Source of the DNA: a virus
Reading direction: 5' to 3' (one strand)
Virus record (IMG/VR): IMGVR_UViG_3300042893_001581
Location: 43,969-107,968 of that record
Length of the DNA: 64,000 nucleotides
This document shows positions 1 through 64,000 of this stretch, piece after piece. Every line of letters begins with the position of its first letter. Position 1 is the stretch's first letter. Below the pieces are notes generated by a model. It was not told the DNA's origin and did not search any database. It was given only the letters and a program-made list of their open reading frames with translations. The translations under genes were made by a program, and so were the position numbers.

Positions 1-198
1 AAAAATAGAAAGTTAGAATCTATGGTTGTTAGACAACAAGTGTTTATTGGCAATATTAAAGAGTGTATGAAAGAGATAAATACTTGTGCCAATGAAATTG
101 ATTCTAAATTATGGATTCAATCTGATCCTGAGTTTTTAAGTCTTATGGAAAATGTTAAACAGATGCAGACTAGAATTAACGAATTTATAGAAGAATAA
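1..198 (+). CDS. hypothetical protein, 5'-truncated
   Basis: Open frame 1 from the window edge (KNRKLESMVVRQQVFIG...RINEFIEE) to TAA 196-198, abutting the next ATG. Confidence 0.75.
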   Translation, partial: KNRKLESMVVRQQVFIGNIKECMKEINTCANEIDSKLWIQSDPEFLSLMENVKQMQTRINEFIEE

Positions 199-199
199 T

Positions 200-952
200 A
201 TGAGTGATATACTATTGAATGAGGAAGAGGTGTTACTAACTAAGAAAGGAGATCCTAGAAAAAGAAAGCCAAAAACAAAAAATAATTACTTTACTTCTGA
301 AACGGAAGAGGCTATTCTAAGGTATAGGTCTACAAAAAATCAAGACGAAAGAAATAGGATTTACAATCAAGACATTCACTACGGGTTTTATAAACTAGTA
401 GAGAATATCATTCATACATTTAAGTTCTATTATACTGAGGTCGATAATATAGAAGATCTTAAGTATGAAGTAATATCATTTCTTTTGCAAAAATTAGACC
501 TTTACGATCAGTCTAAAGGTAAGGCATTTTCTTATTTTGGTACAATTGCCAAAAGGTATTTGATTATATATAACCAAAAGAATTACAAGAAACTTGTAGC
601 AAAATCAGAGATTGGCGAACAAAGTGATGACAACGCCCTTCTAAATAGCATCCTTGTTAAAGAACCAGAACCAGAGCTAGATAAGCTAGACGTGGTCGAG
701 CTTTTTATCAAATATGTAGATGACAATTTATTAGAGCTATTTGACAAAACAGAGGAGCTAAAGGTCGCTGATGCTATCCTAGAGATATTCAAGAAAAGGG
801 AAAATATAGACATTTTTAATAAAAAGGCTGTTTTTATCTATGTTAAAGAGATGGCAGACACTCAGTCAAATACCATTACAAAGGTAATTAAAAAGCTAAA
901 AACTATCTACAAAACTATCCTTAATCAGTATCTTGAAAACAATGACTATTAA
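200..952 (+). CDS. T4 gp55-like late-transcription sigma factor
   Basis: YFTSETEEAI...KLVENIIHTFKF...DLKYEVISFLLQKLDLYDQSKGKAFSYFGTIAKRYL resembles the sigma-2 region of gp55-type factors (FDPEK..NPFAYFT.I). Confidence 0.7.
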   Translation: MSDILLNEEEVLLTKKGDPRKRKPKTKNNYFTSETEEAILRYRSTKNQDERNRIYNQDIHYGFYKLVENIIHTFKFYYTEVDNIEDLKYEVISFLLQKLDLYDQSKGKAFSYFGTIAKRYLIIYNQKNYKKLVAKSEIGEQSDDNALLNSILVKEPEPELDKLDVVELFIKYVDDNLLELFDKTEELKVADAILEIFKKRENIDIFNKKAVFIYVKEMADTQSNTITKVIKKLKTIYKTILNQYLENNDY

Positions 953-959
953 TATTTAT
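952..959 (+). promoter_or_regulatory. candidate late promoter ATATTTAT
   Basis: 11 nt before ATG 971; the same 8-mer precedes at least 13 genes in sense orientation. Confidence 0.55.
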
Positions 960-970
960 TCTAAAAAGTC

Positions 971-1333
971 ATGGAACTTGATAAGGAAATATTCAAAGGG
1001 AAAACTATTGCCAATCTTGTAGAAGAGGTATACGATAAGCAGAAAAATCAAGATTCTACAATCAAACATGAGATCATGAGGCTTGCCGATATGATTGAAA
1101 CTCCTGGTGATGCTATTGTAGTTGTACCTTTACTTAAAGGATTTATAGACTCTAGTTTAAAGAATGACGAGGTTCTTCTTAAACTACTTAATCTTTTCCA
1201 AAAAGCTGCTGAAAGTAAAAAGGCTGGTGATGCCGATGATTCTGGCGTTCTTACTGAAAAGGATATTGAACAGCTATTTTCTGAGGTTTCTAATATTGTA
1301 ATTAAAGACCCTAAACAACTACCTAGCGTATAA
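971..1333 (+). CDS. hypothetical protein (late)
   Basis: 120-aa ORF, TAATG-coupled to the next gene. Confidence 0.8.
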   Translation: MELDKEIFKGKTIANLVEEVYDKQKNQDSTIKHEIMRLADMIETPGDAIVVVPLLKGFIDSSLKNDEVLLKLLNLFQKAAESKKAGDADDSGVLTEKDIEQLFSEVSNIVIKDPKQLPSV

Positions 1334-2298
1334 TGGCATATACATTTGGACCAAAATTTGATTCTGATTTAGGATTTTCAAAAGGGCAATACTTCCAAAT
1401 TGGAAGGGTTAAGTCTGTTGTATTAGGGCCAAACACACCCGCAGGTAAAAAAGATCTTAATTATAAATCTCCATCTGATATAGGAGCTATAAAATTTGAA
1501 TTACTATATTCTCCTTATTCAACTTCAAAATCAAAAGAAGTATCTGAACCAGCACATCCAATATGGTATTTTATTAAACAGATTCCCTTAGTAAACGAAA
1601 TAGTTTTAATTATTGTTGGCCCTTCTATAAAATTAAATGATGGTGCAACAAAACAACAGTATTATTATATGCCAGCTTATGGTATGTGGAAAAATCCAAA
1701 CCATAATGCATTTCCAAATATGCAAGAATGGGCAGAATATCTAAATAGTTCTGCTAATAAGCCAGGATATTCAGGTAATGCTACTAAAAGTAAACCACTT
1801 CCTTTAGGATATACTTTTGAAGAAAATCCAGAAATAAAAGATCTACAACCTTTTGAAGGAGACACCATTATTCAAGCTAGGTTTGGTCAATCTATTAGAT
1901 TTGGAAGTACAGTTTCTGTATTAAGTAATGAAAATACTTGGTCAAAAAATTCACCCACTTTAGCAAAACTTAATGAAACTACAGAGATTTCAAAAAAAAC
2001 AAAAAATGGAGATCCAATAACTATTATAACAAATAGACAAGGAGATAGAGTTGTTAGAAATAAATTTGATTCTATAGTTGAAGATATAAATAAAGATGGA
2101 TCCTCAATATATTTAACAAGTACTCAAGAAATAAATATACCAGATCTAATAAACTTTCCATTAAAATCATTTGTAGTTAGAAGAAACTTAACAGACAATA
2201 GAAACCCTATTGTAGATTCAACTTTAAAAATAAATACTAAACCAGTATCTAATCAATTTACATCAGCTGTAGATCAAGATAAAAAATCTAACGGATAA
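1333..2298 (+). CDS. putative baseplate hub/spike protein, gp5-like N-terminal part
   Basis: N-terminal beta-rich region (GRVKSVVLG...PLVNEIVLII) and GDTIIQARFGQSIRFGST beta-repeat-like segment; lies upstream of gp25/gp6-like genes. Confidence 0.5.
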   Translation: MAYTFGPKFDSDLGFSKGQYFQIGRVKSVVLGPNTPAGKKDLNYKSPSDIGAIKFELLYSPYSTSKSKEVSEPAHPIWYFIKQIPLVNEIVLIIVGPSIKLNDGATKQQYYYMPAYGMWKNPNHNAFPNMQEWAEYLNSSANKPGYSGNATKSKPLPLGYTFEENPEIKDLQPFEGDTIIQARFGQSIRFGSTVSVLSNENTWSKNSPTLAKLNETTEISKKTKNGDPITIITNRQGDRVVRNKFDSIVEDINKDGSSIYLTSTQEINIPDLINFPLKSFVVRRNLTDNRNPIVDSTLKINTKPVSNQFTSAVDQDKKSNG

Positions 2299-2747
2299 TG
2301 GCAATAACTCCAACATATAAACCAGATTTTCCATATAAGGGTGATCAAATAATATTATCATCTGATAGAGTATTATTACATTCTAAAAATGATTCTATAT
2401 TTTTATTTGGTAAACAAGCCGTATCATTATCTTCTACTAAAACTATAAACTTAGATGCTAATGATAAAGTTTTAATTTATACTAATAAAATAGAATTAGG
2501 CAATGATGCTGAAGCATTAGGTGAACCTTTAGTTTTAGGAAGGACTCTTAATACACAACTAACAATTTTACTATCAGTATTAAAAAGTGTTGGAGATCAG
2601 CTTTCAAATGTTTCTGAATCTAATCTAGGAGCCAGTATGGGAATAATTGCTGGTGCTGGCCAAGCTATTTCTCAAGAAGCAGAAAGACTTAGAGGTTTTT
2701 TAGTTGGTGAATCACAAATATTATCTAAAAGAACATATACTAGATAA
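2298..2747 (+). CDS. putative spike beta-helix protein, gp5-like C-terminal part
   Basis: Short beta-strand repeats QIILSSDRVLLHSK-SIFLFG-AVSLSS-TINLDA-KVLIYT-KIELG, then EPLVLG. Confidence 0.5.
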   Translation: MAITPTYKPDFPYKGDQIILSSDRVLLHSKNDSIFLFGKQAVSLSSTKTINLDANDKVLIYTNKIELGNDAEALGEPLVLGRTLNTQLTILLSVLKSVGDQLSNVSESNLGASMGIIAGAGQAISQEAERLRGFLVGESQILSKRTYTR

Positions 2748-2748
2748 T

Positions 2749-4746
2749 ATGATACCTCCTATAAATCCTACAGCTATTGCTAGTTTTAATAATGCCTCCG
2801 CTGATCAAAAAGCAAAATGGCAAAAAGGATTTGTAAATTTTGGAGATCCTAAATTAAATACCAATACAACAACTGCAAAAGGATTAGAAAAAGTAATAGC
2901 TGTAATTTATAAGTTTATAATAAAAGCGCAAGGATCTGTTTTAGGTATTATATATGGTAAATTTCAAAGACAAAATAGTAGTAATCCTATAACTAGAGCA
3001 ATTGATAGAGGTATTACTAACATATTACAAGATGTAGCAGAAGTTGATATGTGTAACTTATTAAGTTATGCAATAAATGAAATACCAGGTGGTAAACAAT
3101 TTAATCCTAATGAACAGCCTCCATCAGATAATCCTTTTGCTCTATCTAAATGGAGACTTCAAAAAGCTGCATATGATGTACAGAAAAAAATAGACGATTA
3201 CTATACTAGTTATGGAGATGCAAAAAATCCAGATAGTAAATTTGGATTATATAATTTAACTAAGGATATAACAGAAATATTTAATCTTACTAATAATCCT
3301 AACTTTCCTATAAGCAATCCAGAATTAAATAAAGCCTTTCCGTCTCTTTCTGTTGCTTCAAATTTTTTAACTAATGCTTTAAGTTTATTTAATAGATATA
3401 CTGATCTTAGACAAATTCCAAATGAGGAATTACAAAAAATAATAAGAACAATAGATCAAATTAGAGTTTATACAATAGCTATACAGGGATTAAATACACC
3501 AGCTTCTTTTGTTAATCTTGCTGATTCTATATTAGGAGGAGACGTTCAAAAACAAATAGAAAAAATAAATAAAATTATAACTCCTACAAAATTAATACCT
3601 TTATTAAAACAGATATTAAAAGCGGCTAATAATTTAAATTCTTTAGGAACTAAACTTCTATCTTATATAGTTACTTCTCAAGCAATAATAAAAATAGCTA
3701 TTATATTAATTAGAGTCTATGATTTTTTAGTTGCGTTTTTTATAGCACTTGGAATACCAGCTTTTTTCCTGCCGTCTGGTGTTCAAACAGGATTTAGTTT
3801 TAGTGTAATAGAAATTTTTGAAGAAAGAGGTAAAAAGAAATTAGTAAAAAGATTAGGACAAATAAACATATTATTAGGAGCTATAGCAGGATTAGTTCAA
3901 ACAATGATAATAGGAATCTATGATATTATACAAAAATTAAATTTAATATTACTAAATTTAGAAAATTGTGTAAATGCTCCATCTGATTTAAAAGCAGAAA
4001 TTCAAACAACTATAGATAATTTATCTAGTACTGTAAATGGACTTCAAGACTTTTTAGATAAATATAATAATGCACAAGATAGAATAAATAGAACTTTTGG
4101 TGAATATGTAATAGAAATAGTTAATGAAGAAGTAACTGATGAAGGAATAAGTATTAAAAGAAGATATGGAATAGCAAGAGATACTAATGGATATATAGTA
4201 GCTCAATCTACCCCAACTTTTGCTTCTTTAGATTTAATTATAATTAATGAAGTAAAATTAATATTATCTTCAAAGGGACTAGTTAAAACTGGACTAGATT
4301 CACTATCTCCTGAAGATACAGTAACTATTTCTGAATCTTTAAAGTACTTGGATGAACAAGATCTTTCACTTGATTCAATAGAATTGTCTACAGTTGATTT
4401 AAATAATTTAGAAGAAAATGAACAGGAATTAGGACTTCAATCATTTATAAATAATCTACCAGGAGGCAAAGCTTTAAGAAAAAGGATGAGAAAGATTTTA
4501 ATTAAACAAAACCAATCCCTTACTAGTAACTTAAAAAGCACAGATCCTTCTAGTAAATATACAAATAATATAGTAAAACAAAAAGAAAAGGAAACTACTA
4601 AATTAAAAATAGAGGAGTTAGAAGATGAAAAAAGAAAGCTTAAGCTATTATTATTAACCGGAGGCCCTGCAATTCAGATTATAACACTAAATAAAATATC
4701 ACAAATAGATAAAGAGATAAATAAACTTAAAAATGGTATAAAATAA
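2749..4746 (+). CDS. large hypothetical virion-associated protein with a central hydrophobic segment
   Basis: 665-aa ORF; start moved from 2704 to ATG 2749 just after the upstream stop; helical, with a hydrophobic stretch IIKIAIILIRVYDFLVAFFIALGIPAFFL. Confidence 0.75.
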   Translation: MIPPINPTAIASFNNASADQKAKWQKGFVNFGDPKLNTNTTTAKGLEKVIAVIYKFIIKAQGSVLGIIYGKFQRQNSSNPITRAIDRGITNILQDVAEVDMCNLLSYAINEIPGGKQFNPNEQPPSDNPFALSKWRLQKAAYDVQKKIDDYYTSYGDAKNPDSKFGLYNLTKDITEIFNLTNNPNFPISNPELNKAFPSLSVASNFLTNALSLFNRYTDLRQIPNEELQKIIRTIDQIRVYTIAIQGLNTPASFVNLADSILGGDVQKQIEKINKIITPTKLIPLLKQILKAANNLNSLGTKLLSYIVTSQAIIKIAIILIRVYDFLVAFFIALGIPAFFLPSGVQTGFSFSVIEIFEERGKKKLVKRLGQINILLGAIAGLVQTMIIGIYDIIQKLNLILLNLENCVNAPSDLKAEIQTTIDNLSSTVNGLQDFLDKYNNAQDRINRTFGEYVIEIVNEEVTDEGISIKRRYGIARDTNGYIVAQSTPTFASLDLIIINEVKLILSSKGLVKTGLDSLSPEDTVTISESLKYLDEQDLSLDSIELSTVDLNNLEENEQELGLQSFINNLPGGKALRKRMRKILIKQNQSLTSNLKSTDPSSKYTNNIVKQKEKETTKLKIEELEDEKRKLKLLLLTGGPAIQIITLNKISQIDKEINKLKNGIK

Positions 4747-4753
4747 TATTTAT
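4746..4753 (+). promoter_or_regulatory. candidate late promoter ATATTTAT
   Basis: 5 nt before ATG 4759. Confidence 0.5.
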
Positions 4754-4758
4754 AAGAT

Positions 4759-5199
4759 ATGGGACAAGTAGATCAATTAAGAAAACTAATAAGAGAAGAG
4801 CTCAGAGCTGTTCTTAAAGAAGAACTTCCTAAACTATTAAGTGAGGTTAAAAAAACTCCTATGGCAGACCCTAAAAAGAGCTTACAAGAACAGGTAAAAT
4901 CAAAAATACCTGGTACTTTGAACACTGCTATTCCTAAACCTATTAAATTTACAGGAAACAATCCTATGGCAGCATTCTTAAATGATACTGCCCAAAATAT
5001 GTTAAATGAAGACTTTAATATGACTTCAGATAATATACACCCAGGACTAGCTTTCCAACCTAAAGAAGTTAAGGTCGGTAGTGTAGAAGGTATGTTAGGA
5101 ACAGCAAGAGCGAGTTCAAACTTGGATGCTGTACAAATAAACGAGGTTCCAGACTTTACAGGCCTTATGACAAAACTTAAAGAACAAGGACAAATATAA
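4759..5199 (+). CDS. hypothetical protein with L/I-x-E-rich N-terminus
   Basis: LRKLIREELRAVLKEE N-terminus; 146 aa. Confidence 0.8.
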   Translation: MGQVDQLRKLIREELRAVLKEELPKLLSEVKKTPMADPKKSLQEQVKSKIPGTLNTAIPKPIKFTGNNPMAAFLNDTAQNMLNEDFNMTSDNIHPGLAFQPKEVKVGSVEGMLGTARASSNLDAVQINEVPDFTGLMTKLKEQGQI

Positions 5200-5612
5200 T
5201 GGCTTACGGATTAAAACAAATATCGCCATTAGATTTTAAGCCATCAACAGCAATTGGGGTAAAAATCCCTTTTGATGCTGAAAATGTATTTTCGTCTGTA
5301 TACACTACCAAGGATCAAATAAAATATAATATTATTAATTTTTTATTAACTGATCCTAGAGAAAGAGTTTTTAATCCTACTTTTGGGGCTGGTCTTAGAG
5401 CTAGGTTATTTGAACAAATAGATCAAGCATCTTTTGAAGAAATTAAGCAGTCTATAAGAACTCAAATGGAAAATCAATTCCCTCAAGTTCAAGTTACTAC
5501 TTTAGATATTATAGGAAGTCCTGATTATAATTCAATCAATATAAAATTTAGTTATAGACTATTAAGATCAAATGAAAATGATTCGGTTGTATTGACTATA
5601 CAAAACATGTAG
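5199..5612 (+). CDS. baseplate wedge subunit, T4 gp25/GPW-like
   Basis: IKYNIINFLLTDPRERVFNPTFGAGLRARLFE is the gp25 family motif. Confidence 0.9.
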   Translation: MAYGLKQISPLDFKPSTAIGVKIPFDAENVFSSVYTTKDQIKYNIINFLLTDPRERVFNPTFGAGLRARLFEQIDQASFEEIKQSIRTQMENQFPQVQVTTLDIIGSPDYNSINIKFSYRLLRSNENDSVVLTIQNM

Positions 5613-5614
5613 AA

Positions 5615-7474
5615 ATGGCTAACCAAGTTGACATTAAATATTTAAACAAAGATTTTGCTTCTTTAAAAGCAGATCTAATAGAATATGCAAGAGCATACTA
5701 TCCTACTGCGTACAATGACTTTACTCAGGCATCACCTGGTAGTATGTTTATTGATATGGCTTCTTATGTAGGAGATGTGCTTTCATTTTATTTAGACAAT
5801 CAACTACAAGAAACATTTTTACAATATGCTAAACAAAAAGGTAATTTATTTACCTTAGCTTACATGTTAGGTTATAGACCTAAAATAACTTCTGCAGCTA
5901 TAGTGAATCTTGATGTATATCAACAATTACCTGCGGTTAGTCTTGGTGGTAGCAATGTAGCTCCTGACTTTACTTATGCAATGACTATAGAGCAGGGAAT
6001 GCAAGTTAAATCAAATGTAAATAGCTCTGTAATATTTTATACTCCTCAAAAAGTTAATTTTGCATCATCTTCTTCTTTAGATCCGACTACAGTAGAAGTA
6101 TATACAATAAATGGAAGTAATGTTCCTACATCTTATCTTCTAAAAAAGACTGTTCAAGCTTTATCAGGACAAACTAAAACTCAAACTTTTAGTTTTTCAT
6201 CTCCACAAAGATTTGCAACCGTAAATATATCAGATAGTTCTATTATTACAATATTAGAAGCAAAAGATTCTGACGGTAATACTTGGTATGAAGTTCCTTA
6301 CTTAGCTCAAGATTATATATTAAAGCCAGTACAAAATACTGCAGCTAACTATCCATCATTATATCAATTCCAGAATCAGGTTCCTTATATGATACAGAAG
6401 TTATCTGTGCCTAGAAGGTTCACATCTAGATTTAGAGCTGATGGTTCTTTAGAAATAGAATTTGGTCCTGGTATCAATTCAGTTGCCGATACAGCGGTAC
6501 TTCCTAATCCTAATAATGTAAGTGTTGGTTTAACTGGTGGTGGACTTAGCACTCTATCTAGTTCATTTGATCCAACAAACTTTGTTACAACTCAAACATA
6601 TGGATTAGCTCCAAAAAATACAAGTATATCATTTCAATATTTAGTGGGTGGCGGTGCTTCTGCAAATGCTTTAAGTAATCAATTAACTCAAATTGTATCT
6701 TATACAGTAACAGGAAATACAACCTATCAAAATACTATAGTAGTAAATAATGTAGATCCTGCTTCAGGAGGTGGCGACGGTGACACTGTAGATGAACTTA
6801 GAATGAATATTGCAGCAGAATTTCCTACTCAATATAGAGCAGTTACTCAAGAAGATTATTTGGCGAGAACTCTTAGTATGCCTCCTCAATATGGTAAAAT
6901 ATCAAAGGCATATATAACTAAAGATGACGCAACATTCAATAATTACATGCAAGGTGATTTTAGTCAAAAAGATCAAGTATTAGTTAGTCTTTATGTATTA
7001 GGTCTTGATGCTAATAATAATATAGCAGATCCTTCACCAGCGTTACTTCAAAATCTACAAACATATTTGTCAGATTATAGAATGATGACTGATGCCATTA
7101 ATATTAAACCTGGTTATGTAATTAATATAGGCTGCAATTTTGAAATTATAATTAGACCTAATTACACTGGTCAAGATGTAATTGCTAGATGTATATTAAC
7201 TTTACAAGACTTTTTTAATATAAATAATTGGCAAATAAATGAACCAATTATATTAGGAGACATCTATTCTTTATTAGATGTAGTTGAAGGAGTTCAAACA
7301 GTAAAAGATGTGAGGATAGTAAATAAATCTGGTGAAGCTGATGGATATTCAAAATACTCTTACGATATATCAGCAGGCTCTTTAAATGGTGTTATTTATC
7401 CTTCTTTAGATCCTTCTATATTTGAAGTAAAATTCCCTAATACAGATATTCAAGGTCGTGTAGTAACAATGTAA
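5615..7474 (+). CDS. baseplate wedge subunit, T4 gp6/baseplate J-like
   Basis: KDFASLKADLIEY, DMASYVGDVLSFYLD, LAYMLGYRP, GGGDGDTVDELR, QYRAVTQEDY motifs. Confidence 0.9.
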   Translation: MANQVDIKYLNKDFASLKADLIEYARAYYPTAYNDFTQASPGSMFIDMASYVGDVLSFYLDNQLQETFLQYAKQKGNLFTLAYMLGYRPKITSAAIVNLDVYQQLPAVSLGGSNVAPDFTYAMTIEQGMQVKSNVNSSVIFYTPQKVNFASSSSLDPTTVEVYTINGSNVPTSYLLKKTVQALSGQTKTQTFSFSSPQRFATVNISDSSIITILEAKDSDGNTWYEVPYLAQDYILKPVQNTAANYPSLYQFQNQVPYMIQKLSVPRRFTSRFRADGSLEIEFGPGINSVADTAVLPNPNNVSVGLTGGGLSTLSSSFDPTNFVTTQTYGLAPKNTSISFQYLVGGGASANALSNQLTQIVSYTVTGNTTYQNTIVVNNVDPASGGGDGDTVDELRMNIAAEFPTQYRAVTQEDYLARTLSMPPQYGKISKAYITKDDATFNNYMQGDFSQKDQVLVSLYVLGLDANNNIADPSPALLQNLQTYLSDYRMMTDAINIKPGYVINIGCNFEIIIRPNYTGQDVIARCILTLQDFFNINNWQINEPIILGDIYSLLDVVEGVQTVKDVRIVNKSGEADGYSKYSYDISAGSLNGVIYPSLDPSIFEVKFPNTDIQGRVVTM

Positions 7475-7485
7475 AAAAATAAAAA

Positions 7486-8592
7486 ATGGCCGTATATAAA
7501 ATATTTGCTTCTTCTGATGCTACTTTATATTCAAGTAGTCCTGCCGCTAATACAGGTCTTGATGAAATACTAGAAATATCAGTTAAGAATTCAGATAATC
7601 CGTCTAACTATTTTGTAGATCCTGTTCCCTCTGAACCTTTACTTCAAGACAATTTAAGAAGAGCTATTATATCTTTTTCTGATTCAGATATTGCTATATT
7701 AAAAACCTACACTACAGGATCATGGAAAACTAATTTAAGATTATTTTTAGCTACTGCTGAGAATTTAAATACAACATATAGTTTAGAATTTAGACAAGTT
7801 TCTCAGTCTTGGGAAATGGGAACAGGAAAGTTTGGAGACTCTCCTGAGACTAGAAACGGTGCATGTTGGTATAGTCCTAATCAATTTACAACAGCTTCTA
7901 ATCAATGGGGAAATGGTGCATTTTATTTAACTCCTGGTGGTGGATCGTTTACAAATTTAGTAGTTACACAATCATTTAATTATCCAGATAATAAAGATAT
8001 AAATGTAGATGTTAGCTCTATAGTTGATACTTGGTTTAGTGGTTCTAGATCAAACTATGGATTTATAGCTAAACATACTAATGCAATTGAACAAAATTCA
8101 GGAAGCTATATAGGATTAAGCTTCTTCTCAGTTGATACACACACAATATATCCTCCGACATTGGAAATAAAGTGGGATGATAGTTCATATTCTACAGGAA
8201 GTTTATCTGTAATTAATAGTACCGACAGTGTAATTACGCTATCTAATAATTTAGATACTTACAAATATGGTACAGGAAAATACAGGTTTAATATAAATTC
8301 AAGGGACAAATATCCTGTAAGAACATTTACTACATCCTCTATTTACATCACTAATAAGGCTCTCCCTCAAACATCTTATTGGGCTTTGCAAGATGTAAAG
8401 ACAAATGATATACTGATAGATTATGACACTTCGTATACAAAGATTAGCTGTGATGGAATAAATAGTTACTTTAACTTATATATGAACGGATTAGAGCCAG
8501 AAAGGTATTATAAGATATTAATTAAAACAGTACTATCTGACGGTTCATCTTATGAAATAGATAATAATTTAATATTTAAAGTTACTAGATAA
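7486..8592 (+). CDS. virion protein with a DNRLRE-like beta-sandwich domain
   Basis: Pattern DATLY..N.G..LEI..RAIISF..LRLF..SWEMG..DVSSIVDTW..NYGF..FFS.D..PPTLEIKW. Confidence 0.55.
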   Translation: MAVYKIFASSDATLYSSSPAANTGLDEILEISVKNSDNPSNYFVDPVPSEPLLQDNLRRAIISFSDSDIAILKTYTTGSWKTNLRLFLATAENLNTTYSLEFRQVSQSWEMGTGKFGDSPETRNGACWYSPNQFTTASNQWGNGAFYLTPGGGSFTNLVVTQSFNYPDNKDINVDVSSIVDTWFSGSRSNYGFIAKHTNAIEQNSGSYIGLSFFSVDTHTIYPPTLEIKWDDSSYSTGSLSVINSTDSVITLSNNLDTYKYGTGKYRFNINSRDKYPVRTFTTSSIYITNKALPQTSYWALQDVKTNDILIDYDTSYTKISCDGINSYFNLYMNGLEPERYYKILIKTVLSDGSSYEIDNNLIFKVTR

Positions 8593-8933
8593 TGGCGAAT
8601 GTAGAAATGGTTAAGGAGATTTATGGACTTAATACGTACAGTAAAGCTATAAATACTAATTTTACTGAACTATTACAACCTGCTGTTGTTGAAGCTCCAA
8701 CTACTGAGATAACAGTTGATCAGTTTTTTGAATACTACGACCAATTATTTTTTACTATACCTGTTGATGGTACTATTAACTCTCATACATATTTAGTTGA
8801 AACAAGTCAACAATATATAGGAGGATCTGTAATAGATGCAGAAAAACAAGCACTAATAGAAGAGATAAATTCTTTACGCCAACAGCTTTTAGATATTAAT
8901 CAATCGTTTGCAAATATTAATGATATAATATAA
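8592..8933 (+). CDS. hypothetical baseplate-region protein
   Basis: 113-aa ORF coupled to both neighbours; C-terminal coiled coil. Confidence 0.8.
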   Translation: MANVEMVKEIYGLNTYSKAINTNFTELLQPAVVEAPTTEITVDQFFEYYDQLFFTIPVDGTINSHTYLVETSQQYIGGSVIDAEKQALIEEINSLRQQLLDINQSFANINDII

Positions 8934-11900
8934 TGGAATTAGTTAATATAACATATTCAGGGGAGGGATTTCAATCTCAAGACTTAACTCCATTAGATAA
9001 ACAATTAGTAACTTCTAATTTTATAAATAGTCAATTTGGCGCACCAGAAGATTATTTAGAATTATATATCTACGATGAAAATAATAATCTATTAGATTTT
9101 GATTATGATGCATTTGATTATTATCCTTATTTAACAGCAAATCCAAAAAATAATACCTATTCTGTATTAACTTTAGATCCAGAAAAAGATTTAAAAAATA
9201 GAGGATATAATAGAGGTAATTTAAATATACAATATAATTTTTATAAAAGATTATTTAATTCTGCATTTGGTACTTTTTATTGGATTAAAGAAATATCTCC
9301 ATCAAGAACTGAATTAAAATTAGCATCGCAAACAATAAGTGATGATAGTATTTTAAATGGCTTTTCTCAATATCAATCTTACATAAGTAATAAAAATTAT
9401 TATCCTGTATTCTATTTGAATTTAGGTAATAATCAAACTATAATAGCAAGTAATGTATCATATACAGAAGATGAAGATGGATCTTATTTATTAATAAAAC
9501 TATATGAGCCACTAGATGCAGATTTTGATTTAAAATCTCAATTGTGGATAGTAGATAAAGTTGCAGAATCAGTAAGTTATAATGTATCTATTACTGTAGA
9601 AGCAGAAAATATAGATCAAGTAAATAGATTAAGAGGTCCTAATTTTAATGTTCAAATAAATGATAAAAACGGCCAAACTACTCCATATTATAACTACGAT
9701 AATTTATTAGCGAGCCCAGTAAGTTCTTCTTATCAAAAATTATTAAGCTATTATCAAGATAGATCTGTAGCTATAAACGTAGATTATACTAACTTTACAA
9801 ACTTTGTGCATTTTTCAAGTGCAACGGAAAGAGTAAACAATTTTGTTTATAAAGTTGGATTGATAGAACAATATAAACAGCAACAATCTAATCAATCTAT
9901 AATTGCAGGAGGTTCAGGAAATTCATCTTATAAATCAAATTCTATAGATTCTGCTCAACAAGCTATAGATAATATTATAGAAAAATTTGATACTTATGAA
10001 TACTTTTTGTATTTTAATTCATCAAGTTTTGCTTGGCCTAAATCTACAACAACCCAACCTTATCAATTATATTCAGTAACGTCTTCTCAAGTTAGTAACT
10101 TTTTAGGATCAACTAGTGCAGTTCCAACGGCAACTACTCAATCTTTATTATTTAGTGCATCTTATTATGATTCTACAAATAAAGATCTACTACATAATTC
10201 AATACCTCAGTACTTATTAGATGATTCAAACAATCAGCCTTTCATTACCTTTATGGATATGATTGGCCAACACTTTGATAATATATGGATCTACTATAAA
10301 GATCTTTCTAATAGATACAATGCCACCAATAATCCTGATACAGGAATATCATTAGACGTTGTTGGAGACGCACTGAAAGGTCTTGGCATTCAGTTATATA
10401 CAAATTCAAACGTATCAGATAACCTCTATTATACGTTGTTTGGAATCAATGCAGATGGATCTTTACTTCCTCCAACAGGATCAGAAAAAATAACTTCAAT
10501 TGGAGGAAAGTATGTTACTTCAAGTTTAGAAACGCTTTCTGCAAAAGAGATTCAACAAGAATTATATAAAAGACTCTATCATAATTTACCCTACTTACTA
10601 AAAAGTAAAGGTACAGAAAGAGGTGTAAAAGCGCTTATTAGTACTTTTGGTATTCCTGATGATATATTAACTGTTAGAGAATTTGGGGGAACTCCTATAA
10701 ATTCTGTAGATGGAGTATTTGATTTAGATTCATCTACTTATAAAGTATCTATAGTAACAGGAAGTGGTGGAAATGTAACTGGTAGTTTAACTTTATCTTC
10801 TTCATTATTGCATCCGGAAGCAAGTTTACAATATTATCAAAATATTAATAGGATCAATACTACAAATATAGAAGTAGGATTTTCACCAGCAGATACAATT
10901 AATAGTAATATAGTTTCTTCTCAAGGATATTTTAGTATAGATCAATTAATAGGAGCTCCAGAATATCAATATTCTGCATCTTATACTCCTTTAGTAGATT
11001 TTAATGAAACATATTTTAGTTCTTATACACAAAAAAATAGTATTTGGGAATACATAAGATTAATCAAGTTTTATAATAACTCTCTATTTAAAATGATTAA
11101 AGACTATGTTCCTGCTAGAGCTAATCTCTCTACTGGTATAATAGTTAAGTCACACATGTTAGAGAGAAATAAATATGCTCGTCATGAACCTGATGTAACT
11201 TTTAACGATTATTCTCAATCGATAGATACAGCATTTATTTCAGGTTCTGATGGTGGATCTGTTATAGGATCTACTTCATTTACAGGAAGTATAATGACTC
11301 CTTCAGGATCAGTTCAATTTATAAGTTCTGATGGAATAGAAAAATATAATGGTGAATTTAGTGGTTCTACAATAGTAGTAACAAGCGGTCAAGAATTTCC
11401 TCAATTTGAAATATCACAGCTTCCTTCAAGTTCTTTATTTGTAACTTATTCATTAGGAGCACTATATCAAAATGTTAGTCAATCAGTAAGATCTCAAATA
11501 CTTTGGGATTTAGATTATAATGCCGATCAAACTATACCAGTTAACTATGGAATAGTAACTCAATCTATAAATAATTCTCAGATTAATAACTACGCTTCAT
11601 ATACGAATCCTAATAATCCTTACGCTTACGTTCAAGACTATAACTATAATTTAAAAAGGTCTATATATCCTAGATATGTTGGATCTACAATTAATAGTGC
11701 TCAATATAATGTATATACTGCAGGAGATATTTCATATGGTAAAACTGCAACTATAGATAAAATAAAATATCAATATGCTTATTTAATTGACATATATTCT
11801 TCATCTTTTCAATTACCTCGAAGAGCTAATGCCCAAATTAAATATTTTATAGATAATGATGAAAATGTATTAGATTTAACTAAATTAAATAATAATATAT

Positions 11901-13027
11901 TTACAACTCAAAATGTATTTAAATCAGGAGAAACTTTAGATGTTTCTTTATTTGATTATGATAATACAAATCCTTATATTCAAAAACTAACAGATAATAA
12001 TACATTTACTATATATGAAGGTGGATATAGATACAGCCCTATTTTATTTAATGTAGGAGGTAGTGGAAGTATGAATTACGTATTAGATGAACCTATACAA
12101 GTTACCAGCTCAGTTACTATACCTTCTACAACACCTTTATCTCCAGGAAATACTAATTATTGGACAATAAATAATTCTGATTTAGATCTATATAAACCTA
12201 ATGCATTTGCACCTTTATTACTACAAATAACTGGAAGTTCTGTAGTAGGTGGGTCTTCTACAGCGGCGGTAAATATATCTTTACAAGTAAGAAATACCTC
12301 AGCAAGAAATAATGTATTCTATAATGTACCAGAATTTCAAATACCACAATCAGTTTCTAACTATAAATTCACTATTAATTTACCAAGTAGTACTTACTCT
12401 GACTGGGTTGCAGATGATATTGTTGTTGTTAATAGTTTATCTGAGGTTCAATTTAATCCAAATGGAGGAGGGACAGTTGATTCTGTAGAGTTTATAACAA
12501 GTATAACAGATCGAGATACATGTTGGGTTGCAATAGATCCAAGAACTATAAAAATGTCTCTTACTCAATCTGCATATTATGATGAAGGTTTTATTTTCAC
12601 AGGTAGTTATCCAGGTATAGAAACGCCTGTATTTGATTTCACTTTAAATCAAATGGATTTATTAAGATTTTATAATACAGGAAGTGGATGGTCAATAAAT
12701 TCTGAATATAGAGTATCGTCAGTTCAACCATATATAGATTCAACTGGGTCCTACTATAGTATAACTATTGATAGAGATCTTAATTTATCGGACACATCTG
12801 GATCTTCATATCCTGCAAAAATTTGCAAGTATATTATTCTAAAAAGACTTCCTGATGAAACTAATGTTATATTAAATTATAATTTAGGGACTCCTATAAC
12901 TCAAGACGGAATATTATTTCCTCAATATATAGATCCTATAGTAAGAGACAATTCTGGTAATGTAATTAAATCCTTAAGGCAGCAAAATTTAATCAATCCA
13001 GATACAAATACATTAATTTTCCAATAA
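8933..13027 (+). CDS. large baseplate wedge protein, T4 gp7/P2 gpI-like
   Basis: 1364 aa; IPQYLLDD..FMDMIGQHFD and LYHNLPYLLKSKGTERGVKALISTFG are wedge-protein motifs. Confidence 0.7.
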   Translation: MELVNITYSGEGFQSQDLTPLDKQLVTSNFINSQFGAPEDYLELYIYDENNNLLDFDYDAFDYYPYLTANPKNNTYSVLTLDPEKDLKNRGYNRGNLNIQYNFYKRLFNSAFGTFYWIKEISPSRTELKLASQTISDDSILNGFSQYQSYISNKNYYPVFYLNLGNNQTIIASNVSYTEDEDGSYLLIKLYEPLDADFDLKSQLWIVDKVAESVSYNVSITVEAENIDQVNRLRGPNFNVQINDKNGQTTPYYNYDNLLASPVSSSYQKLLSYYQDRSVAINVDYTNFTNFVHFSSATERVNNFVYKVGLIEQYKQQQSNQSIIAGGSGNSSYKSNSIDSAQQAIDNIIEKFDTYEYFLYFNSSSFAWPKSTTTQPYQLYSVTSSQVSNFLGSTSAVPTATTQSLLFSASYYDSTNKDLLHNSIPQYLLDDSNNQPFITFMDMIGQHFDNIWIYYKDLSNRYNATNNPDTGISLDVVGDALKGLGIQLYTNSNVSDNLYYTLFGINADGSLLPPTGSEKITSIGGKYVTSSLETLSAKEIQQELYKRLYHNLPYLLKSKGTERGVKALISTFGIPDDILTVREFGGTPINSVDGVFDLDSSTYKVSIVTGSGGNVTGSLTLSSSLLHPEASLQYYQNINRINTTNIEVGFSPADTINSNIVSSQGYFSIDQLIGAPEYQYSASYTPLVDFNETYFSSYTQKNSIWEYIRLIKFYNNSLFKMIKDYVPARANLSTGIIVKSHMLERNKYARHEPDVTFNDYSQSIDTAFISGSDGGSVIGSTSFTGSIMTPSGSVQFISSDGIEKYNGEFSGSTIVVTSGQEFPQFEISQLPSSSLFVTYSLGALYQNVSQSVRSQILWDLDYNADQTIPVNYGIVTQSINNSQINNYASYTNPNNPYAYVQDYNYNLKRSIYPRYVGSTINSAQYNVYTAGDISYGKTATIDKIKYQYAYLIDIYSSSFQLPRRANAQIKYFIDNDENVLDLTKLNNNIFTTQNVFKSGETLDVSLFDYDNTNPYIQKLTDNNTFTIYEGGYRYSPILFNVGGSGSMNYVLDEPIQVTSSVTIPSTTPLSPGNTNYWTINNSDLDLYKPNAFAPLLLQITGSSVVGGSSTAAVNISLQVRNTSARNNVFYNVPEFQIPQSVSNYKFTINLPSSTYSDWVADDIVVVNSLSEVQFNPNGGGTVDSVEFITSITDRDTCWVAIDPRTIKMSLTQSAYYDEGFIFTGSYPGIETPVFDFTLNQMDLLRFYNTGSGWSINSEYRVSSVQPYIDSTGSYYSITIDRDLNLSDTSGSSYPAKICKYIILKRLPDETNVILNYNLGTPITQDGILFPQYIDPIVRDNSGNVIKSLRQQNLINPDTNTLIFQ

Positions 13028-13030
13028 CAC

Positions 13031-13038
13031 ATATTTAT
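13031..13038 (+). promoter_or_regulatory. candidate late promoter ATATTTAT
   Basis: In a 27-bp intergenic gap, 16 nt before ATG 13055. Confidence 0.55.
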
Positions 13039-13054
13039 TTAAAAGCCCATTTAT

Positions 13055-13714
13055 ATGTCATATTTAAGTAGTACATCAGTAGTAGTAGATGCTATCCTTA
13101 CTAAAAAAGGTAGAGAACTCCTTTCCAGAAATGATGGATCATTTAGAATTACTCAGTTTTCTTTAGCTGATGATGAGATCGATTATACTCTATATAACCC
13201 CACCCACCCATCAGGATCTGCATTTTATGGTGAGGCTATTGAAGCGATGCCAATTATTCAAGCATATCCTAATGATATGGAAATCATGAAGTATAAGCTT
13301 ATTACGCTTCCAAGAGGCACTGCAAAAATTCCAGTATTAGATCTTGGATATACGGCAATTACAATAAAACAAGGAGCTTCTTTAGCAATTACTCCTCAAA
13401 CATTAAATTATCTTGGAGCAACATCAACCTTTGAACAATCAGGATATGTAGCTACAATTGGTGATGTAAGAACAATGAGTTCATTTAATGGAGTTGGTAT
13501 TAATACTCCTGAAGCTACGTCATTAAATAGTACAACAACTATAGGTACTAACGTAAGTAAGACAGTTATAGGAACAACAATTAATTTAACTGCAACCACG
13601 GTTAATACTTTATTTGGCTCTAATACATCTTTATTTACTACCTTAGTCGTAGTAGGTCGTGATTCTGGCGCTAGAATTAGTATTCCTGTAACAATCGTAA
13701 AGGTAACCTCATAA
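13055..13714 (+). CDS. baseplate/tail-collar structural protein
   Basis: N-terminal AILTKKGRELL...ITQFSLAD resembles tail-collar/fibre-attachment N-termini. Confidence 0.55.
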   Translation: MSYLSSTSVVVDAILTKKGRELLSRNDGSFRITQFSLADDEIDYTLYNPTHPSGSAFYGEAIEAMPIIQAYPNDMEIMKYKLITLPRGTAKIPVLDLGYTAITIKQGASLAITPQTLNYLGATSTFEQSGYVATIGDVRTMSSFNGVGINTPEATSLNSTTTIGTNVSKTVIGTTINLTATTVNTLFGSNTSLFTTLVVVGRDSGARISIPVTIVKVTS

Positions 13715-13725
13715 TATATTAAAAT

Positions 13726-14760
13726 ATGTCATTTACAAGATTAGATCCTACAGATTTTGTGGTATCTGCCGACTCAGTAACGGCACCAGCATGGAGTAAT
13801 AATGTAACTACTCTTACTAGTTTTTTTACAGCTTCTGCATCAACTACGGGTAGTTATTACGTTGATGTATATGATGGAAATATAAGTTCTCCATCTGCAT
13901 CAGTTCAATTCTCAGTAGCTTATGGACATTATGCTGGATCTGGATCTTTAGCTCTAAATAGTTTAGTGCTAGGAAAAAGCCCAACTAGAATTACATTTGG
14001 CCAATTTAGAAATTTAATTTATGGAGATGCAGAAAGTGCTGTAAATTTTGGTACGGGAAATGTTGATTCAGATGATTTAATAGCTATTCAAATAGATAGA
14101 AATAGATATAAAGAGAGTTTATTCCCAGGTACTTTTAATTTAACTTTACTTAATGGTGCCAACGGTCCTATTAAATTAACTGATAACTCAAATGATGTAA
14201 GTACTATAACATATTTAGACGGTGGAAGAGTTTATAATATAGTATCTGGTTCTAATGGAACGGCTAAAAATAGTCCAACTTTATCTGGAGCAACTCAAGG
14301 AAATACTGTGTCAGGAAGTTATGGTTTATTTTTACCTGACATTGGATTAATTCTTTTAAACCCTAGAGCTTTATCTTTGGGCACTGCTGCTGGTGGAATT
14401 GTTACTTCATTCAATACAACAGCAAATACAGTAGCTGCATCTAGTGCAAATAATAATTTAATCTATGCTATAATTAATTCTGGTTCTAATTTTCAACTTA
14501 ATTCTCAAGAAACAATCTCTTCTGATTATGTATTTGTAAGATTTAAAAATGCTGACTATAACTATACTACTAATCCTTCATTTATAACGGGTTCTGGTGA
14601 ATTAATATATTCTAATTTCATTAATAGTCCTCAAACATATCCTACAACTGTTGGATTGTATAACGATAACAATGAATTATTAGCAGTAGCTAAAATGTCT
14701 AAACCTCTTACAAAAGACTTTACTAAAGAGGCTCTTATTAGAGTTAAATTAGATTGGTAG
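13726..14760 (+). CDS. baseplate/tail-collar structural protein (intact paralogue)
   Basis: C-terminal TTVGLYNDNNELLAVAKMSKP..K...IRVKLDW is a tail-collar-type motif. Confidence 0.6.
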   Translation: MSFTRLDPTDFVVSADSVTAPAWSNNVTTLTSFFTASASTTGSYYVDVYDGNISSPSASVQFSVAYGHYAGSGSLALNSLVLGKSPTRITFGQFRNLIYGDAESAVNFGTGNVDSDDLIAIQIDRNRYKESLFPGTFNLTLLNGANGPIKLTDNSNDVSTITYLDGGRVYNIVSGSNGTAKNSPTLSGATQGNTVSGSYGLFLPDIGLILLNPRALSLGTAAGGIVTSFNTTANTVAASSANNNLIYAIINSGSNFQLNSQETISSDYVFVRFKNADYNYTTNPSFITGSGELIYSNFINSPQTYPTTVGLYNDNNELLAVAKMSKPLTKDFTKEALIRVKLDW

Positions 14761-14783
14761 TAAAATACTACAATAGTTTATAA

Positions 14784-16829
14784 ATGGGAATGTCAAAAAA
14801 TACTCTTGATAGATCAGATATTTCTACTTTTCCTATAAAGTTAAAATATTCTTCATCTTATGCAAGTTCATCTGCTGTAAGTTATGGAATAACTTTAAAT
14901 AGAGGAATTAATGGATCTTTTAATTCTGACGGAGAAGATTTTCTAGTATATAAATTAGCTAAACAACTATATTATAATTCTTATTTAACTGGATCTTTAA
15001 ATAATACTGCAAGTGCTTGGAATGACAATTTACAATCCACGGCAGCATCAGGTACTTTTGATAATGATTATAGATATTTTCCAACTACATCGGGTGATGA
15101 AATAACAGTATTAGCAATACCTAGGACTGTTTTTGGTGAAAATATAAGTAGAAAAAGTTTTGTATTATCAGGAACTACTTATAATTTAATTGATGACGGT
15201 AATGGAAATGTTATAGATGTAAATAATAATAACGTACATGTAGGAAATATATTATATGCTCAAGGAATAGTTATTATTACAAATTTAGATTATGAGTATG
15301 CTCTAATACAAACAACGACAACGACAACTACTACTAGTACTACATCAACTACTACTACTGCGGCACCTACAACCACTACTACTAGTACAACAACTAGTAC
15401 AACTACGGCTGCGCCGACTACTACTACTAGTACAACAACTAGTACAACTACGGCTGCGCCGACTACTACTACTAGTACAACAACTAGTACAACTACGGCA
15501 GAGCCGACTACTACTACTAGTACAACAACTAGTACAACTACGGCAGAGCCGACTACTACTACTAGTACAACAACTAGTACAACAACAGAAACTCCAACAA
15601 CTACCACAACTACTAGTACAACCACTAGTACAACAACTGTTGCATCTACAAACCATTTTAGAAGTGTAACTCCTCAAAGTAGTGCTGCTAACGCTTGTCT
15701 ACAAAGTACACCGAATGATATCTATACTTCTGTAGCAACATCTACTATGGCAAACAGTATTGTATTCTATTCAGATGCTAATTTAAACACTGTTTTTAAT
15801 GGTGCAAGCCAATGGTTCAAAATATTATGGAAAGGATCTGTAGGATTTGATGATATTTATGCAGTACAAATTAATTCGTCAGGTGTAGTGTTAAATTGGG
15901 AATACTGCCCAACAACTACCACAACAACTAGTACAACAACAGGAGTTCCTACAACCACTACAACTAGTACAACGACTAGTACAACAACAGAAGTTCCTAC
16001 AACCACTACAACTAGTACAACGACTAGTACAACTACAGCAGCTTGTTATGAATATGTAGCAACGGCAGGCCAAACAGATATAGATAATTCAGATAATGGA
16101 ACTGTTTATTTTAACTATACAGATTGTGATGGAAATCCTCAAACTCTTAGCAGAGGAACAACTACTCCAAGCAATCCAGTTTGTGCTATAAATGTAGGAA
16201 GTGTTTATATATTAATAGGAGGAAATCAATCCGCAGCTGGAAGCAGTTCATGGAGTACACCTGGAACACAGTGTAATGGAGCTCCAACGACCACAACTAC
16301 TAGCACTACAACAGAAGCTCCGACAACAACTACTACTAGCACGACTACTAGTACTACAACTGTAGTACCTACTACAACAACGACTAGTACAACTACATCA
16401 ACAACAACAGAAACTCCAACAACAACTACTACTAGTACAACAACTAGTACTACAACTGCAGAACCAACTACAACTACAACGACAACTAGTACAACTACAT
16501 CAACAACTACAGCAGAGCCTACTACAACCACAACAAGTACAACTACAACAACTACAACTATAGCTTGTTATGAATATATAGCTACAGCAGATCAAACAGA
16601 TATAGATAATTCTGATAACGGAACTGTTTATTTTGAGTATGTTGATTGTGATGGAGTAACCCAAACACTAACTAGAGGAACAACAACTCCAAGTGATCCG
16701 GTATGTGCAAGAAGCGTAGGATCAGTTTATATATTAATAGGAGGAAATGCATCAGCTGCAGGTGGTAGTTCTTGGAGCGTACCTGGTACACAATGTAATC
16801 CTGGTGGCGGTGGTGGAGGTGGAGCGTAA
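14784..16829 (+). CDS. structural protein: tail-collar-like N-domain fused to mucin-like Thr/Ser/Pro stalks and Cys modules
   Basis: First ~176 aa resemble the N-half of 13726-14760; then three Thr tracts, one unique module and two 79-aa 4-Cys modules; poly-Gly C-terminus. Confidence 0.85.
   Translation: MGMSKNTLDRSDISTFPIKLKYSSSYASSSAVSYGITLNRGINGSFNSDGEDFLVYKLAKQLYYNSYLTGSLNNTASAWNDNLQSTAASGTFDNDYRYFPTTSGDEITVLAIPRTVFGENISRKSFVLSGTTYNLIDDGNGNVIDVNNNNVHVGNILYAQGIVIITNLDYEYALIQTTTTTTTTSTTSTTTTAAPTTTTTSTTTSTTTAAPTTTTSTTTSTTTAAPTTTTSTTTSTTTAEPTTTTSTTTSTTTAEPTTTTSTTTSTTTETPTTTTTTSTTTSTTTVASTNHFRSVTPQSSAANACLQSTPNDIYTSVATSTMANSIVFYSDANLNTVFNGASQWFKILWKGSVGFDDIYAVQINSSGVVLNWEYCPTTTTTTSTTTGVPTTTTTSTTTSTTTEVPTTTTTSTTTSTTTAACYEYVATAGQTDIDNSDNGTVYFNYTDCDGNPQTLSRGTTTPSNPVCAINVGSVYILIGGNQSAAGSSSWSTPGTQCNGAPTTTTTSTTTEAPTTTTTSTTTSTTTVVPTTTTTSTTTSTTTETPTTTTTSTTTSTTTAEPTTTTTTTSTTTSTTTAEPTTTTTSTTTTTTTIACYEYIATADQTDIDNSDNGTVYFEYVDCDGVTQTLTRGTTTPSDPVCARSVGSVYILIGGNASAAGGSSWSVPGTQCNPGGGGGGGA
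15312..16559 (+). repeat. coding tandem repeats (~45 bp, A[A/E]PTTTTSTTTSTTT)
   Basis: Tracts 15312-15638, 15912-16037 and 16287-16559; unit ccgactactactactagtacaacaactagtacaactacggc(t/a)g(c/a)g. Confidence 0.95.
16041..16799 (+). repeat. duplicated 237-bp Cys-rich module
   Basis: 16041-16277 and 16563-16799 both encode ACYEY.ATA.QTDIDNSDNGTVYF.Y.DCDG..QTL.RGTTTPS.PVCA..VGSVYILIGGN.SAAG.SSWS.PGTQCN. Confidence 0.95.
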
Positions 16830-16840
16830 CAACTTTCACA

Positions 16841-16848
16841 ATATTTAT
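16841..16848 (+). promoter_or_regulatory. candidate late promoter ATATTTAT
   Basis: 20 nt before ATG 16869. Confidence 0.55.
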
Positions 16849-16868
16849 TAATATAAAATAAAACTGTT

Positions 16869-17825
16869 ATGAAAAATTTACGTTATATTTGTGCTCAACC
16901 TAGATTGGTTTATTATGCTTGGCAAGTAGAAGTTATGATTAATAATTTCATTAAGAATGGAATTAATCCTAATAATATAGATATTCTTGTAGCTTGGAAT
17001 CCTAATGATGATACAAGTAAGCCAGAGACTATTGAGATGTGGAATAAACTTACAGCTCATTATAATACTGTCAGATTCTTTTTTTATGAAGATACTAGGA
17101 AAAAGCCTATACACTACATTTCATCCATTAGGCCAAACATACTGAAGCAACACTTTAAAGCTCACCCTGAATTAAAAGACGAGGCAATATTTTATCATGA
17201 TTGTGATATTTTATTTACTAAGCCTGTTGATTGGACTAATCTATTAAATGATGATATTTGGTATTTAAGTGATACCAATAGTTATATAAACTCCTCGTAC
17301 ATACTTTCTAAGGGTGAGGATGTTTACAACAAGATGTGTGAGATTGTTGGTATAGATTCAATAGTACCAAAACTAATGAACTCTAATTCAGGTGGTGCAC
17401 AGTACATACTAAAAAATGTAGGTTGGGAATATTGGACAAAAGTAGAACAAGATTCTGAAAACTTATTTTACCAAATAAATCAACTAAATCATAAGAAGAA
17501 AGAAGAAGATCCATCTCATCATGAACTTCAAATATGGTGTGCAGATATGTGGGCCGTGTTGTGGAACGGGTGGCTTTGGGGTAATGAAACAAAGGTAATT
17601 AAAGAAATGGATTTTAGTTGGGCAACAGATTCAGAAGAACGATTTAATGAAACAAATATATTTCATAATGCAGGAGTAACTTGTTCTTGTGGAGGAAAGT
17701 TTTATAAAGCTAACTATAGAGATTCACTTCCTTATAATTTAGATCTTAGAATAAAAGAAGGAATGGCAAGTTATAAATACTATCAAGAAATTCAAGAAGT
17801 AGAAAAAAAATCTTCTTTATTGTGA
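16869..17825 (+). CDS. GT-A glycosyltransferase resembling HPAT/SGT1 (GT95/GT96) peptide O-glycosyltransferases
   Basis: SIRPNILKQHF / AIFYHDCDILFTKP (DxD) / GGAQYIL / WCADMWA parallel N(R/K)P...W, D.D.IF..P and W..EMY.. of those families. Confidence 0.55.
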   Translation: MKNLRYICAQPRLVYYAWQVEVMINNFIKNGINPNNIDILVAWNPNDDTSKPETIEMWNKLTAHYNTVRFFFYEDTRKKPIHYISSIRPNILKQHFKAHPELKDEAIFYHDCDILFTKPVDWTNLLNDDIWYLSDTNSYINSSYILSKGEDVYNKMCEIVGIDSIVPKLMNSNSGGAQYILKNVGWEYWTKVEQDSENLFYQINQLNHKKKEEDPSHHELQIWCADMWAVLWNGWLWGNETKVIKEMDFSWATDSEERFNETNIFHNAGVTCSCGGKFYKANYRDSLPYNLDLRIKEGMASYKYYQEIQEVEKKSSLL

Positions 17826-17836
17826 TTAAATAAATT

Positions 17837-18412
17837 ATGAAAATAGAATTTATAATATCAACTCATGGTAGAGTTAATAACTTAAATATGTCTTTAGGTT
17901 GTTTACAAAGTCAAACAAATAAAAATTGGGTAGCTAATATTATAGTTGACGGAATTAAAGATCCATACATTGAGTGTGAAAAATATTTTTCAAATGATGA
18001 TAGAATAATATTTAATTATTTGGAAAAAAATTATAATGACTTTGGGAATACTCCAAAAAATATAGGATTGCAATCAGCAAAAGAAGAATTAGTTATTATG
18101 ACTAGCGATGATAATTATTACGTTGCATCTTTTGTTCAAGAAGTATTAAATAATTATTCGGAAAATATTAATTTTATTTATTGTGATATGATACATAATG
18201 GATATGATTATAAATTTTTTGAAACGTACCACTCATCTCATAGAATAGATATTGGTATAATGATTATGAAAACAAAATTTGCTAAACAATTAAAATTAAC
18301 AGAAAACAGAATAGACTCAGATGGAATTTTTTGTCATGAATATACTTCTAAATTTTGTCAAAATGAAGGGTCAATTAAAAAAATAAATAAAATTTTATAT
18401 GCTCATAATTAA
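17837..18412 (+). CDS. GT2-family glycosyltransferase
   Basis: IEFIISTHGR..LQSQT..W..IIVDG; GNTPKNIGLQSAKEELVIMTSDDNYY. Confidence 0.8.
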   Translation: MKIEFIISTHGRVNNLNMSLGCLQSQTNKNWVANIIVDGIKDPYIECEKYFSNDDRIIFNYLEKNYNDFGNTPKNIGLQSAKEELVIMTSDDNYYVASFVQEVLNNYSENINFIYCDMIHNGYDYKFFETYHSSHRIDIGIMIMKTKFAKQLKLTENRIDSDGIFCHEYTSKFCQNEGSIKKINKILYAHN

Positions 18413-19274
18413 AGCTCTATACGGAAATAAAGATTGCACTCAACAAATTAAGTCTAAAATTGTAAATGATAAATTAATAGTTAGATCATGTAACGATATT
18501 ATAGGTGATACACTTCCTGGAGTTATAAAATATCTTGAAGTAGATATAGAGCATAAAAATAAAATTTATAATGAAAAAATTAAAGAGGGAGAGTTATTAG
18601 TTTTTCCTAAATCAAAAAATAATAAATTAGGAATTTTTTATTCTAATAATCATGTCTCTCAAACTTATCCTACTATAAAAAAATCTTTAGATACAATAAA
18701 AATAGCATCAGAAGGAAAAGCAGATATTTTAACTTGTATGTGGAATCACGAACCTGATAATCCATTTCCTGAATTTATTTCTTGGGTAAAGATATCTAGC
18801 CACCTAAATCAATTGCTTCAAATAATGCATTTATTATATCAAGCAAGAGAGATTAATAATTATAATTATGTTTCTTTTCTAGAACATGATGTTCTTTATC
18901 CAGAAGGATATTTTGATTATCCAGAAATAAATGATGGAGAAGTTTTAACTAATATGAATTATATGGGGATTTGCAGAAGCGGTTGGCAAAGTTTAGGGCA
19001 GTTAGATCAACCATTTCATCAAATGACTATGAAATTTTCAGAAGCAATAAAACATTGTGAATCTATATTGTCTAATGCGTTAATAAGAAATTCAGGTCTT
19101 ATAGAACCTCAAAATATTATCAGAAAAACTTGGAATTGTATTAATCCCTCTGTCCATGTTAATCATGGATATCATTTTACTTCTCACTTTAATGTGTACA
19201 GAAAAGATGATATTTTTCACGAACATTCATATTGGGGAATTTTTGAAAACTATAAGTATTTATTTGAGTTTTAA
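18399..19274 (+). CDS. SUEL/rhamnose-lectin-like (DUF3395-like) domain fused to a GT-A-like domain
   Basis: N-term IIKALYG..DCT..NDIIGDTLPGVIKYLEV; C-term YVSFLEHDVLYP. Confidence 0.55.
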   Translation: MLIIKALYGNKDCTQQIKSKIVNDKLIVRSCNDIIGDTLPGVIKYLEVDIEHKNKIYNEKIKEGELLVFPKSKNNKLGIFYSNNHVSQTYPTIKKSLDTIKIASEGKADILTCMWNHEPDNPFPEFISWVKISSHLNQLLQIMHLLYQAREINNYNYVSFLEHDVLYPEGYFDYPEINDGEVLTNMNYMGICRSGWQSLGQLDQPFHQMTMKFSEAIKHCESILSNALIRNSGLIEPQNIIRKTWNCINPSVHVNHGYHFTSHFNVYRKDDIFHEHSYWGIFENYKYLFEF

Positions 19275-19281
19275 TATTTAT
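19274..19281 (+). promoter_or_regulatory. candidate late promoter ATATTTAT
   Basis: 4 nt before ATG 19286. Confidence 0.5.
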
Positions 19282-19285
19282 AAGT

Positions 19286-19585
19286 ATGCCATCTTATTCT
19301 GCATATACACTTAATTTAGTAGCCGAGACAACTGTATACCAAAACGAAGTTAGGTGTAGGGTGAAGGAAAATGATTTTAACTATACGTTAAATCCGAGTG
19401 CAAATAAAGCAGGAACCTCAGGTTCTTATATAGATGCAGTAACAGGTTCAGACTTTCATCCTTATACAACCACAGTAGGATTATATAATGATAAAGATGA
19501 GTTATTAGTAGTTGGAAAATTATCTAGGCCATATCCAATTCCACCTAATACAGATATGACTTTTATTATAAGGTGGGATAGTTAA
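19286..19585 (+). CDS. C-terminal half of a split tail-collar-like protein
   Basis: CRVKENDFNYTLNPS...PYTTTVGLYNDKDELLVVGKLSRP...FIIRWD aligns with the C-half of 13726-14760. Confidence 0.8.
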   Translation: MPSYSAYTLNLVAETTVYQNEVRCRVKENDFNYTLNPSANKAGTSGSYIDAVTGSDFHPYTTTVGLYNDKDELLVVGKLSRPYPIPPNTDMTFIIRWDS

Positions 19586-19595
19586 AAAATAAAGT

Positions 19596-20051
19596 ATGAA
19601 TAAATGGTTATATTTTGATCCTCTAGGAGTTACTAGAGAGTTTAATTCAATAGAAGACTTTCCACCCAATACTGTTGGCTTTATATATAAGATTGTCAAT
19701 CTAGTCAATGGCAAATTCTATATAGGTAGAAAGGTCCTTTTCAATAATACCAATAAAGTATTAACCAAGAAGGAGATCGCGGAATGGGACAAACCTGGGC
19801 GCGTCCCACGCAAGAAGAAGATCATTAAAGAATCTGATTGGTTATCATACCATGGAAGTAATAAGCTTCTTAATCAAGAAAGAAAAGAAATAGGGGATGA
19901 TATGTTTACTAGAGAGATCTTACAATTATGTTACTCTAAAAAACAATTGACTTATTATGAAGTATGGTGGCAAATGCATTACAAAGTTCTTCATATAGAT
20001 TCATATAACGATAATATCCAAGGTAGGTTCTATAGAAAGGATGTAGAATAA
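19596..20051 (+). CDS. GIY-YIG endonuclease, T4 EndoII/Seg-like
   Basis: GFIYKIVNLVNGKFYIGRK, Y.GS, FTREIL, YYE, YNDNI motifs. Confidence 0.85.
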   Translation: MNKWLYFDPLGVTREFNSIEDFPPNTVGFIYKIVNLVNGKFYIGRKVLFNNTNKVLTKKEIAEWDKPGRVPRKKKIIKESDWLSYHGSNKLLNQERKEIGDDMFTREILQLCYSKKQLTYYEVWWQMHYKVLHIDSYNDNIQGRFYRKDVE

Positions 20052-20078
20052 AAAAAGCCCTGGCACTTGCCGAGGGCT
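20050..20078 (-). terminator. intrinsic terminator at the convergence of the two gene blocks
   Basis: AGCCCT-GGC-actt-GCC-g-AGGGCT hairpin with an A7 tract on the left (U7 on the - strand). Confidence 0.75.
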
Positions 20079-20099
20079 ATATGTATGGGCTTGCAAAGG

Positions 20100-20339
20100 T
20101 TAATTCCAATCAATTATCTTATGTAAGGTATCTTTATCTATATTTGCTTTTAAAGCTTTGATAACAGCTTGTTCAAATTCAACTCTAGGATATCCTGTAT
20201 TATCTTCATCTGGGCCAATCTTATCTCCTGTAAGACCTGCTGCATCCAACTGATCATTGTCCATATAATCAAATTCTCTTGGACTAATTTCTTTTAGAAG
20301 AGGATTGTTTGCTGTAAATTGCTTAAAGTTGAATGCCAT
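20100..20339 (-). CDS. small acidic protein, possible internal head protein
   Basis: MAFNFKQFTANNPLLKE N-terminus resembles that of the upstream gene. Confidence 0.7.
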   Translation of the reverse strand: MAFNFKQFTANNPLLKEISPREFDYMDNDQLDAAGLTGDKIGPDEDNTGYPRVEFEQAVIKALKANIDKDTLHKIIDWN

Positions 20340-20352
20340 ATTATTTTTTTAA

Positions 20353-21984
20353 TTAGTCTATATTTCTGTAACTAGGATCAGAAAAAGGATTTTTATTAGA
20401 TTTAGGAGATATATCTTTAATTCTTCTATCAGAAGTTGATAAATATCCTTCAGGGCTTATTGTAACAGGTATGATATCTTCTTCACGATCAGCACCAGGA
20501 ACAATTCCAGGTTTTAATCCTCTAAGAACACTATTATCTCTATCTAATGTATAAGTCATTGTATTAGTACCGAAATCAACAGTATATTCTTCTGAGCCTT
20601 CCATTTGAACACCAGCATCATATCCAGCAATTTCTTCATTTTGAGAAAAGTCAGTAGCAAAGAAGTCAACTATGTCTTGAAATTCAAAACCATCATCAAC
20701 AAGAGCCTCTATACTATCCTTAACTAGCGGATGTCTTGCAAGAACGGTAAATATTGTTCTATCTGCGTATCCTTGTTCTCTAGCACCATCAATAACAGAC
20801 TTTACTTGGCCAAGACGTGGTTGTATACTTTGATCAATAAGTCCCATCATGCGATCAAACTTACCTTGCTCATCTGGCATTAATGAAGGAAATGGATTTA
20901 CAGAATCATCATAATCCATACTGTCTACTTCTTCTACGCTGTCTTCTTTAACAGATTTGTTTTTTACTATATCAAAGAATAATACGTTCTTAGAATCAGT
21001 ATCAAAATCATCATCTTTAGTAACACTTTGAGGATCTATTTGCCAACCAGGGAATTTTGTCTGAAGTAAATTTTTAATATCAGTAAAAGCAGCTTTACTT
21101 ACTTTACTTTCAATAGAAATTGCAATTCCACCGTCCCCAACAATTTTATTGCCTATCCTTGCTACAGTTGGTGCAATTCTTACATTCTCATATTCCTCTT
21201 GATCAGGTCTAGCTTTTTTATATCCGTATTTTTTTTGAATAGCAAATAGTTTTGACATTAAACTATCTTTATCGCCTTTATCTGCTTCTTCTACAGGACT
21301 GTCTTGTACAAATTCATCACCAAAGCCATCCACCTTACTTTCTGGGCCTTCATATGGAATTTCTGTATCCAAATACATTTCCTCTTCTTCTCCTAGTTGG
21401 TTGTATTCATCTAATCCAGGAGGATTAACAGTCCAAGAAGTCAAATAATTAAATGGACCCGGATTTAAAATTCTCTTTTTTTCTACTTTTACCATTTTAG
21501 CATAAGCATCTTTAACTTCTTCTGGTGAAATACCAGTTAATTTAAACTCTATCTCTTCAAATTCATCTTTTATTACTTTAGCGTTGCCTCTGAGACTTTT
21601 TACAAATTTTATAAATGTTTTAACGGCAAATCTTTGATCACCATCACTAATACTTGGATAATCGTAATAAGATAAGGTTATGGTTTCAGAATTTTTGCCT
21701 GAGTTCATCTTTTTTTCTTTAAGCTCTTCTATATCCTTAGTGTAAACTTTATATACTTTTCCTATTTTCACTACTTTTACATCTTTATTAGGATTGCCTG
21801 TCTTTTCCACTTTAGCAAAACGATCTGCTAATTCTTTGTTCTCCGTAGCTCCAAAGTCTGCTTGTTCCCAGCCTTCTAGATCTTCTACTTCTTTTAAAGC
21901 ATGAAGGTCTACATAGCCACCAAGAATAGCATGAGGACCAAGGTGGTTCTCTTTTAAATACTTTGCAATGTTAAAATCTTTCAT
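20353..21984 (-). CDS. acidic multi-module protein, possible protease-processed internal head protein
   Basis: MKDFNIAKYLKEN start; recurrent L/V/I-x-E sites; ATATTTAT upstream (22004-22011). Confidence 0.7.
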   Translation of the reverse strand: MKDFNIAKYLKENHLGPHAILGGYVDLHALKEVEDLEGWEQADFGATENKELADRFAKVEKTGNPNKDVKVVKIGKVYKVYTKDIEELKEKKMNSGKNSETITLSYYDYPSISDGDQRFAVKTFIKFVKSLRGNAKVIKDEFEEIEFKLTGISPEEVKDAYAKMVKVEKKRILNPGPFNYLTSWTVNPPGLDEYNQLGEEEEMYLDTEIPYEGPESKVDGFGDEFVQDSPVEEADKGDKDSLMSKLFAIQKKYGYKKARPDQEEYENVRIAPTVARIGNKIVGDGGIAISIESKVSKAAFTDIKNLLQTKFPGWQIDPQSVTKDDDFDTDSKNVLFFDIVKNKSVKEDSVEEVDSMDYDDSVNPFPSLMPDEQGKFDRMMGLIDQSIQPRLGQVKSVIDGAREQGYADRTIFTVLARHPLVKDSIEALVDDGFEFQDIVDFFATDFSQNEEIAGYDAGVQMEGSEEYTVDFGTNTMTYTLDRDNSVLRGLKPGIVPGADREEDIIPVTISPEGYLSTSDRRIKDISPKSNKNPFSDPSYRNID

Positions 21985-22015
21985 TATAATAATTTTACTA
22001 CTAATAAATATTGAA

Positions 22016-22300
22016 TTACTTATTAAATATGCTTTTGATTATACCATATAGTAAAACAAAGGGTGCGGCCACAATACTTGCCACTCCTAGGCCTATAAGA
22101 CCTAGAAAGAAGATCAAGATCATTAGTCCTAGACAAAACCCAACTACTGTTAATCCTGCTTCAAAGTTAAGTGGCATCATCAATAATCCTATAGATGCAA
22201 ATGAGAATAGTAACAGCCACAAAGTCATTAAGCTCCACTTGAGTTTCCAATATATGAAAGCAACAATAAAGCAGGCTAGTATAAATAATAGATAAGTCAT
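22016..22300 (-). CDS. small membrane protein
   Basis: Three to four hydrophobic segments in 94 aa. Confidence 0.7.
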   Translation of the reverse strand: MTYLLFILACFIVAFIYWKLKWSLMTLWLLLFSFASIGLLMMPLNFEAGLTVVGFCLGLMILIFFLGLIGLGVASIVAAPFVLLYGIIKSIFNK

Positions 22301-22349
22301 AGTCGTTCGGTTTTTCGCATAGGGGCCCTAAAATATAGTATTTACAAAT

Positions 22350-22859
22350 TTACTCTAAAGTATCACCAAAGTCACCAGAACTAATAGTCAACTTCTCTCC
22401 GAGCTCCTTTATCACATCTATAGCAGTTTGAGAATCAATCTCGAACCCTTCACGTTTAGGATTAACTCTATATCCTTGATCTTCTAGATGTTGATGAACA
22501 GCCTGTTCTAAAATTAGGCTATTAATACATTTGTACTTGAAGACCGAGAACCATGGAGTTATCACACCTGTTGCGTAGTTAATCTCCTTTACCCTCTGTC
22601 CTACACTAGTAGTAGTCATTCCAATCTTACATATACCAGGCATAGACTTATTTACCAAAACGTATACCCATTCAGGTTTTCTGATACTTAGGGTAGGATC
22701 AAGTATTCCTTCACCATAATATGTAACGTCTTCCCAACCTTCATATTCAGATTCTTTACTTGGGGTTAAAGTGAAGGCAACTGCTTTCCTACAACGGTAA
22801 GGATCAGAGTCTTCTAACTTAATGTAAAAGTGAGTCAAATCTGGAGATATTCGTTTCAT
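22350..22859 (-). CDS. T5orf172 (GIY-YIG superfamily) protein
   Basis: WVYVLVNKSMPGICKIGMTT...QRVKEI..TGV..P..LEQAVH..L..YRVNPKREGF. Confidence 0.85.
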   Translation of the reverse strand: MKRISPDLTHFYIKLEDSDPYRCRKAVAFTLTPSKESEYEGWEDVTYYGEGILDPTLSIRKPEWVYVLVNKSMPGICKIGMTTTSVGQRVKEINYATGVITPWFSVFKYKCINSLILEQAVHQHLEDQGYRVNPKREGFEIDSQTAIDVIKELGEKLTISSGDFGDTLE

Positions 22860-22908
22860 CCGATTTATATATTTACAATTTTTGGTGAATGGGAATTTTT
22901 CCCGGAGT

Positions 22909-23073
22909 TTAGAATTTCAATTCCATTTTTTTGATAGTAAAAGTGACACACCATTTCAAGAACGAAATGTCCAAGAACATATATTCTAATTTACTATCTA
23001 CATATTCATAACAGATGGATATGGTAGGAATGAAATAGATTGTATTGTAATTGCTGTTAAAACTAAAATTCAT
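22909..23073 (-). CDS. small hypothetical protein (54 aa, below the ORF-track cutoff)
   Basis: MNFSFNSNYNTIYFIPTISI...KWCVTFTIKKMELKF; starts 2 nt after the upstream stop. Confidence 0.55.
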   Translation of the reverse strand: MNFSFNSNYNTIYFIPTISICYEYVDSKLEYMFLDISFLKWCVTFTIKKMELKF

Positions 23074-23075
23074 AT

Positions 23076-23267
23076 TTATTTATTTTCAAGTTCTTTGATC
23101 TTGTTTGTTTTTAACCAACAGGTTATAATCCATAGGATAGCAACAACCTGCCAACCATAATCACTACCTTCCTTTAGATTGACTGTCATAACCGATGCTG
23201 ATGCAATTAGGGCAAGAGCCATTAAGATCTTTTCCCATACTTCGAAATGTTGTTTCAATTTATCCAT
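23076..23267 (-). CDS. small 2-TM membrane protein
   Basis: Two hydrophobic helices. Confidence 0.65.
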   Translation of the reverse strand: MDKLKQHFEVWEKILMALALIASASVMTVNLKEGSDYGWQVVAILWIITCWLKTNKIKELENK

Positions 23268-23426
23268 GTTTCTATATTTAAATTTTGAATGTTACAATAT
23301 ACTTTCCATTAGGGGTTTTCTTCATTGTAGCTGGAATAGATATGTTACCGAATTTGGCGATTAACTTTCCTGCTTCTTCTATTGTGTCAAACAGTTTCTT
23401 GTATATGTTTTTTTCTGTCATTTTAT

Positions 23427-23687
23427 TTAGTTTTTATAATAGATAGCATTCCATCTACCATTTTCATTTTTATAGACTCCACAAGTACCTTTACCATTTA
23501 CCATATATCCATTCCACTTTTTAGAAAAATTAGTGGCATAGTAACCACGGTCTGGAGAATTATGGTCATATTTGTAGTTATGGCCTTTAGAAATTCTAAG
23601 CACTTCTTTGATCATCTCGGTATATGTAAAATTATTACCGTTCTCAATCATGTGCTCTACAAGTTTTTCTTTTATAGTCTTTCTCAT
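23427..23687 (-). CDS. hypothetical protein
   Basis: 86-aa ORF in the gene-block orientation. Confidence 0.7.
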   Translation of the reverse strand: MRKTIKEKLVEHMIENGNNFTYTEMIKEVLRISKGHNYKYDHNSPDRGYYATNFSKKWNGYMVNGKGTCGVYKNENGRWNAIYYKN

Positions 23688-23710
23688 TTATTTACGTATT
23701 TATATTCTTA

Positions 23711-23870
23711 GACAATTTGGAAATTTTCCCGGTGTGCGTGGCCAGTCAACGCGGGGCCCCCGGCTAGGGCCCTCCTATCTACCATAATTAGGTCATTGCT
23801 GTGGTGCTAGCTCCGTGCTAATGGTCAAGAGCAAGCCGCAAGCATGTCGCTCGCGAGCTCGTCTCTCTAA
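23711..23870. other. GC-rich, palindrome-dense non-coding island
   Basis: GGGGCCCC, GGGCCC, GCTAGC, GCTCGCGAGC, GAGCTC and TGGCCA within 160 bp; no credible ORF. Confidence 0.6.
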
Positions 23871-23874
23871 CCAA

Positions 23875-24669
23875 CTAGTTTGAGTAAGCGCTAGCTAAAC
23901 TCCACAGGCCTTGGTTGATATTGAAGTCCTCTATAGGATTCTTGATCGCCCTAGCTTGACGGTTGTTTAATTGGAACCCACCCTTAATAAGATTCTCTTG
24001 TACGGTATTGTAAGTGTGCCACAAGGTAGGCTGCGCATCGATCTTACGTTTAGCATTTAGAATGTCTAGTACCTCGTACTGTTCAGGCTGACGATCATCT
24101 GAAAGTCTTAAGGCCAATGCTTCTACAGCAAACTGGTATCTTTGCTTATCAGTCATCTCGATCATATTCCATTTGCTTATGGTATTAACTACGCCTTGGA
24201 GTCCAGATACCTTCTCATCAATAAGGTTCTTAACCTCTTGGAAGTTCATCTTGGTGTGGCGCTCTCTAAAGGAACCCATGTCCTTGTCCTTGATAACCAA
24301 ACCATTCTCACATACAAGACGGAACAAGCCCATCTCGAATTGAATTGGTCTAGTGCCATCATGAGAGTTGATAAGTACAACCTCAGGCCTTGCTTCGATC
24401 TTACCCTGTGGGTCTTTAATGTAGAGGTCAGGGTGTTGGAAGCGGGTGATGTGTATGCCCCAATTCTTACGGAGCTCTACGTTAGAACTAGATTGCTTTA
24501 CTCCTGTCAATACGTAACCCATATCCTGCATGTGGTCGATAACCTCAAACGTAGGAGTGAACTGGTACTTCGGACTTTTGATAGTCGGTGCAGGTGAAGT
24601 AGCAAAGATAGCTGGAGCGATTTGTCTTGCAGTGTCGAGAGAGATAGATGTAATAGTGTTCAAATTCAT
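23875..24669 (-). CDS. DUF932/DUF945-family protein
   Basis: APAIFA...S.KYQFTPT..VID, EVVLINSHDG...FEMGLFRLVCENGLV, RH, LW.TYNTVQENLIKGG, NQGLW. Confidence 0.85.
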   Translation of the reverse strand: MNLNTITSISLDTARQIAPAIFATSPAPTIKSPKYQFTPTFEVIDHMQDMGYVLTGVKQSSSNVELRKNWGIHITRFQHPDLYIKDPQGKIEARPEVVLINSHDGTRPIQFEMGLFRLVCENGLVIKDKDMGSFRERHTKMNFQEVKNLIDEKVSGLQGVVNTISKWNMIEMTDKQRYQFAVEALALRLSDDRQPEQYEVLDILNAKRKIDAQPTLWHTYNTVQENLIKGGFQLNNRQARAIKNPIEDFNINQGLWSLASAYSN

Positions 24670-24735
24670 AACCTTTATTTATATTGTAATTTAATTAATT
24701 AATCTGATGTGGTAAAATAATTCTTTGGAGTGGAC

Positions 24736-25014
24736 CTAGTATCTGTTAATGATGTCACTGATCTCTTTATTCCTTTTCATTTCCTCTAGTGAACCGTACC
24801 TAAGGCCGATCTGAAAGAAGTCTAAGGCAGTTCCAGTGATAATGAACCTACTCATGTTTCCGTCCTCATCCTTTTCTACATCCATCTGGATCCTGTCATT
24901 CACCCATAGGTCTGAACTGTAGAGGTTCTCATTGATGGTGTCAACGGCCTTTTTAATGAATTCGTAGTTACGTACTGAGGAGAGGATAAGCTGTGTTCTG
25001 TCTGTCATTGTCAT
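24736..25014 (-). CDS. early hypothetical protein (first gene of cassette 1)
   Basis: Start reassigned to ATG 25014 inside the shared AATCAATAATGA leader. Confidence 0.75.
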   Translation of the reverse strand: MTMTDRTQLILSSVRNYEFIKKAVDTINENLYSSDLWVNDRIQMDVEKDEDGNMSRFIITGTALDFFQIGLRYGSLEEMKRNKEISDIINRY

Positions 25015-25180
25015 TATTGATTGGTATATAGTAAAATTAAGACATTCCAGTGACATAAAAAAATATTTAGGCAACTATTTTGAAAAGTTTTTATTGAGAA
25101 TCAATCAGTTATAAGTCGTTGGTAATCAATCTCTTATATACGTAAATATCCTTTCTAACTTATTGGGTATCAATCACTTA
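25011..25180 (-). promoter_or_regulatory. early promoter cassette 1: -7 box plus three 25-bp palindromes
   Basis: TAATTTTA at 25032-25039; palindromes 25087-25111, 25112-25136 and 25156-25180. Confidence 0.8.
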
Positions 25181-25320
25181 GGTGACGCGGGCGTGATATG
25201 GCTACGGATCCAGACTATTCTTTTCCTTATTCTTTTATACACAAATTGACACAAACTAACACTTTCTAACAATATTAATTTTTTATATCCGTTAGATCTT
25301 TCTAGTTACACACTAGGTAT

Positions 25321-25581
25321 TTAAAAGGTGAACCCGCTATCTATGTATCTTACGGTATTCTTAACAGCCGGTTGTGGGGTTGGTTGAGGTATTTCTTCTA
25401 TAGTATTATTCTGTTCTATAGGTTTTATTTCTTCTTCTGTTATTACAGGTGTAGGAGTTGTTTCTTCTTCCTTTATATCCTTATCTGTATTTTTATCCTC
25501 TGGTATTATATTATTATCTTTATTCACTGGATTATTATCTATGTTTATGTCTTGGGCCTGTTGGTTTTTGTTTATGTCCAT
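25321..25581 (-). CDS. low-complexity acidic protein
   Basis: 86 aa, rich in N/D/E/P/T. Confidence 0.65.
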   Translation of the reverse strand: MDINKNQQAQDINIDNNPVNKDNNIIPEDKNTDKDIKEEETTPTPVITEEEIKPIEQNNTIEEIPQPTPQPAVKNTVRYIDSGFTF

Positions 25582-25588
25582 GGTTGTT

Positions 25589-26713
25589 TTATTTTACTTT
25601 AGCAAGTACGTCAAACATATTATTTGGTATTATCTCAGCATTAGGAAGTCTTCCTAGTATATACTTAGTGTAAAGGTTTGCTCTTGAATTAGAAGATAGA
25701 TCTGTATCTCTTACTTTAGTAGACTTAGGATTTGTCGTAGTTCTTTTAGCCGGGTTAAATGCTATGTACTTGATATATTGATTAATGGCTAAATCTTCTT
25801 TTACTATAGCTGTTACGGTATTCATTACTCTGTATAACTCTCCTTTATTTGTTACTATATTCTGGTTTGATCCTACTGAATTAGTATCATCAGACTCATC
25901 AATCACTCCAAATGTAACTATAAGTACTGTACTTTCCAATCTTCTTTTTTGATCATCAGGGATACTTGAATCTAATTCATCACCATATAGTATAAGTTTA
26001 CTAACCTCCATCGGTCCTTCAACTGGATCGTACTCTTCTAATTCTACTGCGTATAATAATCCACTTGGTGTTTTGAATGAATAAAGTCTATAGTCCTCCA
26101 TGTCTTCTTCTGTCTTAAATACATAAGAATCTATTTTTTCCTTCTCTAATCCAATCTCATTTACCTTCTTACCTTTGAAGTCTTTATTGATATAATACTT
26201 GAAGGAATGTTTTGATGCTTCCTTATTTTTCTCAAAGGTTGGGAATAGAGTTTCTACATAGTAGTCATATATAGTATCTCTCTTCTTATCCGATGGTGCC
26301 CATGCCATTGCGTATACCTTATCCATACCTCCAACCTTTTCGGCAGTATTCTTTACAGCTTGAACCACGGTAGCCAGAACTTTCAACGTATCTCCTGCTC
26401 CAGTCTTTTCATCATATTTATCCTCATCATTCGGATTCTCATCACCAGGATCAGGAATAAAATCACTCTTAGTTCCTTGAGCAGTAGTATCTGCACCAAA
26501 TGCCACATAGAGTGTAATTCCAGGATCCTTTGGTTTTTTGGATACTAATACTGTTACCTCCATAGGATCTTCGTTTATATTAGTATAGGCATACTTATAG
26601 TAATCTCCGTACCCTAAATTCTTAGATGCTATCTTATCAAACTTATAAGCATCTTTTGGTTGTGGTACATTTAACTCTAGAGTAAGTTCTTCAAGTAATT
26701 GTCTTAATTTCAT
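25589..26713 (-). CDS. protein with two tandem homologous domains (DUF6934-like) and an L-x-E leader
   Basis: V.FG...T..G....V..TV...VK...P....R...Y..Y...P occurs twice; MKLRQLLEE start; ATATTTAT at 26727-26734. Confidence 0.65.
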   Translation of the reverse strand: MKLRQLLEELTLELNVPQPKDAYKFDKIASKNLGYGDYYKYAYTNINEDPMEVTVLVSKKPKDPGITLYVAFGADTTAQGTKSDFIPDPGDENPNDEDKYDEKTGAGDTLKVLATVVQAVKNTAEKVGGMDKVYAMAWAPSDKKRDTIYDYYVETLFPTFEKNKEASKHSFKYYINKDFKGKKVNEIGLEKEKIDSYVFKTEEDMEDYRLYSFKTPSGLLYAVELEEYDPVEGPMEVSKLILYGDELDSSIPDDQKRRLESTVLIVTFGVIDESDDTNSVGSNQNIVTNKGELYRVMNTVTAIVKEDLAINQYIKYIAFNPAKRTTTNPKSTKVRDTDLSSNSRANLYTKYILGRLPNAEIIPNNMFDVLAKVK

Positions 26714-26736
26714 CCTGATCTTTTATATAAATATCT

Positions 26737-27123
26737 TTATACCTTACTATCTAAATCTCTTATCATCCATTTGATCTTGCCTATCTCTTCTAAGATCATA
26801 TCTAACTTGGATTCTATACTTGTAGTCTTGCATTCTTTAATATCTGTAACAGCATAAGCAATTCCGTCACTATATTCTATTTGATAATCTACCTTCTTAC
26901 CTTGAGTAGGAAAGTCTGCCATTTGATATTGGTGCATCCAACTCCTACATTCATTCGGATGAAGTGGAATACCGTCAGACCATAAGCCATCATAATAAAC
27001 TGTATAGACAATCCACTCTCCTTCATCATATCTTAAAAATCCTGGATGTATTTCATACAATCCGTCTTGCTGATCTTGATTCATCATATCTATTAGAATT
27101 TGTTTTTGTTCTTCTTTATCCAT
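26737..27123 (-). CDS. hypothetical protein
   Basis: 128-aa ORF. Confidence 0.7.
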   Translation of the reverse strand: MDKEEQKQILIDMMNQDQQDGLYEIHPGFLRYDEGEWIVYTVYYDGLWSDGIPLHPNECRSWMHQYQMADFPTQGKKVDYQIEYSDGIAYAVTDIKECKTTSIESKLDMILEEIGKIKWMIRDLDSKV

Positions 27124-27125
27124 CT

Positions 27126-27284
27126 TTATCTATTTTTCATTCTTTCCATTTGTTCCATATATTCCTCGAACCAAAAGTCCCTGTCCTCATCCCAGTTACC
27201 TGTCAATTGAGGATAGAACTCATAGAACATTCCACTCTTTAACAGAGTATTGTATGCAGTCTTTGCTTTGTCTAAATTTTCCAT
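27126..27284 (-). CDS. small hypothetical protein (52 aa)
   Basis: MENLDKAKTAYNTLLKSGMFYEFYPQLTGNWDED...; fills the gap between neighbours. Confidence 0.65.
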   Translation of the reverse strand: MENLDKAKTAYNTLLKSGMFYEFYPQLTGNWDEDRDFWFEEYMEQMERMKNR

Positions 27285-27285
27285 A

Positions 27286-27495
27286 TTATAACTTTTCTAT
27301 TTCTTGTTTTACTTCTGTCCAAAATTCATATCCGCTATGTGTGCCCATATATCCTAATACTTCGACACAACATTCAATTGCCTGTCTTTTGGCAATACCT
27401 TTACGTTCTTTTACATTTAATTTATGTCCTGTTTCTGCCAATACAATTAGCTCAGACATTGAAATTAATTTGGTTGCTTTTTCTTTTGCTGTCAT
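27286..27495 (-). CDS. small phage protein, MTxKEKA family
   Basis: MTAKEKATKL...FWTEVKQEIEKL; similar to 34064-34237. Confidence 0.7.
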   Translation of the reverse strand: MTAKEKATKLISMSELIVLAETGHKLNVKERKGIAKRQAIECCVEVLGYMGTHSGYEFWTEVKQEIEKL

Positions 27496-27504
27496 AACTT
27501 TTAT

Positions 27505-27882
27505 TTAATAAGATTCATAAGACTTCTCTTCTACTATACCTGAATTGGTTAATAGGTTTATCTCCTTCTTAATCTCGGCCCTTCGATCATTCTTAATATA
27601 CACAGATCTGGCCAATTGGATAAACTTATCTCCGAAGTCTTTTTGCCTCTCGCATTCTCGGATATCATCTTCTATATCCCAAAGTTCCTTGTTCACTACT
27701 GCAAGATCAAGGTACTTATCATAGACTTCTTTCTTCTTAACAACCTTCAAGAAGATAGGAATTATCCAGTCTATTTCTTTCTCAACGTTATCTAGCTTGG
27801 TATCGTCTTTGATATTTGATCTCTTAATGAGTAGGATAGAGAACTTGTCTGCGATTTCTCCATTTGATACTTCTATTTTCAT
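27505..27882 (-). CDS. DUF6165-like protein
   Basis: MKIEVSNGEIADKFSILLIK...VNKELWDIEDDIR.CE...DFGDKFIQLARSVY..ND.RA.IK.EIN...S.IVEEKSY; start moved to 27882. Confidence 0.75.
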   Translation of the reverse strand: MKIEVSNGEIADKFSILLIKRSNIKDDTKLDNVEKEIDWIIPIFLKVVKKKEVYDKYLDLAVVNKELWDIEDDIRECERQKDFGDKFIQLARSVYIKNDRRAEIKKEINLLTNSGIVEEKSYESY

Positions 27883-28085
27883 ACGACCTCCTTTTTTTCT
27901 ACTTTCCAAGTATTACCTTCACTGTCTTCTGCAATCAGATTAACTCGATTGACTTTAGTTACTGTACCACGATAATATGTGGTCTCATAAGATCTTCCGT
28001 CATGGAAATAACTACTCCACTTAATTGCATCTCCGACCTTAAATTCTCTTACGGCCTTTTCAGCCTTTTTAATTAGGGTTGCCAT
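27879..28085 (-). CDS. small SH3-like beta-barrel protein
   Basis: FKVGDAIKW...GTVTKVNRVNL...G..WKV. Confidence 0.65.
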   Translation of the reverse strand: MATLIKKAEKAVREFKVGDAIKWSSYFHDGRSYETTYYRGTVTKVNRVNLIAEDSEGNTWKVEKKEVV

Positions 28086-28102
28086 AACTTTATATTTTAA
28101 TT

Positions 28103-28318
28103 TTATTGTTTAAACGAAAATGATTCTTGCTCCCACTTTCCACTGATAGGACACAAAGTCTCAAGTGTATAGTCTCCATTGTAAGCACGATTCTCACGGT
28201 GAGTCAACCACACTTTTTCGTCTCCTGAGTCCAGGACTAGCTCATCACCATCCCAAGCCTGTTCGATTGATTCAAGTACAATAAGATCTGAACGTCTGTA
28301 AATTCCTTCTCTAAACAT
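28103..28318 (-). CDS. hypothetical protein
   Basis: 71-aa ORF in the cassette-2 operon. Confidence 0.7.
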   Translation of the reverse strand: MFREGIYRRSDLIVLESIEQAWDGDELVLDSGDEKVWLTHRENRAYNGDYTLETLCPISGKWEQESFSFKQ

Positions 28319-28357
28319 ATATAATAATTTTGTTGGTTAATTAATTTTGGTTGGAAA

Positions 28358-28774
28358 TTAGGCGGCATTCATTACGAATGCTTTACACGCCCAATTCTTA
28401 GCATTGACATACGCATACTGTTTTTGAGAATATAGATTCGTGTCAATCCAATAAGAGTTGATAGTACCGACAGTAAGATCTTTAAGTATCTCCTCATCAA
28501 TCACGACAACTTTTTTACCTTTTCTAGCGAATACAGTAAGCCAGTGCTGTCCGCCTTCTGCCATGAATTGGATAGTTTGAAGTGAACCCTTTTTCCAGCT
28601 AGACAACAGTTGAGCAGGTCCAAAATTATTAGCCATGTCATCGTTATATTTTGCTTCCGCAATACTCATGAACCCGGCTTGACATTTGTAGACGATCCTG
28701 TAAGATCCTTTTTGTTCTCTGATAAAGTTACAGGTTCCGAGTCCGAGGGTGTTGATAATCTTGTTCATATTCAT
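28358..28774 (-). CDS. early hypothetical protein (first gene of cassette 2)
   Basis: ATG lies within the AATCAATAATGA leader. Confidence 0.8.
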   Translation of the reverse strand: MNMNKIINTLGLGTCNFIREQKGSYRIVYKCQAGFMSIAEAKYNDDMANNFGPAQLLSSWKKGSLQTIQFMAEGGQHWLTVFARKGKKVVVIDEEILKDLTVGTINSYWIDTNLYSQKQYAYVNAKNWACKAFVMNAA

Positions 28775-28922
28775 TATTGATTTGTTACATAGTAAAATTA
28801 AGACATTTCACTCAAATAAAAAAATTTATTTTAGTCTTTTTTAAAAATTTTCGATTGAAAACCAATCAGTTATAAGTGGTTAAAAACCAATCAGTTATAA
28901 AGTATTGATAATCAACCAGTTA
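28771..28922 (-). promoter_or_regulatory. early promoter cassette 2
   Basis: TAATTTTA at 28793-28800; palindromes 28848-28872, 28873-28897 and 28898-28922. Confidence 0.8.
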
Positions 28923-28923
28923 T

Positions 28924-28953
28924 AAAAAAGAGGCCCGGATAGATATCCAGGCC
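28924..28953 (-). terminator. intrinsic terminator of the HTH gene
   Basis: GGCCUGGAU-AUCU-AUCCGGGCC followed by UCUUUUUU; the U-G wobble pairs only on the - strand. Confidence 0.85.
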
Positions 28954-28980
28954 GAAATAATCAATAATGATAGAGGTTAT
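28924..28980 (-). ncRNA. candidate 3'UTR-derived antisense sRNA
   Basis: Contains UCAUUAUUGAUU (28959-28970), exactly complementary to five start-codon regions, 5 nt before the terminator stem. Confidence 0.4.
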
Positions 28981-29225
28981 TAAGCCTCCAAGCTAGAAAG
29001 CTTGTACACATTAGACTTACGTCCACGTGTCATGTCGTAAGCTTCATTAACGATACGATCGTTGAAGTACTTACCTGTTAGTACGTCAGCCACATGAGTG
29101 GTAGAAAAACCGGTTGTCTCAGCAACTCTAGTTACATCTCCAAGACGGAGCTTTCTGTTTACACGACTAACTTTCTGAATGTAGCTCAATTTAGTGTAAG
29201 AGCTCGGGCGATTTGAATTTTGCAT
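28980..29225 (-). CDS. small helix-turn-helix DNA-binding protein
   Basis: LGDVTRVAETTGFSTTHVADVLTG is a Cro/LacI-type HTH pattern; basic, 81 aa. Confidence 0.7.
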   Translation of the reverse strand: MQNSNRPSSYTKLSYIQKVSRVNRKLRLGDVTRVAETTGFSTTHVADVLTGKYFNDRIVNEAYDMTRGRKSNVYKLSSLEA

Positions 29226-29315
29226 AACTGTTTTTTTGTTGTTTTTTAATATATATGTAAATTAAGACGTTTTTCTGTATTATAAAAATCTATCTTTAGA
29301 GTAGATAAGTTTTTT

Positions 29316-29510
29316 TTAGAACTCATCTTCAAATAGATCTTCTCCAAAGTCTTCAAATACCGGCTGATTCATTTCAGCATTCACTAAGTCTAAAGTTTGT
29401 AGTGCAAACTCTTTACTAACCCAAGGACTACCGTCTACGTCTACAATATCTGCTATGTAGTAAAGTCCGTCCATTTCTTTTAAGTCGCTCAATTTCATTT
29501 TGTAATTCAT
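29316..29510 (-). CDS. small acidic protein
   Basis: 64 aa; AATAAAGGTTATG start context. Confidence 0.7.
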   Translation of the reverse strand: MNYKMKLSDLKEMDGLYYIADIVDVDGSPWVSKEFALQTLDLVNAEMNQPVFEDFGEDLFEDEF

Positions 29511-29613
29511 AACCTTTATTGTTTTAATTTATTTGTATCACCATATTCTAGTTTATTTTTATTCCTATATTGGTAATATTAGTACTAATTTTGGAATAAT
29601 TCTAAACTATTTG

Positions 29614-29690
29614 TAGTCAGGGCCGGACTCGAACCGGATAAGCAACTCATTAAGAGACTTGGGACCATCCCGCATTACACCCACCTGACT
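29614..29690 (-). tRNA. degenerate tRNA or tRNA-like RNA (nominal loop CU-UAA-UG)
   Basis: Perfect acceptor stem AGTCAGG/CCTGACT and T-arm CCGG-TTCGAGT-CCGG; D and anticodon arms non-canonical; 3' end ACAA, no CCA. Confidence 0.6.
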
Positions 29691-29696
29691 AGTTGT

Positions 29697-29900
29697 TTAA
29701 TCCCAACAACCTGCCATGACTTCTAAATGGTGGTCGATAGCAATTTGAGTGGATCTGAAAGAGTCATAGTCATACTTAAACTCTGGCCACCTACTATCAT
29801 CATCCCATCCTTTAGGGAACATAGGTTCGTAATTAGGATTCTGTTGCATGTATTCTTCTTGGCTCATGCGGACCATTTTTTCTAATTCATTCTTACACAT
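29697..29900 (-). CDS. hypothetical protein
   Basis: 67-aa ORF. Confidence 0.65.
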   Translation of the reverse strand: MCKNELEKMVRMSQEEYMQQNPNYEPMFPKGWDDDSRWPEFKYDYDSFRSTQIAIDHHLEVMAGCWD

Positions 29901-29921
29901 ATTATAAAATTTTAATTGTTA

Positions 29922-30164
29922 CTAAAGATAATCTTGGATGTCGTATGAATGTTCTGTCTGATAGATCTTGACAATACTATCTCCATGAAATTCAATACTC
30001 TTTTTTAGAGCTTCACGATTCTTGACAGGATAATCAAGTATCCCACCGTTAGGATGTCTTAATTCGACCCTTACGCAATCGTAAGACTCAATGTATCCGG
30101 TAAATTCTGCGTCAAACTGTTCTTGTTCTGTCTCAAAAGTGAATTTAAATTCTGTCATAGTCAT
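29922..30164 (-). CDS. early hypothetical protein
   Basis: Start reassigned to ATG 30164 in AATCAATAATGA (MTMTEFKF), which removes the overlap. Confidence 0.75.
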   Translation of the reverse strand: MTMTEFKFTFETEQEQFDAEFTGYIESYDCVRVELRHPNGGILDYPVKNREALKKSIEFHGDSIVKIYQTEHSYDIQDYL

Positions 30165-30187
30165 TATTGATTTATTGTTATTCAAGA

Positions 30188-30427
30188 TTAGGCTTCGATA
30201 TGGACACCAAAAATGTAAGAAGTAACTTCGCATTCAAGGTTTAGCATTAAGTCGCCAGGTCCGATATGACGCCTAACAAATGATTTGTCTATGTACAGAC
30301 CATCTAGAGTGACAGTATCGTCATTCTTAAAAGATTCAAAATAATCCGCAGTCCTGTTCAAGCATCTGCTTCTGAGGGCGGCTGTCAATTGCGGGAGGTT
30401 CATCCTGTAGTTACTAAGCATATTCAT
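30188..30427 (-). CDS. early hypothetical protein (first gene of cassette 3)
   Basis: ATG lies within the AATCAATAATGA leader. Confidence 0.75.
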   Translation of the reverse strand: MNMLSNYRMNLPQLTAALRSRCLNRTADYFESFKNDDTVTLDGLYIDKSFVRRHIGPGDLMLNLECEVTSYIFGVHIEA

Positions 30428-30576
30428 TATTGATTTGATACATAGTAAAATTAAGACATATTTTTGACATAAAAAAATTTATTTTAGTTTTTTCCAAAAG
30501 TTTTTATTGGAAATCAATAAGTTATAACTGATTGGTTATCAATTACTTATATAAATGGTTGAAAATCAATAACTTA
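30424..30576 (-). promoter_or_regulatory. early promoter cassette 3
   Basis: TAATTTTA at 30446-30453; palindromes 30500-30524, 30525-30549 and 30552-30576. Confidence 0.8.
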
Positions 30577-30579
30577 TGC

Positions 30580-30888
30580 CTATATTTTGTATTCTGATTC
30601 CAAATGGTTCCAAAGTGACTCTAAATCATAGCAAATAGGACTGTCATCTTTATCCCATGCACCAGGATCATCCTTACTATATTTGCTACCAAAATCACAG
30701 TCATAACAAAACCAACTGAACCAGTCATAACCTTCTTCTCCATAAATCTCTTTAATTAGTATAGTAATTACTGATTCATAAGGATCTGCAAACTCAACTA
30801 AATCTATATTAAGTTTGTACAGTTGATTAGTTACTTCACTTTGATTCTTTAATGTCGCTACAATCTTAGTAAATGTTTCTAATTTCAT
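30580..30888 (-). CDS. hypothetical phage protein
   Basis: DWFSWFCYDCDFG...ESLWNHL. Confidence 0.75.
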   Translation of the reverse strand: MKLETFTKIVATLKNQSEVTNQLYKLNIDLVEFADPYESVITILIKEIYGEEGYDWFSWFCYDCDFGSKYSKDDPGAWDKDDSPICYDLESLWNHLESEYKI

Positions 30889-30976
30889 AATTTAGAATTT
30901 ACCCCATTGACTTTTCTTCTTAAGTTCTGCTGCTATTTTAAAGCCTAAGAAAATATCCTTAAAAAACTTTATTATT

Positions 30977-31531
30977 TTATTTTTCATTTTTTTTCTTTGT
31001 CCATTTAGAATTAGCCATTAGATCATCCCAATCTTTATATCCTTCACTACGAGCGTACTCATCATTCTTTTTTCTACGGTATGCCGCTGATGCCTCAGGT
31101 TCTCTCATCTGATCACTATCAGTAAAGCCAAGTGACTTAGCACATTCCTCTTCACACCATTCATGTGAACCTATCTTTATTTCAATTGGTAGATCTGTTT
31201 CAATTGATTCAATAAAGTCTTCAAACTGTTTTGCAACTTCATGAGGTAGACTATAGATTCCTTCATCTACTTGATATCCTGATTCAGTTTGTTTATCAAA
31301 TATTTCAATCCTACCCATTCTGTATTTCTCACCAAATAAACTAAATACGCCGTAACCTACAGTTGAATAATAATATCTACCACGTCTTGCTTTACCATTT
31401 ACATCAATACAACCTGGGTTCATCTCAATGTAATTAGCAAGATGATCAGCAAACTCTTCAGGAGTTGAGTTAGGATAGTTGTACTTAACGTTATCTATAT
31501 ACCATTTAAGATCTTGCCTATTTACTTTCAT
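30977..31531 (-). CDS. hypothetical protein
   Basis: 184-aa ORF. Confidence 0.75.
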   Translation of the reverse strand: MKVNRQDLKWYIDNVKYNYPNSTPEEFADHLANYIEMNPGCIDVNGKARRGRYYYSTVGYGVFSLFGEKYRMGRIEIFDKQTESGYQVDEGIYSLPHEVAKQFEDFIESIETDLPIEIKIGSHEWCEEECAKSLGFTDSDQMREPEASAAYRRKKNDEYARSEGYKDWDDLMANSKWTKKKNEK

Positions 31532-31534
31532 AGG

Positions 31535-31771
31535 TTATTTAATTTTAACTTCACCTTTAACTAACCAAATTATTGGAGCAGACAACAAAAACCATAGTCT
31601 CCATAAAAAACCACCTCGAGTATGTAACTCAAACACATGTTTTAATCTACCATTTTCTACCTTAAACCAATCTTTTTTTGGATTATTAATAGGTAATTTA
31701 TATCCATTATCTACTGGTCCAGATGCAAATAGATAAGGTGTACCGTCTTGCATTATATCTTGTTGTGTCAT
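31535..31771 (-). CDS. hypothetical protein
   Basis: 78 aa, coupled to the upstream ORF. Confidence 0.7.
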   Translation of the reverse strand: MTQQDIMQDGTPYLFASGPVDNGYKLPINNPKKDWFKVENGRLKHVFELHTRGGFLWRLWFLLSAPIIWLVKGEVKIK

Positions 31772-32064
31772 AACTTATTATATTTACTATCACTTATTTT
31801 AAGTCCACAATATAAATCAAGGAAAGCCATTTCACGAGAAGCTATTTTAGAATAATAACGTTTCTTCTTTTTAATATGCTTAGTTCCCCATTCTCTCCAC
31901 TCCTTATTCTGTTCTTCAGTCATGGTATACTGTTGGAACCAATTATCCTGTCTACCTTCTACATCTTCAAACTTAAGATCATGGCCTGCTATCTCAAACA
32001 TCTTATCAATAAGTTCTTTAAGGAGAGTTCTTTCTTTGTTTGCTTTTATTTCATGCCTTGTCAT
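31768..32064 (-). CDS. hypothetical protein
   Basis: 98-aa ORF. Confidence 0.75.
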   Translation of the reverse strand: MTRHEIKANKERTLLKELIDKMFEIAGHDLKFEDVEGRQDNWFQQYTMTEEQNKEWREWGTKHIKKKKRYYSKIASREMAFLDLYCGLKISDSKYNKL

Positions 32065-32105
32065 TGTAGTATAATTTTTCGAATCAACACAATTTATATA
32101 TATAT

Positions 32106-32113
32106 CAAATATA
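32106..32113 (-). promoter_or_regulatory. Bacteroidota-type -7 promoter box TATATTTG
   Basis: Perfect TAnnTTTG in the intergenic gap, ~40 nt upstream of ATG 32064. Confidence 0.55.
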
Positions 32114-32138
32114 CAACATTTCCCGGACCAGAGAAATT

Positions 32139-32348
32139 CTAACTTTTTAGTGAATCAATCTCTTCTTGTAATTCTAGTAGAGACTTTGGATCTAAATCTG
32201 TTTGTAGTATTACACCTATTATATACCTAGTAACTATCTTAGACCTTTCTAGTAATACGTGTTCTGGTTCTTTACAACTCGGTTCTGCAAATCTGTTTTC
32301 AATTATAAATCTAACTGCTTTTATTATCTCTGTTGCTTCTCTTTTCAT
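32139..32348 (-). CDS. hypothetical protein
   Basis: 69-aa ORF. Confidence 0.6.
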   Translation of the reverse strand: MKREATEIIKAVRFIIENRFAEPSCKEPEHVLLERSKIVTRYIIGVILQTDLDPKSLLELQEEIDSLKS

Positions 32349-32363
32349 TGAATATTTATTTGT

Positions 32364-32612
32364 ATGGTAAATAAATTTAAATATTATCTATTAAGATATT
32401 GGGTAAGCATATCTTTTCTTATTTTAGCTTTTTACTTTTATGAGCCTACGCAATCTACAATTCACTGTTCACCGGATTCTATTCTACAAGATACAAAAGT
32501 AAAAACATTACTAGGTCTAAATGAAATGACTTTAATGTGGATCTTAATGGCTGTAGCTCATGGTGCTAACTCATGCTACTGCGATATCAAATCCCTATTA
32601 AAGAAAGGTTAG
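32364..32612 (+). CDS. small membrane protein, lone + strand gene
   Basis: Two hydrophobic segments; ATATTTAT at 32352-32359; fills the gap between - strand genes. Confidence 0.65.
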   Translation: MVNKFKYYLLRYWVSISFLILAFYFYEPTQSTIHCSPDSILQDTKVKTLLGLNEMTLMWILMAVAHGANSCYCDIKSLLKKG

Positions 32613-33082
32613 TCTTTTAGTCTATGTGTTACTGTAATGATATTTACTTGTGTTACTGTATTTGATTCTTCTTTATCGTAGTTCACACAAATAGCAGATC
32701 TAATTACACCTTGAATATCAACAACTCTTTGATCATACATCTTCTCTGTAATTTTAGGTGACTCATCTTCAATACAACAAGGTCCACCACAATTTTTAAA
32801 CCTAACTACTTTAGATATAGTGTATATGTTTCTAGTATTGGTTCTTGCTATTGCTTTCTGAATTATATCTATATGTTCTGGCAGATAAAAGTCAAAGCTA
32901 TCTAAATAGCAAATCTGTTTTAAGTCATCATTTAATATAGATTGTATTGCTACGTCTATAGAGTCGGGCGTAGTTTCGTATACTTTGAAGTCCTTATTAG
33001 TTTGTTGTTCTAAAGAGTCTAAACATATTTGTAGATGTTCTGCTTCTCCGTCCTCATGCTTTATTAAAAGTACTGCAATCAT
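32609..33082 (-). CDS. short, divergent GT2-like protein
   Basis: LQICLDSLEQQTNKDFKV and ICYLDSFDFYLPEHI. Confidence 0.5.
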   Translation of the reverse strand: MIAVLLIKHEDGEAEHLQICLDSLEQQTNKDFKVYETTPDSIDVAIQSILNDDLKQICYLDSFDFYLPEHIDIIQKAIARTNTRNIYTISKVVRFKNCGGPCCIEDESPKITEKMYDQRVVDIQGVIRSAICVNYDKEESNTVTQVNIITVTHRLKD

Positions 33083-33171
33083 ATTTTGTTTTATTTAGTA
33101 TTGATTCTGGCATATTTGTATTTATGGTATTTTTTAGGCCCTCTCGGAAAGTGCCCTACCCGCGGCCGCGC

Positions 33172-33402
33172 TTACTCATATCCTTCTACATTACGTAGTC
33201 CTGAGTATTCACATATGTTTGCTCCTGTTATTTGATACGCATCCCAAAGATTCTTCATTGCTTCATCTATAAGTTTTTTAATCTCATCATTAGAAGCCGG
33301 ATGATCATAACAGTATTCATCTATATTACCCATGATAACGCTTAGTCTATCTGCTAATTCTAGATAGTGTCCTGAGTTGAATTCTTTATAATTTTTTTCC
33401 AT
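33172..33402 (-). CDS. hypothetical protein
   Basis: 76-aa ORF. Confidence 0.7.
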   Translation of the reverse strand: MEKNYKEFNSGHYLELADRLSVIMGNIDEYCYDHPASNDEIKKLIDEAMKNLWDAYQITGANICEYSGLRNVEGYE

Positions 33403-33519
33403 TGGTGTTTAATTTCTTTTTGTTTTTATCTATTTGAATTTGTCTATACCATTTACCCAACCAATTTGTGGCTTGATAGTTTTCCCAATACTTAATCTCT
33501 GTTTCTATCTTTTTCTTTT

Positions 33520-33900
33520 TTATCTTTTCCATAACCTTAATATCTTATTTCTTAGTGGAAAATACCATTCATATTTTAGAAAGATGTGTAATTTAAAATA
33601 ATTATCTACATCTTGTCTCCATTGTTTTATATATCCCATTAGTTCTTGCATTTCAGTTTCAGAAGGTTTCTTTGCTTTGAACTCTTCTGTATCTGTCCAA
33701 TAAAATAACCTTATGTCATCCCATATTTTACCCATACCTTTATTTTGAAGGTCTCCATATGAAATTATATAAGTAGGATAGTCATGGATCATAAACATTT
33801 GTTTCCTTTTTTCTTTTCTAGTAGGAAACTTTATTCCTGATCTATAATCTTCGTACCAATAAGTATACCAACGACTGGATCCGAAACGACTATACGCCAT
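33520..33900 (-). CDS. hypothetical protein
   Basis: MAYSRF..S.WY.YW start; 126 aa. Confidence 0.75.
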   Translation of the reverse strand: MAYSRFGSSRWYTYWYEDYRSGIKFPTRKEKRKQMFMIHDYPTYIISYGDLQNKGMGKIWDDIRLFYWTDTEEFKAKKPSETEMQELMGYIKQWRQDVDNYFKLHIFLKYEWYFPLRNKILRLWKR

Positions 33901-33906
33901 AACTTT

Positions 33907-34071
33907 TTATTTTACAGTTAAATACATTTTTAACTTTGATAGTTTGTTTACTTCTTCTATTAATTTATTAATAGTTACTTTCCACTCTTGATATTCTACC
34001 TTCTTTCTTTTATCAGGCATATCAATAAACATTTCTTCTATACGATCTACTAGATCAACTACATTAGGCAT
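33907..34071 (-). CDS. small hypothetical protein (54 aa)
   Basis: MPNVVDLVDRIEEMFIDMPDKRKK...; fills a gap. Confidence 0.6.
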   Translation of the reverse strand: MPNVVDLVDRIEEMFIDMPDKRKKVEYQEWKVTINKLIEEVNKLSKLKMYLTVK

Positions 34072-34237
34072 TAACTTGTTTTTTATTTGTTATAATCTCT
34101 TGACATGTTTCAAGTACATCTTTCCAATAAGATACGTGATTTGTTTCTATAGTGTCTTCTAATAAACTATTAACAACCTCAATACAATTCTCCCCATATC
34201 TTTCTACTAAAAAGTCTGCTCTTTCTTTTATAGTCAT
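34064..34237 (-). CDS. small phage protein, MTxKE(K/R)A family (57 aa)
   Basis: MTIKERADFL...CIEVV...YWKDVLE. Confidence 0.6.
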   Translation of the reverse strand: MTIKERADFLVERYGENCIEVVNSLLEDTIETNHVSYWKDVLETCQEIITNKKQVNA

Positions 34238-34242
34238 AAAAT

Positions 34243-34980
34243 TTATCTTACTGATCCTACACTTAACTTACCTTCTTCGATTATTAGATATTGTCCTGAA
34301 GTTTCCATAGTGTCTATGAAGTAGTATCTACCACCTGTAAACTTATCGCTTTCGTCCAAATTTAATCTACGCATTTGAGTATGGCCTACAATTTGAATGT
34401 AGTCTTTCTTTAATCCTTTATTATGTTTCTTATTTGCAGACATTAATGATCTAGGCCTAATCCAAATTGGTGTTTGCGTTGTATTATCTCCATGAGCATC
34501 AAAGCCATTAAAGTCAAATGCTCTAGGTTTATATTTAAACAATTCATTTAGATCAACTACAACATTTTCTTTACTCCAATCATTTTCACCAAACACTTGA
34601 TCCATAAATACAGGACTTACACCTGCATGAGTGAATAGATACTCACCAAAACCATAAGCCATTTGTAAATGATGTCTATTCTCATCTACTACTTGCATAA
34701 TAGAAGGCGCGATACCAGTTTGAAAGCCTGATGTACCTGTGTATCCTACTTCTGGGAAATAATGATGATCGTGATTACCAATCAACATTATAACCTCAAC
34801 TTGTGGATTTGTTTCTTTATAGTGGAGGATTTCTTTAAAGTTATTAATCTGCTCTATTCCACTAAGTTCAAATGAGTCAAAGTAATCACCAATGAATATA
34901 ACTCTATCAGGCTTTTCTTGATGAATAGCAAGTTTCCAATTAGATCTTCCGTGAGTGTCTCCTATTACAATAGTTTTCAT
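34243..34980 (-). CDS. calcineurin-like metallophosphoesterase
   Basis: GDTHG, GDYFD, GNHD, THAG and GHT motifs; start moved to 34980. Confidence 0.9.
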   Translation of the reverse strand: MKTIVIGDTHGRSNWKLAIHQEKPDRVIFIGDYFDSFELSGIEQINNFKEILHYKETNPQVEVIMLIGNHDHHYFPEVGYTGTSGFQTGIAPSIMQVVDENRHHLQMAYGFGEYLFTHAGVSPVFMDQVFGENDWSKENVVVDLNELFKYKPRAFDFNGFDAHGDNTTQTPIWIRPRSLMSANKKHNKGLKKDYIQIVGHTQMRRLNLDESDKFTGGRYYFIDTMETSGQYLIIEEGKLSVGSVR

Positions 34981-35324
34981 TTCCACAATATTTGTATCAA
35001 AATTATAACTAATGCAAGAAATAAACAAATTGAAGTCTTTAGTGAGATACCTTCTTTAAACAAAAACCAAGTAAGTGCAATAAAGACTACGACTCCAATC
35101 CCAAAACCTAATAGTCTTGAAGGCCAAGTCTCTCCATTAAATGCTATGATAAAATTTTGAACACTCTTCATGAATGCCCAACTAATAGGAAGTCCGAGTA
35201 GCATAAGAGCCCAACTATATTTCTCAGTCCAACCCCACTTGATACCTCCTTGTAATTGAATAAAAGATAAGACTTGTCCTATAACACCGTAAAGAACTCC
35301 GTAAACTAAATTTAACAAAACCAT
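34977..35324 (-). CDS. 4-TM SMR/DMT-like membrane protein
   Basis: 115 aa, four TM helices, C-terminal ..WFLFKEGISLKT. Confidence 0.6.
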   Translation of the reverse strand: MVLLNLVYGVLYGVIGQVLSFIQLQGGIKWGWTEKYSWALMLLGLPISWAFMKSVQNFIIAFNGETWPSRLLGFGIGVVVFIALTWFLFKEGISLKTSICLFLALVIILIQILWK

Positions 35325-35336
35325 TTTATTTCTTTT

Positions 35337-35615
35337 TTATTCCTCTTCTGTACTTAAATACAAGTTTGAGGAGTTGTTACCACCAATTTCAGCAATGGCA
35401 TCTTTGTTAATTAATTCATGGATCTCTTTCTTGATCTCTTTATAAGCAGCAATATATTCTTCAAGTTTCTTTTTATCATCAGGAGAAAGGTTAGATACTC
35501 TTTCTTTCATACTCCTATTACCTTTAACTGGAATAGTTTCCTCTTGAGGCATTGATTCATCTTCCATTAATGATAAGATTGCTTTGCTATACTTAACTGG
35601 ATCTACGTAATTCAT
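35337..35615 (-). CDS. hypothetical late protein
   Basis: Start moved to ATG 35615 (MNYVDP), 13 nt downstream of ATATTTAT 35629-35636. Confidence 0.7.
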   Translation of the reverse strand: MNYVDPVKYSKAILSLMEDESMPQEETIPVKGNRSMKERVSNLSPDDKKKLEEYIAAYKEIKKEIHELINKDAIAEIGGNNSSNLYLSTEEE

Positions 35616-35625
35616 TTGATTCTTT

Positions 35626-35829
35626 TTAATAAATATTTGACATCTTAACAAGTTCTTTGGCAATCTTACTATCTTTAATAACATGAACTTCAAAGTCATT
35701 TTTAGATCCTGCTGCCACTATACCTGTGTATCTCTCGGCAGTTGAATGCTTTACACAAGAAGTAGAATATCCTAATGCTACACGTTTTGGGTGGATCTCA
35801 GTTCCACACACTTTACAATATTTTTTCAT
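35626..35829 (-). CDS. TraR/DksA-type zinc-finger protein
   Basis: CKVCGTEIHPKRVALGYSTSCVKH. Confidence 0.65.
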   Translation of the reverse strand: MKKYCKVCGTEIHPKRVALGYSTSCVKHSTAERYTGIVAAGSKNDFEVHVIKDSKIAKELVKMSNIY

Positions 35830-36095
35830 AACTCTTGAATTTGTTTTAATAATTCTGTAACTTCATCAGGTGTTAAATGTCCTCTAACGTCTCCATTGGC
35901 TACTGGATTGTCGTAATGTAGCTTTCCATTCTCATCTAATACAGCAAGCTCATAAAGGCCTTCTTTTCCTCCATAACTAAAGTTGTGTCTAACTATGCTG
36001 GCTCCGTATCCGTTGCCAAATTGAATTCTACACTGCACTCCATTATAGAATAGATCTTTCATTTCTATAAATTCTAAGTCTTTAAATGTCTTCAT
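35826..36095 (-). CDS. conserved phage protein
   Basis: F.NGYGASIV...SYGG.EGLYELAVL...DV.G.LT. Confidence 0.8.
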   Translation of the reverse strand: MKTFKDLEFIEMKDLFYNGVQCRIQFGNGYGASIVRHNFSYGGKEGLYELAVLDENGKLHYDNPVANGDVRGHLTPDEVTELLKQIQEL

Positions 36096-36105
36096 GTTTT
36101 TATTT

Positions 36106-36561
36106 TTACCAACTTGATGAATAATAATAATCTCCGTCAGGATCTGATAAAGCCTCGTCTATTATTTTTACGGTTTCATGTAGATCATCAAAATAATATT
36201 CATCATATTCAGTACCACCAAAAAAACAACCACTAGTAGTAGGAAGTAGTTCAGGAGCTTTATTACCGTCTTCAATTACTTGAAGGCAAAGATCTTTAAG
36301 TTCTTGAAGTTTATTTGGAAATACAAAATACTCTCCACAATCATCATGTCCTTTTTGAATATTATCTACGAACCATTTATGAATAGCATTTGCTTTACGC
36401 CAATATCCTATTTCTTCAATTATATATTTAACGCGACTACTTTTAATTGTAGGATGATCTTTGCCGCCTTTAGTAACAGAGACCTGATCTCTATACTCTT
36501 CTTTAAAAAAATCACCTTGAGATATATAAAGTTTTTTATACATGTACATGTCTAGTCCCAT
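36106..36561 (-). CDS. conserved phage protein
   Basis: MGLDMY...GYWRKANAIHKWF...LLPT.SG.FFG.TEYDEYY...YYSSSW. Confidence 0.85.
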   Translation of the reverse strand: MGLDMYMYKKLYISQGDFFKEEYRDQVSVTKGGKDHPTIKSSRVKYIIEEIGYWRKANAIHKWFVDNIQKGHDDCGEYFVFPNKLQELKDLCLQVIEDGNKAPELLPTTSGCFFGGTEYDEYYFDDLHETVKIIDEALSDPDGDYYYSSSW

Positions 36562-36655
36562 AACCTTTAATTTTTTGATATGATATAAATGAACATTATA
36601 ATTAATCCTATTAATGCTAACAATGACTCGTCTTTTAAATACTTAACGTACTTCA

Positions 36656-37534
36656 TTATTCAGCATTTTGTTTTTTAGCGTATTGCCTATTGTATCTATC
36701 GGTTGTATATCTACTATCACTTTCAGATCCACCATTCTGCCAATTAAATACATCTTCGACAAAATCATAGAACCTCTTAGTAGTTACTGTAATTTCTTTA
36801 AGTGAATGACTATCATTAGAAATCTCTAATGTACATTTGTACTTGTTTAATTCTTTCACTTTGAAAGCACTTACATATACATAATCCCATTTGCTTCTAC
36901 CTATTTGCAATTTCATTTGGTGTTTCACATCTTCCAAAGTAACTTCACCCGTATCATAATTTCTATTGATATACTTCTTAGTGTTTAGTTCACATGAGAA
37001 GCCAACTTTTTTATATTGATTCTTTGCTTCATTAGCAATCTCGCTCTTTGTATTACTAATCGTAACACGCAACTCTGAGCACTCTCTTTCCATTTTATTG
37101 GCTTCACGATATATCTCTAAGAATGCTGGACTCCACTCATGCTTGAACTTGCTTTCTATCTCTTGAAACTTAGCAGCTACAGCTCCGAATATCTGTACAT
37201 CGGCTAGAACAAATCCGTCTTTTGCCGTAGCTCTAGAACTATACCAACTGAATTCGGCATACTTAGATCTATTTTCACTTCTATAGTCATGCATTAGAGA
37301 AATGGTGCATGAATTCCAACGCGCATGCTCTTCGAATTTCATTATCTCAATCCTGTCACTAGTAGCTACTATTTTTTGGATTAAATTAGATACGTTTTCT
37401 TGGAACCAAGATAAGATAGCGGCATTTTGTGCTTCATACGCTGGCTTGACTACATTATTTTCGTAGACTTCAACTTCTGATTCTTTTGTCTTGAGCTGTG
37501 CTTCTAGAGCCGAGAGGATAACTTGCTTATTCAT
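36656..37534 (-). CDS. early hypothetical protein (first gene of cassette 4)
   Basis: 292 aa with coiled-coil segments; AAAGGTTATG start. Confidence 0.8.
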   Translation of the reverse strand: MNKQVILSALEAQLKTKESEVEVYENNVVKPAYEAQNAAILSWFQENVSNLIQKIVATSDRIEIMKFEEHARWNSCTISLMHDYRSENRSKYAEFSWYSSRATAKDGFVLADVQIFGAVAAKFQEIESKFKHEWSPAFLEIYREANKMERECSELRVTISNTKSEIANEAKNQYKKVGFSCELNTKKYINRNYDTGEVTLEDVKHQMKLQIGRSKWDYVYVSAFKVKELNKYKCTLEISNDSHSLKEITVTTKRFYDFVEDVFNWQNGGSESDSRYTTDRYNRQYAKKQNAE

Positions 37535-37688
37535 AACCTTTATTTGTTTGATATATAGTAAAATTAAGACATTCCGTCGAAATAAAAAAATTTATTTTGA
37601 TCTTTTTTAAAAATTCTCGATTGAAAATCAATCAGTTATAAGTAGTTGATTATCAATAAGTTATAAGTGATTGAAAATCAATCAGTTA
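37532..37688 (-). promoter_or_regulatory. early promoter cassette 4
   Basis: TAATTTTA at 37559-37566; palindromes 37614-37638, 37639-37663 and 37664-37688. Confidence 0.8.
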
Positions 37689-37996
37689 TGAGAGGTATAC
37701 TTCAGGATTAGTTGGTCTATGATCTGTTTATCCGATTGATCAAATGACTTTTTATTTTGAATCTTTTTTACATAGTCAATATGCTTCTCAACTACTTCTA
37801 ATTTAATCGCATAATTTAAATGCTTGACTTTATTCTCTGTTGCAAATTTATATTCTTGAGTGAGGATCTCTTTTAGTGTTTGTACTTTTCTAATGTAGTT
37901 ATTTTCAATTTCTTTTTTATTAAAATGTTCTTTAGCTTCCATCGCCTTAACTAACTTATCTCCCATTTTGCCTAAAGAATATTTCTTATAATCCAC
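37682..37996 (-). CDS. hypothetical protein
   Basis: 104 aa, coupled to the holin-like gene; stop codon lies in the distal palindrome. Confidence 0.75.
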   Translation of the reverse strand: MDYKKYSLGKMGDKLVKAMEAKEHFNKKEIENNYIRKVQTLKEILTQEYKFATENKVKHLNYAIKLEVVEKHIDYVKKIQNKKSFDQSDKQIIDQLILKYTSHN

Positions 37997-38286
37997 TAGT
38001 CACTATTTTTAAACATATACTTAAATATTGTTTTCTGGAGTTCTCTTAATGCTTCGGTATTATCTTTAATAAGTTCTGCTAATCTATCTCTCTCTTCTGC
38101 TATTAGTCCCATCATTTCATCTTGAAGTCTATCTACTTTTTCTTCAAGGATATCATTCTTTTTAACAAGTCTTAGATATTGCATCCAAGCAAAATAACCA
38201 AGCAAAAAAGCTAGCATCCCCAAAACCCCGTATTGTAAAAAATACTCTTTTATGTGTTCTGATTCTGCTATCTGAAGTAGGGTCAT
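37996..38286 (-). CDS. BhlA/UviB-like holin candidate
   Basis: QYGVLGMLAFLLGYFAW single TM followed by a coiled coil; ATATTTAT at 38311-38318. Confidence 0.5.
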   Translation of the reverse strand: MTLLQIAESEHIKEYFLQYGVLGMLAFLLGYFAWMQYLRLVKKNDILEEKVDRLQDEMMGLIAEERDRLAELIKDNTEALRELQKTIFKYMFKNSD

Positions 38287-38334
38287 ACTTTGTAGTTATT
38301 TATTATAACAATAAATATTAATAACTCGATTAAA

Positions 38335-38715
38335 CTATAGAGTATCCATCAAGTATTTTAAACACTTTTTTGTGTCCCTATTAGCAATTTTTGATGCTTC
38401 AATCTCCATAGGGTTTTTATGATCGGGTAGATACATTGCAAGTATCTGGTAGTGTTTCATATTTTGTTTATAGTGTATATACTCGTGAATGATACTATTT
38501 GTTAAATCAGTTAAATTATCGTTAGCAATCTTATCTATAAATATAACTGCATCAATCTCATCGTAATATGCAATACATCCCTCTGTATAATAGTCTGGTT
38601 TCTTATACTCTATTTCTGGAAATGGTCTATTAAATTTAGATTTGCCATAAGTCTTTATACACCAATCAAGTATTTGATTTACGTGTTTTTTTGTAGGCTT
38701 TATTGTAGAATCCAT
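38335..38715 (-). CDS. HExxH metallopeptidase-like protein
   Basis: IIHEYIHYKQ...NPMEIEA. Confidence 0.7.
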   Translation of the reverse strand: MDSTIKPTKKHVNQILDWCIKTYGKSKFNRPFPEIEYKKPDYYTEGCIAYYDEIDAVIFIDKIANDNLTDLTNSIIHEYIHYKQNMKHYQILAMYLPDHKNPMEIEASKIANRDTKKCLKYLMDTL

Positions 38716-38717
38716 AA

Positions 38718-39311
38718 CTATAAGTTTTCTTGTATAAATACTTTTTCTATTCTTTTAGGGGTTATTGAATAATCTGCTTTGAAATATCTTGGCATCTTTT
38801 CTATGATCCTCTGATTGCTATATGGACTATTGTTTGGAGTAGCCCACTTTCTTGTAGCTAGTAGTCTGTTATAGAAATAGACATAAGCATTTGCTTTCTT
38901 TATATAATTATCTATATCTACATCTAGATTAAACTTTTTAATAATTCTTACAGACCTTTTTTCATTATCTAATTCCAGTTCTCTAGATACTGCTAAATGC
39001 TTCTTGATATTAGGAACCTCTTCACCTTGAAGCCACTCATCTACTAAAGGCATACTTACCATGCACTTCTTCCATATATCTATTTGCTCTACCCATTGAG
39101 TGAGATGCGAAAATTCATGTGCAAGAATCTCTATCCAATCTTCTCTATTCATTGAACAAACAAGAGCTGGCGTATCTTCGTCAAAGTATCCTGAGCACTT
39201 TATATTTCCTGATAGTCTGACATGTTTTGTTTTTCTGAGGTCGCACTTGACTCCATACTTTTTACATTCAGACTTTACGTATTTGACGAACTCTTTTTCC
39301 TTCTTGTTCAT
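38718..39311 (-). CDS. HExxH metallopeptidase-like protein
   Basis: ILAHEFSHLTQW...ELELDNE; ATATTTAT at 39335-39342. Confidence 0.7.
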   Translation of the reverse strand: MNKKEKEFVKYVKSECKKYGVKCDLRKTKHVRLSGNIKCSGYFDEDTPALVCSMNREDWIEILAHEFSHLTQWVEQIDIWKKCMVSMPLVDEWLQGEEVPNIKKHLAVSRELELDNEKRSVRIIKKFNLDVDIDNYIKKANAYVYFYNRLLATRKWATPNNSPYSNQRIIEKMPRYFKADYSITPKRIEKVFIQENL

Positions 39312-39329
39312 ATAGATAGGTTTTAGGTC

Positions 39330-39653
39330 CTATGATAAATATGAACCCTTTATATCCTCTATATGTTTACAGCTTCTTTTATTTCCAGAAAATTTGTATG
39401 AGTGACAGTTACACTCCCAGGTTTTTCCTTTTAGTGTCACTAGATACTTCTTACCTTTTGCACCTTCCACATCCCATTCAATGTCTCTTTCAAATGCTGG
39501 GTTTTTTCCACCTTTGTATGGCTTCTTAAACCATAGGATCTGATCTCTTGTAGTATCTTGAGGCAAATCTCTTCTTCCATTATCATCTATTAGATATGGA
39601 CCTTTCTCATCTTTCCAAAAGAATGGAACTATAAAAGAGTGCACAATTATCAT
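39330..39653 (-). CDS. SWIM zinc-finger protein
   Basis: YLVTL...WECNCHSYKF...SCKHI. Confidence 0.8.
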   Translation of the reverse strand: MIIVHSFIVPFFWKDEKGPYLIDDNGRRDLPQDTTRDQILWFKKPYKGGKNPAFERDIEWDVEGAKGKKYLVTLKGKTWECNCHSYKFSGNKRSCKHIEDIKGSYLS

Positions 39654-39871
39654 AGGAACTTAAATTTAACCAATTCTAGGATATTTTTAAAACTAAACTC
39701 TTCAGTCTGGGGAATTAATCTACTAAAGTCATAGTGATCATTTAAAGAGTGCTTCCTAGCTTTCTCTTTAGTAAGATCATAAGCACTTCCAAAATTAAAT
39801 TCTTTTAGCCATTCATTATACTCTAAAGAATTCTTAGGCGTAATTGTTTTCCGTATTCTTAATTTATTCAT
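39650..39871 (-). CDS. hypothetical protein
   Basis: Start moved to ATG 39871 (MNKLR) to remove the overlap. Confidence 0.65.
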   Translation of the reverse strand: MNKLRIRKTITPKNSLEYNEWLKEFNFGSAYDLTKEKARKHSLNDHYDFSRLIPQTEEFSFKNILELVKFKFL

Positions 39872-39875
39872 AGTA

Positions 39876-40238
39876 TTATTTTTTATAACCAAATGTTTTT
39901 GACATATCATATCCACGCAAATGATAATTGACTTCAACTACTGACTCTAAAAATGCCTCTGTAATTTGGCCAGTCAATCTATCTTCAATCATGACATGTC
40001 CTGTGCCGTAACGATGATCAAGATCTATTGTATTAAAATATTCTTCGGCCTCTTCATAAGTGTCAAAGACTTCTATTGTAGAATCTTCATCAGTATATCC
40101 GTCAATAAGTTCTGAATTATGATCTCCAAATTCGTCAATAGTTGTAATGTAAGGACTTACCATTACAAAAAACTTATTAGGAAGTTGTCCGTCACCAACG
40201 ATCTCTGATGCCAATGTTTTAATTTCTTTCTGAGTCAT
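39876..40238 (-). CDS. acidic hypothetical protein
   Basis: 120 aa; AAGGTTATG start. Confidence 0.75.
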   Translation of the reverse strand: MTQKEIKTLASEIVGDGQLPNKFFVMVSPYITTIDEFGDHNSELIDGYTDEDSTIEVFDTYEEAEEYFNTIDLDHRYGTGHVMIEDRLTGQITEAFLESVVEVNYHLRGYDMSKTFGYKK

Positions 40239-40324
40239 AACCTTAATTTAAATGAATTGTTTGAATATCTTTTGGAAAATTTGGATAAGTAATAATCGGA
40301 ACTGTGAGTACCATAACTTTTATT

Positions 40325-40669
40325 TTATAGATTTTGAGAATAGAATGCAGTGTGAGCCATGTCTTCATAGTCAGGCATATCGCTATCGCTTTCTAATGCA
40401 CTGCCTCCGTGCCATTTAGTCACATACTCGTTCCAAGTCATACGACCTTCATTATAAGCGGTCTCGTCCTTTTCTTGATTAATAGGCGGAGCAAAGATAA
40501 AGTTATCTTGGTCGATAACAAAGTTAACCTGGCAGTCAGGATGAACTTCTCTAAATACCTGGTGGTTAGCCTCGGCAGTTGCAAAGTCGCCATTAACTGT
40601 AATTGTATTGTCAATGACTGTCTCGTGGGTAAGGTAGTTAAAAACGAAGATCTTGATGTCCATATTCAT
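40325..40669 (-). CDS. early hypothetical protein (first gene of cassette 5)
   Basis: ATG lies within the AATCAATAATGA leader. Confidence 0.75.
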   Translation of the reverse strand: MNMDIKIFVFNYLTHETVIDNTITVNGDFATAEANHQVFREVHPDCQVNFVIDQDNFIFAPPINQEKDETAYNEGRMTWNEYVTKWHGGSALESDSDMPDYEDMAHTAFYSQNL

Positions 40670-40819
40670 TATTGATTTGTTTCATAGTAAAATTACGACA
40701 AATTTTTGACATAAAAAAATATTTTTAGTCTTTTTTTAAAAATTGTCGATTGGAAATCAATCAGTTATGCAAGCGATTGAAAATCAATAAGTTATATAGT
40801 ATTGGAAATCAATAAGTTA
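40666..40819 (-). promoter_or_regulatory. early promoter cassette 5
   Basis: TAATTTTA at 40688-40695; palindromes 40743-40767, 40770-40794 and 40795-40819. Confidence 0.8.
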
Positions 40820-40849
40820 TATATATAAAGAAACTATATATATAAATGG

Positions 40850-41602
40850 TTAGTTTCTGATGTCTATAAATTCGGATCCGTCATCCTGATCTTTGTAGTC
40901 TATAAGATCTTCGTCTTTGAATAATACATCTCCTGAGTTATCTAGTCCTAAATTTTTTAGATGTTCATAATAGAAGTCATCGAGTTGATATATCTCTTGT
41001 ACTTCTTCTTTTATTTCAAGACTATCAATAGGAACCGACTCTACTCTTTGTATCATTTTACTTGTAAACGGATCTCCTACATAAAGGAAGTAGCAGTTAT
41101 AACATTGCCATTGTAAATTCTCAAGTCTCCAATCACTCTTCTTTCCATTTTTAAAACTAAGTAAGAGTGGAACTTTCATGTCTGTTAATCTTTTCTCTGA
41201 GAACTTGCACGATGAACATTGGTATCCAAGTCTACCATCTTTCATTAAAGCTTCTTTGAGCTTCGCTATTCTCTTTGAATTAATAGGTTGGCTCTCTTTA
41301 AGCATTTCATCTAAGTCAACTTTCCATTTAGAACCTGCAAGATTTTTAGGTACTCCTCTACCAGGAATATTCTTGTGTATTTCAAATAAAGTCTTTCCTG
41401 TTTCTTCATCTATATAAGACTTAGCATATTTCTTATATGTTATATCTGTAATGCCAAGCCATCTAGCAGCTTCTTTATTACTACGACTATTTGCCATAGC
41501 TTCTCTAAGTTGCTCTTCTGTTAATTGAAGCCCTTTATTCCACCAAGTATCTGGTCTGGCTTCTCTAGACATGTTTTCTTTTGTAAAAAAAGCTTTAGGC
41601 AT
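40850..41602 (-). CDS. HTH plus degenerate HNH/Zn-finger protein
   Basis: SNKEAARWLGI HTH; CSSC...LLLSFKNGKKSDWRLENLQWQCYNC lacks the HNH histidines. Confidence 0.7.
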   Translation of the reverse strand: MPKAFFTKENMSREARPDTWWNKGLQLTEEQLREAMANSRSNKEAARWLGITDITYKKYAKSYIDEETGKTLFEIHKNIPGRGVPKNLAGSKWKVDLDEMLKESQPINSKRIAKLKEALMKDGRLGYQCSSCKFSEKRLTDMKVPLLLSFKNGKKSDWRLENLQWQCYNCYFLYVGDPFTSKMIQRVESVPIDSLEIKEEVQEIYQLDDFYYEHLKNLGLDNSGDVLFKDEDLIDYKDQDDGSEFIDIRN

Positions 41603-42002
41603 CTAATTTAGGATTTATTTTACACATTAAATGCCAAAGATCATAAGGTGTTTCAAGCATGAGTTCATTCTTATCATTAATTATTATTGGATTTAATGTA
41701 CCATCACTATTCACTCTTTCATACAAATAGAAACTAATTACTTCTGTACATTGTTTACCAAAATGCATATAGATAAGAGCATCTATAACTGTAAAGAACT
41801 TCTCATCATAATCTGCGAAGTCTAAATTAAGATCTGCATACATAATGTTTTGTCTAACATTTAATTCGTCTAGATTATTCATCATGTTAAAAAATAACTC
41901 TCTCTTCTTATCTGTCTCAGTCTTCTTCTTTCTTCTTATTATAGTCTTAGTTCCAATTATAGAATCTATTCCTAATTGAATTTGTTTAAAATCATTCTCC
42001 AC
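41595..42002 (-). CDS. hypothetical protein
   Basis: 135-aa ORF. Confidence 0.8.
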   Translation of the reverse strand: MENDFKQIQLGIDSIIGTKTIIRRKKKTETDKKRELFFNMMNNLDELNVRQNIMYADLNLDFADYDEKFFTVIDALIYMHFGKQCTEVISFYLYERVNSDGTLNPIIINDKNELMLETPYDLWHLMCKINPKLDA

Positions 42003-42348
42003 TGGCTTTAGTTTTAGTTATAAATTTTCTGGCCTTATTCTTATCTTGAATTGATTGAATTATATTTTTAATGTGTGTGCACATTTCATAGTTCTCTTCT
42101 TCAATATACCAAAGTAAACAGGTTTCTAAAGCCTGTATCCAATGGTTTTTATGGATCTCTAAATATTCATTAGTTTCATTTATCTCAAAGACGCAAGCAT
42201 AAATCTTCTTATTAGTTATAGCGTACTCTATAGAATTAGGTACATGTATCTTTAATAAAGATTTAAGTATTTCAGACTGAGAAACGTCTGCTGCGGTAAT
42301 GTGTTCCGGATTATCAAATAAAGCTCTAACAACTCTTCTTCTTACCAT
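41992..42348 (-). CDS. hypothetical protein with a UVR-like C-terminal motif
   Basis: YIEEENYEMCTHIKNII. Confidence 0.7.
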   Translation of the reverse strand: MVRRRVVRALFDNPEHITAADVSQSEILKSLLKIHVPNSIEYAITNKKIYACVFEINETNEYLEIHKNHWIQALETCLLWYIEEENYEMCTHIKNIIQSIQDKNKARKFITKTKASGE

Positions 42349-42365
42349 AACTAATTTGTTTTATT

Positions 42366-42680
42366 TTAAGCTCCTCCTTTCATGGCTTTAATTAATAACA
42401 TTGCCACAGAATTTAAAGGTACAATAAAGCCTATTACATTTTTATATGGATTGCGATCATCGTAATCAATCATAACCCCAGAAGCTCCAAGCTTTTTCTG
42501 TAATGCTACACTAATTTCATTAGCCAACATTTGCTTGTCTCTAGGATCTTCAAGTTCTTGATCTAATACGAACTGCATTTTAACTCCAAGTTTAGTTGGA
42601 TTGTCATTTACATCAAACCTAAGTTTGTACTTCTTTCCTGCTACGGTTATATCGAATAATGGATTAACTGCCTTTGCCAT
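42366..42680 (-). CDS. hypothetical late protein
   Basis: 104 aa; ATATTTAT at 42692-42699. Confidence 0.75.
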   Translation of the reverse strand: MAKAVNPLFDITVAGKKYKLRFDVNDNPTKLGVKMQFVLDQELEDPRDKQMLANEISVALQKKLGASGVMIDYDDRNPYKNVIGFIVPLNSVAMLLIKAMKGGA

Positions 42681-42698
42681 TTGTTTTTTATATAAATA

Positions 42699-43982
42699 TT
42701 ACTCTATAGTCAATAATGAATAGTCGAACGGTGGATTAGTTACAACAATTTGATCCTGGGCTAAATCTACCATGTTTCTGATCTCTATTTTAGCAGATCC
42801 TAATTCATATATTCCAGGTTCAGAAGCTTCTAGGATGTCACCCAAGCGCGTTATATTTTGTAAGAATTCGTCTTTAGATGGATCTACGTTTGTAAAGTTT
42901 ACTTCTATTTTTATATTATAATCTGTAGGTTCTCCCACTTTATAAATTGACTTAAAATCTGTAGTTCTAAATAAATGCTTAGCCTGTTCCCAACCTTCAT
43001 TAGTATATCCTAAAAGTGTATTAGCTGGTTCTTGTTCATTACTTAAGGTTCGAATCATGGCATTTACCTCTTCCTCTGATCTCAGCCACAGTCTAGAACA
43101 GTAAACTTCTAATTGCGCTAAGAACATTGGGTTTAATTGTTTATTGTCTTTTACTACAAGATCTATATCTAATTTTTTTAACTTACTTTCTCCATGATTA
43201 AAATTTCCCCACTTTTTTAAAAATCTTCTAATCTCTATTCCGTCTGCAATCTTTTGTAGTTCTACTCTTTCTTTTGCTTCTTTATTGTTTTCGTCAAACC
43301 AATTTTTTCCTCTAGAACTTACACAAGTAAAATGATAAACAACTGGTTTAAATGTTTGTTTTAACTTTATTCCAGATTGAACACATCTTTGTACAAAATC
43401 TGAATCCTCTCTAGATCTTCTAAATATAGTATCATAGCCTCCGATCTTTTGCCATGTTTTTTTATAAAAAGTATATGGAGCAAAAAAGTATTCAGCTACT
43501 TTATTTTCCTTTACAGTAATAGAATATGAATTCCAATCTTCTATATTGAATTGTAAAGGATCTACGCCAAAATCTTTTATTATTACAACATTAGATGGAC
43601 CATGAAGTGGTGGTTCTACTCTAGTTGAACTTATTATACAATCATCTTCTATTTCAGATAGTATGTCTATATCATAATTTGGTGATATAACCATATCACT
43701 TTGAAGATAACTAACTATATTATGTTTAGCTATATCAACAAGAAGATTGGAGTTCCTTTGATATCCTACTGGCCCTTTAAGTTTATGTGTTACTATTTTT
43801 AAATCGTAAAAATCTTTTTTAATACTTTTAAGATATTGATATGTTCCATCATTATCTTTATCTATAAAAACTATAATCTCATGTTCTTTACCAACTAAAT
43901 TAATTTTTAAAGATTCTAATAGTAATTTAGTATATTCTAAAGTGTTAGCTCCTGTGTTTGTTATAAAACTTATTGGTTCCAT
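42699..43982 (-). CDS. GT2-family glycosyltransferase
   Basis: ISFI...EIIVFID..NDGT; SYLQSDM; IGGYD..F..SREDSDFVQR; VYHF. Confidence 0.85.
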   Translation of the reverse strand: MEPISFITNTGANTLEYTKLLLESLKINLVGKEHEIIVFIDKDNDGTYQYLKSIKKDFYDLKIVTHKLKGPVGYQRNSNLLVDIAKHNIVSYLQSDMVISPNYDIDILSEIEDDCIISSTRVEPPLHGPSNVVIIKDFGVDPLQFNIEDWNSYSITVKENKVAEYFFAPYTFYKKTWQKIGGYDTIFRRSREDSDFVQRCVQSGIKLKQTFKPVVYHFTCVSSRGKNWFDENNKEAKERVELQKIADGIEIRRFLKKWGNFNHGESKLKKLDIDLVVKDNKQLNPMFLAQLEVYCSRLWLRSEEEVNAMIRTLSNEQEPANTLLGYTNEGWEQAKHLFRTTDFKSIYKVGEPTDYNIKIEVNFTNVDPSKDEFLQNITRLGDILEASEPGIYELGSAKIEIRNMVDLAQDQIVVTNPPFDYSLLTIE

Positions 43983-44758
43983 TTTAATTTATTATACGTG
44001 TTTATTATTCCTTGTTGAAGTCCTACAAATGGTAATTTTAAATCTTTATTAAAACTAGTATACCCTTCAATTGGAAATTCCGATCCATTTATTTTTATGT
44101 CTACTTTATAATCATTTAAGGTATTTATAAAATCGGCTATATTTTTTAAGGTTAAATTTTCTTTATAAACGCAATTTATATATTTTGGAGGACTTTCATT
44201 TTCTATGCAATAATTTACTACTTGTATTAAGTCTTGCATATAAAAAAAATCCATATAGTTATTATCATCTATTTGCATTGGTTCTTTATTTATATACCTT
44301 TTTAAATTAGACTTAATAAATCTTCTATCTAATTCAAATTCATCAAATAATCCATATATTATTAAGTTATAAAAATTATCTTGGCCAGATATTGATGAGC
44401 TTATTAATTTTTTACTTAAACCATATGGAGTCCACCATCTATGAAATTCAGCTCCTGATCCAAAATGTATTAATTTATTAAAACATTTTTTATTGTATAA
44501 TAAATTATAGTACATCATTAGATTAGAGTCTATAACTTGAGAGTTTTCTGGTTTTAATCTGTTACCTCCAGATACTGCACAGTGTATAACTACATCAAAC
44601 CATTTATTTTTAAAATATAAATTAACACTATTTTGATCTGTTAAATCACAATTTTCTCTAGTTATAGTAGAAACTTCATGTAAATCTTTTAAAGATCTAT
44701 ATAAAGAATTTCCTATATATCCATTAGCTCCTGTTATTAATATTTTCATTGTATCCAT
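43970..44758 (-). CDS. NAD-dependent epimerase/reductase (extended SDR)
   Basis: ILITGANGYIG, VIHCA, FGSGAE, YGLSK. Confidence 0.85.
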   Translation of the reverse strand: MDTMKILITGANGYIGNSLYRSLKDLHEVSTITRENCDLTDQNSVNLYFKNKWFDVVIHCAVSGGNRLKPENSQVIDSNLMMYYNLLYNKKCFNKLIHFGSGAEFHRWWTPYGLSKKLISSSISGQDNFYNLIIYGLFDEFELDRRFIKSNLKRYINKEPMQIDDNNYMDFFYMQDLIQVVNYCIENESPPKYINCVYKENLTLKNIADFINTLNDYKVDIKINGSEFPIEGYTSFNKDLKLPFVGLQQGIINTYNKLKWNQ

Positions 44759-46488
44759 TTTATATCTTGTAAATTACCAGGAATAAATTTACCATCGGAT
44801 CCTAACTTAGCAACAACTTTAGGTTCGTGGAATTCTTCAGGATCGGTAAACACTTCTAATACTGCAGGACCTTCCAAAGAAAGAAATTGTTTTAAAATAT
44901 CTTTCATCAAACTATGATTTTCTATAGACATATATTTAAGATCATAAGCATTAATAAGCTTTTTAAAATTAGGGAATGAAACACCGCTATTCTTTTCTGA
45001 TGCTACAAACTTACCATTAAAGAAAGCTTTTTGTGATATCTTTATAGATGTATATCCATCATTATTAAATAGAATTATCTTTATTGGTAAATTATAATGT
45101 TTAACTGTTTGTAGTTCGTGTACATTTAAATGTAAACTTCCATCTCCTTCTATACAAACTACAGGTATTTTTGTTGATGCCGCACCAATTGCCGCAGGAA
45201 GACCATAACCCATAGGAGCATTTCCTGTATTTGTTATTAGTCTCTGATCTCCTTTCAGTTTTAATACTTGCATAGTCGCAACATTTGCTGTACCGTCACT
45301 GGTAACTACATGATCTGTCGGTTTTAGTAAAGGCCCTAAAGTTTCTACAAAATGATAGTGACTAACAAAGTCTTTCTTATCTCTATGCCTTTGTAAAACA
45401 GTGGGTGTTTCTTTATACTTGTTAGAACAATAGTTTAACCATTCTTTATCTATAATGTTTATATCTCTATCTATCATTTGTTCTAAAAAGAACTTAGCAT
45501 CTGAATGTACAGGAATATCTGGATAGAGTGTTGGTTTGTTTAATTCATTGATGTCTACATCTACATATATCTTACATGCATTCTCTGCAAACCCTTTAAA
45601 GTTATAACCTGTCTGTCTTACATACAATCTAGAACCTATAGATAAAACAAGGTCTGCTTCAGATATAAGATTGTTTGCACATATTTGTGCGTGAGTTCCA
45701 AACCTACCAGCGTATCCTTCATAATCGTCATTGATCAGATCATTTCCATTCACTGCAGATATGACAGGTATTTTTATTTTGCTAATAAACTTTTTAAGTT
45801 GATCTATACCACCTGAGAGTCTGATACCATTACCAACTATTAAGAGCGGTTTTTTAGACTTGCTTAATTCTTCTGCAACTCTATCTAATATATTATCAGC
45901 ACACTTAACTTGTTCTGTATCTTTTACTAAATCATTACCTACTAACTTATCTGGATTTATGATTGCTGATTGTACATTTAAAGGTATGTCTAACCATACA
46001 GGACCTGGTCTTTGTGAGGTTGCTAGTTTACATGCGGTATCTAAATGGTATTTTATATCTTCTGGATCGTTGACTTGTACAGCATACTTTGTCATATGCT
46101 TTACAGTTTCAATTATATTAAACTCTTGATCTCCTAATTGTCTTAGGTTATATAGATTATTGTAATTAGTAGTCATCTCCTTATTCACTTGGCCCGTAAT
46201 AACAATCATAGGAATAGAATCTACCCAAGCTCCTAATACTCCAGTAATTGCATTAGTTCCACCAGGACCACTAGTAACTATACAAGCTCCTAATTTATTA
46301 TGCATTCTAGAATATCCTTCTGCTGCAATAGCTGCGGCTTGTTCGTGATGCGTAGCTATATAATTAACTCCCCCTATATTAGTTAAAGAGTCTACTAAGA
46401 ATATACAACCACCACCTGAGACTGTGAATATTGTATCTACTTGATAGTTATCTTTAAGATATTTTATTACATAATCTGATAGACGCAT
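44746..46488 (-). CDS. ThDP-dependent acetolactate-synthase-like enzyme (YerE-like)
   Basis: HHEQAAAIAAEGY, VTSGPGGTNAITG, RPGPVWLDIP, MGYGLPAAIGA, EGDGSL...NNDGY. Confidence 0.85.
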   Translation of the reverse strand: MRLSDYVIKYLKDNYQVDTIFTVSGGGCIFLVDSLTNIGGVNYIATHHEQAAAIAAEGYSRMHNKLGACIVTSGPGGTNAITGVLGAWVDSIPMIVITGQVNKEMTTNYNNLYNLRQLGDQEFNIIETVKHMTKYAVQVNDPEDIKYHLDTACKLATSQRPGPVWLDIPLNVQSAIINPDKLVGNDLVKDTEQVKCADNILDRVAEELSKSKKPLLIVGNGIRLSGGIDQLKKFISKIKIPVISAVNGNDLINDDYEGYAGRFGTHAQICANNLISEADLVLSIGSRLYVRQTGYNFKGFAENACKIYVDVDINELNKPTLYPDIPVHSDAKFFLEQMIDRDINIIDKEWLNYCSNKYKETPTVLQRHRDKKDFVSHYHFVETLGPLLKPTDHVVTSDGTANVATMQVLKLKGDQRLITNTGNAPMGYGLPAAIGAASTKIPVVCIEGDGSLHLNVHELQTVKHYNLPIKIILFNNDGYTSIKISQKAFFNGKFVASEKNSGVSFPNFKKLINAYDLKYMSIENHSLMKDILKQFLSLEGPAVLEVFTDPEEFHEPKVVAKLGSDGKFIPGNLQDIKWIQ

Positions 46489-47482
46489 AAATATTTTTTA
46501 ATGCTAACTGTAATGTTTCTTCTAATTCTATAGGAACTATTTTAGGATCTTCATCTGTTAGTAGAGCCATATTTATAGTACCTGTATTTTTCTTATCGTG
46601 TTTTATAATAGAAATAAGATCATCAAAATTAAACCAATCTTCTTGTATTTTTTGATGTTTTATATATGGATAAATTAAATCAAATAATTCTAATTCTTTA
46701 TTTAAACTTAAGAGTCCTAAAAAATTAGATACTTTATTTGCTATTAATATACCGAATAGGACTGCTGTTCCATGAGGAATATTATAATTAGAAGTAGACT
46801 CTAAAGCATGACCAAATGTATGACCAAAGTTTAAAAACTTCCTTTCCTTTTTATCAAATTCATCTATTTGTATGATTGATGCCTTATATGAAAGTCCATC
46901 ATATATTAAATCAATTAGATTAGTATTGTTCTCTATATTCTGTGTAGTATTTTTTAAGATGTTGAACTTGATCAGTTCTCCCATTCCACTTAAACGATCT
47001 TCATTAGTAAGAGTATTAATAAACTCAGGACATACTAAAATAGAATTAGGAGGATAGAATGTTCCTAGTATGTTCTTTACTGATTCAAAATTTATAGAAG
47101 TCTTTCCTCCTATACAACTATCACATTGAGACAATAGAGTGGTTGGAACTAAATCATATAGTATTCCTCTACAATAGGTTGAACAAACAAATCCAACTAT
47201 ATCTTGAAGTATTCCTCCTCCTATAGCAATAATCTTACCATTAGACTTTACTTTTCTTTTTATTAATTCTCTGAATATAGTTGTAGATCCGTCTAATGTT
47301 TTATTCTGTTCTGTACAATCAAATAAAATAGAGTCAGATGGAAGATAGTTCTTATATAATTCATAAACTTTAGCATCTACAATTACAACTTGATCTTGTA
47401 TGTATAATTGTATATCAGAAACTTTATCATAAAACTTAACATCGTACTCTCCAAATCTAGATTTTATATTTAAGCTACGCAT
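46454..47482 (-). CDS. AroB/3-dehydroquinate-synthase-related sugar-phosphate cyclase
   Basis: IGGGILQD, RGI...PTTLLSQ.DS.IGGKT.IN, KNILG.F, LNFGHTFGHALE, HG.AV. Confidence 0.85.
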   Translation of the reverse strand: MRSLNIKSRFGEYDVKFYDKVSDIQLYIQDQVVIVDAKVYELYKNYLPSDSILFDCTEQNKTLDGSTTIFRELIKRKVKSNGKIIAIGGGILQDIVGFVCSTYCRGILYDLVPTTLLSQCDSCIGGKTSINFESVKNILGTFYPPNSILVCPEFINTLTNEDRLSGMGELIKFNILKNTTQNIENNTNLIDLIYDGLSYKASIIQIDEFDKKERKFLNFGHTFGHALESTSNYNIPHGTAVLFGILIANKVSNFLGLLSLNKELELFDLIYPYIKHQKIQEDWFNFDDLISIIKHDKKNTGTINMALLTDEDPKIVPIELEETLQLALKNIYASIRLCNKIS

Positions 47483-48102
47483 GAATAACCTCCATCAATT
47501 ATTATGTTTTGTCCTGTTATATATGAATTCTTTGTAGCTAAGAAGTAAATTAAATCAGCCACATCATTTACAGTCCCTAATTTATTCAAAGGTATATTTC
47601 TCTCTAATTCTTTTATCTGATCTTCTGTATTATTCTGTCTTGTAAGATCAGTTAGAATAAAACCAGGTGACACTGTATTTGCTAATATACCAAATTTTCC
47701 ATATTCCGATGTTATTGATCTTGCTAGTGATTCTAAAGCTGATTTACTTGCAGAGTAAGCGGCTCTTTTTTCTTTTGATATATTAGACCATATAGAACCT
47801 ATGTTTACTATACTACCAAAATTTTGGCTAACCATATATGGTAAACATTGTTGGATTATTTTTAAAGGAGAATAATAATTTACTTTCATAACTAATTCTT
47901 GATCCATGTCCTCAATAGTATTTAGAGGATTGATACCAGCATTATTTATGACAATATCAAAATCTGTTCTATTTAATTTAAAATCTTTAGAGAGATCAAT
48001 CTCGTTTCTATTAGGACCATATACATCATGACCATTAATATTAAATAAATCAACTATTTGTTTTCCTATTCCTTTTGATGAACCTGTTATTAATACCTTC
48101 AT
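47470..48102 (-). CDS. short-chain dehydrogenase/reductase
   Basis: TGSSKGIG, NNAGI, YSASK, NTVSPG, ITGQ.IIIDGG. Confidence 0.9.
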   Translation of the reverse strand: MKVLITGSSKGIGKQIVDLFNINGHDVYGPNRNEIDLSKDFKLNRTDFDIVINNAGINPLNTIEDMDQELVMKVNYYSPLKIIQQCLPYMVSQNFGSIVNIGSIWSNISKEKRAAYSASKSALESLARSITSEYGKFGILANTVSPGFILTDLTRQNNTEDQIKELERNIPLNKLGTVNDVADLIYFLATKNSYITGQNIIIDGGYSCVA

Positions 48103-48902
48103 TATTTAAAATCTATAGACTGATTAATTCTATCTTGAATCATTTTAATTCTATTAATATCATAATTAGCATTCATGGTATAGTATTCATGTTTTGCCAT
48201 TAACCATTCATATTCAAACATCTGTGCTTTTGATAATGCTCTTGATAGGTTTTTAAGTGTTATTGCTGGATCAAATATTGCATATCTAGTTTCAAATTTA
48301 TCTAATAATCTTTCTGAATTCAACTTTTTAAGAAAGTCTAATGACTCTGTAGACACGGCACCGCCTAAACAAGCTTTCAATCCTTTTTCTTTTACTTTCA
48401 TAAATACTGTTTTTGTCATTTCAAAAACCTCGTTACTATTTACATAAGATCTATCTTTTCCCATAGAAGAAACTAAATCAACTCTACCTACTGTAATAGC
48501 GTACAAGCTATCTGCCTCTTTCATAGATAGAATAGAATCTATATTTTCTACTGCTTGTTTTGTTTCTATATTAATAAAAAGTTGTAATGATGATATAATA
48601 TCTTGAGGAAGAGTTTTATTAATAGAATCTACAAACTTCTTTAATGCAAATCCTGATTCTACCATAGGTGCAACAACTCCTTTAACTCCTATAATCGATA
48701 AGTCTTTCATGTCTCTTATAGCTTCAGGACCGCCTATCTTAAGATTCAATTTTACTTTAGATTGATTACAAACTTCTTTTAATCTAATAGTCTCATTAAA
48801 GGTAGCACCTTCATCTTCAAAACTGGTTTTGATTCCTATTAAACCTTCATTCTCTACAAGATCTGTTAATATCTTGGAACATTTAAACTCTCTAGTATTC
48901 AT
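48102..48902 (-). CDS. HpcH/HpaI aldolase / citrate-lyase-beta family protein
   Basis: KIGGPEAIRD, VVAPMVES, INIET..AV.NID.IL, VGRVDL..SMG. Confidence 0.8.
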   Translation of the reverse strand: MNTREFKCSKILTDLVENEGLIGIKTSFEDEGATFNETIRLKEVCNQSKVKLNLKIGGPEAIRDMKDLSIIGVKGVVAPMVESGFALKKFVDSINKTLPQDIISSLQLFINIETKQAVENIDSILSMKEADSLYAITVGRVDLVSSMGKDRSYVNSNEVFEMTKTVFMKVKEKGLKACLGGAVSTESLDFLKKLNSERLLDKFETRYAIFDPAITLKNLSRALSKAQMFEYEWLMAKHEYYTMNANYDINRIKMIQDRINQSIDFK

Positions 48903-48906
48903 AAAC

Positions 48907-49686
48907 TTATTTTTTTTCTAAAACGGTTAAATAATTCAAATTATTCTTATCCAAATATAATTCTTTTATTGTAAAATTAGATTCTATTTCGTCTAGTAAA
49001 GTTTTATCTATATATTCAGTGGGAATTTTATTGGTTAAACTAAAAAATAGCATGTTTATTAATATATTAGAGTTATCGTATCCCCAGTATCCTTTACTTG
49101 TTTTTGGATTTTGTATATCTTCCATAAAATAAATTCCGCCTGATTTTAATAACTTTATAGATCTATATAGCGTATACATCATATGATGTGGATAGTGACT
49201 TCCGTCTTCAATTATAAAATCAAGAGAGTTACTAGGAATGGTTTTTTCTATTTCATCCCAGTCATTACTACTATTCTGATCTGCATATATAAAATTAACT
49301 CCTACGCTATTTATATACTCTATTTCTTTAGATCTATTCTCTAACTTATCTCCCCAAAAATTATCAACAGCATACAAATCTGCATTTTTAAAATAAGATG
49401 CCCACATTTTTGGAGATGCAAAAGGACATCTATGATCGCAAACTCCAACTTCCAATAAACTTACTTCTTCATTCCTATATTTTTGCATATAGCGTTCATA
49501 GACCGTGGTATATCCCCAGGTATCTAAATACTTAAATTCGTTTTCTGATTGTGCGGACCAATTGCCCCATGACAATTGCATTTTATCTGCTGTACCTTTA
49601 TCAGTTTCAAATTCATTCGCTAATTCAGAAAGATTTTTATCTGGATTAAATAGGTCTGTTTTTTTGTTTTTTTGAAAAAAAATCAT
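48907..49686 (-). CDS. SAM-dependent sugar O-methyltransferase (MycE-like)
   Basis: TDKG, LLEVGV, MWASYF, DQ, DFIIEDGSH, LKSGGIYFMEDI. Confidence 0.75.
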   Translation of the reverse strand: MIFFQKNKKTDLFNPDKNLSELANEFETDKGTADKMQLSWGNWSAQSENEFKYLDTWGYTTVYERYMQKYRNEEVSLLEVGVCDHRCPFASPKMWASYFKNADLYAVDNFWGDKLENRSKEIEYINSVGVNFIYADQNSSNDWDEIEKTIPSNSLDFIIEDGSHYPHHMMYTLYRSIKLLKSGGIYFMEDIQNPKTSKGYWGYDNSNILINMLFFSLTNKIPTEYIDKTLLDEIESNFTIKELYLDKNNLNYLTVLEKK

Positions 49687-49692
49687 ATGTAT

Positions 49693-50352
49693 TTATTTTT
49701 TATGTATAATTGCTGTTCTATATGCATTTTGAATATCTTGATGTATTTCTATTTTACTTATATTTTTATTTAGATAATCAAGTTCTTCAGGAAATATAAA
49801 CTCACAAGATACTGTATCTTTATTTTGAAGAGCTTTAATTATCTTTATAGTTTCATCATTTCTTTGGCAGCAAGCATGAACTCCTTCTTCAGTAATATCT
49901 TCTAATATATAATAACCTCCTGATTTAACATACTTAAATAAGTAGGCTAAGGATATCATTTGGTGATTATGTATATGTGAACCGTCTTCTAATATAAAGT
50001 CAAATTGTTTTGATCCAAATTCTTTATACATAGTTTCAAGATCTGGTCTACTGCTTTGATCTCCTTTATAGAATTTTACTCTGTCTCCTAACTCTCCTTC
50101 TAAATGTTTCATATCTACAATATCAAATGTATATATAGAAGCATTTTGAAAGTACTCATGCCACATTCTTACTGATTGTCCTCCTTTTGTATATTCCATG
50201 CAAATTCCAACTTCTAAAAGTCTAATAGGTTTGTCTCTCCATTTAGATAGATAATTTTCATATATTGGAGCATATCCATGAACCGTGTTATGTTCATATC
50301 TAGTTCCCTTATCTGTATTGTGTTTATTAGCTAGTTCATCTAAAGTTACCAT
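49693..50352 (-). CDS. SAM-dependent sugar O-methyltransferase (MycE-like)
   Basis: TDKG, HGY...YE, LLEVGI, S.RMW.EYF, GDQ, FDFILEDGSH, VKSGGYYILED. Confidence 0.8.
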   Translation of the reverse strand: MVTLDELANKHNTDKGTRYEHNTVHGYAPIYENYLSKWRDKPIRLLEVGICMEYTKGGQSVRMWHEYFQNASIYTFDIVDMKHLEGELGDRVKFYKGDQSSRPDLETMYKEFGSKQFDFILEDGSHIHNHQMISLAYLFKYVKSGGYYILEDITEEGVHACCQRNDETIKIIKALQNKDTVSCEFIFPEELDYLNKNISKIEIHQDIQNAYRTAIIHKK

Positions 50353-51299
50353 ATAAATTTATTTCTATAATAATTAATTATTTTTAAAATTTGTTCATCA
50401 AACTTCATAGTAGGTTTCCAACCTAGACTTTTTAATTTAGAATCATTTAATGCGTATCTAATATCCTGTCCTATTCTAGAATACGATAGGTCTAAATATT
50501 TTTCTATATCAGCATCTTTATTATAATTATAGATAATTTTTTTAACTGTTTCATAATTAGATTGTTCAAATCCTCCAGCTATATTATAAATTTCATTCTG
50601 TACACCCGACTCTATGATTGTAATAATTGCATTTGCTGTGTCTTGTGCATGAAGCCAATTTCTTATTGGAGTTCCATTGTTATGCAAAGATATCTTTTTT
50701 CCTAAATGCAACATCTTACAAGATTTTGGAATCAACTTCTCTACATACTGTCCTATTCCATAATTATTGGTTGGTCTTACTATTATATATGGAAGATTGT
50801 ATGTTCTAGCCCAAGCTAATACTAACATATCTCCAGCAGCTTTAGTTGCTGAATATGGATTAGACGGTTTTAATAAATCCTCCTCTGTATGTGCACCTTC
50901 ATCTATATCTCCATAAACTTCGTCTGTTGAAAAGTGGAGTAAGATTGGTTTTCTATTAGATTCTAATCTATAATTCTTTATTAGTTCTAATATATTATGA
51001 ACGCCATCTATATTTGAATGTATAAACTCATCGCTACTTACTATAGAATTCCCAACATGGGTTTCTGCTGCAGTGTTTATGACATAATCACATTCATAAA
51101 GAAACTTCATGTCGTTAATATCTATTTTCTCAAAAGAAAATCTATCTGGATACTTTTTTGTGAATTCAAATAGGAGATCTTCATTGGATGCATAAGTACA
51201 CTTATCAATACCTCTTACATACCAACCTTTTTCTAAACACGCTCTAGTTACATAAGACCCTATAAAACCAAAGCAACCTGTTACATATACTACTTTCAT
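50346..51299 (-). CDS. rmlB: dTDP-glucose 4,6-dehydratase
   Basis: GCFGFIGS, DKCTYA, AAETHV, STDEVYG, PSNPYSATKA, NNYG..Q..EKLIP, RNWLH, RYALN. Confidence 0.85.
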   Translation of the reverse strand: MKVVYVTGCFGFIGSYVTRACLEKGWYVRGIDKCTYASNEDLLFEFTKKYPDRFSFEKIDINDMKFLYECDYVINTAAETHVGNSIVSSDEFIHSNIDGVHNILELIKNYRLESNRKPILLHFSTDEVYGDIDEGAHTEEDLLKPSNPYSATKAAGDMLVLAWARTYNLPYIIVRPTNNYGIGQYVEKLIPKSCKMLHLGKKISLHNNGTPIRNWLHAQDTANAIITIIESGVQNEIYNIAGGFEQSNYETVKKIIYNYNKDADIEKYLDLSYSRIGQDIRYALNDSKLKSLGWKPTMKFDEQILKIINYYRNKFIW

Positions 51300-51301
51300 C
51301 T

Positions 51302-52147
51302 TTATTTTTTATAATGTTTAACTAATTTTTTAATAATTTCCTCAACAGGATATTTTATTTCAAAACCATAAGATTTTAATTTAGTAATATCTAAATATGA
51401 ATCTTTTACTTGTACTACATCATGAAAATGTGGTGGTTGTATAATATTAATTTTAGAATTAGAATTAGATAGATCTTGTGCTAAATAAATAAGATCTCTC
51501 AATAAAGTTCTTTTCCCACTACCTATGTTAATAATTTCATTAACAGGAGCTTTATTAATACAATGCATTATAGCATCACATACATCATCAACGTATATAT
51601 AATCTCTAACAGCATTTCCTCCATCATATAAAAATATTTCTTCATTTTCACATAAGCATTTAACCATATGTTGTAAAGCATTTTTCTTTCTGGATATCTT
51701 ACCATCGCCTTCACCTAATACATTTGCTAATCTAAATATTCTATACTTAATTCCAAAAGTTTCACAAAAACTAATTAACATTTGCTCCGCAGCTCTTTTA
51801 GTTATAGAATAAAATCCAGTAGGATTACATACAGAATATTTTTCATTGAAAGGAAGAATATCATTTTTACCATATACAAACCATGAACTTACAAAATTAA
51901 ATACTAAATCTTTATCATCTCTATTTATTCTTTCTAGTACGGACATTAATACATTTAAATTTGTATTAATATCTAAATGGAGATCTTTATGAATGTTATA
52001 ATTATCGACCGTACTTATAAAATATAAAATCTGATTCGTTTTTGGTGTATAGTTTTCTCTCTCTTGAATAATACAGAGGTCATCATACATTTGACTAAAT
52101 CTATTTCCTATAAATCCAGATCCTCCAAATACATTAATCTTGTTCAT
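51302..52147 (-). CDS. NAD-dependent epimerase/dehydratase
   Basis: GGSGFIG, SSWFVYG, YSITK, RLANVLG, RDYIYVDD. Confidence 0.85.
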   Translation of the reverse strand: MNKINVFGGSGFIGNRFSQMYDDLCIIQERENYTPKTNQILYFISTVDNYNIHKDLHLDINTNLNVLMSVLERINRDDKDLVFNFVSSWFVYGKNDILPFNEKYSVCNPTGFYSITKRAAEQMLISFCETFGIKYRIFRLANVLGEGDGKISRKKNALQHMVKCLCENEEIFLYDGGNAVRDYIYVDDVCDAIMHCINKAPVNEIINIGSGKRTLLRDLIYLAQDLSNSNSKINIIQPPHFHDVVQVKDSYLDITKLKSYGFEIKYPVEEIIKKLVKHYKK

Positions 52148-52925
52148 CTAGTATAACTTTTTCAAATTTAGCTACATTGTGTTTATTTCTTTTTACAAAC
52201 ATCTCATAAGGATATTGTTGAAAATCGTCTAGTACTTTTTTAATCGGTACTGGAGACATTCCATAAATACCTAACGGATCTTGTTTATATTTTAAACCTG
52301 CGAATTCTCTATTGAATCTTGGTTTATTATCTATATGAGTTTCTATATTTTCATTTCTCAATTCATAAGATGCTTTATTATAAAGCCCTTGTATTTGTAT
52401 GTCTGGCATTCTACTACCATATATTTCAATATGCCTATGAACTATATCTCCATCTTCCTCACCAAATCCTATAAGTCTTTCATCAAAATATCCTAATGTA
52501 TGCAATCTAGTTTTACTTAATACAAAATGAGAAAATTGATTATTAATAGTAAAAAACTCTGATTGGGTTTTATTAATATACTCTAAAATGATATCTAATG
52601 AATTAGGATTTTCATATACTACATCATCACAAATATAAAATATGTATTCTGTTTTACTAAATATAGCTATTGTATTCCATAGTTTACATAAGCTTTTAAA
52701 TTCAGGACATATAATAGGATACACAGACTCATATTTAGCTGATAGATCTAGCATTGATTTTCTATATTCTTCAGACATTAACTCTTCATTATTTCCATTT
52801 ACTGCTAAGATAATATCTACTGATGGATCTATATGGGATCTTATTTGTGAAATTAAAGATTTTACAAGTTCCTCTCTCTGCTTAAATGTCACTATTCCTA
52901 TAGATATATCTTTTTTATTCATCAA
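52134..52925 (-). CDS. GT2-like glycosyltransferase
   Basis: ISIGIVTF, LWN, YICDDV, GYFDERL.GFGEEDGD. Confidence 0.75.
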   Translation of the reverse strand: MMNKKDISIGIVTFKQREELVKSLISQIRSHIDPSVDIILAVNGNNEELMSEEYRKSMLDLSAKYESVYPIICPEFKSLCKLWNTIAIFSKTEYIFYICDDVVYENPNSLDIILEYINKTQSEFFTINNQFSHFVLSKTRLHTLGYFDERLIGFGEEDGDIVHRHIEIYGSRMPDIQIQGLYNKASYELRNENIETHIDNKPRFNREFAGLKYKQDPLGIYGMSPVPIKKVLDDFQQYPYEMFVKRNKHNVAKFEKVILDEQD

Positions 52926-53565
52926 ATTTATTTTTATATTTAAAAAAATATGGTGAGTTTAAATATTCTTTATTTATGTTTATGTCATCATCATATAATA
53001 ATAGCCAAGTTCTTTCCATAAAGTACGCTATAAAAGTATTTCCTTCCCAATCAAGGTATTCAAATAAATCCATCCAAAATTTTTTTGGTTTAGATTGTAT
53101 ATTTTTTTTACACACACAATATTGAGCTCCAGATGGGAAATTTATACCATTAAATTTATAATCTAACATACCCTCAACAAAAATATCCGTGCCTTCTTTT
53201 GGAGGAATATAAATATAATGATCAGTTAAAGGTTTATATCCTATATAAGTTCCTAATTTAGGTAAAGAAGTTTTTTCATATGATTTATTATTTATAAATT
53301 CTAACATATTTTTATAGTGATCAAAAGGATTTCCTTGAGAAAATATAGTGTACTCACTTAATTGATCATAAAATTCAGATATATAATAACAAAAAGAATT
53401 ATCACAAACTCCTACATTTTTTATAGTTATACATTTAGCTTTATGATGACTTTCATGAATTCCTTTATTTATAATTACTATATCAATATCTTTGTTGGTT
53501 ATATTATCTAACCACGAAAGATCTTCTTTATAAGCTGCTATAACTAAAGTTGCCTTATTATTCAT
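52915..53565 (-). CDS. DUF3431-like (GT-A-related) protein
   Basis: LVIAAYKEDLSWL, NVG, Y...YD.L..YTIFSQGNPFDH, GAQY.V, MERTW. Confidence 0.7.
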   Translation of the reverse strand: MNNKATLVIAAYKEDLSWLDNITNKDIDIVIINKGIHESHHKAKCITIKNVGVCDNSFCYYISEFYDQLSEYTIFSQGNPFDHYKNMLEFINNKSYEKTSLPKLGTYIGYKPLTDHYIYIPPKEGTDIFVEGMLDYKFNGINFPSGAQYCVCKKNIQSKPKKFWMDLFEYLDWEGNTFIAYFMERTWLLLYDDDININKEYLNSPYFFKYKNKFDE

Positions 53566-53594
53566 CTAGCACTACTTTTTTAAATTTAGATATA

Positions 53595-54284
53595 TTATTT
53601 ATTAAATCCAGTTTTATCTTTATGAAATCCCTGATTTATATCTGAGAACAGGTTTCTATTTTGTGCACATATACCAGGAAAAATTTTATAAATGTTATGT
53701 CCTAATTCAAATAATCTATGAATGGTTCCATCTCCCCAATACTGTGCTCCATCTAAAATATATAACCAATCTAAATAAACTTTTTTATTCACTGCAATAC
53801 CATGGGATCCTGCACAGTCTCTCCAATCAGAAACTTTTTTATAAGTATAATCTTTACTACTACTAATTACAGGTTCTACATTTCCAAATATTATAACATC
53901 CCAATTATCAGGAAGATTATCTTTTATACTATTAAAATTATTTTCATTTTCAAAATTTAAAAAATAGCAATCATCATCAAAAATCATAAAACTATTAGAA
54001 TTATAATAATTTATTTCATTTAATAATATTACAAAAGTTGATATTTGATTACCTACAAAACCAGCTGATGATGGATATCCTATATTAAATGTGCCGTGAT
54101 TTATAATCAGGCTTTGATTTGTGAACTTTTTTCCATCATATGCAGGAAATATATCATAGTTCATTTTTATTTGATCAAAACTATTCTTTACAAAAGAAAG
54201 TCGTTCATTTGATCCAGGAACATTTTTTATGCGGGCATTTCCAAATACATCATTTAAAGTTCCACCTAAAGTTTTTATGTTCAT
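53595..54284 (-). CDS. GT25-like glycosyltransferase
   Basis: ERL, F.AYDG, FMIFDDD, LPDNWDVI.FG, GSHG. Confidence 0.65.
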   Translation of the reverse strand: MNIKTLGGTLNDVFGNARIKNVPGSNERLSFVKNSFDQIKMNYDIFPAYDGKKFTNQSLIINHGTFNIGYPSSAGFVGNQISTFVILLNEINYYNSNSFMIFDDDCYFLNFENENNFNSIKDNLPDNWDVIIFGNVEPVISSSKDYTYKKVSDWRDCAGSHGIAVNKKVYLDWLYILDGAQYWGDGTIHRLFELGHNIYKIFPGICAQNRNLFSDINQGFHKDKTGFNK

Positions 54285-54286
54285 TT

Positions 54287-55840
54287 TTAAAAATATTTTT
54301 GAAACAACCTTTGTTTTTCTTCTTGAACTTTATCTTCCTGTTTTTTACTTACCGTATTTTGATGATCTAAATAAATGCACAATACTTCTGGTAATAACTT
54401 AAACTTTGCTTCTGCTTTTGCAAATCTAATCCACATCTCCCAATCTCCTATAGTATTAAAATTTTTAAAATCAAAATATCCTACTTTATTATGTAAAGCT
54501 TTTTTCCACATTGGATCTGGTCCTGCCATGCAAGCCGATAAAACTTTATCATGATAATCATCAGGATATTGAATATATCCTTTTTCTAACCAATTATCAC
54601 TATAAAAGTTTATAGTATCATCATTTACTGCTGTATAATAATTGTATACTAAATCTATATTATTTCTACTTAATAGATCATATTTTATTTTTGTATTAAT
54701 TGGATGTCTTATATCATCTACATTCCAATTAGTAACATATTCTGTTGTTGAATTTTGTATACCTATATTCCAAGCATTGTAGACTCCTAAACTTTTATCT
54801 TCTTTTATAAGAATAAAATTGTCATATTTTTTAAACTGTTCAAAAAAAGGATGCCATTCTGAATAAACTATTATATGTTCTGTTTGTAGAAACATATGCT
54901 GATCTAAGACGCTTTCTAAGTATCTAGAAAAATACTTTGAGTAAATTTCATTATTGCCTATAGCTGTTATAACAGATATCTTATAGGGATTTTTAAATTC
55001 TTCTTCTTTTATATCTACAATATTTAAATTCCAATCTCCTAAATTTGGAATATTATATTTTTTAGTATTCTCTTTTATGTAAGACAATCTATAATTTTTA
55101 TGAGTAGATGTCTTTTCAAATATAAAAGGATTTATTTTAAGTGTATTATATGTATACTCTTCTTCCCAATTAAAATTATTTACAGATTGATCATATGCTT
55201 CATTACCAACAGTTTTTACATTATAAACTTTATTGTTTACGTAATCAAATACTTTCCAATAATACTGTTTTATTGCTGCATATAGTTTATCAACCCACGC
55301 TAAATGAACTATGTACAAATGATCAGGATTTAAGGTCTTGATATTGATCTGTGGTAAATGATGGGAATGGGATTGTGCGTATTCAAAATTGTATTGCTTT
55401 CTATAAATGCCAATTCTATCTTTAAAATTATTTTTCCAAGGGCCATCTACTCTTATTGTATTAACAGAAGTATACTGCTTCCATTGAAGATACATAGTAG
55501 AATCATCAGATTCATTTAAAATATTTTCTAAGTCTTGTTTAGATATATTTCCATCTAAATATTCATCACCATCTAAACAGATTATTTTGTCTGAATACTT
55601 GAGTCCTTCATTAAAAAGTCTTTGTCTTATATCTGTTTCTACTTTTAATTTTTCTGAATTTTGATTTTCTATTATACTTAAAATATTGTATTTGTCCTTT
55701 ACAGAAAGTAAATATTCTTTAGTCTCATCTGTATTTGAATCAAGACAAAAAACAAATCCATCTGCATATTTAGTCCAAACAGGCAGCAACTCTTTTATTA
55801 AAGGCAGTTCATTTCTTACTAATGATACTTGAACTATCAT
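54287..55840 (-). CDS. two-domain GT2-like glycosyltransferase
   Basis: N-domain VRNE...CLDGDE; C-domain ISVITA...GVYNAWNIGI...NWNVDD...GDWEMWIR. Confidence 0.8.
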   Translation of the reverse strand: MIVQVSLVRNELPLIKELLPVWTKYADGFVFCLDSNTDETKEYLLSVKDKYNILSIIENQNSEKLKVETDIRQRLFNEGLKYSDKIICLDGDEYLDGNISKQDLENILNESDDSTMYLQWKQYTSVNTIRVDGPWKNNFKDRIGIYRKQYNFEYAQSHSHHLPQINIKTLNPDHLYIVHLAWVDKLYAAIKQYYWKVFDYVNNKVYNVKTVGNEAYDQSVNNFNWEEEYTYNTLKINPFIFEKTSTHKNYRLSYIKENTKKYNIPNLGDWNLNIVDIKEEEFKNPYKISVITAIGNNEIYSKYFSRYLESVLDQHMFLQTEHIIVYSEWHPFFEQFKKYDNFILIKEDKSLGVYNAWNIGIQNSTTEYVTNWNVDDIRHPINTKIKYDLLSRNNIDLVYNYYTAVNDDTINFYSDNWLEKGYIQYPDDYHDKVLSACMAGPDPMWKKALHNKVGYFDFKNFNTIGDWEMWIRFAKAEAKFKLLPEVLCIYLDHQNTVSKKQEDKVQEEKQRLFQKYF

Positions 55841-56826
55841 AATTTATTTAATATTTGATTCATATCACTTTTCCACTTATCTAAAGAATAGTGTTCATGA
55901 TAATTCTGTTTAGCTTCCTTACTACACTTATCATAGAAATTTTTATTGTCTCTTAAAGATATTGCTAATTGTCTAGCATAATTAATATCTGAAACATCTA
56001 CTGATAAATCTGGGTGGCATATATTTTGAGTATCAACTTCAGCATTTCCAATACAAGGAATTCCAAAATACGCACAGTTTAAACTAAAAGTACCTGCTGC
56101 AACTGTAGGCATAAGATGGACTGCATACTTAAAACTAGATAGTGCTTTCATCCAATCAGTCCAAAATAATCTTGGTAAATGTTTTATTCCATCTACCATC
56201 TCTTCCCCAATTCTTTTAGCATGAGATTCTTGAGCCCATATTTCTGTATCAAAATTATTTGCTATAATATAACTTTCAAAACCTCCATACCATCTTGCAA
56301 AGTTTCCACCAATTATAGTTTTATTATCTTTAATTGGATTTATATCTTTAACAAGATCATTTATCATTAAAGTTCGAATAGTATTTATTTCTTTATTAGG
56401 AAACAATCCCTTATAATAATTAATATCAGATAAATTATGACAAAATATAGAATCACAAGAGCTTATCATATTATAGTAGTAGATCTGATCTGGTATTTCA
56501 TAATCATTCCATAACCAATGGGGTCCTTCTTGTATAAAATGAACTTTTTTATTTGATTGTTTTAATCTACCTATAAGATCTATTCTTAGTAGGGGAGATA
56601 TTGGATTTTGTTTATCTATTAATTTTCCTCCTACCGCATTTAAATATACTTCCCCTTTTGGAAAAATAATGAATACATGATCATAATCTTTTATATCTTG
56701 AAACTTAGTTATGTTAAAATGATCTGCATTCAGAATATGCATCCAAGCAAACTCAGTTCTCATGTTAGGATAGTTGTCAGGTACCTTACCATGTAAAGGA
56801 AGTTCTGTAACAAAAGCTATTTTCAT
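55837..56826 (-). CDS. GT-B-like glycosyltransferase
   Basis: MKIAFV; GTFSLNCAYFGIPCIG C-terminal motif; cluster context. Confidence 0.6.
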   Translation of the reverse strand: MKIAFVTELPLHGKVPDNYPNMRTEFAWMHILNADHFNITKFQDIKDYDHVFIIFPKGEVYLNAVGGKLIDKQNPISPLLRIDLIGRLKQSNKKVHFIQEGPHWLWNDYEIPDQIYYYNMISSCDSIFCHNLSDINYYKGLFPNKEINTIRTLMINDLVKDINPIKDNKTIIGGNFARWYGGFESYIIANNFDTEIWAQESHAKRIGEEMVDGIKHLPRLFWTDWMKALSSFKYAVHLMPTVAAGTFSLNCAYFGIPCIGNAEVDTQNICHPDLSVDVSDINYARQLAISLRDNKNFYDKCSKEAKQNYHEHYSLDKWKSDMNQILNKL

Positions 56827-56860
56827 TTTCTAATATTTGAATAGGTCATTAATTTTTTAA

Positions 56861-57850
56861 TTAGAATACTTTATTTAGCTCAAACTTCCAATATTCAATC
56901 ATTTCATCTAGCATAGTTTCAAAAGTGTACTTAAATTGCCATCCTGTTGATTTAATTAATTTAGTAGCATCTCCTTTTAAATCATTAAGTTCTTCAGGTC
57001 TTAAATATTTTTCATCTATTTTTACATAATCTTGATAGTTCAATCCTAAATAAGTAAAAACATATTCACACAAATCTTTAACTGAATGAGAAATTCCTGT
57101 AGCGCAAACAAAATCATCTGGTTGTTCTAGTTGTAATATTCTCCACATTGCTTCAACATAATCTTTTGCATGGCCCCAATCTCTTGTTGCTTCTAAATTA
57201 CCTAATTTTAATTCATTAGATTGTCCATAATATATTCTAACAGCTTCTTTTACTACTTTATTTGTAACAAAATTAGTACCGCGCCTTGGAGATTCGTGGT
57301 TAAATAGAATTCCATTTGATACAAATAAATTATATGACTTCCTATAGTTTTTAGTGATATTGTATCCAAATAATTTAGCACATCCATAAGGAGATACTGG
57401 GTGCATTGGTGTAGATTCTCTTTGAAAACCATCTTGATCAATAGAATTACCAAACATTTCTGAAGATGATGCTTGATATACTTTAGCAGAAGGTAGAACT
57501 TCTTTAACTACTTCCATTAAATTTAATACTCCAATACCAGTAGCGTTAGCTGTATAAATAGGTTGATCAAATGATATTCTTACATGGGATTGAGCAGCTA
57601 AATTATAAATTTCATCTGGATTTATTTTATTCATTACTCTATACAGAGATGATATGTCAGTCATATCTGCATATTCTAGATTATTTTTTATTTTAGAATA
57701 TATTGTATTAAGTCTTGATGTTTGGTTTTCAGAAACAGAATTACGTTTTAATATTCCATATACATCATATCCTTTTTCTAAAAGAAATTCTGTTAGATAT
57801 GCACCATCTTGTCCATTAATACCGGTAATTAATGCTTTTTTATTACTCAT
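56861..57850 (-). CDS. gmd: GDP-mannose 4,6-dehydratase
   Basis: GINGQDGAYL, YNLAAQSHV, YQASSSE, SPYGCAK, GILFNHESPRRG..FVT, LGNL.A.RDWGHA. Confidence 0.95.
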   Translation of the reverse strand: MSNKKALITGINGQDGAYLTEFLLEKGYDVYGILKRNSVSENQTSRLNTIYSKIKNNLEYADMTDISSLYRVMNKINPDEIYNLAAQSHVRISFDQPIYTANATGIGVLNLMEVVKEVLPSAKVYQASSSEMFGNSIDQDGFQRESTPMHPVSPYGCAKLFGYNITKNYRKSYNLFVSNGILFNHESPRRGTNFVTNKVVKEAVRIYYGQSNELKLGNLEATRDWGHAKDYVEAMWRILQLEQPDDFVCATGISHSVKDLCEYVFTYLGLNYQDYVKIDEKYLRPEELNDLKGDATKLIKSTGWQFKYTFETMLDEMIEYWKFELNKVF

Positions 57851-59160
57851 AATTGATTAATAAATTTATCAAGGATAGTTTCTATATAATCAGTTTTTTC
57901 TTTATTGATTACTGGAGATGTTCCTAAAAAGAATGTATCAGTAGTAACCTTTCTTGCAATAGGAAACTTCTCAACAACTTCTTTTGGATCCATAAGTCCT
58001 TCATAAGCTGGTTGTAACATAATATTGCCAGCAAAGTAAGGTCTTGTTTGAACTTTATTTGCTTCAAAAAATTGACAAATATCAGATCTTTTAAATGGTA
58101 TATTGTCCTTTAATGTTACTGGGAATGCAAACCAATCTACATCAGCTCCTTGTTGTGCTTCATGTAAATGGAAATACTGCTCATACTTTTTAAAGGCATT
58201 AAATAGATTCTTATAGTTTTCTCTTCTTTTAATTCCTATCTCTTCTAACTTTTCCATTTGTACTAATCCAATTGATGCCTGAAGCTCAATAGGTTTTAAA
58301 TTATAACCTATCTCTTCATAAACATATTTGTGATCAAACAAATCATTTGGTAGCGATAGTAGCCATGTATTGAAGCGACAACCGCAAGATCCCTTCTCTA
58401 ATAGGTTTTGTTTACCTATACAATAACAACCACGTCCCCATTCTCTAAAGCTACGTATAATCCTTTCAGTGTTCTCATCTTTACATGCAACAAATCCGCC
58501 TTCAGCCATTGTCATATGATGTGCTGGATAGAATGAACAACTTGCTAATTCACCAAAGGATCCTAAAGGCTTACCTTCGTAGTATGATCCTAATGCATCA
58601 CAGCAGTCTTCTAATAAGATTAGTTTATACTTCTCAACAATCTCCATCAATCTATTCATATTAGGAGGGTTGCCAAGCACGTGTGCAAATGTAATAATCT
58701 TTGCGTCAGGATTATTTATACATGCTTGTTCTACTTGATCAAGATCTAGATTAAGAGTTTGTAGTTCGATGTCAACAAAGATAGGTGTAAATCCTACTTG
58801 TAGTATAGGATTAATAGTAGTAGGAAAACCAGCAATAGGAGTAATTACTTTTGTGCCTTTAGGTAAGTTACGGCCTCTTTTAGAAGTCATAGCTAACATC
58901 ATTAATAAGTTTGCACTAGATCCTGAATTAGCTAATAGTCCATATTGTTTACCAAACTTTTTAGGAAACTTTGTCTCAAACTTATTTGCATCAGCTCCTA
59001 ATACCAACCACTCAGTCAATAAACTTTTAACAGCGGCTACATATTCTTTAGAATCAAAATAAGGTCCTGCGTATTGAACCCAATCTTTTCCTGCTTCCCA
59101 TTTCTTCTCTGCATGTTTTTCTTTAATATACTTTTCTACTAGCTCTAATATCTCTTTCAT
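57847..59160 (-). CDS. ddhC: NDP-4-keto-6-deoxyglucose 3-dehydrase (E1, RfbH/DdhC)
   Basis: NSGSSANLL, EDCCDALGS, SFYPAHHMT (His replacing the aminotransferase Lys), WGRGCYC..C Fe-S motif, DHKYVY..IGYNLK. Confidence 0.85.
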   Translation of the reverse strand: MKEILELVEKYIKEKHAEKKWEAGKDWVQYAGPYFDSKEYVAAVKSLLTEWLVLGADANKFETKFPKKFGKQYGLLANSGSSANLLMMLAMTSKRGRNLPKGTKVITPIAGFPTTINPILQVGFTPIFVDIELQTLNLDLDQVEQACINNPDAKIITFAHVLGNPPNMNRLMEIVEKYKLILLEDCCDALGSYYEGKPLGSFGELASCSFYPAHHMTMAEGGFVACKDENTERIIRSFREWGRGCYCIGKQNLLEKGSCGCRFNTWLLSLPNDLFDHKYVYEEIGYNLKPIELQASIGLVQMEKLEEIGIKRRENYKNLFNAFKKYEQYFHLHEAQQGADVDWFAFPVTLKDNIPFKRSDICQFFEANKVQTRPYFAGNIMLQPAYEGLMDPKEVVEKFPIARKVTTDTFFLGTSPVINKEKTDYIETILDKFINQL

Positions 59161-59162
59161 AA

Positions 59163-59762
59163 CTATATTGTTTCGTATAAAGCGTTTTGTTTTTCTTGTC
59201 TTAATATATCTTTAGGATGAAATAAACAATATTCTTCTGATTGTGGTAGTACTGAATACTCTTGAAAACCATCTAGTCTTTCATGTACTTTATTTATCCA
59301 CTTGATATTATTCTTATTCCTCCATATCCTCCATTGATAATCTGGGAAATTAACCCAACCTTTATCATCAACTTTCCATCCCCATTTTTGAATATGCTGC
59401 TCAGTTAATTCTGATACCGTATTTATCCTAGGTACTAAAAATACATCAATTGTTTGATTGTATTCTAATATATCTGCCAAGTTAGCAATTAAATATGGAT
59501 GGGGATATTCATCTGCATCTATTTGAAAGATATAGTCTTTAGTACAATGCTTACTAAGGTTATTTTTAAATGACGCGAAGTCTTTATTAAGAGGGAACTC
59601 TATATAGTTTTTGGCAATGGTCCTAACTTTTTGAGTCGCATTAGAGTCTAATTGGATCACGATTTCATCTTCTTGACGTATATTATTACGTAGAACTTCT
59701 AATAGCAAGGATAGTTCTCTATGCTCGTTACATGCGGTTATAGCATAACTAATTGATGGCAT
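59163..59762 (-). CDS. GT2-family glycosyltransferase
   Basis: ISYAITACNE, DFASFKN, YIFQIDADE, PDYQ.RI, W..KVHE. Confidence 0.85.
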   Translation of the reverse strand: MPSISYAITACNEHRELSLLLEVLRNNIRQEDEIVIQLDSNATQKVRTIAKNYIEFPLNKDFASFKNNLSKHCTKDYIFQIDADEYPHPYLIANLADILEYNQTIDVFLVPRINTVSELTEQHIQKWGWKVDDKGWVNFPDYQWRIWRNKNNIKWINKVHERLDGFQEYSVLPQSEEYCLFHPKDILRQEKQNALYETI

Positions 59763-59767
59763 AACAT

Positions 59768-60214
59768 TTATTTTACATCAAAGAAGCCAATATAATCACA
59801 GGCTTCAAAATAATCTTTACCAAAACTTTTTAGTGTCTTAGAATCTGACTTATACTTCTTTCCTTTAAATTTAGGAAGTTCTTTATCTTCTTTAGTAAGC
59901 TTTATACTTTTTATAGAACTCCACTCCCATTCATCTTTTGAAGCACCGTTAGCAAATACAGTTCCTTTACCTTCTATGTTAATTACATTAGGATACCAAA
60001 CTCTACCTTCTTCATCAGTTTGTTTAATATCTCTGTAAAGTTCAGGAAGCTCATTCTCGTATTCTTCAAAGTTAAATTCACTTTCACGCATTAAATCATT
60101 TGTTTGAAAACCACAAGATAGACAAACGTAAGCTTTGTGAAATTCATTTACAGGCTGGGTGTAACAAGATTCAGGAGCTTTACATTTTGGGCAAGTTATT
60201 AAATTATCAGTCAT
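59768..60214 (-). CDS. zinc-ribbon protein
   Basis: CPKC...CLSCGF. Confidence 0.7.
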   Translation of the reverse strand: MTDNLITCPKCKAPESCYTQPVNEFHKAYVCLSCGFQTNDLMRESEFNFEEYENELPELYRDIKQTDEEGRVWYPNVINIEGKGTVFANGASKDEWEWSSIKSIKLTKEDKELPKFKGKKYKSDSKTLKSFGKDYFEACDYIGFFDVK

Positions 60215-60533
60215 TGAGTTGATGTTTAGTAGTATAAGTTACATTAGTGTTGTTAGGTAAATTAGTTGCTGTTGAATTACTAATCCCAGTATTTAAAACT
60301 CCAGTACTACCTGATATTAACCAACTTGGCGGTGTTCCATTAGGCGTAAAAAGATTAGTACCTGGTTTATTATACCAATCGTCTATTTCTACATCTATAC
60401 CTGGATTGTCATTATAATCTTGTACTTCATTCAATACTTCTTTAATACGATCCCATTGTTTTGGTGTAGGAGTAAAATCATTACACGCTTCTGTAAAACC
60501 TTTAAGCCATACTATAAATTCACTTGATGTCAT
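60207..60533 (-). CDS. hypothetical protein
   Basis: MTSSEFIVWLKGF...QWDRIKEVL. Confidence 0.75.
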   Translation of the reverse strand: MTSSEFIVWLKGFTEACNDFTPTPKQWDRIKEVLNEVQDYNDNPGIDVEIDDWYNKPGTNLFTPNGTPPSWLISGSTGVLNTGISNSTATNLPNNTNVTYTTKHQLND

Positions 60534-61837
60534 TAGTCTACTTTTTTGAGTTTAGGAAGTTCTATCTTCTTTAATTGAGGAAGTTGAATAGGAGTTTGTT
60601 TTGGAATTCTATCTAAGTAAGTAGCAAGTAAATTTTTCATTTCATCAAAACAAAATTTAGTTCTTGATATGTGAGATTGTCTTTTTGCAGTCTCTTCATA
60701 GTTAGAATACTTTTCATATACCTTTTTTAAATATGTACTTGCTTGATTGATATCAGGACTAAACCACATAGATTCTGCTAATATCATATTTTGTACTTGT
60801 GCCGATGGATGAACGTTCTTTAACTCTCCACCAACTAAACAACAGAACTCTTGATCAAGAAAATCTACATGTCCAGACCAACCAGATACTATGATTGGTT
60901 TTTTACTAAGTGTAAACTCTAATAATGGCCTACCAAATCCTTCACCTTTAGTTAGGTTGAACATCGCTTTAACTTTAGGATGATTGTAAAGATTATTAAT
61001 GTCTCTGTCATCTAATTCACCATGAAGTAAATAAACACTAGGTAAATCCCCATCAACCATACTTCTAATAGAATCAATTTTTTTAAGCATATCATCACGG
61101 TCCATTACGCTAGATCCAGCTCCAGATGTTTTCATTATTAATGCTGGCTTATTTTTCTTATCTTTAAATGTTTCAAAGAATGTTTTTAACATCAAGCTAG
61201 TATTCTTTCTATCTTCACCTAATTCTCCTTGAAGCCAATGTCCTACATATAGAAAACAAAACTCTTCTTTAATCTCATCTAGTTCAAGTACTACATCTGT
61301 TTCTTCAAGATCTTCATCTTCAATATGAAAGTACTTATTTAAATCTATTCCTTCAAATAAAACTTCAACAGGCTTTTCAAGTTTAACTACTCCAAGAATT
61401 TGATTTTGTTGATCTCTCTTTTCAAATGTAGATTGTTGAAATACTTTTTTAGAATGTTCTGAGGATACTAGAGTTACGTTCATTCTATTAACTCCCTCTA
61501 TCCAACTAGGATCACAAATTGTGGTTTCAATACCGGCAGTCAAACCTATATTGTATTTTCCAATAGGTTGGAATTCATTAGGTACAGTAATTTGAATCCA
61601 AACATCAGGTTGTCTTGGTAATTGGGGAACTTGTAGTACTAGAGGTTCTAACCAACTATATTCTTCTTTATTATCTTTAATATATCCCCAAGGAGTAACT
61701 CCCCAACGTTGAGATATGATTTTAATTTCATACTCATCTTTTTTTAATTCATATAAAGCTTTAACAAAATCTCTAGATCTAGCACCATAACCTGAATATG
61801 TGTCGATAGGACAACTAATTACGCACAACTGTTTCAT
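60533..61837 (-). CDS. GT4-like (GT-B) glycosyltransferase
   Basis: SGYG, FLYVG.W...RKN, KGEGFGRPLLE. Confidence 0.85.
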   Translation of the reverse strand: MKQLCVISCPIDTYSGYGARSRDFVKALYELKKDEYEIKIISQRWGVTPWGYIKDNKEEYSWLEPLVLQVPQLPRQPDVWIQITVPNEFQPIGKYNIGLTAGIETTICDPSWIEGVNRMNVTLVSSEHSKKVFQQSTFEKRDQQNQILGVVKLEKPVEVLFEGIDLNKYFHIEDEDLEETDVVLELDEIKEEFCFLYVGHWLQGELGEDRKNTSLMLKTFFETFKDKKNKPALIMKTSGAGSSVMDRDDMLKKIDSIRSMVDGDLPSVYLLHGELDDRDINNLYNHPKVKAMFNLTKGEGFGRPLLEFTLSKKPIIVSGWSGHVDFLDQEFCCLVGGELKNVHPSAQVQNMILAESMWFSPDINQASTYLKKVYEKYSNYEETAKRQSHISRTKFCFDEMKNLLATYLDRIPKQTPIQLPQLKKIELPKLKKVD

Positions 61838-61838
61838 A

Positions 61839-63281
61839 TTAATAAACTAAAGGGTGTACAATTTTTTTTCTTTCTAATTTTTCTGTCTTAATTAATTCAA
61901 ACTGCTTTTTAGGTTTGAATGTATCAATGCTTTGATTAATAGTAGATATAACATTATCGCACATGTGAGCTGCGCTCATCATAGACTCATCAGATAATAC
62001 CCATTCTCTAGCTGCCATACCTTTTCGGCTTCTTTCTTCCGGTGATAAGTTATAGCATTCTTCTATTGCTTTAGCAACATCTCTAAAATCACATCTATCA
62101 TCATAAATGTATGGAGTCGGTATAGATCCTACGATACTGATATTAGTAGGGAATACAGGCAATGCCCACTCTCCATGCTTTTTATATTTACCAAAATGAT
62201 TTGAACAGAATTTATCATCAAAATCAATCCACTTACCATTTTCATCTTCAAATCTCATTTGATCTTGCATACCGCCAGTAACATTGGCAATAATCATTTT
62301 GCCTGCCATCATAGATTCTGTTAGGGAAAGTCCCCAACCTTCATTAGATGATACTAATGCAGTTACATCAGACATATTGTAAAGTAAATTTACTTCCTCT
62401 GCATTAATTCTTGCATCTGAGAAATATACTTTTTGATATTCTGGATCACAGATTAATTCTACAACCGCATTTAAGTCTGTTCCATTTTCATCAGCTCTTT
62501 GAGTATGCATTAGTAATGCGCATTTGCTAGCTTTTTCTTTTCCTATTTTATCACAGAATACAGCATACGACGCAATCAAATCGGAAGTACACTTCCTTCT
62601 AATATTTCTGGCATTATAGAATACAACAAACTCAGGATTGAAATTACCAAATATTTCTTTCTTCTTTTTTTCTAGAGCCTCATTTTGAGGTTGCATAAAT
62701 TCAGTAATAGGATAGAATATTTTTTCATTAATTCCATGAGGAACATATTTAAGAATTTTTCCTTTTACATTTTCTCCTAAAACCATTTTATTGATATTAA
62801 GAGTTTGTTTAGAAATAGCCATTAATGTATCACAAGAATCATAGAACGATTTATTATACAATGGAGCAGGAAGATCATCCCAGATATTTAAGTATACCAT
62901 AGGAATCTTTTTTCTAATTTCACTTTCCATTTGAAATAACCAAACCCAGTATCTAGGATCTGTAAAGAACATAATAGCATCAGGATTTTCTACTTCTATT
63001 AACTGCCTAATCAATTCAGGACTTCCATATCCATTAGTAGGATAGATAAAAACTGATGAGTCATTTATACCCATAAGTTTATTGGTATCTGCTGATATAT
63101 CTAACTTCTTACCTTGATCAGGATGATTAATTGCACCACCTACATTTACCCAATTAAATACATGTGAACTTCCTACAACTATTTCTCTAGCCATTGTAGA
63201 AATACCGCTTGTCATTCTAATATCATCACAAAGAAAAAGAATCTTTTTTCTTTCTGATTGAGGGATATAACCATTTATCAT
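61839..63281 (-). CDS. GT4-like (GT-B) glycosyltransferase
   Basis: VPHGI, NARNIRRK, LYNMSD, NEGWGLSLTESM, TGGM. Confidence 0.85.
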   Translation of the reverse strand: MINGYIPQSERKKILFLCDDIRMTSGISTMAREIVVGSSHVFNWVNVGGAINHPDQGKKLDISADTNKLMGINDSSVFIYPTNGYGSPELIRQLIEVENPDAIMFFTDPRYWVWLFQMESEIRKKIPMVYLNIWDDLPAPLYNKSFYDSCDTLMAISKQTLNINKMVLGENVKGKILKYVPHGINEKIFYPITEFMQPQNEALEKKKKEIFGNFNPEFVVFYNARNIRRKCTSDLIASYAVFCDKIGKEKASKCALLMHTQRADENGTDLNAVVELICDPEYQKVYFSDARINAEEVNLLYNMSDVTALVSSNEGWGLSLTESMMAGKMIIANVTGGMQDQMRFEDENGKWIDFDDKFCSNHFGKYKKHGEWALPVFPTNISIVGSIPTPYIYDDRCDFRDVAKAIEECYNLSPEERSRKGMAAREWVLSDESMMSAAHMCDNVISTINQSIDTFKPKKQFELIKTEKLERKKIVHPLVY

Positions 63282-63288
63282 GTGTAAC

Positions 63289-63507
63289 TTATTTTATTGC
63301 TTCAATTAAAGTTGATCCTGTGTAATGTGTATTATATTGTTCGTGAATACTTTGTCTAAATTCTGAATCTGTAAGATACATAAACATAGCCCTTTCAACT
63401 ATATCTTGTAAATTTATTTTGGTTTTAACAGATGTTACTTTAAAGTCTTCGTATAGAGTTTCAGGTATTTTTACTGACGTTATAACTCTTTTTGATTTAC
63501 TTACCAT
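63289..63507 (-). CDS. ribbon-helix-helix-like DNA-binding protein
   Basis: VITSVKIPETLYEDFK...NLQDIVERAM..YL; start moved to 63507, 13 nt downstream of ATATTTAT 63521-63528. Confidence 0.6.
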   Translation of the reverse strand: MVSKSKRVITSVKIPETLYEDFKVTSVKTKINLQDIVERAMFMYLTDSEFRQSIHEQYNTHYTGSTLIEAIK

Positions 63508-63568
63508 ATATTCTTTTATAATAAATATACTAGAATATACAAATAAATATGTAAATAAAAAAATATTT

Positions 63569-64000
63569 TTATGGAGTTTTATTGCACAAGTCAGGCTTAT
63601 TTGTATAAGGACAGAACTTACAACTACTAATATTCTTTGAGTATGATCTTTCCTTATTATGTTTAGCATTAGGATTAAAACATTCCCTTATAAATTTAGA
63701 GAAGTCTTCAAATGCATCTTGCACTTTTTTCTTTCCATTAGCTGGTATAAACTCTTGAACTCTATATGTTGGATAGTCGGGATTAACAAATACTTTTCTT
63801 TTTACTATAAAGAATTTAACATCGATCTTTTCTTCTGGCACATTCATTGCCTTGGAATAAAACCTTTTATATAGAAGTATCTGATTGATCTTAGTCTGGT
63901 CTTTCTTTTCATAATCAGACCATCCTTTAGTTGATGTCTTTATATCATAGATAGTATACTTATCTACAGCTTTTTCATATATTATAAAGTCTATAGATCC
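63569..64000 (-). CDS. PD-(D/E)xK Cas4/RecB-like exonuclease, 5'-truncated
   Basis: Frame open to the window edge: GSIDF...IYDIKT...QILLY...CKFCPY...LC. Confidence 0.85.
   Translation of the reverse strand, partial: GSIDFIIYEKAVDKYTIYDIKTSTKGWSDYEKKDQTKINQILLYKRFYSKAMNVPEEKIDVKFFIVKRKVFVNPDYPTYRVQEFIPANGKKKVQDAFEDFSKFIRECFNPNAKHNKERSYSKNISSCKFCPYTNKPDLCNKTP

Follow-up and report, generated by a model that had tools for sequence, protein, structure and literature searches.

A split structural gene of a lake phage houses an exchangeable cassette for a threonine-rich, putatively glycosylated fibre

In the window (the entire 64-kb stretch of viral DNA analysed here), a gene of the structural module exists as two separate, conserved pieces, and a protein rich in threonine and three glycosyltransferase (GT) genes lie between them, much as an earlier note on this DNA had proposed. 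The site between the pieces is one at which cargo is swapped among relatives, the GT folds are recognizable, and the family of the first GT is coupled in the genome to Thr-rich tracts. We consider it fairly probable that the split gene serves as a swap site, that the Thr-rich fibre is glycosylated by the adjacent GTs, and that the two halves re-assemble on the virion.

The split gene and its changing cargo

The locus consists of six ORFs on the + strand (13726-14760, 14784-16829, 16869-17825, 17837-18412, 18399-19274, and 19286-19585). The split gene closes the baseplate gene block, downstream of the gp25-like and gp6-like wedge genes. The phage comes from lake water and is a relative of Flavobacterium phage immuto. 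The N-half (residues 1-176; 14784..15311, +) forms a conserved left arm, and the detached C-half (99 aa; 19286..19585, +) has its own start codon. In relatives the gene is a single ORF of 269-338 aa, as in immuto gp105. Residues 54-167 of the N-half match residues 62-234 of gp105 (E 1e-6), and ORF 19286 matches its residues 241-356 (E 6e-25). The N part of the single-ORF orthologues aligns with the N-half of 14784, and in L020/L033/L035 the counterparts of N residue 171 and C residue 3 are joined inside one ORF. The uninterrupted gene that the earlier note suggested looking for in related phages could thus be found, and a gene that is single in relatives is represented here by two conserved ORFs, a layout seen in more than 25 relatives.

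The neighbouring ORF 13726 (13726..14760, +), to which the earlier note had matched both halves, is a 344-aa paralogue with 569 IMG/VR relatives and an orthologue of immuto gp106 (tblastn, 48% over the full length). Its C-terminal domain does resemble the detached C-half (BLASTP E 5e-13, 41% over 78 aa). For the N-terminal 176 aa of 14784 the best BLASTP value against 13726 was E 2.9, that is, no match, and profile-profile comparison aligned 27 columns only, at the motif quoted in the note (single-comparison E 0.0055, with a probability of 6.7%). We therefore rejected 13726 as the parent of the split gene; the proper counterpart is the uninterrupted orthologue, immuto gp105, which matches both halves.

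Substitution rates in eight split loci revealed strong purifying selection on the detached C-half (dN/dS 0.03-0.15 at dS 0.4-0.87). Together with a median dN/dS of 0.23 for the N-half, these values indicate that both halves are functional.

Blastn homology to L003, L009, L011, L012, and L007 ends at about 15311 and restarts at 19273, delimiting a variable cassette (15312..19272, +). The cargo at this position varies across 80 relatives. Some are split but carry no cargo (L009, L023/24, L040), others are split around non-GT fibres (L016, L048, L056, L058, and others), and still others hold different sets of GT, methyltransferase, and radical-SAM genes. Among the latter are GT2, GT6, GT32-like, and GT61-like genes, FkbM methyltransferase genes, and radical SAM/SPASM genes. 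The L009 site is the scar left by deletion of an L003-like cassette, and the gene there is still split. Because relatives hold no cargo or different cargo there, the mucin/GT block was not the cause of the split, and the idea that it had been inserted into an intact gene was not upheld. Judging from these comparisons, 15312-19272 is one of many cargoes carried at an old hypervariable swap site.

ATATTTAT (19274..19281, +), 5 nt before the start codon of the C-half, marks where the conserved right arm begins, and this copy is kept in most split relatives. The motif is also present at 16841, before 16869, where it is not conserved across split relatives, and it is not enriched in the 64-kb window (25 found vs. 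23 expected). The observation that the GT block and the C-half each have their own ATATTTAT was therefore accurate as to presence, while conservation holds for the C-half copy. To the right of the C-half lies a gene for a GIY-YIG SegE-like endonuclease (19596..20051, +; Pfam PF19835, E 2.5e-25). It is a constant neighbour, found 3′ of the C-half in nearly all relatives and also where the gene is intact. Between the pieces themselves we found the fibre extension and GT genes, instead of a homing endonuclease.

The threonine-rich fibre and the glycosyltransferase genes

The product of 14784-16829, a protein of 681 aa, is the sole Thr-rich ORF of the window. Beyond residue 175, Ser and Thr account for 262 of 506 residues. 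This region contains three linkers (69-72% Thr, 11-13% Ser, 5-6% Pro) derived from 45/48-nt tandem repeats, with three small Cys-bearing modules between and after them. Linker 1 (residues 176-288, 69% Thr; 15309..15647, +) is built of 15-aa repeats TTTTSTTTSTTTA[A/E]P, with a period of 45 nt, 5.7 copies, and 92% matches. It is followed by globular module 1 (residues 289-378, two Cys; 15648..15917, +), delimited by composition; a 100% identical copy occurs in L011, and the look-alikes are viral hypothetical proteins only. Composition and repeats define linker 2 (residues 379-417, 72% Thr; 15918..16034, +) and linker 3 (residues 499-591, 71% Thr; 16278..16556, +), which enclose four-Cys module A (residues 418-498; 16035..16277, +). 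A search of cultured phages with module A gave no match, and L022 carries an insertion of a similar module. The ORF ends with four-Cys module B, 82% identical to module A, a Gly7-Ala tail, and the stop codon (16557..16829, +; ORF list and composition). The linkers are tandem Thr/Ser repeats with Pro, as is characteristic of mucin-like (PTS) sequences. Composition and repeats thus agree with the notion of a mucin-like stalk of about 500 aa with Cys modules, fused to the N-half.

The three genes between the halves, named GT genes in the earlier note, encode GT-A-type glycosyltransferases according to structure or profile evidence, which is weak for 17837. The first, gtA (16869..17825, +), belongs to the unnamed family PHROG 4417 (E 3e-63), which has no known function. 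Its AF2 model (pLDDT 97) adopts a GT-A fold, and Foldseek matched it to the UGGT catalytic domain, LgtC, and others (E 4e-8). In VIA comparisons the highest score was obtained for glycogenin (Z 15.4, rmsd 3.4, 228 aligned), followed by LgtC and the Skp1 alpha-GalT (both Z 14.7) and by GlyE, a GT that acts on the pneumococcal Ser-rich repeat protein (Z 13.5). The closest folds are thus retaining GT8-like enzymes, several of which (glycogenin, GlyE, Skp1 GalT) act on proteins. Of the DxD motif, D113 is invariant and D111 nearly so among 42 diverse homologues. Neither Pfam (E up to 0.1) nor NCBIfam searches matched a family, and a PDB profile search gave spurious TALE matches only. No sequence-level relative of known function was found. 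Membership in CAZy GT8 was considered and rejected, as the Pfam Glyco_transf_8 profile did not recognize gtA, which is a neighbour at the fold level only. A search for relatives among the plant-type peptidyl Ser/Hyp O-glycosyltransferases (GT96 SGT1, GT95 HPAT) yielded no named eukaryotic protein in 3677 near-length hits, 862 clusters, and 90 longer hits. The family is large, with about 3,700 clusters at 90% identity and 862 at 50%, and its members are often fused to GT, FkbM methyltransferase, and radical SAM/SPASM domains of the kinds found in relatives' cassettes. We regard gtA as a candidate initiating Thr O-glycosyltransferase.

The second gene, gtB (17837..18412, +), encodes a small GT2-like protein. 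It was matched by Pfam PF00535 with E 2.5e-4 and 21.5 bits, below the 23.3 cut-off, and by NCBIfam GT2-type models with E 1.5e-5 to 3e-3, far under their cut-offs; an orthologue is present in L071. The third, gtC (18399..19274, +), has a 70-aa N-terminal domain and a GT-A-type catalytic domain at about residues 70-291. In the Atlas model (pTM 0.76) the latter resembles GT2/GT6/GT8 clusters with TM 0.5-0.65, a lead-grade match. A Pfam search with gtC found no match, and residues 27-52 gave a weak rhamnose-binding-lectin match (E 4e-4). gtC accompanies gtA in about 40 of 78 loci.

The N-half and the 99-aa C-half form the conserved arms on either side of a cassette-exchange site. The cargo here comprises about 500 aa, with three near-pure Thr linkers and three Cys modules in frame on the N-half, as well as genes for three soluble GT-A enzymes. 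In the mechanism we consider most likely, gtA would add the first sugar to the Thr tracts within the infected cell, and gtB and gtC would lengthen the glycan, so that the Cys modules would be displayed on a mucin-like stalk that is stiff and resists proteases. The C-half would be translated from its own start downstream of the conserved ATATTTAT and would give its first beta-strand to the N-half, by which the ancestral fold would be restored on the virion. The fibre may have an adhesive or shielding role.

Gene-order coupling and alternative explanations

The earlier note had suggested examining whether Thr tracts co-occur with homologues of 16869, and they do. A Thr-rich ORF lies directly upstream of gtA, on the same strand and ending less than 400 nt away, in 69 of 97 loci, compared with 23 of 749 other ORFs (3%) of the same loci. 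When the gtA loci were clustered at 70% identity, 21 clusters were positive throughout, 2 were mixed, and 11 were negative. The coupling spans many gtA lineages and unrelated virion proteins, and most of the loci with a Thr-rich neighbour lie outside the split-gene context. In L129/L139 the Thr-rich partner is the tail tube protein. In cultured phages phiFL1A, SA2, 1706, and phiCTP1, which include phages of Enterococcus, Staphylococcus, Lactococcus, and Clostridium, the major tail protein ends in poly-Thr directly upstream of the gtA homologue. Since the gtA family directly follows a Thr-rich virion protein in so many loci, comparative genomics gives good but not conclusive support for glycosylation of the fibre; the three enzymes probably coat the mucin-like fibre with sugar.

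It could also be that the GTs act on another target (other virion proteins, the DNA of the phage, or the envelope of its host) and that the Thr tracts are plain flexible linkers sharing the same variable region. The earlier note had stated that relatives with split halves and the same GTs, but no Thr tracts, would refute its reading, and such relatives exist: L003, L004, L008, and L010 are split and carry the same first GT with no Thr tract on the N-half. Their gtA is under purifying selection (dN/dS 0.10-0.12), and no poly-Thr was found elsewhere on these contigs, which are 7-34% complete. Because they keep gtA without the tract, the module is not strictly self-contained, contrary to the earlier note. 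In one phage group (L096-L103, L109-L112) gtA and gtC occur in a non-structural context without a Thr-rich neighbour, and in Chryseobacterium phage MA9V-3 the protein upstream of gtA is not Thr-rich. Against another target speak the excess of Thr-rich upstream neighbours across many lineages, the several protein-acting enzymes among the closest folds, and the fusions of gtA to SPASM radical SAM domains, which are typical of peptide and protein modification. We regard a different target as unlikely, though it is the most serious of the alternatives, and prefer glycosylation of the Thr fibre.

The re-assembly of the halves is predicted by modelling. Complex prediction for the N-half and C-half gave an ipSAE of 0.76, vs. 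0.00 for the best of three controls; 58 of 80 solved complexes attained this mark, as did 2 of 110 mismatched pairs, counts that are only rough here because our own alignments were used. The runs share at least 86% of contacts, with partner pLDDT of at least 67. In the predicted interface, residues 1-27 of the C-half contact residues 12-29 and 116-133 of the N-half, and the first strand of the C-half sits in the N-half sheet, so that the C-half would be bound by strand complementation. As nothing similar to the fold was found among solved structures (best Z 4.5), it is unlikely that this result merely reproduces a known complex; for the same reason, the label "baseplate" is based only on gene position. 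Alternatively, the halves may no longer cooperate, the C-half having become a small virion or assembly protein in its own right, with the fibre anchored by the N-half alone. This would fit the separate start codon and conserved upstream motif, the recurrence of the C-terminal domain at the ends of several paralogues (13726 and four proteins of Mel-JY01), and the gene order in L045/L046, where the C-half precedes two N-type genes. Given the predicted interface and the invariable co-occurrence of the two pieces at the cassette site, we consider such independence improbable and favour re-association. Least credible of all is that the split reflects an artefact or decay, namely an assembly chimera over the repeats, a pseudogene remnant, or halves rejoined through an intron or intein. 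Repeat DNA is prone to misassembly, and short metagenome contigs break within the Thr repeats, which are themselves unbridged. Nevertheless, contigs of four lake metagenomes sequenced in different studies span 14500-15404, 15554-15973, 16004-16937, and 16713-19700 with 0-2 differences, and the stretch was found in 24 runs from 21 studies. The junctions of N-half and linker, of module B, stop codon, and gtA (present in independent lake contigs), and of gtC and C-half are each spanned without differences. The architecture is thus no assembly artefact. Decay is countered by the selection on the C-half and by the shared two-ORF layout. Furthermore, the insert consists of four separate ORFs, no Rfam family, introns included, was matched in 13000-21000 (E up to 0.1), and a Pfam search of the ORFs found no intein domain.

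Comparison with known systems and implications

To our knowledge, virion glycosylation by phage-encoded enzymes has so far been documented for actinobacteriophages. Freeman et al. reportedly described it in 2023, in Cell Host Microbe, for mycobacteriophages Che8, Corndog, and Myrna. As cited in PMC12619734, the C-termini of mycobacteriophage capsid and tail-tube proteins bear glycans from phage GTs (Freeman, 2023). As in that system, phage GT genes lie here beside genes for Ser/Thr-extended virion proteins, the putative acceptor is a terminal extension (e.g., of the tail tube), and modification would take place in the cytoplasm ahead of assembly. Unlike there, the GTs belong to a different family, the unnamed PHROG 4417, long near-pure Thr repeats replace short C-terminal tails, hosts are non-actinobacterial, with gtA homologues in Firmicutes phages, and the putative acceptor is a baseplate-region fibre in a split gene. 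The Ser-rich repeat adhesins of Gram-positives (GtfA/B, Gtf3, GlyE) likewise combine a Ser/Thr repeat substrate gene with clustered, variable soluble GTs that work step by step in the cytoplasm, and GlyE is structurally near gtA. However, the locus lacks a GT-B GtfA/B pair as well as accessory Sec export, its repeats consist of Thr instead of Ser, and the product would be a virion protein.

Genes in pieces are known from T4-like phages, where nrdA of Aeh1 is split by mobE and topoisomerase genes 39/60 of T4 are separate. There too, an essential-looking gene is divided into two conserved ORFs, with products expected to associate again, and an endonuclease gene lies at the site. Here, in contrast, exchangeable cargo (fibres and GT kits) takes the place between the halves, and the GIY-YIG gene lies past the C-half, even where the gene is intact. 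The fold of about 230-245 residues and the DxD motif are shared with retaining GT-A enzymes of GT8/GT24/GT77 (glycogenin, LgtC, the UGGT catalytic domain, and the Skp1 alpha-galactosyltransferase), yet identity is only 8-13%, and gtA has no Pfam or NCBIfam family. In eukaryotic mucin domains and the glycosylated fibrils of Mimivirus and chloroviruses, Pro/Thr/Ser tandem repeats are scaffolds for dense O-glycans, and these giant viruses encode their own glycosylation enzymes. In contrast to both, the virus described here is bacterial, with no secretory pathway and unrelated enzymes.

More broadly, we see about an even chance that PHROG 4417 founds an undescribed GT family that starts mucin-type O-glycosylation of virion poly-Thr in thousands of phages of unrelated hosts, with the kit housed here in a split-gene cassette. 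Among the acceptors would be tail tubes, fibres of the baseplate, and small decoration proteins of an FN3-like type, and the phages would include cultured ones of Enterococcus, Staphylococcus, Lactococcus, Lactobacillus, and Clostridium. If this is true, many phage particles would wear a self-made glycan coat. The split gene also illustrates how a structural gene can offer exchangeable cassettes for fibres and modification a stable place to dock. Gene order ties this unnamed and very common GT family to virion poly-Thr in lake phages as well as in cultured Firmicutes phages. The prediction is directly testable in existing laboratory phages. Should the tracts carry glycans, sugar-coated phage particles would be widespread, which would bear on adsorption, resistance to proteases and grazing, stickiness to polysaccharide matrices, and the recognition of therapeutic phages by antibodies.

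The split gene and its uninterrupted relatives

The window is an AT-rich piece of a phage genome (about 30% GC). On its + strand, a structural block is headed by a gp25-like baseplate wedge gene (5199-5612) and a gp6-like baseplate wedge gene (5615-7474), and ORFs of 1364, 219 and 344 aa lie on the same strand between the latter and the split site. The 344-aa protein (ORF 13726) has 569 relatives in IMG/VR and shows 48% identity to a protein of Flavobacterium phage immuto, which is among the nearest cultured relatives together with Microcystis phage Mel-JY01 and Rhodothermus phage RM378. At least 24 metagenome runs from lakes or fresh waters, belonging to 21 studies, contain near-identical DNA of 14784-19585. 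The 1364-, 219- and 344-aa proteins, the 681-aa product of ORF 14784 and the 99-aa product of ORF 19286 matched no family in Pfam, NCBIfam or PHROGs. Gene order suggests that the split protein is located on the baseplate.

The earlier note had taken residues 1-176 of the 681-aa protein (N-half) and ORF 19286 (C-half) as the two ends of a gene resembling 13726. The likeness of 19286 to the C-terminal part of 13726 was confirmed (E 5e-13). At the other end the resemblance was marginal at most: the N-terminal 175 aa of 14784 gave no BLASTP match to 13726, and profile comparison (hhalign) was marginal, with 27 columns aligned at the motif noted earlier (E 0.0055, probability 6.7%). The true counterpart is the next immuto gene, gp105 (357 aa), to which the N-half aligns at residues 62-234 (E 1e-6) and 19286 at residues 241-356 (E 6e-25). 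We compared 80 IMG/VR loci that share the synteny of the 219-aa gene, the 344-aa gene, the split gene and a GIY-YIG gene. About 30 of these carry a single uninterrupted ORF of 269-338 aa, and in L020, L033 and L035 residue 171 of the N part directly adjoins residue 3 of the C part. The gp105 alignments and the uninterrupted ORFs thus indicate that 13726 is a paralogue, and that 14784(1-176) and 19286 are two pieces of one gene. A permuted order, with a C-half gene followed by two N-half-type genes, was seen at L045:11071-13011 and L046:11076-13013. In Mel-JY01 (L002:7853-16799) the C-terminal domain of 13726/19286 closes five consecutive genes, so this domain is the signature of a fibre-protein family in the baseplate region.

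To judge from substitution patterns, both pieces of the split gene are alive: dN/dS was 0.03-0.15 for the C-half (at dS 0.4-0.87, eight split loci), with a median of 0.23 for the N-half. Structure prediction, run with a separate alignment for each half, gave the N-half/C-half complex a score of 0.76 vs. 0.00 for the best of three controls; at least 86% of contacts agreed between runs, and partner pLDDT was at least 67. Among 80 solved complexes and 110 mismatched pairs, 58 and 2, respectively, attained the mark for this score; these counts are rough here since our own alignments were used. In the predicted interface, C-half residues 1-27 lie against N-half residues 12-29 and 116-133, which would amount to strand complementation within one sheet. 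For an intact orthologue (AF2 pLDDT 75.5), Foldseek gave nothing at E 0.001 or better, and the top VIA hits were generic beta-sandwich pieces of phage tails, with Z no higher than 4.5. As no solved structure resembles the split protein, the complex score does not obviously reflect a memorised structure, and the model supports binding of the N-half to the C-half. The C-half start is preceded at 5-7 nt by ATATTTAT, which is kept in most split relatives and is not enriched within the window. No Rfam match to an intron or other RNA was detected at 13000-21000.

The swap site and its cargoes

Between the two pieces, the window carries a Thr-rich extension of the N-half and three candidate glycosyltransferase (GT) genes, gtA (16869-17825), gtB (17837-18412) and gtC (18399-19274). 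The mucin-like tract with its GTs had been regarded as a single insertion into the gene; comparison of the 80 syntenic loci shows instead a swap site, whose cargo varies from relative to relative. Against five relatives, blastn homology ends at 15311 and restarts at 19273. No cargo is present in L009 (92-nt spacer), L023/24 and L040, and L008 has gtA only. In L003, L010 and L004 the cargo has no Thr tract and pairs gtA with either a radical SAM/SPASM or a GT2 gene. A Thr-rich extension with gtA and one to three more genes is found in the window, L007, L011, L012, L014, L038, L039, L042-44, L047 and L071. Long Cys-rich proteins without GTs occupy the site in L016, L048, L054, L056-58, L062, L066-68 and L079, some of them with Gly_rich_2 or SprB-repeat domains. 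L048:13451-14794 and L016:3452-4858 are two such alternative cargoes, one with an SprB repeat and one with a Gly_rich_2 domain; SprB repeats are found in gliding adhesins of Flavobacterium.

The spacer of L009 (11584-11678) is a deletion scar derived from an L003-like ancestor, in which the leader of gtA and that gene's initial six bases (ATGAAA) are followed directly by the 15 final codons of the radical SAM gene. Cargo can therefore go while the gene remains split. Cassettes of relatives also hold GT2, GT6, GT32-like and GT61-like genes and FkbM methyltransferases, and this gene content is that of a putative kit for building and tailoring glycans. A GIY-YIG SegE-like gene (19596-20051) follows the C-half in nearly all relatives (41-97% identity). 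Because it stands beside intact and split versions alike, it is a fixed neighbour of the hypervariable site, and it may promote exchange there. Its PHROG 447 label, 'NAD synthetase', looks wrong.

The Thr-rich fibre and the glycosyltransferases

The 681-aa protein is the sole Thr-rich ORF of the window. From residue 176 it continues with a linker of 113 aa (69% Thr, 15-aa repeats), a 90-aa module with two Cys, a second linker (39 aa), a four-Cys module A (81 aa), a third linker (93 aa), a four-Cys module B that is 82% identical to A, and a C-terminal Gly7-Ala tail. The Cys modules had no match among cultured phages, and an Atlas search returned only unnamed viral clusters with scores below 0.9. 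The module copies of L011 are identical in protein sequence. In an intact orthologue (L022:8132-9256) a four-Cys module like that of the window fibre is inserted within the C-terminal part, so this module has the character of a mobile domain.

The junctions N-half/linker, module B/stop/gtA and gtC/C-half are confirmed, with 0-2 differences, by contigs of four lake metagenomes, each from a separate study; none of these short contigs spans the Thr repeats. In the spacer before gtA (16858-16864), four of four lake runs differ from the window (A>T, one inserted A, C>T). The ACT-repeat bins (15196-15369 and 16414-16587) reached a summed depth of 900-1460 in lake metagenomes vs. about 10 elsewhere, which points to similar Thr-repeat coding DNA on many other contigs of these lakes.

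gtA belongs to PHROG 4417, which carries no functional annotation, matched no Pfam or NCBIfam family, and has homologues in 3677 clusters at 90% and 862 clusters at 50%. Its AF2 model (pLDDT 97) has a GT-A fold and lies near retaining GT8-like enzymes by Foldseek and VIA: glycogenin (Z 15.4, rmsd 3.4, 228 aligned), LgtC and Skp1 alpha-galactosyltransferase (Z 14.7), the catalytic domain of UGGT (Z about 14), and GlyE, a pneumococcal enzyme from the Ser-rich repeat protein pathway (Z 13.5). D111-x-D113 is conserved. No relative named plant SGT1 or HPAT was among the gtA homologues listed. In its long relatives, gtA is fused most often to radical SAM/SPASM, and also to GT2, GT6, GT11, GT32-like or methyltransferase domains. 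The radical SAM/SPASM partner, fused in proteins P0274-P0327, is a stand-alone gene in L003/L010 (L003:12567-13598), which raises the possibility that the substrate of gtA receives a further modification other than a sugar. gtB is GT2-like, under the Pfam cut-off. By Atlas structure, gtC has a GT-A catalytic domain (TM 0.5-0.65) behind a 70-aa N-terminal domain (18399-18610) that matches a rhamnose-binding (SUEL-type) lectin weakly (5h4s, E 4e-4, 26 residues). Such a lectin and GT layout would recall mucin GalNAc-transferases. Searched by sequence against the PDB, gtC and gtA (the latter as a single sequence and as a profile) gave spurious or very short matches only.

Coupling of gtA to Thr tracts

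In the split-gene lineage, gtA lies directly downstream in all 12 complete Thr-rich loci. Over 97 evaluable gtA loci, a Thr-rich (in some cases Thr/Ser-rich) ORF ends less than 400 nt upstream on the same strand in 69, against a baseline of 23 of 749 for other ORFs in those loci. At 70% identity, 21 gtA clusters were all positive for the upstream ORF, 2 mixed and 11 negative. The majority of gtA loci with a Thr-rich partner have no split gene; there the partner is another virion protein, e.g., a siphovirus tail tube protein (Pfam Phage_tail_2; L129, L139).

Homologues of gtA occur in 77 cultured phages. Enterococcus phiFL1A, Staphylococcus SA2, Lactococcus 1706 and Clostridium phiCTP1 each encode a major tail/tube protein with a poly-Thr run at its end, and the gtA homologue is the very next gene. 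The homologue of Lactobacillus phage Semele comes after the gene for a 116-aa protein in which Thr repeats accompany a small domain. The gene pairs concerned are gp50/gp51 in phiFL1A, orf13/orf14 in 1706, gp18/gp19 in phiCTP1 and gp075/gp076 in Semele. Additional Thr-rich ORFs in another frame lie ahead of the homologue in SA2 (L165:2667-2930, after the major tail gene) and Enterococcus phage VPE25 (L164, about 2760-2900, after a 400-aa unannotated protein), where some of the subunits may gain a Thr-rich extension through a programmed frameshift. L003, L004, L008 and L010 retain gtA under purifying selection (dN/dS 0.10-0.12) with no Thr tract at the site. No poly-Thr coding runs were seen elsewhere on these contigs, which are 7-34% complete and too partial to exclude another substrate. 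Another phage group has gtA and gtC without a Thr-rich neighbour.

Our literature search on phage tails that combine Thr-rich tracts and GTs turned up no account of the pairing with gtA. The described system nearest to the putative one here is virion glycosylation in mycobacteriophages (Freeman 2023, as cited in PMC12619734). Among cellular systems, the loci of Ser-rich repeat adhesins, which carry their own GTs, come closest. The split gene itself is reminiscent of the T4-like phages with their genes in pieces, yet here the DNA between the two pieces is cargo that can be exchanged, and the GIY-YIG gene stands outside them.

Follow-up and report, generated by a model that had tools for sequence, protein, structure and literature searches.

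The window, i.e. the whole 64-kb stretch of viral DNA that was analysed, contains a + strand block of structural genes in which the gene under study lies 3′ of baseplate wedge genes of the myovirus type (phrog_219, phrog_6 and phrog_261). The source of the gene is a lake phage. The relevant features, all on the + strand, are as follows.

14784..16829, + strand: mucin-like virion protein of 681 aa, the predicted acceptor
15312..15638, + strand: Thr/Ser block 1 of this protein (residues 177–285), 45-nt tandem repeats
15912..16037, + strand: Thr/Ser block 2 (residues 377–418)
16287..16559, + strand: Thr/Ser block 3 (residues 502–592)
16840..16848, + strand: AATATTTAT motif, a possible late promoter, 20 nt 5′ of the ATG of the gene under study
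16869..17825, + strand: gene under study, encoding a putative soluble GT-A glycosyltransferase of family phrog_4417 (318 aa, ATG start)
17199..17207, + strand: DxD motif (D111-C-D113) following the strand 106–110, with conserved residues; presumed metal and nucleotide-sugar site
17391..17405, + strand: GGAQY motif
17529..17555, + strand: Q221-x-W223-C-A-D-M227-W228-A motif
17664..17708, + strand: C-terminal motif H266-N-A-G269-V ... F278-x-K280
17837..18412, + strand: small GT2-like glycosyltransferase of 191 aa, a candidate chain extender
18399..19274, + strand: third glycosyltransferase, with a β domain of about 70 aa at the N-terminus and a GT2-like GT-A domain (residues 73–286)

The 9-mer AATATTTAT also lies 5′ of three further + strand genes, which start at 971, 4759 and 19286; these positions are weakly suggestive of a late promoter. 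Its overall count is not enriched (10 matches versus 8.5 expected), and scans for sigma-70 promoters and terminators gave results at chance level.

The sequence-only reading of this DNA had placed a mucin-like protein next to the enzyme, and such a protein is indeed encoded. ORF 14784–16829 consists of 32% Thr and 12% Ser and contains 16 runs of at least six Ser/Thr, each with at least three Thr, in three blocks composed of 45–48-nt tandem repeats. It is the sole ORF with such runs in the 64-kb window. Between and around the blocks lie one domain with Cys residues and two copies of a four-Cys domain (residues 421–497 and 595–671). The N-terminal domain (approximately residues 1–176) is kept in 15 related loci, always directly 5′ of the transferase; a BLASTP comparison of this domain with the upstream gene 13726–14760 gave no significant similarity (E 4.5).

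Of the two genes downstream of the enzyme, 17837–18412 matches the Pfam family Glycos_transf_2 with an E-value of 2.5e-4; its score of 21.5 bits does not reach the cut-off of 23.3. No homolog of it is encoded in any of the 80 related loci described below, and it is thus a variable accessory gene. In the GT-A domain of 18399–19274, E162-H163-D164 are invariant. The segment from 14784 to 19274 is nearly unchanged in 24 lake and freshwater metagenome runs from 21 studies; no RNA run is among the listed runs carrying it. When 12 kb of the window served as a megablast query, no match among isolated phages was obtained. The window also holds a sugar-biosynthesis island of about 20 kb on the opposite strand, with six further glycosyltransferase-like genes.

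The protein matches the profile of phrog_4417 over nearly its entire length (residues 5–312 against profile positions 2–292 of 293; E 3.2e-63, 214.6 bits). This PHROGs family is annotated as function unknown. It comprises 3677 proteins at E ≤ 1e-3 (90%-identity clusters), corresponding to 862 clusters at 50% identity, and all source names seen across the family read ‘hypothetical protein’. Our literature search retrieved no biochemical or mass-spectrometric study of this family and no study of phage poly-Thr tails.

An AlphaFold2 model calculated from an alignment of 44 family members (32–69% identity to the target) reached a pLDDT of 97 and a pTM of 0.93. Its GT-A fold is most similar to GT8 structures, and the nearest solved folds belong to GT8, GT24, GT77 and GT6. 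All of the ten best structural matches are retaining GT-A enzymes, with glycogenin, GlyE, AgtA and UGGT among them; several such enzymes act on proteins. Foldseek matches include UGGT (4.5e-8), XXYLT1 and LgtC, with TM-scores of about 0.43–0.47, and the matches outside the family in a library of viral models are mostly GT8-like. The closest folds are hence GT8-type GT-A enzymes (LgtC, glycogenin, GlyE and the xylosyltransferase domain of LARGE1) together with UGGT from GT24 and AgtA from GT77. The sequence identity to these enzymes is only 8–12%, and the GT8 Pfam profile is not matched: PF01501 gave no match at E ≤ 1 in 44 + 10 + 7 family members, and the GT8 model matched in none of five phage genomes encoding the family at E ≤ 0.1. 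A Pfam scan of the protein itself also gave no match. When the PDB was searched by sequence, the protein and the family profile A1 returned only adenylyl-cyclase noise and spurious TALE-repeat matches on the GGAQ segment, which were discarded. Taken by the modelled fold, the protein belongs with the GT8/GT24/GT77 group. It is almost certainly a glycosyltransferase; retaining chemistry and the type of donor sugar are predictions. No membrane segment was detected: the first strand begins at residue 4, the N-terminus is not hydrophobic and the protein forms one globular domain.

Three of the four motifs pointed out in the sequence-only reading stand out from chance. YHDCDILFTKP (residues 109–119), GGAQY (175–179) and WCADMWA (223–229) are all located in the protein. 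The fourth, described as RP-x4-HF, is present as RPNILKQHF (residues 88–96), but its spacing is RP-x5-HF, and of this element only P89 is kept in an alignment of 16 divergent phage sequences, HF being unconserved. These 16 sequences reach Gram-positive phages and have 30–54% identity. D111, D113, G176-A177-Q178, Q221, W223, M227, H266, G269 and K280 are invariant among them. In the 44-sequence alignment the invariant residues are D113, G176, Q178, M227 and W228, and D111, A177 and W223 are nearly so. The motif from Q221 to the final Ala, which contains WCADMWA, was used as a search pattern and recovered 594 viral and 134 genomic relatives. GT8 enzymes are characterised by a DxD motif and a C-terminal HxxGxxKPW-type motif. 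Compared with the latter at the level of sequence rather than by superposition, H266-x-x-G269 and K280 of the target are invariant, the spacing is different and PW is missing. The segment from H266 to K280 may be equivalent to the His-containing metal/acceptor motif of GT8.

Fusions of the family domain with GT6, GT2, GT32, GT7C or GT25 domains or with a methyltransferase occur in other members, and one member is a fusion with radical SAM and SPASM domains. In the fusion proteins the family domain is most often the N-terminal shared module.

Gene order was analysed in 80 IMG/VR contigs encoding relatives with 49–77% identity; since these contigs were collected through the transferase and are mutually related, they do not represent independent observations. 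An ORF was regarded as Ser/Thr-rich if a 40-aa window contained at least 60% Ser/Thr, and a poly-Thr run was defined as at least eight Ser/Thr including at least five Thr. Of 70 same-strand ORFs directly upstream, 53 are Ser/Thr-rich, compared with 19 of 452 other ORFs of at least 150 aa. A poly-Thr run is found one gene upstream in 51/77 and two genes upstream in 12/68, and downstream in neither the first (0/77) nor the second gene (0/71); the value for all other ORFs is 17/725. After clustering at 70% identity, 18 of 28 clusters have a poly-Thr upstream gene. In 24 of the 80 viral loci, no Ser/Thr-rich ORF is present inside 6 kb. Two loci with close relatives of the target (L007 and L024) keep the enzyme, and there the upstream protein ends at 176 aa, just before the expected Thr tract.

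In about 15–17 related loci the order of genes is 8933, 13055, 13726, the mucin gene, the target, variable genes, 19286 and SegE (numbers referring to the corresponding starts in the window). The target is constant beside the mucin gene in these loci, and the accessory transferases are swapped or missing. This arrangement fits an initiating enzyme with interchangeable extenders. The family of 18399–19274 co-occurs with that of the target in 36 of the 80 loci, some of which have no Ser/Thr-rich neighbour.

The same pairing of enzyme and poly-Thr protein is found in distant phages with 30–39% identity to the target. Directly 5′ of the enzyme gene, Lactobacillus phage Semele encodes a protein of 115 aa with TTTTTSTTTVKP repeats, and the protein encoded upstream in Chryseobacterium phage MA9V-3 contains a poly-Thr tract in its interior. 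In Enterococcus phage phiFL1A, Lactococcus phage 1706 and Clostridium phage phiCTP1, a tail-tube gene with a poly-Thr C-terminal tail is followed by the enzyme gene. Lactococcus phage bIL285 and Enterococcus phage VPE25 encode the enzyme 3′ of a capsid-size gene (annotated ‘capsid protein’ in bIL285), and the poly-Thr tail is carried by a tail-tube protein a few genes off. In the siphophages the enzyme gene lies within the tail/head module; the tail-tube gene is on one side of it, and the genes preceding the tape measure gene are on the other. Loci in Firmicutes genomes, presumably prophages, have poly-Thr tails in 7 of 14 cases, on proteins of about 215, 400 or 110 aa.

A search of the five Gram-positive phage genomes (phiFL1A, VPE25, 1706, bIL285 and phiCTP1) with the GT2, GT1 and GT8 Pfam models detected no such gene. 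Hence, the family enzyme is the only transferase that those models detect in these genomes, and any glycosylation of the tails would have to begin with it. The reverse question, whether poly-Thr proteins occur without the enzyme, was examined in one tail-protein family. Six phi13-type tail-protein homologs from enzyme-less phages (Ruminococcus, Exiguobacterium and four Streptococcus phages, none of which is among the 77 phage records with the family) have no poly-Thr tail and stop shortly past a conserved W(F/Y)xx(V/P)(Y/H) segment. The phi13-type tail proteins from the enzyme-bearing phages bIL285 and VPE25 extend into a poly-Thr tail in 2/2 cases.

The genetic coupling to poly-Thr proteins and peptides makes it quite probable that the family acts on Ser/Thr-rich proteins or peptides. 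The sequence-only reading had already proposed that the target initiates glycosylation at Thr/Ser of the mucin-like protein beside it; gene order, co-occurrence and the genomes with a single detected glycosyltransferase support this proposal well, and judged by this gene context, an initiating role is the favoured assignment. We assign a probability of about 0.62 to the overall explanation that a DxD-containing GT-A enzyme initiates O-glycosylation of the adjacent mucin-like protein and that the glycan is extended by the enzymes encoded downstream. In this mechanism the target would be a soluble, cytoplasmic, metal-dependent (DxD) enzyme of the retaining, GT8-like structural type. With a common UDP-sugar as donor, it would attach the first sugar to Thr/Ser hydroxyls of the 681-aa protein, within its disordered poly-Thr tracts, before or during virion assembly. 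Subsequently, the two downstream GT2-like enzymes may extend the glycan; this order among the three adjacent transferases is a prediction. The glycosylated product would presumably form a stiff, protease-resistant and hydrated stalk or shield. The type of peptide that could serve as a model acceptor for the target is TTTTSTTTSTTT.

Alternatively, the target could extend a glycan on the same mucin-like protein after initiation by a GT2-like neighbour or by a host enzyme. Three GT-A genes in tandem would be compatible with such a role, and GT8 enzymes in general, like the nearest fold GlyE, often extend glycans. Moreover, the family of 18399–19274 accompanies the target in the 36 of 80 loci mentioned above, including loci without a Ser/Thr-rich neighbour. 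The five Gram-positive phages argue against this alternative, since their sole glycosyltransferase detected by the GT2, GT1 and GT8 models is the family enzyme and yet poly-Thr tails are present. Likewise, the target is constant beside the Thr-rich gene, whereas the other transferases are variable or missing (e.g. in L024), and in fusions the family domain is mostly the N-terminal shared module. A purely extending role is unlikely.

The sequence-only reading had likened the enzyme to the plant peptide O-glycosyltransferases HPAT (GT95) and SGT1 (GT96). HPATs reside in the Golgi as type II membrane proteins, and their family, GT95, has GT96 as a relative (PMC8012813). The substrates on which HPAT and SGT1 initiate O-glycosylation are small peptides and repetitive tracts of hydroxy amino acids (PMC8012813). 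Part of this resemblance is recovered. HPAT is the only glycosyltransferase Pfam family matched by any of the 44 family members, with a weak PF23452 signal in two of them, but the target itself has no match at E ≤ 1 and all scores remain below the cut-off. The best match (P0253, 38% identical to the target) reached 21.9 bits versus the cut-off of 23.9, with an E-value of 1.3e-4, and aligned residues 9–242 to positions 9–230 of 307 in the profile. None of the more than 54 family members scanned reached the gathering cut-off of PF23452 (23.9 bits), seven isolate-phage homologs had no match to PF23452 at E ≤ 1, and an HPAT annotation is absent from all 85 relatives of P0253. The HPAT model also gave no match in two phage records and five bacterial genomes encoding members, a result of little information because the control genomes were blank as well. 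In the ESM-Atlas, the best 30 named clusters near the target comprise 22 with HPAT and six with DUF7164; within the single HPAT cluster listed, 10% of the members have HPAT. In the structural searches, the GT8-like folds were nearest and no plant peptide transferase was among the nearest matches, in lists that contain no HPAT or SGT1 structure for comparison. HPAT is hence the nearest named sequence family, but membership is not established. A shared ancestry of phrog_4417 with HPAT/SGT1 is conceivable but doubtful.

A stronger version of this idea, in which the target is a true member of the HPAT/SGT1 (GT95/GT96) lineage and also shares its chemistry, e.g. transfer of arabinofuranose or α-galactose onto peptide hydroxyls, is decidedly unlikely. 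It would explain why HPAT is the sole glycosyltransferase signal in Pfam, with the match of P0253 spanning 220 profile positions, and why HPAT predominates among the nearest named ESM-Atlas clusters (22/30). The putative acceptors, which comprise small peptides as well as repetitive tracts of hydroxy amino acids, parallel extensins and CLE peptides (PMC8012813). However, the scores are below the cut-off throughout, the target and the seven isolate-phage homologs are blank at E ≤ 1, and the model gave no match in the seven genomes or records encoding members. Furthermore, the plant enzymes have a Golgi type II membrane anchor, whereas the target is soluble and lacks an N-terminal anchor, and the plant acceptor is Hyp, in contrast to the Thr/Ser proposed here.

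Relatives of the target also occur outside phages. The scan of bacterial genomes yielded the 134 genomic relatives, mostly from Bacteroidota, including the genera Chitinophaga, Pedobacter, Sphingobacterium, Mucilaginibacter and Elizabethkingia. The Bacteroidota homologs are two-domain proteins of 500–590 aa. Most of them have no poly-Thr protein nearby; consequently, poly-Thr virion proteins cannot be the acceptor in every case. LanC-like and radical-SAM genes adjoin the homologs in the two loci examined, and a precursor peptide with a double-glycine leader, ending in ...LSREQLKNVLGG, is encoded at a distance of at most 4 kb in 28 of 61 Bacteroidota loci. The precursor cores are Cys-rich, and many begin or end Ser/Thr-rich, e.g. 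WTGSTTTGPTQGGTTSP, VSWTTTTTTSSVP and ...KTTTVPTTPAPTA. The Bacteroidota loci again put the family beside putative Ser/Thr-rich peptide substrates. These homologs look like RiPP tailoring enzymes, a prediction from their gene neighbourhoods.

That the target modifies phage DNA or a polysaccharide of the host envelope and the Thr-rich neighbour is incidental is very unlikely: phage transferases for DNA or host surface conversion are common (reviewed in PMC12619734), the opposite strand of the window carries the sugar-biosynthesis island of about 20 kb and its six further glycosyltransferase-like genes, and 24/80 loci are without a nearby Ser/Thr-rich ORF, but this view does not account for the strong directional bias (51/77 upstream versus 0/77 downstream), the covariation of poly-Thr tails with the enzyme among homologous tail proteins, the position of the siphophage genes inside the tail/head module, the missing membrane segment and the bacterial homologs in RiPP-like peptide clusters.

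In a more far-reaching and tentative interpretation, phrog_4417 would represent a previously unrecognised family of cytoplasmic Ser/Thr O-glycosyltransferases that initiate glycosylation of poly-Thr virion proteins, tailor RiPPs in Bacteroidota and share ancestry with HPAT/SGT1. The carriers covered by this interpretation are mutually unrelated: freshwater myoviruses, Bacteroidota phages, and phages of Lactobacillus, Enterococcus, Lactococcus, Staphylococcus and Clostridium.

The closest functional precedent for a glycosylating enzyme acting on virion proteins comes from mycobacteriophages. According to two articles, both of which cite Freeman et al. 2023, phage transferases (Che8 gp108–110, Corndog gp38, Myrna) decorate the C-termini of capsid and tail-tube proteins, and this virion glycosylation blunts antibody recognition (PMC12363180, PMC12619734). 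The system described here likewise combines a phage transferase gene with Ser/Thr-rich tails or linkers on virion proteins, including tail-tube and capsid-sized ones. The Che8 enzymes, in contrast, belong to Pfam families different from that of the target: gp108 combines GT2 with a methyltransferase, gp109 resembles GT2 enzymes and gp110 belongs to GT25. A comparison of the family profile A1 with gp109 and gp110 by hhalign gave a probability of 0.1%, and the 77 phage records carrying the family include no mycobacteriophage. As the Che8 enzymes are unrelated, the GT8 profile is not matched and HPAT stays below threshold, phrog_4417 appears to be a new and very widespread family of transferases for O-glycosylation of phage virions and probably also of peptides. 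The likeness of this system to animal mucin-type O-glycosylation by polypeptide GalNAc-transferases (GT27) is restricted to the architecture, no GT27 enzyme is among the fold matches listed for the target, and convergence is the likely reason.

In the literature searched, phage-encoded virion glycosylation is described for mycobacteriophages only. If the proposed function is correct, sugar-coated poly-Thr tails or stalks would be common on phages, including phages used or considered for therapy, or of importance in dairy fermentation, that infect Enterococcus, Staphylococcus and lactic acid bacteria. This would bear on the immunogenicity and stability of phages, on their adhesion to mucus or host polysaccharide and on the reading of cryo-EM and mass data. 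It would also provide a function for thousands of ‘hypothetical proteins’, a glycosylated class of RiPPs in Bacteroidota, and a new family of protein O-glycosyltransferases with a very simple acceptor (TTTTSTTT) and potential for glycoengineering. The pairing of the family with Thr-rich stretches on virion proteins suggests mucin-like sugar coats on many phage particles.

The mucin protein encoded directly upstream of the transferase (ORF 14784-16829, 681 aa) carries two near-identical four-Cys domains with the pattern CYEY..TDCDG..PVC..TQCN, which are placed between its Thr blocks. These putative binding modules may be shown on a glycosylated stalk. In L007 and L024, close relatives of the window phage, the transferase gene is retained and the mucin protein stops at exactly the residue where the Thr tract starts in its counterpart from the window. 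The accessory transferases are all gone from L024.

16044-16274: first copy of the four-Cys domain, residues 421-497, about 77 aa
16566-16796: second copy of the four-Cys domain, residues 595-671, about 77 aa
L007:5446-5976 and L024:5446-5976: shortened mucin-protein gene, 176 aa

Poly-Thr tails were also found in Bacillus and Paraliobacillus genome contigs (L154 and L164), which are presumed prophages. There, such a tail ends both a capsid-sized protein (~400-420 aa) and a tail-tube-sized protein (~215 aa), the latter encoded directly upstream of the enzyme. This arrangement resembles the capsid-plus-tail-tube pattern that has been reported in mycobacteriophages.

Chromosomal homologs of the enzyme in Bacteroidota genomes (L097-L153, L162 and L165) have two domains. 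In the two loci examined for neighbours, LanC-like and radical-SAM genes adjoin them, forming RiPP-like clusters. A precursor peptide with a double-glycine leader is encoded in 28 of the 61 Bacteroidota loci, and its core is Cys-rich and often Ser/Thr-rich as well. These peptides are candidate glycosylated RiPPs.

L101:182-376, L138:2452-2724 and L148:3609-3857: example loci from Bacteroidota

Within the cassette, the third transferase (ORF 18399-19274) begins with a separate all-beta domain, for which a confident structure model was obtained (pLDDT 93-97). Two further genes follow the cassette. The product of the first shares homology with the C-terminal end of ORF 13726-14760 over ~80 residues (41% identity, E 5e-13), and its homologs are found downstream of the cassette in 17 related loci. 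BLASTP, in contrast, finds no significant similarity between ORF 13726-14760 and the mucin protein's N-terminal domain, so the idea of a split gene in this region is only half supported. A homing endonuclease gene lies directly after the cassette and keeps this position in 13 related loci.

18399-18610: N-terminal all-beta domain, residues 1-70 of the third transferase
19286-19585: 99-aa ORF after the cassette
19596-20051: SegE-type GIY-YIG homing endonuclease (Pfam E 2.5e-25)

A sugar-biosynthesis island may provide unusual donor sugars for a virion glycan or, alternatively, serve host surface remodelling.

42699-63281, - strand: sugar-biosynthesis island, ~20 kb

It encodes a GDP-mannose 4,6-dehydratase (E 4e-115), a DegT-type aminotransferase, several NAD-dependent epimerases/dehydratases, a three-domain TPP enzyme, a 3-dehydroquinate-synthase-like protein, an SDR and an HpcH-type aldolase, together with a methyltransferase-like protein and a DUF3431 product. 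Six glycosyltransferase-like genes are also present, one of them GT1 and the others GT2-type (some below the Pfam cut-off).

Metagenome runs from lake water or fresh water, 24 in all and drawn from 21 studies (2018-2024), contain between 86 and 97% of the 31-mers sampled from 14784-19274. These matches indicate that in lakes both the phage and the repeat-rich cassette it carries are widespread and stable.

Follow-up and report, generated by a model that had tools for sequence, protein, structure and literature searches.

A small gene in a phage genome, encoding a helix-turn-helix (HTH)-like protein, is followed by an untranslated stretch that repeats, in inverted orientation, the start region of several other genes. 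Does this stretch silence many genes in trans, hide the start site of the gene next to it, serve as a protein site on the DNA, or do nothing at all? We addressed this question in the window, which is the whole stretch of 64,000 nucleotides of viral DNA that was analysed, and in related loci.

The phage is an uncultured freshwater T4-type phage that belongs to a widespread group of lake phages. A baseplate wedge protein is encoded in the window, and relatives with the HTH gene and the promoter cassettes described below encode the T4-type gp23 capsid protein. A blastn search against a cultured-phage collection returned no similar DNA. The window is A+T-rich (30.7% G+C), the majority of its genes lie on the minus strand, and their starts are preceded by A-rich runs; no Shine-Dalgarno sequences were found in the window. 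Part of the same strand (42699-63281) is taken up by a long sugar-metabolism block with several glycosyltransferases, a DegT-type aminotransferase, a GDP-mannose 4,6-dehydratase and a thiamine-pyrophosphate enzyme.

The inverted leader copy and the promoter cassettes

The locus contains the following features, given in the direction of transcription.

29250..29300, minus strand: promoter-like block of the HTH gene, GTCTTAATTTACATAT (direct reading; an equivalent block is found in relative L002 at 13874)
28980..29225, minus strand: HTH-like gene, an 81-aa ORF (ORF list) with the double stop TAA TAA at its end
28954..28979, minus strand: 3'UTR "leader mirror" TAACCTCTATCATTATTGATTATTTC, 26 nt, an inverted copy of the cassette leader that contains TCATTATTGATT (plus strand 28959-28970)
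28924..28953, minus strand: intrinsic terminator with a 9-bp G+C-rich stem, a 4-nt loop and a U tract (sequence reading)
28852..28925, minus strand: array of three ~25-bp operator-like units, TTATAAC-TG-ATTGA-N3-TCAAT (alignment)
28789..28851, minus strand: cassette core promoter with an A/T tract, -35-like ATTTGA/ATGTCA and the block TAATTTTACTAT at 28789-28800 (cassette alignment; 76 instances in relatives)
28766..28788, minus strand: leader GTAACAAATCAATAATGAATATG of the downstream gene, with the 12-mer at 28771-28782, a first ATG at 28772-28774 and the conserved ATG at 28766-28768
28358..28774, minus strand: downstream 138-aa gene, the adjacent target (ORF list)

On the minus strand, the TAA stop of the HTH gene occupies 28982-28980, the UTR starts immediately after it, and the terminator stem begins 26 nt past the stop. 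The hairpin consists of GGCCTGGAT-ATCT-ATCCGGGCC (28953-28932) and is followed by TCTTTTTT (28931-28924). The 93-nt 3' end of the HTH gene has a folding energy of -29.5 kcal/mol (z -4.9), and the hairpin is retained in all relatives, with compensatory changes on both sides in two of the seven pairs. The first-pass annotation had placed the antisense stretch before a terminator, and it does lie directly 5' of this conserved hairpin. The promoter of the HTH gene shares its core with the cassette promoter and has no operator array, and the HTH gene leader is long, A-rich and without complementarity to the mirror. We found no family for the downstream 138-aa gene in Pfam or PHROG, and the gene at this position varies among relatives. 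Several relatives have a DUF932 gene directly after the HTH terminator; in the window, a DUF932 protein (Pfam E 2e-28) is encoded at 23875-24669 (-), with the start context AAAGGTTATG. Two genes upstream of the HTH gene lies a tRNA-like sequence (29613-29690, minus strand; anticodon loop CUUAAUG). ARAGORN reports it when the score threshold is lowered, as "tRNA-Stop (tta)", which is an ochre-suppressor type; neither ARAGORN at default settings nor Rfam calls it. A similar sequence is also found upstream in L056. The HTH gene of the window, as noted, ends in TAA TAA.

The 81-aa protein is probably an HTH DNA-binding protein. Its relatives number 146 in environmental data, 21 of them in viral contigs. 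The protein has a conserved segment, GD(V/I)TxVAxxTG(F/Y)SxxHVSDV. The AlphaFold model has five helices (pLDDT 75), and residues 30-49 form an HTH-like segment. Similarities to known regulators are weak: the best PDB profile matches are Cro proteins (E 0.16-0.27), Foldseek finds 434 Cro, C proteins and DdrO at E ~1, and the structural matches by VIA are MuB-N, HipB and XRE proteins (Z 4-5). A LacI-family HTH aligned with an rmsd of 2.0 Å over 41 residues at 27% identity. There was no Pfam or PHROG match at E <= 0.01, and thus no curated HTH family. The earlier label of the gene as HTH is plausible, given the model and the Cro-, XRE- and LacI-type matches, and is not proven.

The 12-mer AATCAATAATGA has six exact copies in the window. 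Five lie on the minus strand at gene starts (25011, 28771, 30161, 30424 and 40666), and one lies on the plus strand at 28959-28970. This last, inverted copy sits between the stop of the HTH-like gene and the strong conserved terminator, so the tail of the HTH transcript is exactly antisense to five start regions, as had been noticed at first reading. By chance, ~0.03 exact copies of a 12-mer are expected per window strand and ~8e-6 within one 26-nt UTR. The 12-mer is predicted to form duplexes of -12.5 to -14.7 kcal/mol with the five leaders, and the UTR:leader duplex of -13.0 kcal/mol was equalled by none of 1000 shuffled UTRs. Considering the expected copy number and the shuffles, the observation is confirmed, and chance cannot account for the exact 12-nt inverted copy. 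Every leader contains a pair of in-frame ATGs, as in ATGAATATG. Of these, the second is the conserved start, as the fifth cassette (37534) and the relatives show, and therefore the 12-mer covers the leader and the upstream in-frame AUG.

Four of the five leader 12-mers sit in copies of a ~165-bp cassette, which occurs five times in the window. Besides the copy behind the HTH gene, these copies and one remnant are the following.

24999..25162, minus strand: cassette copy, leader 12-mer 25011-25022
30161..30172, minus strand: leader 12-mer that has no cassette and is read as a remnant (in relatives, the homologous gene follows a complete cassette)
30413..30576, minus strand: cassette copy, leader 12-mer 30424-30435
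37526..37689, minus strand: cassette copy with the variant leader CAAACAAATAAAGGTTATG, without the 12-mer (alignment)
40655..40818, minus strand: cassette copy, leader 12-mer 40666-40677

Each cassette is composed of three operator-like units, an A/T tract, the promoter block and the leader. The units are palindromic and regularly spaced, and in the window they are confined to the five cassettes. The junction between adjacent units (TATCAATACTTTA; 28852-28925 and the other four cassettes) would fit the IHF consensus WATCAANNNNTTR. An HNH endonuclease-like gene (PHROG E 4e-8) at 40850-41602 (-) lies directly upstream of the 40666 cassette and may be relevant to cassette mobility. The arrangement recalls the PeSLs of T4-type phages, described as repeated promoter-leader-start codon units that shuffle small genes and have a TAYWAT -10 element (PMC4122927, PMC2839356). 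TACTAT in the cassette block agrees with this element (PMC4122927), and ATGTCA lies 17 nt upstream of TACTAT. Dispersed repeats of promoter, leader and start are present here (five copies in the window, 76 in relatives), while a stem-loop is not present in each copy. Since the leaders belong to a PeSL-like repeated cassette, the sameness of the five presumed targets is inherited and not convergent. We therefore read the five leader copies as one cassette or its remnant by shared descent, not as independent targets.

A second antisense seed, AUAACCU, had been proposed to extend the target set. The seed exists: the window has nine copies of AGGTTATG, compared with 2.7 expected, and eight of the nine lie on the coding strand. 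When aligned with ATAAAGGTTAT, the match can be extended to 10 of 11 bases. A recurrent start context (A)ATAAAGGTTATG(AAT) is found at 24669, 29510, 36561, 37534 and 40238 on the minus strand. The duplexes of this seed (-8 to -10 kcal/mol) are not significant, as 3-13% of shuffles reach the same energies. AGGTTAT is frequent, with 16 copies on the coding strand, and the seed is absent beyond the near-identical clade of the window itself. These three results rule out the second seed as independent evidence. The seed may belong to a single, longer mirrored leader, AATCAATAA...AGGTTAT (compare the L101 leader).

The mirror in related phages

We compared 21 viral and 80 metagenomic loci, whose HTH proteins share 41-100% identity. 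In relatives with 77-100% HTH identity, the mirror is found at the same position. Apart from the lineages that lost the mirror, the UTR resembles the inverted adjacent leader across the loci with a terminator and a cassette downstream. Alignment of 11 sequences from 8 clades gave scores of 10-13 and shuffle p <= 0.016 for nine sequences from six clades; L054 had p = 0.04 in the shuffle test. In the window clade, 12 nt match exactly, as does TAT across a 1-nt gap, whereas in L100 the exact match is 15 nt long (TATTCATTATTGATT). Matches in other clades are interrupted: 15 of 17 columns in L048, where CATT stands opposite AUG, 16 of 18 in L052, 15 of 17 in L051 and 14 of 15 in L056. The L163 alignment has 19 columns and a score of 13, with ATCCTTT opposite AAAGGAT.

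The mirror and the leader differ between clades in step. The AUG-proximal leader types AATGAATATG, AACAGAATG and AAAGGATATG are matched by the mirrors TATTCATT, CATT-TGTT and ATCCTTT, respectively. MAFFT set the mirror boxes of the clades out of register, and formal pair counts were replaced by pairwise alignments and a permutation test. In this test, based on clade representatives, the UTR was fitted better by its own adjacent leader than by the leaders of other clades (p = 0.002-0.016; at least three clades). The expectation that seed and leaders co-vary in relatives was thus borne out for the mirror, which is conserved and tracks the adjacent leader, and failed for the AUAACCU seed, which is not conserved.

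Conservation of the mirror stands out against the neighbouring gene. Four-fold degenerate sites of the HTH gene are only ~50% identical between clades, so synonymous sites are near saturation, whereas the mirror is ~75-80% conserved and its consensus TTATTGATTGTTAC persists between clades. Because neutral sequence should be scrambled at this divergence, the mirror appears to be held by selection. It is also confined to one place. Across 76 cassette instances there is one mirror per genome, at the HTH junction, and the top upstream complementarity lies almost exclusively directly 5' of the HTH terminator, with two non-HTH sites tying at 12. Other cassettes have upstream complementarity of 6-12, through their array units.

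Several lineages depart from this pattern. The mirror is absent from L101, L106, L157 and L169, in which the cassette is present, and the mirrors of L054 and L055 are closer to the canonical AATGAATATG leader than to that of their own neighbour. These losses and mismatches suggest that the mirror is selected but dispensable. Where the adjacent cassette is absent, in L058 and L059, the mirror differs from that of the near-identical L060 at five of eight positions between identical flanks. In L128 and L129, a 3-nt deletion lies inside the ATTGAT core of the mirror, and both flanks are kept. In the genome of a lineage without the adjacent cassette (G005, 47% complete), only non-canonical leaders were seen. 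Two further observations concern these loci. The mirror of L058, L059, L132 and L136, in which the adjacent cassette is absent and the flanks are as in L060, is a perfect palindrome, CCAATGATTGG. L128 and L129 have ~190 nt of extra sequence with two further hairpins between terminator and cassette (0-400 nt past the HTH stop). Judging from the compared loci, we conclude that the feature is real, selected and specific to the junction between the HTH gene and the cassette.

Explanations for the mirror

Selection most probably acts on RNA complementarity, because a DNA site accounts neither for the clade-specific matching nor for the L128/L129 deletion, and 0 of 72 loci are inverted. The tail RNA and the leader RNA of the next gene probably pair, which would block translation of that gene. 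As to where this pairing takes place, we tentatively favour cis masking, in which transcripts that have passed the terminator would conceal the start site of the gene downstream. Such transcripts would start at the array-less promoter of the HTH gene, pass the terminator and carry both arms. The mirror would then pair with the leader and AUG ~170-200 nt downstream. This pairing would hide the start site, since this phage, having no Shine-Dalgarno sequences, depends on an open, A-rich leader. The downstream gene would be translated only from transcripts of its own cassette promoter, which lack the mirror. The HTH protein may bind the arrays, and masking would insulate a regulated gene from transcription of its probable regulator. 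The mirror:leader duplex could also serve as an RNase III site.

Several features of the locus are consistent with cis masking. In the predicted read-through RNA, the minimum-free-energy fold closes the mirror:leader helix in seven of nine clades, with 14-20 expected base pairs. The helix of the window covers the first AUG and stops 3 nt short of the conserved AUG, that of L048 covers the AUG, and those of L052, L060 and L163 end beside it. About 170 nt separate the mirror from the -10 block downstream, with the terminator and the arrays in between, and the mirror is therefore outside the promoter-initiated transcript. In most clades it contains GTTAC, which pairs with GTAAC, a segment located between TACTAT and the likely start. 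Were TACTAT the -10 element, transcription would start 6-8 nt later and GTAAC would be absent from promoter-initiated mRNA; because GTAAC precedes this likely start, the GTTAC:GTAAC pairing would form only in read-through RNA. A local role, in cis or on the adjacent target, is also suggested over a genome-wide one, because the mirror tracks the leader of its neighbour, the L058/L059 mirror differs, and the HTH gene has a non-complementary leader and an array-less promoter. Other features argue against cis masking. The arms are separated by a strong terminator of canonical form, which may make read-through RNA scarce. The loop of 150-360 nt is far above the T4 examples, the L054 and L055 mirrors prefer the canonical leader over that of the neighbour, and four lineages (L101, L106, L157 and L169) lost the mirror. 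The window clade retains exactly the stretch common to the five leaders while GTTAC has decayed, which would fit a role in trans equally well.

In the trans reading, close to that of the first-pass annotation, a terminator-protected HTH mRNA tail of ~55-60 nt would accumulate, pair with leaders that carry AAUCAAUAAUGA and block the cassette genes together. We regard this as possible but doubtful. The seed has the typical architecture, directly before the intrinsic terminator of the parent mRNA, it matches five leaders exactly at the energies given above, and a single mirror per genome sits at a regulator gene. Moreover, the mirrors of L054, L055 and L052 fit canonical leaders elsewhere better than their neighbour. 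Much depends on the start of the cassette mRNA, for which the sequence offers both TAATTT and TACTAT as candidate -10 elements. With TAATTT, the predicted mRNA would begin at the G of GTAAC, and the mirror would span exactly +1 to AUG of promoter-initiated mRNAs, that is, the whole 5'UTR, as a trans antisense RNA would look. The tail could then be a trans-acting antisense RNA against a mobile cassette family, with one transcript supplying the DNA-binding regulator together with an RNA that silences its regulon; this fuller version we think rather unlikely. With a start 6-8 nt past TACTAT, no more than 5-7 nt of the mirror in sister clades would be complementary to mRNA made from the cassette promoter, with energies of -5 to -9 kcal/mol. 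Also against trans action, the mirror follows the adjacent leader in its variable part too, and not just in the part common to all leaders, it differs in L058/L059 where the adjacent cassette is absent, and the second seed adds neither significance nor conservation. The seed lies partly within a weak local 4-bp hairpin, and the locus matches no Rfam family: nothing reached the gathering score over the whole window, and around the locus there were only sub-threshold chance matches to PrrF and frnS (E 0.06-0.17). For T4, no small RNA that acts in trans has been characterised (PMC3014915), and none is known in T4-type phages. Thus, of the proposed multi-target silencer, the non-random antisense stretch before a terminator stands, while its five targets turn out to be copies of one cassette and the complementarity in sister clades lies largely in GTAAC, leaving 5-7 nt in the probably transcribed leader. 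A multi-target small-RNA regulon is not the most likely reading.

Pairing of RNA is not the only way to account for a conserved mirror. The mirror could be a DNA-level site, bound by whichever protein occupies the arrays (the HTH protein and a host factor are candidates), and looping might let such sites act together. Such a common site is a fair rival, because units, leader and mirror have ATTGAT/ATCAAT in common and the leader, when inverted, agrees with unit 2 of the 40666 cassette at 15 of 19 bases. The complementarity of mirror and leader would then arise only from this kinship. We hold this DNA-level reading to be improbable. The palindromic, regularly spaced units, the GATTGGT versus GATTTGT variation found in all three element types, and the conservation of GTTAC in the mirror although GTAAC is probably untranscribed promoter DNA also agree with a DNA site. 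Such a site should follow one consensus, yet the mirror follows the clade-specific AUG-proximal leader (TATTCATT, CATT-TGTT or ATCCTTT), is present at only one cassette per genome, and in L128/L129 has lost 3 nt of the ATTGAT core but kept both flanks. The mirror is also nearer to the inverted leader than to the units: the UTR scores 10-15 against the former and 5-9 against the latter. The alternative raised at first reading, that the 12-mer is a decayed fourth array half-site, is disfavoured by these scores, and a decayed fourth unit is less likely than an inverted leader, though unit and leader are themselves related.

The mirror might also have no function, as the relic of a single ancient inverted leader duplication beside the terminator that decays in each lineage. 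Different clades do retain different parts, four lineages have lost the mirror, L054 holds a long copy of a leader type unlike that of its neighbour, and PeSL-type cassettes are described as recombination hot spots (PMC2839356, PMC4122927). A decaying relic would hardly stay ~75-80% conserved beside four-fold sites at ~50%, and a single decaying copy cannot yield at least three leader types with matched mirrors; we consider this explanation improbable too. Finally, mirror and leader could be the inverted repeats of a ~200-bp promoter segment flipped by a recombinase. Inverted repeats of 12-20 bp do flank the promoter segment, and the matching forced on them would also give co-variation. Yet none of the 72 loci with enough downstream sequence was inverted, 45 of them having arrays in forward orientation, and no recombinase gene adjoins the segment in the ORF list. 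With both orientations thus not found, an invertible promoter is rejected as highly improbable. The probability left by all these readings belongs to explanations that we have not thought of. The most fitting description of the locus is a 3'UTR leader mirror beside a PeSL-like cassette, and the earlier antisense idea is partly supported.

Comparison with known systems

Like Cro/cI/XRE and LacI-type regulators, the HTH-like protein is a small protein, predicted to have five helices, that is encoded beside palindrome arrays. It differs from them in having no family-level sequence match and only weak structural matches (Z 4-5), and its binding to the arrays is a prediction. The mirror itself resembles 3'UTR-derived bacterial small RNAs, of which CpxQ, DapZ and SroC are examples. 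As in these RNAs, the complementary stretch lies directly 5' of an intrinsic terminator and several mRNAs have complementary start regions. In contrast to them, the putative targets here derive from a single cassette, and the mirror is conserved in step with the leader beside it.

Phage lambda sib provides a parallel for read-through. In lambda, int is subject to retroregulation by sib through RNase III. In both cases, read-through of a terminator makes an RNA duplex that is missing from terminated transcripts and alters the fate of the message, if cis masking holds here. Lambda sib acts on the upstream gene via RNase III, whereas the expected effect here is on the downstream start site, with RNase III being only a possible participant.

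The cassettes themselves resemble PeSL/PmSL cassettes (PMC2839356, PMC4122927). Both are dispersed units that combine a sigma-70-like promoter and an A/T-rich region with a leader and a start codon; they are set among small ORFan genes, and their downstream genes vary between relatives. The cassettes here differ by their three operator-like palindromic units and the lack of Shine-Dalgarno sequences. They also have a stem-loop directly upstream of the promoter only in the copy that follows the HTH gene; the other copies have arrays. An inverted leader copy was not among the features in the PeSL descriptions compared (PMC4122927).

The closest parallel to cis masking comes from T4, in which the start sites of genes e, soc, 49 and I-TevI are hidden in transcripts initiated upstream (PMC3014915). 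There, as predicted here in a T4-type phage, an upstream arm lies before the gene's own promoter, the other arm covers the leader and AUG, and masking occurs only in the longer transcripts. The arms are a few tens of nucleotides apart in T4, compared with 150-360 nt here, where they enclose a strong terminator, an operator-like array and a whole promoter. Furthermore, the upstream arm is here the 3'UTR of another gene, and the promoter is that of a repeated early-type cassette and not a late one. If the mirror acts in trans, it would be a compact protein-plus-RNA double switch and, as an antisense RNA, would give T4-type phages their first described regulon under a trans-acting small RNA. If its action is in cis, as we tentatively favour, it would be a new way of insulating a regulated gene from the transcription of its neighbour and would show initiation control in phages without Shine-Dalgarno sequences. 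Either way, PeSL-like cassettes could carry extra regulatory layers. The known start-site masks of T4-type phages are short local hairpins, whereas the mirror described here spans a terminator and a whole promoter cassette.
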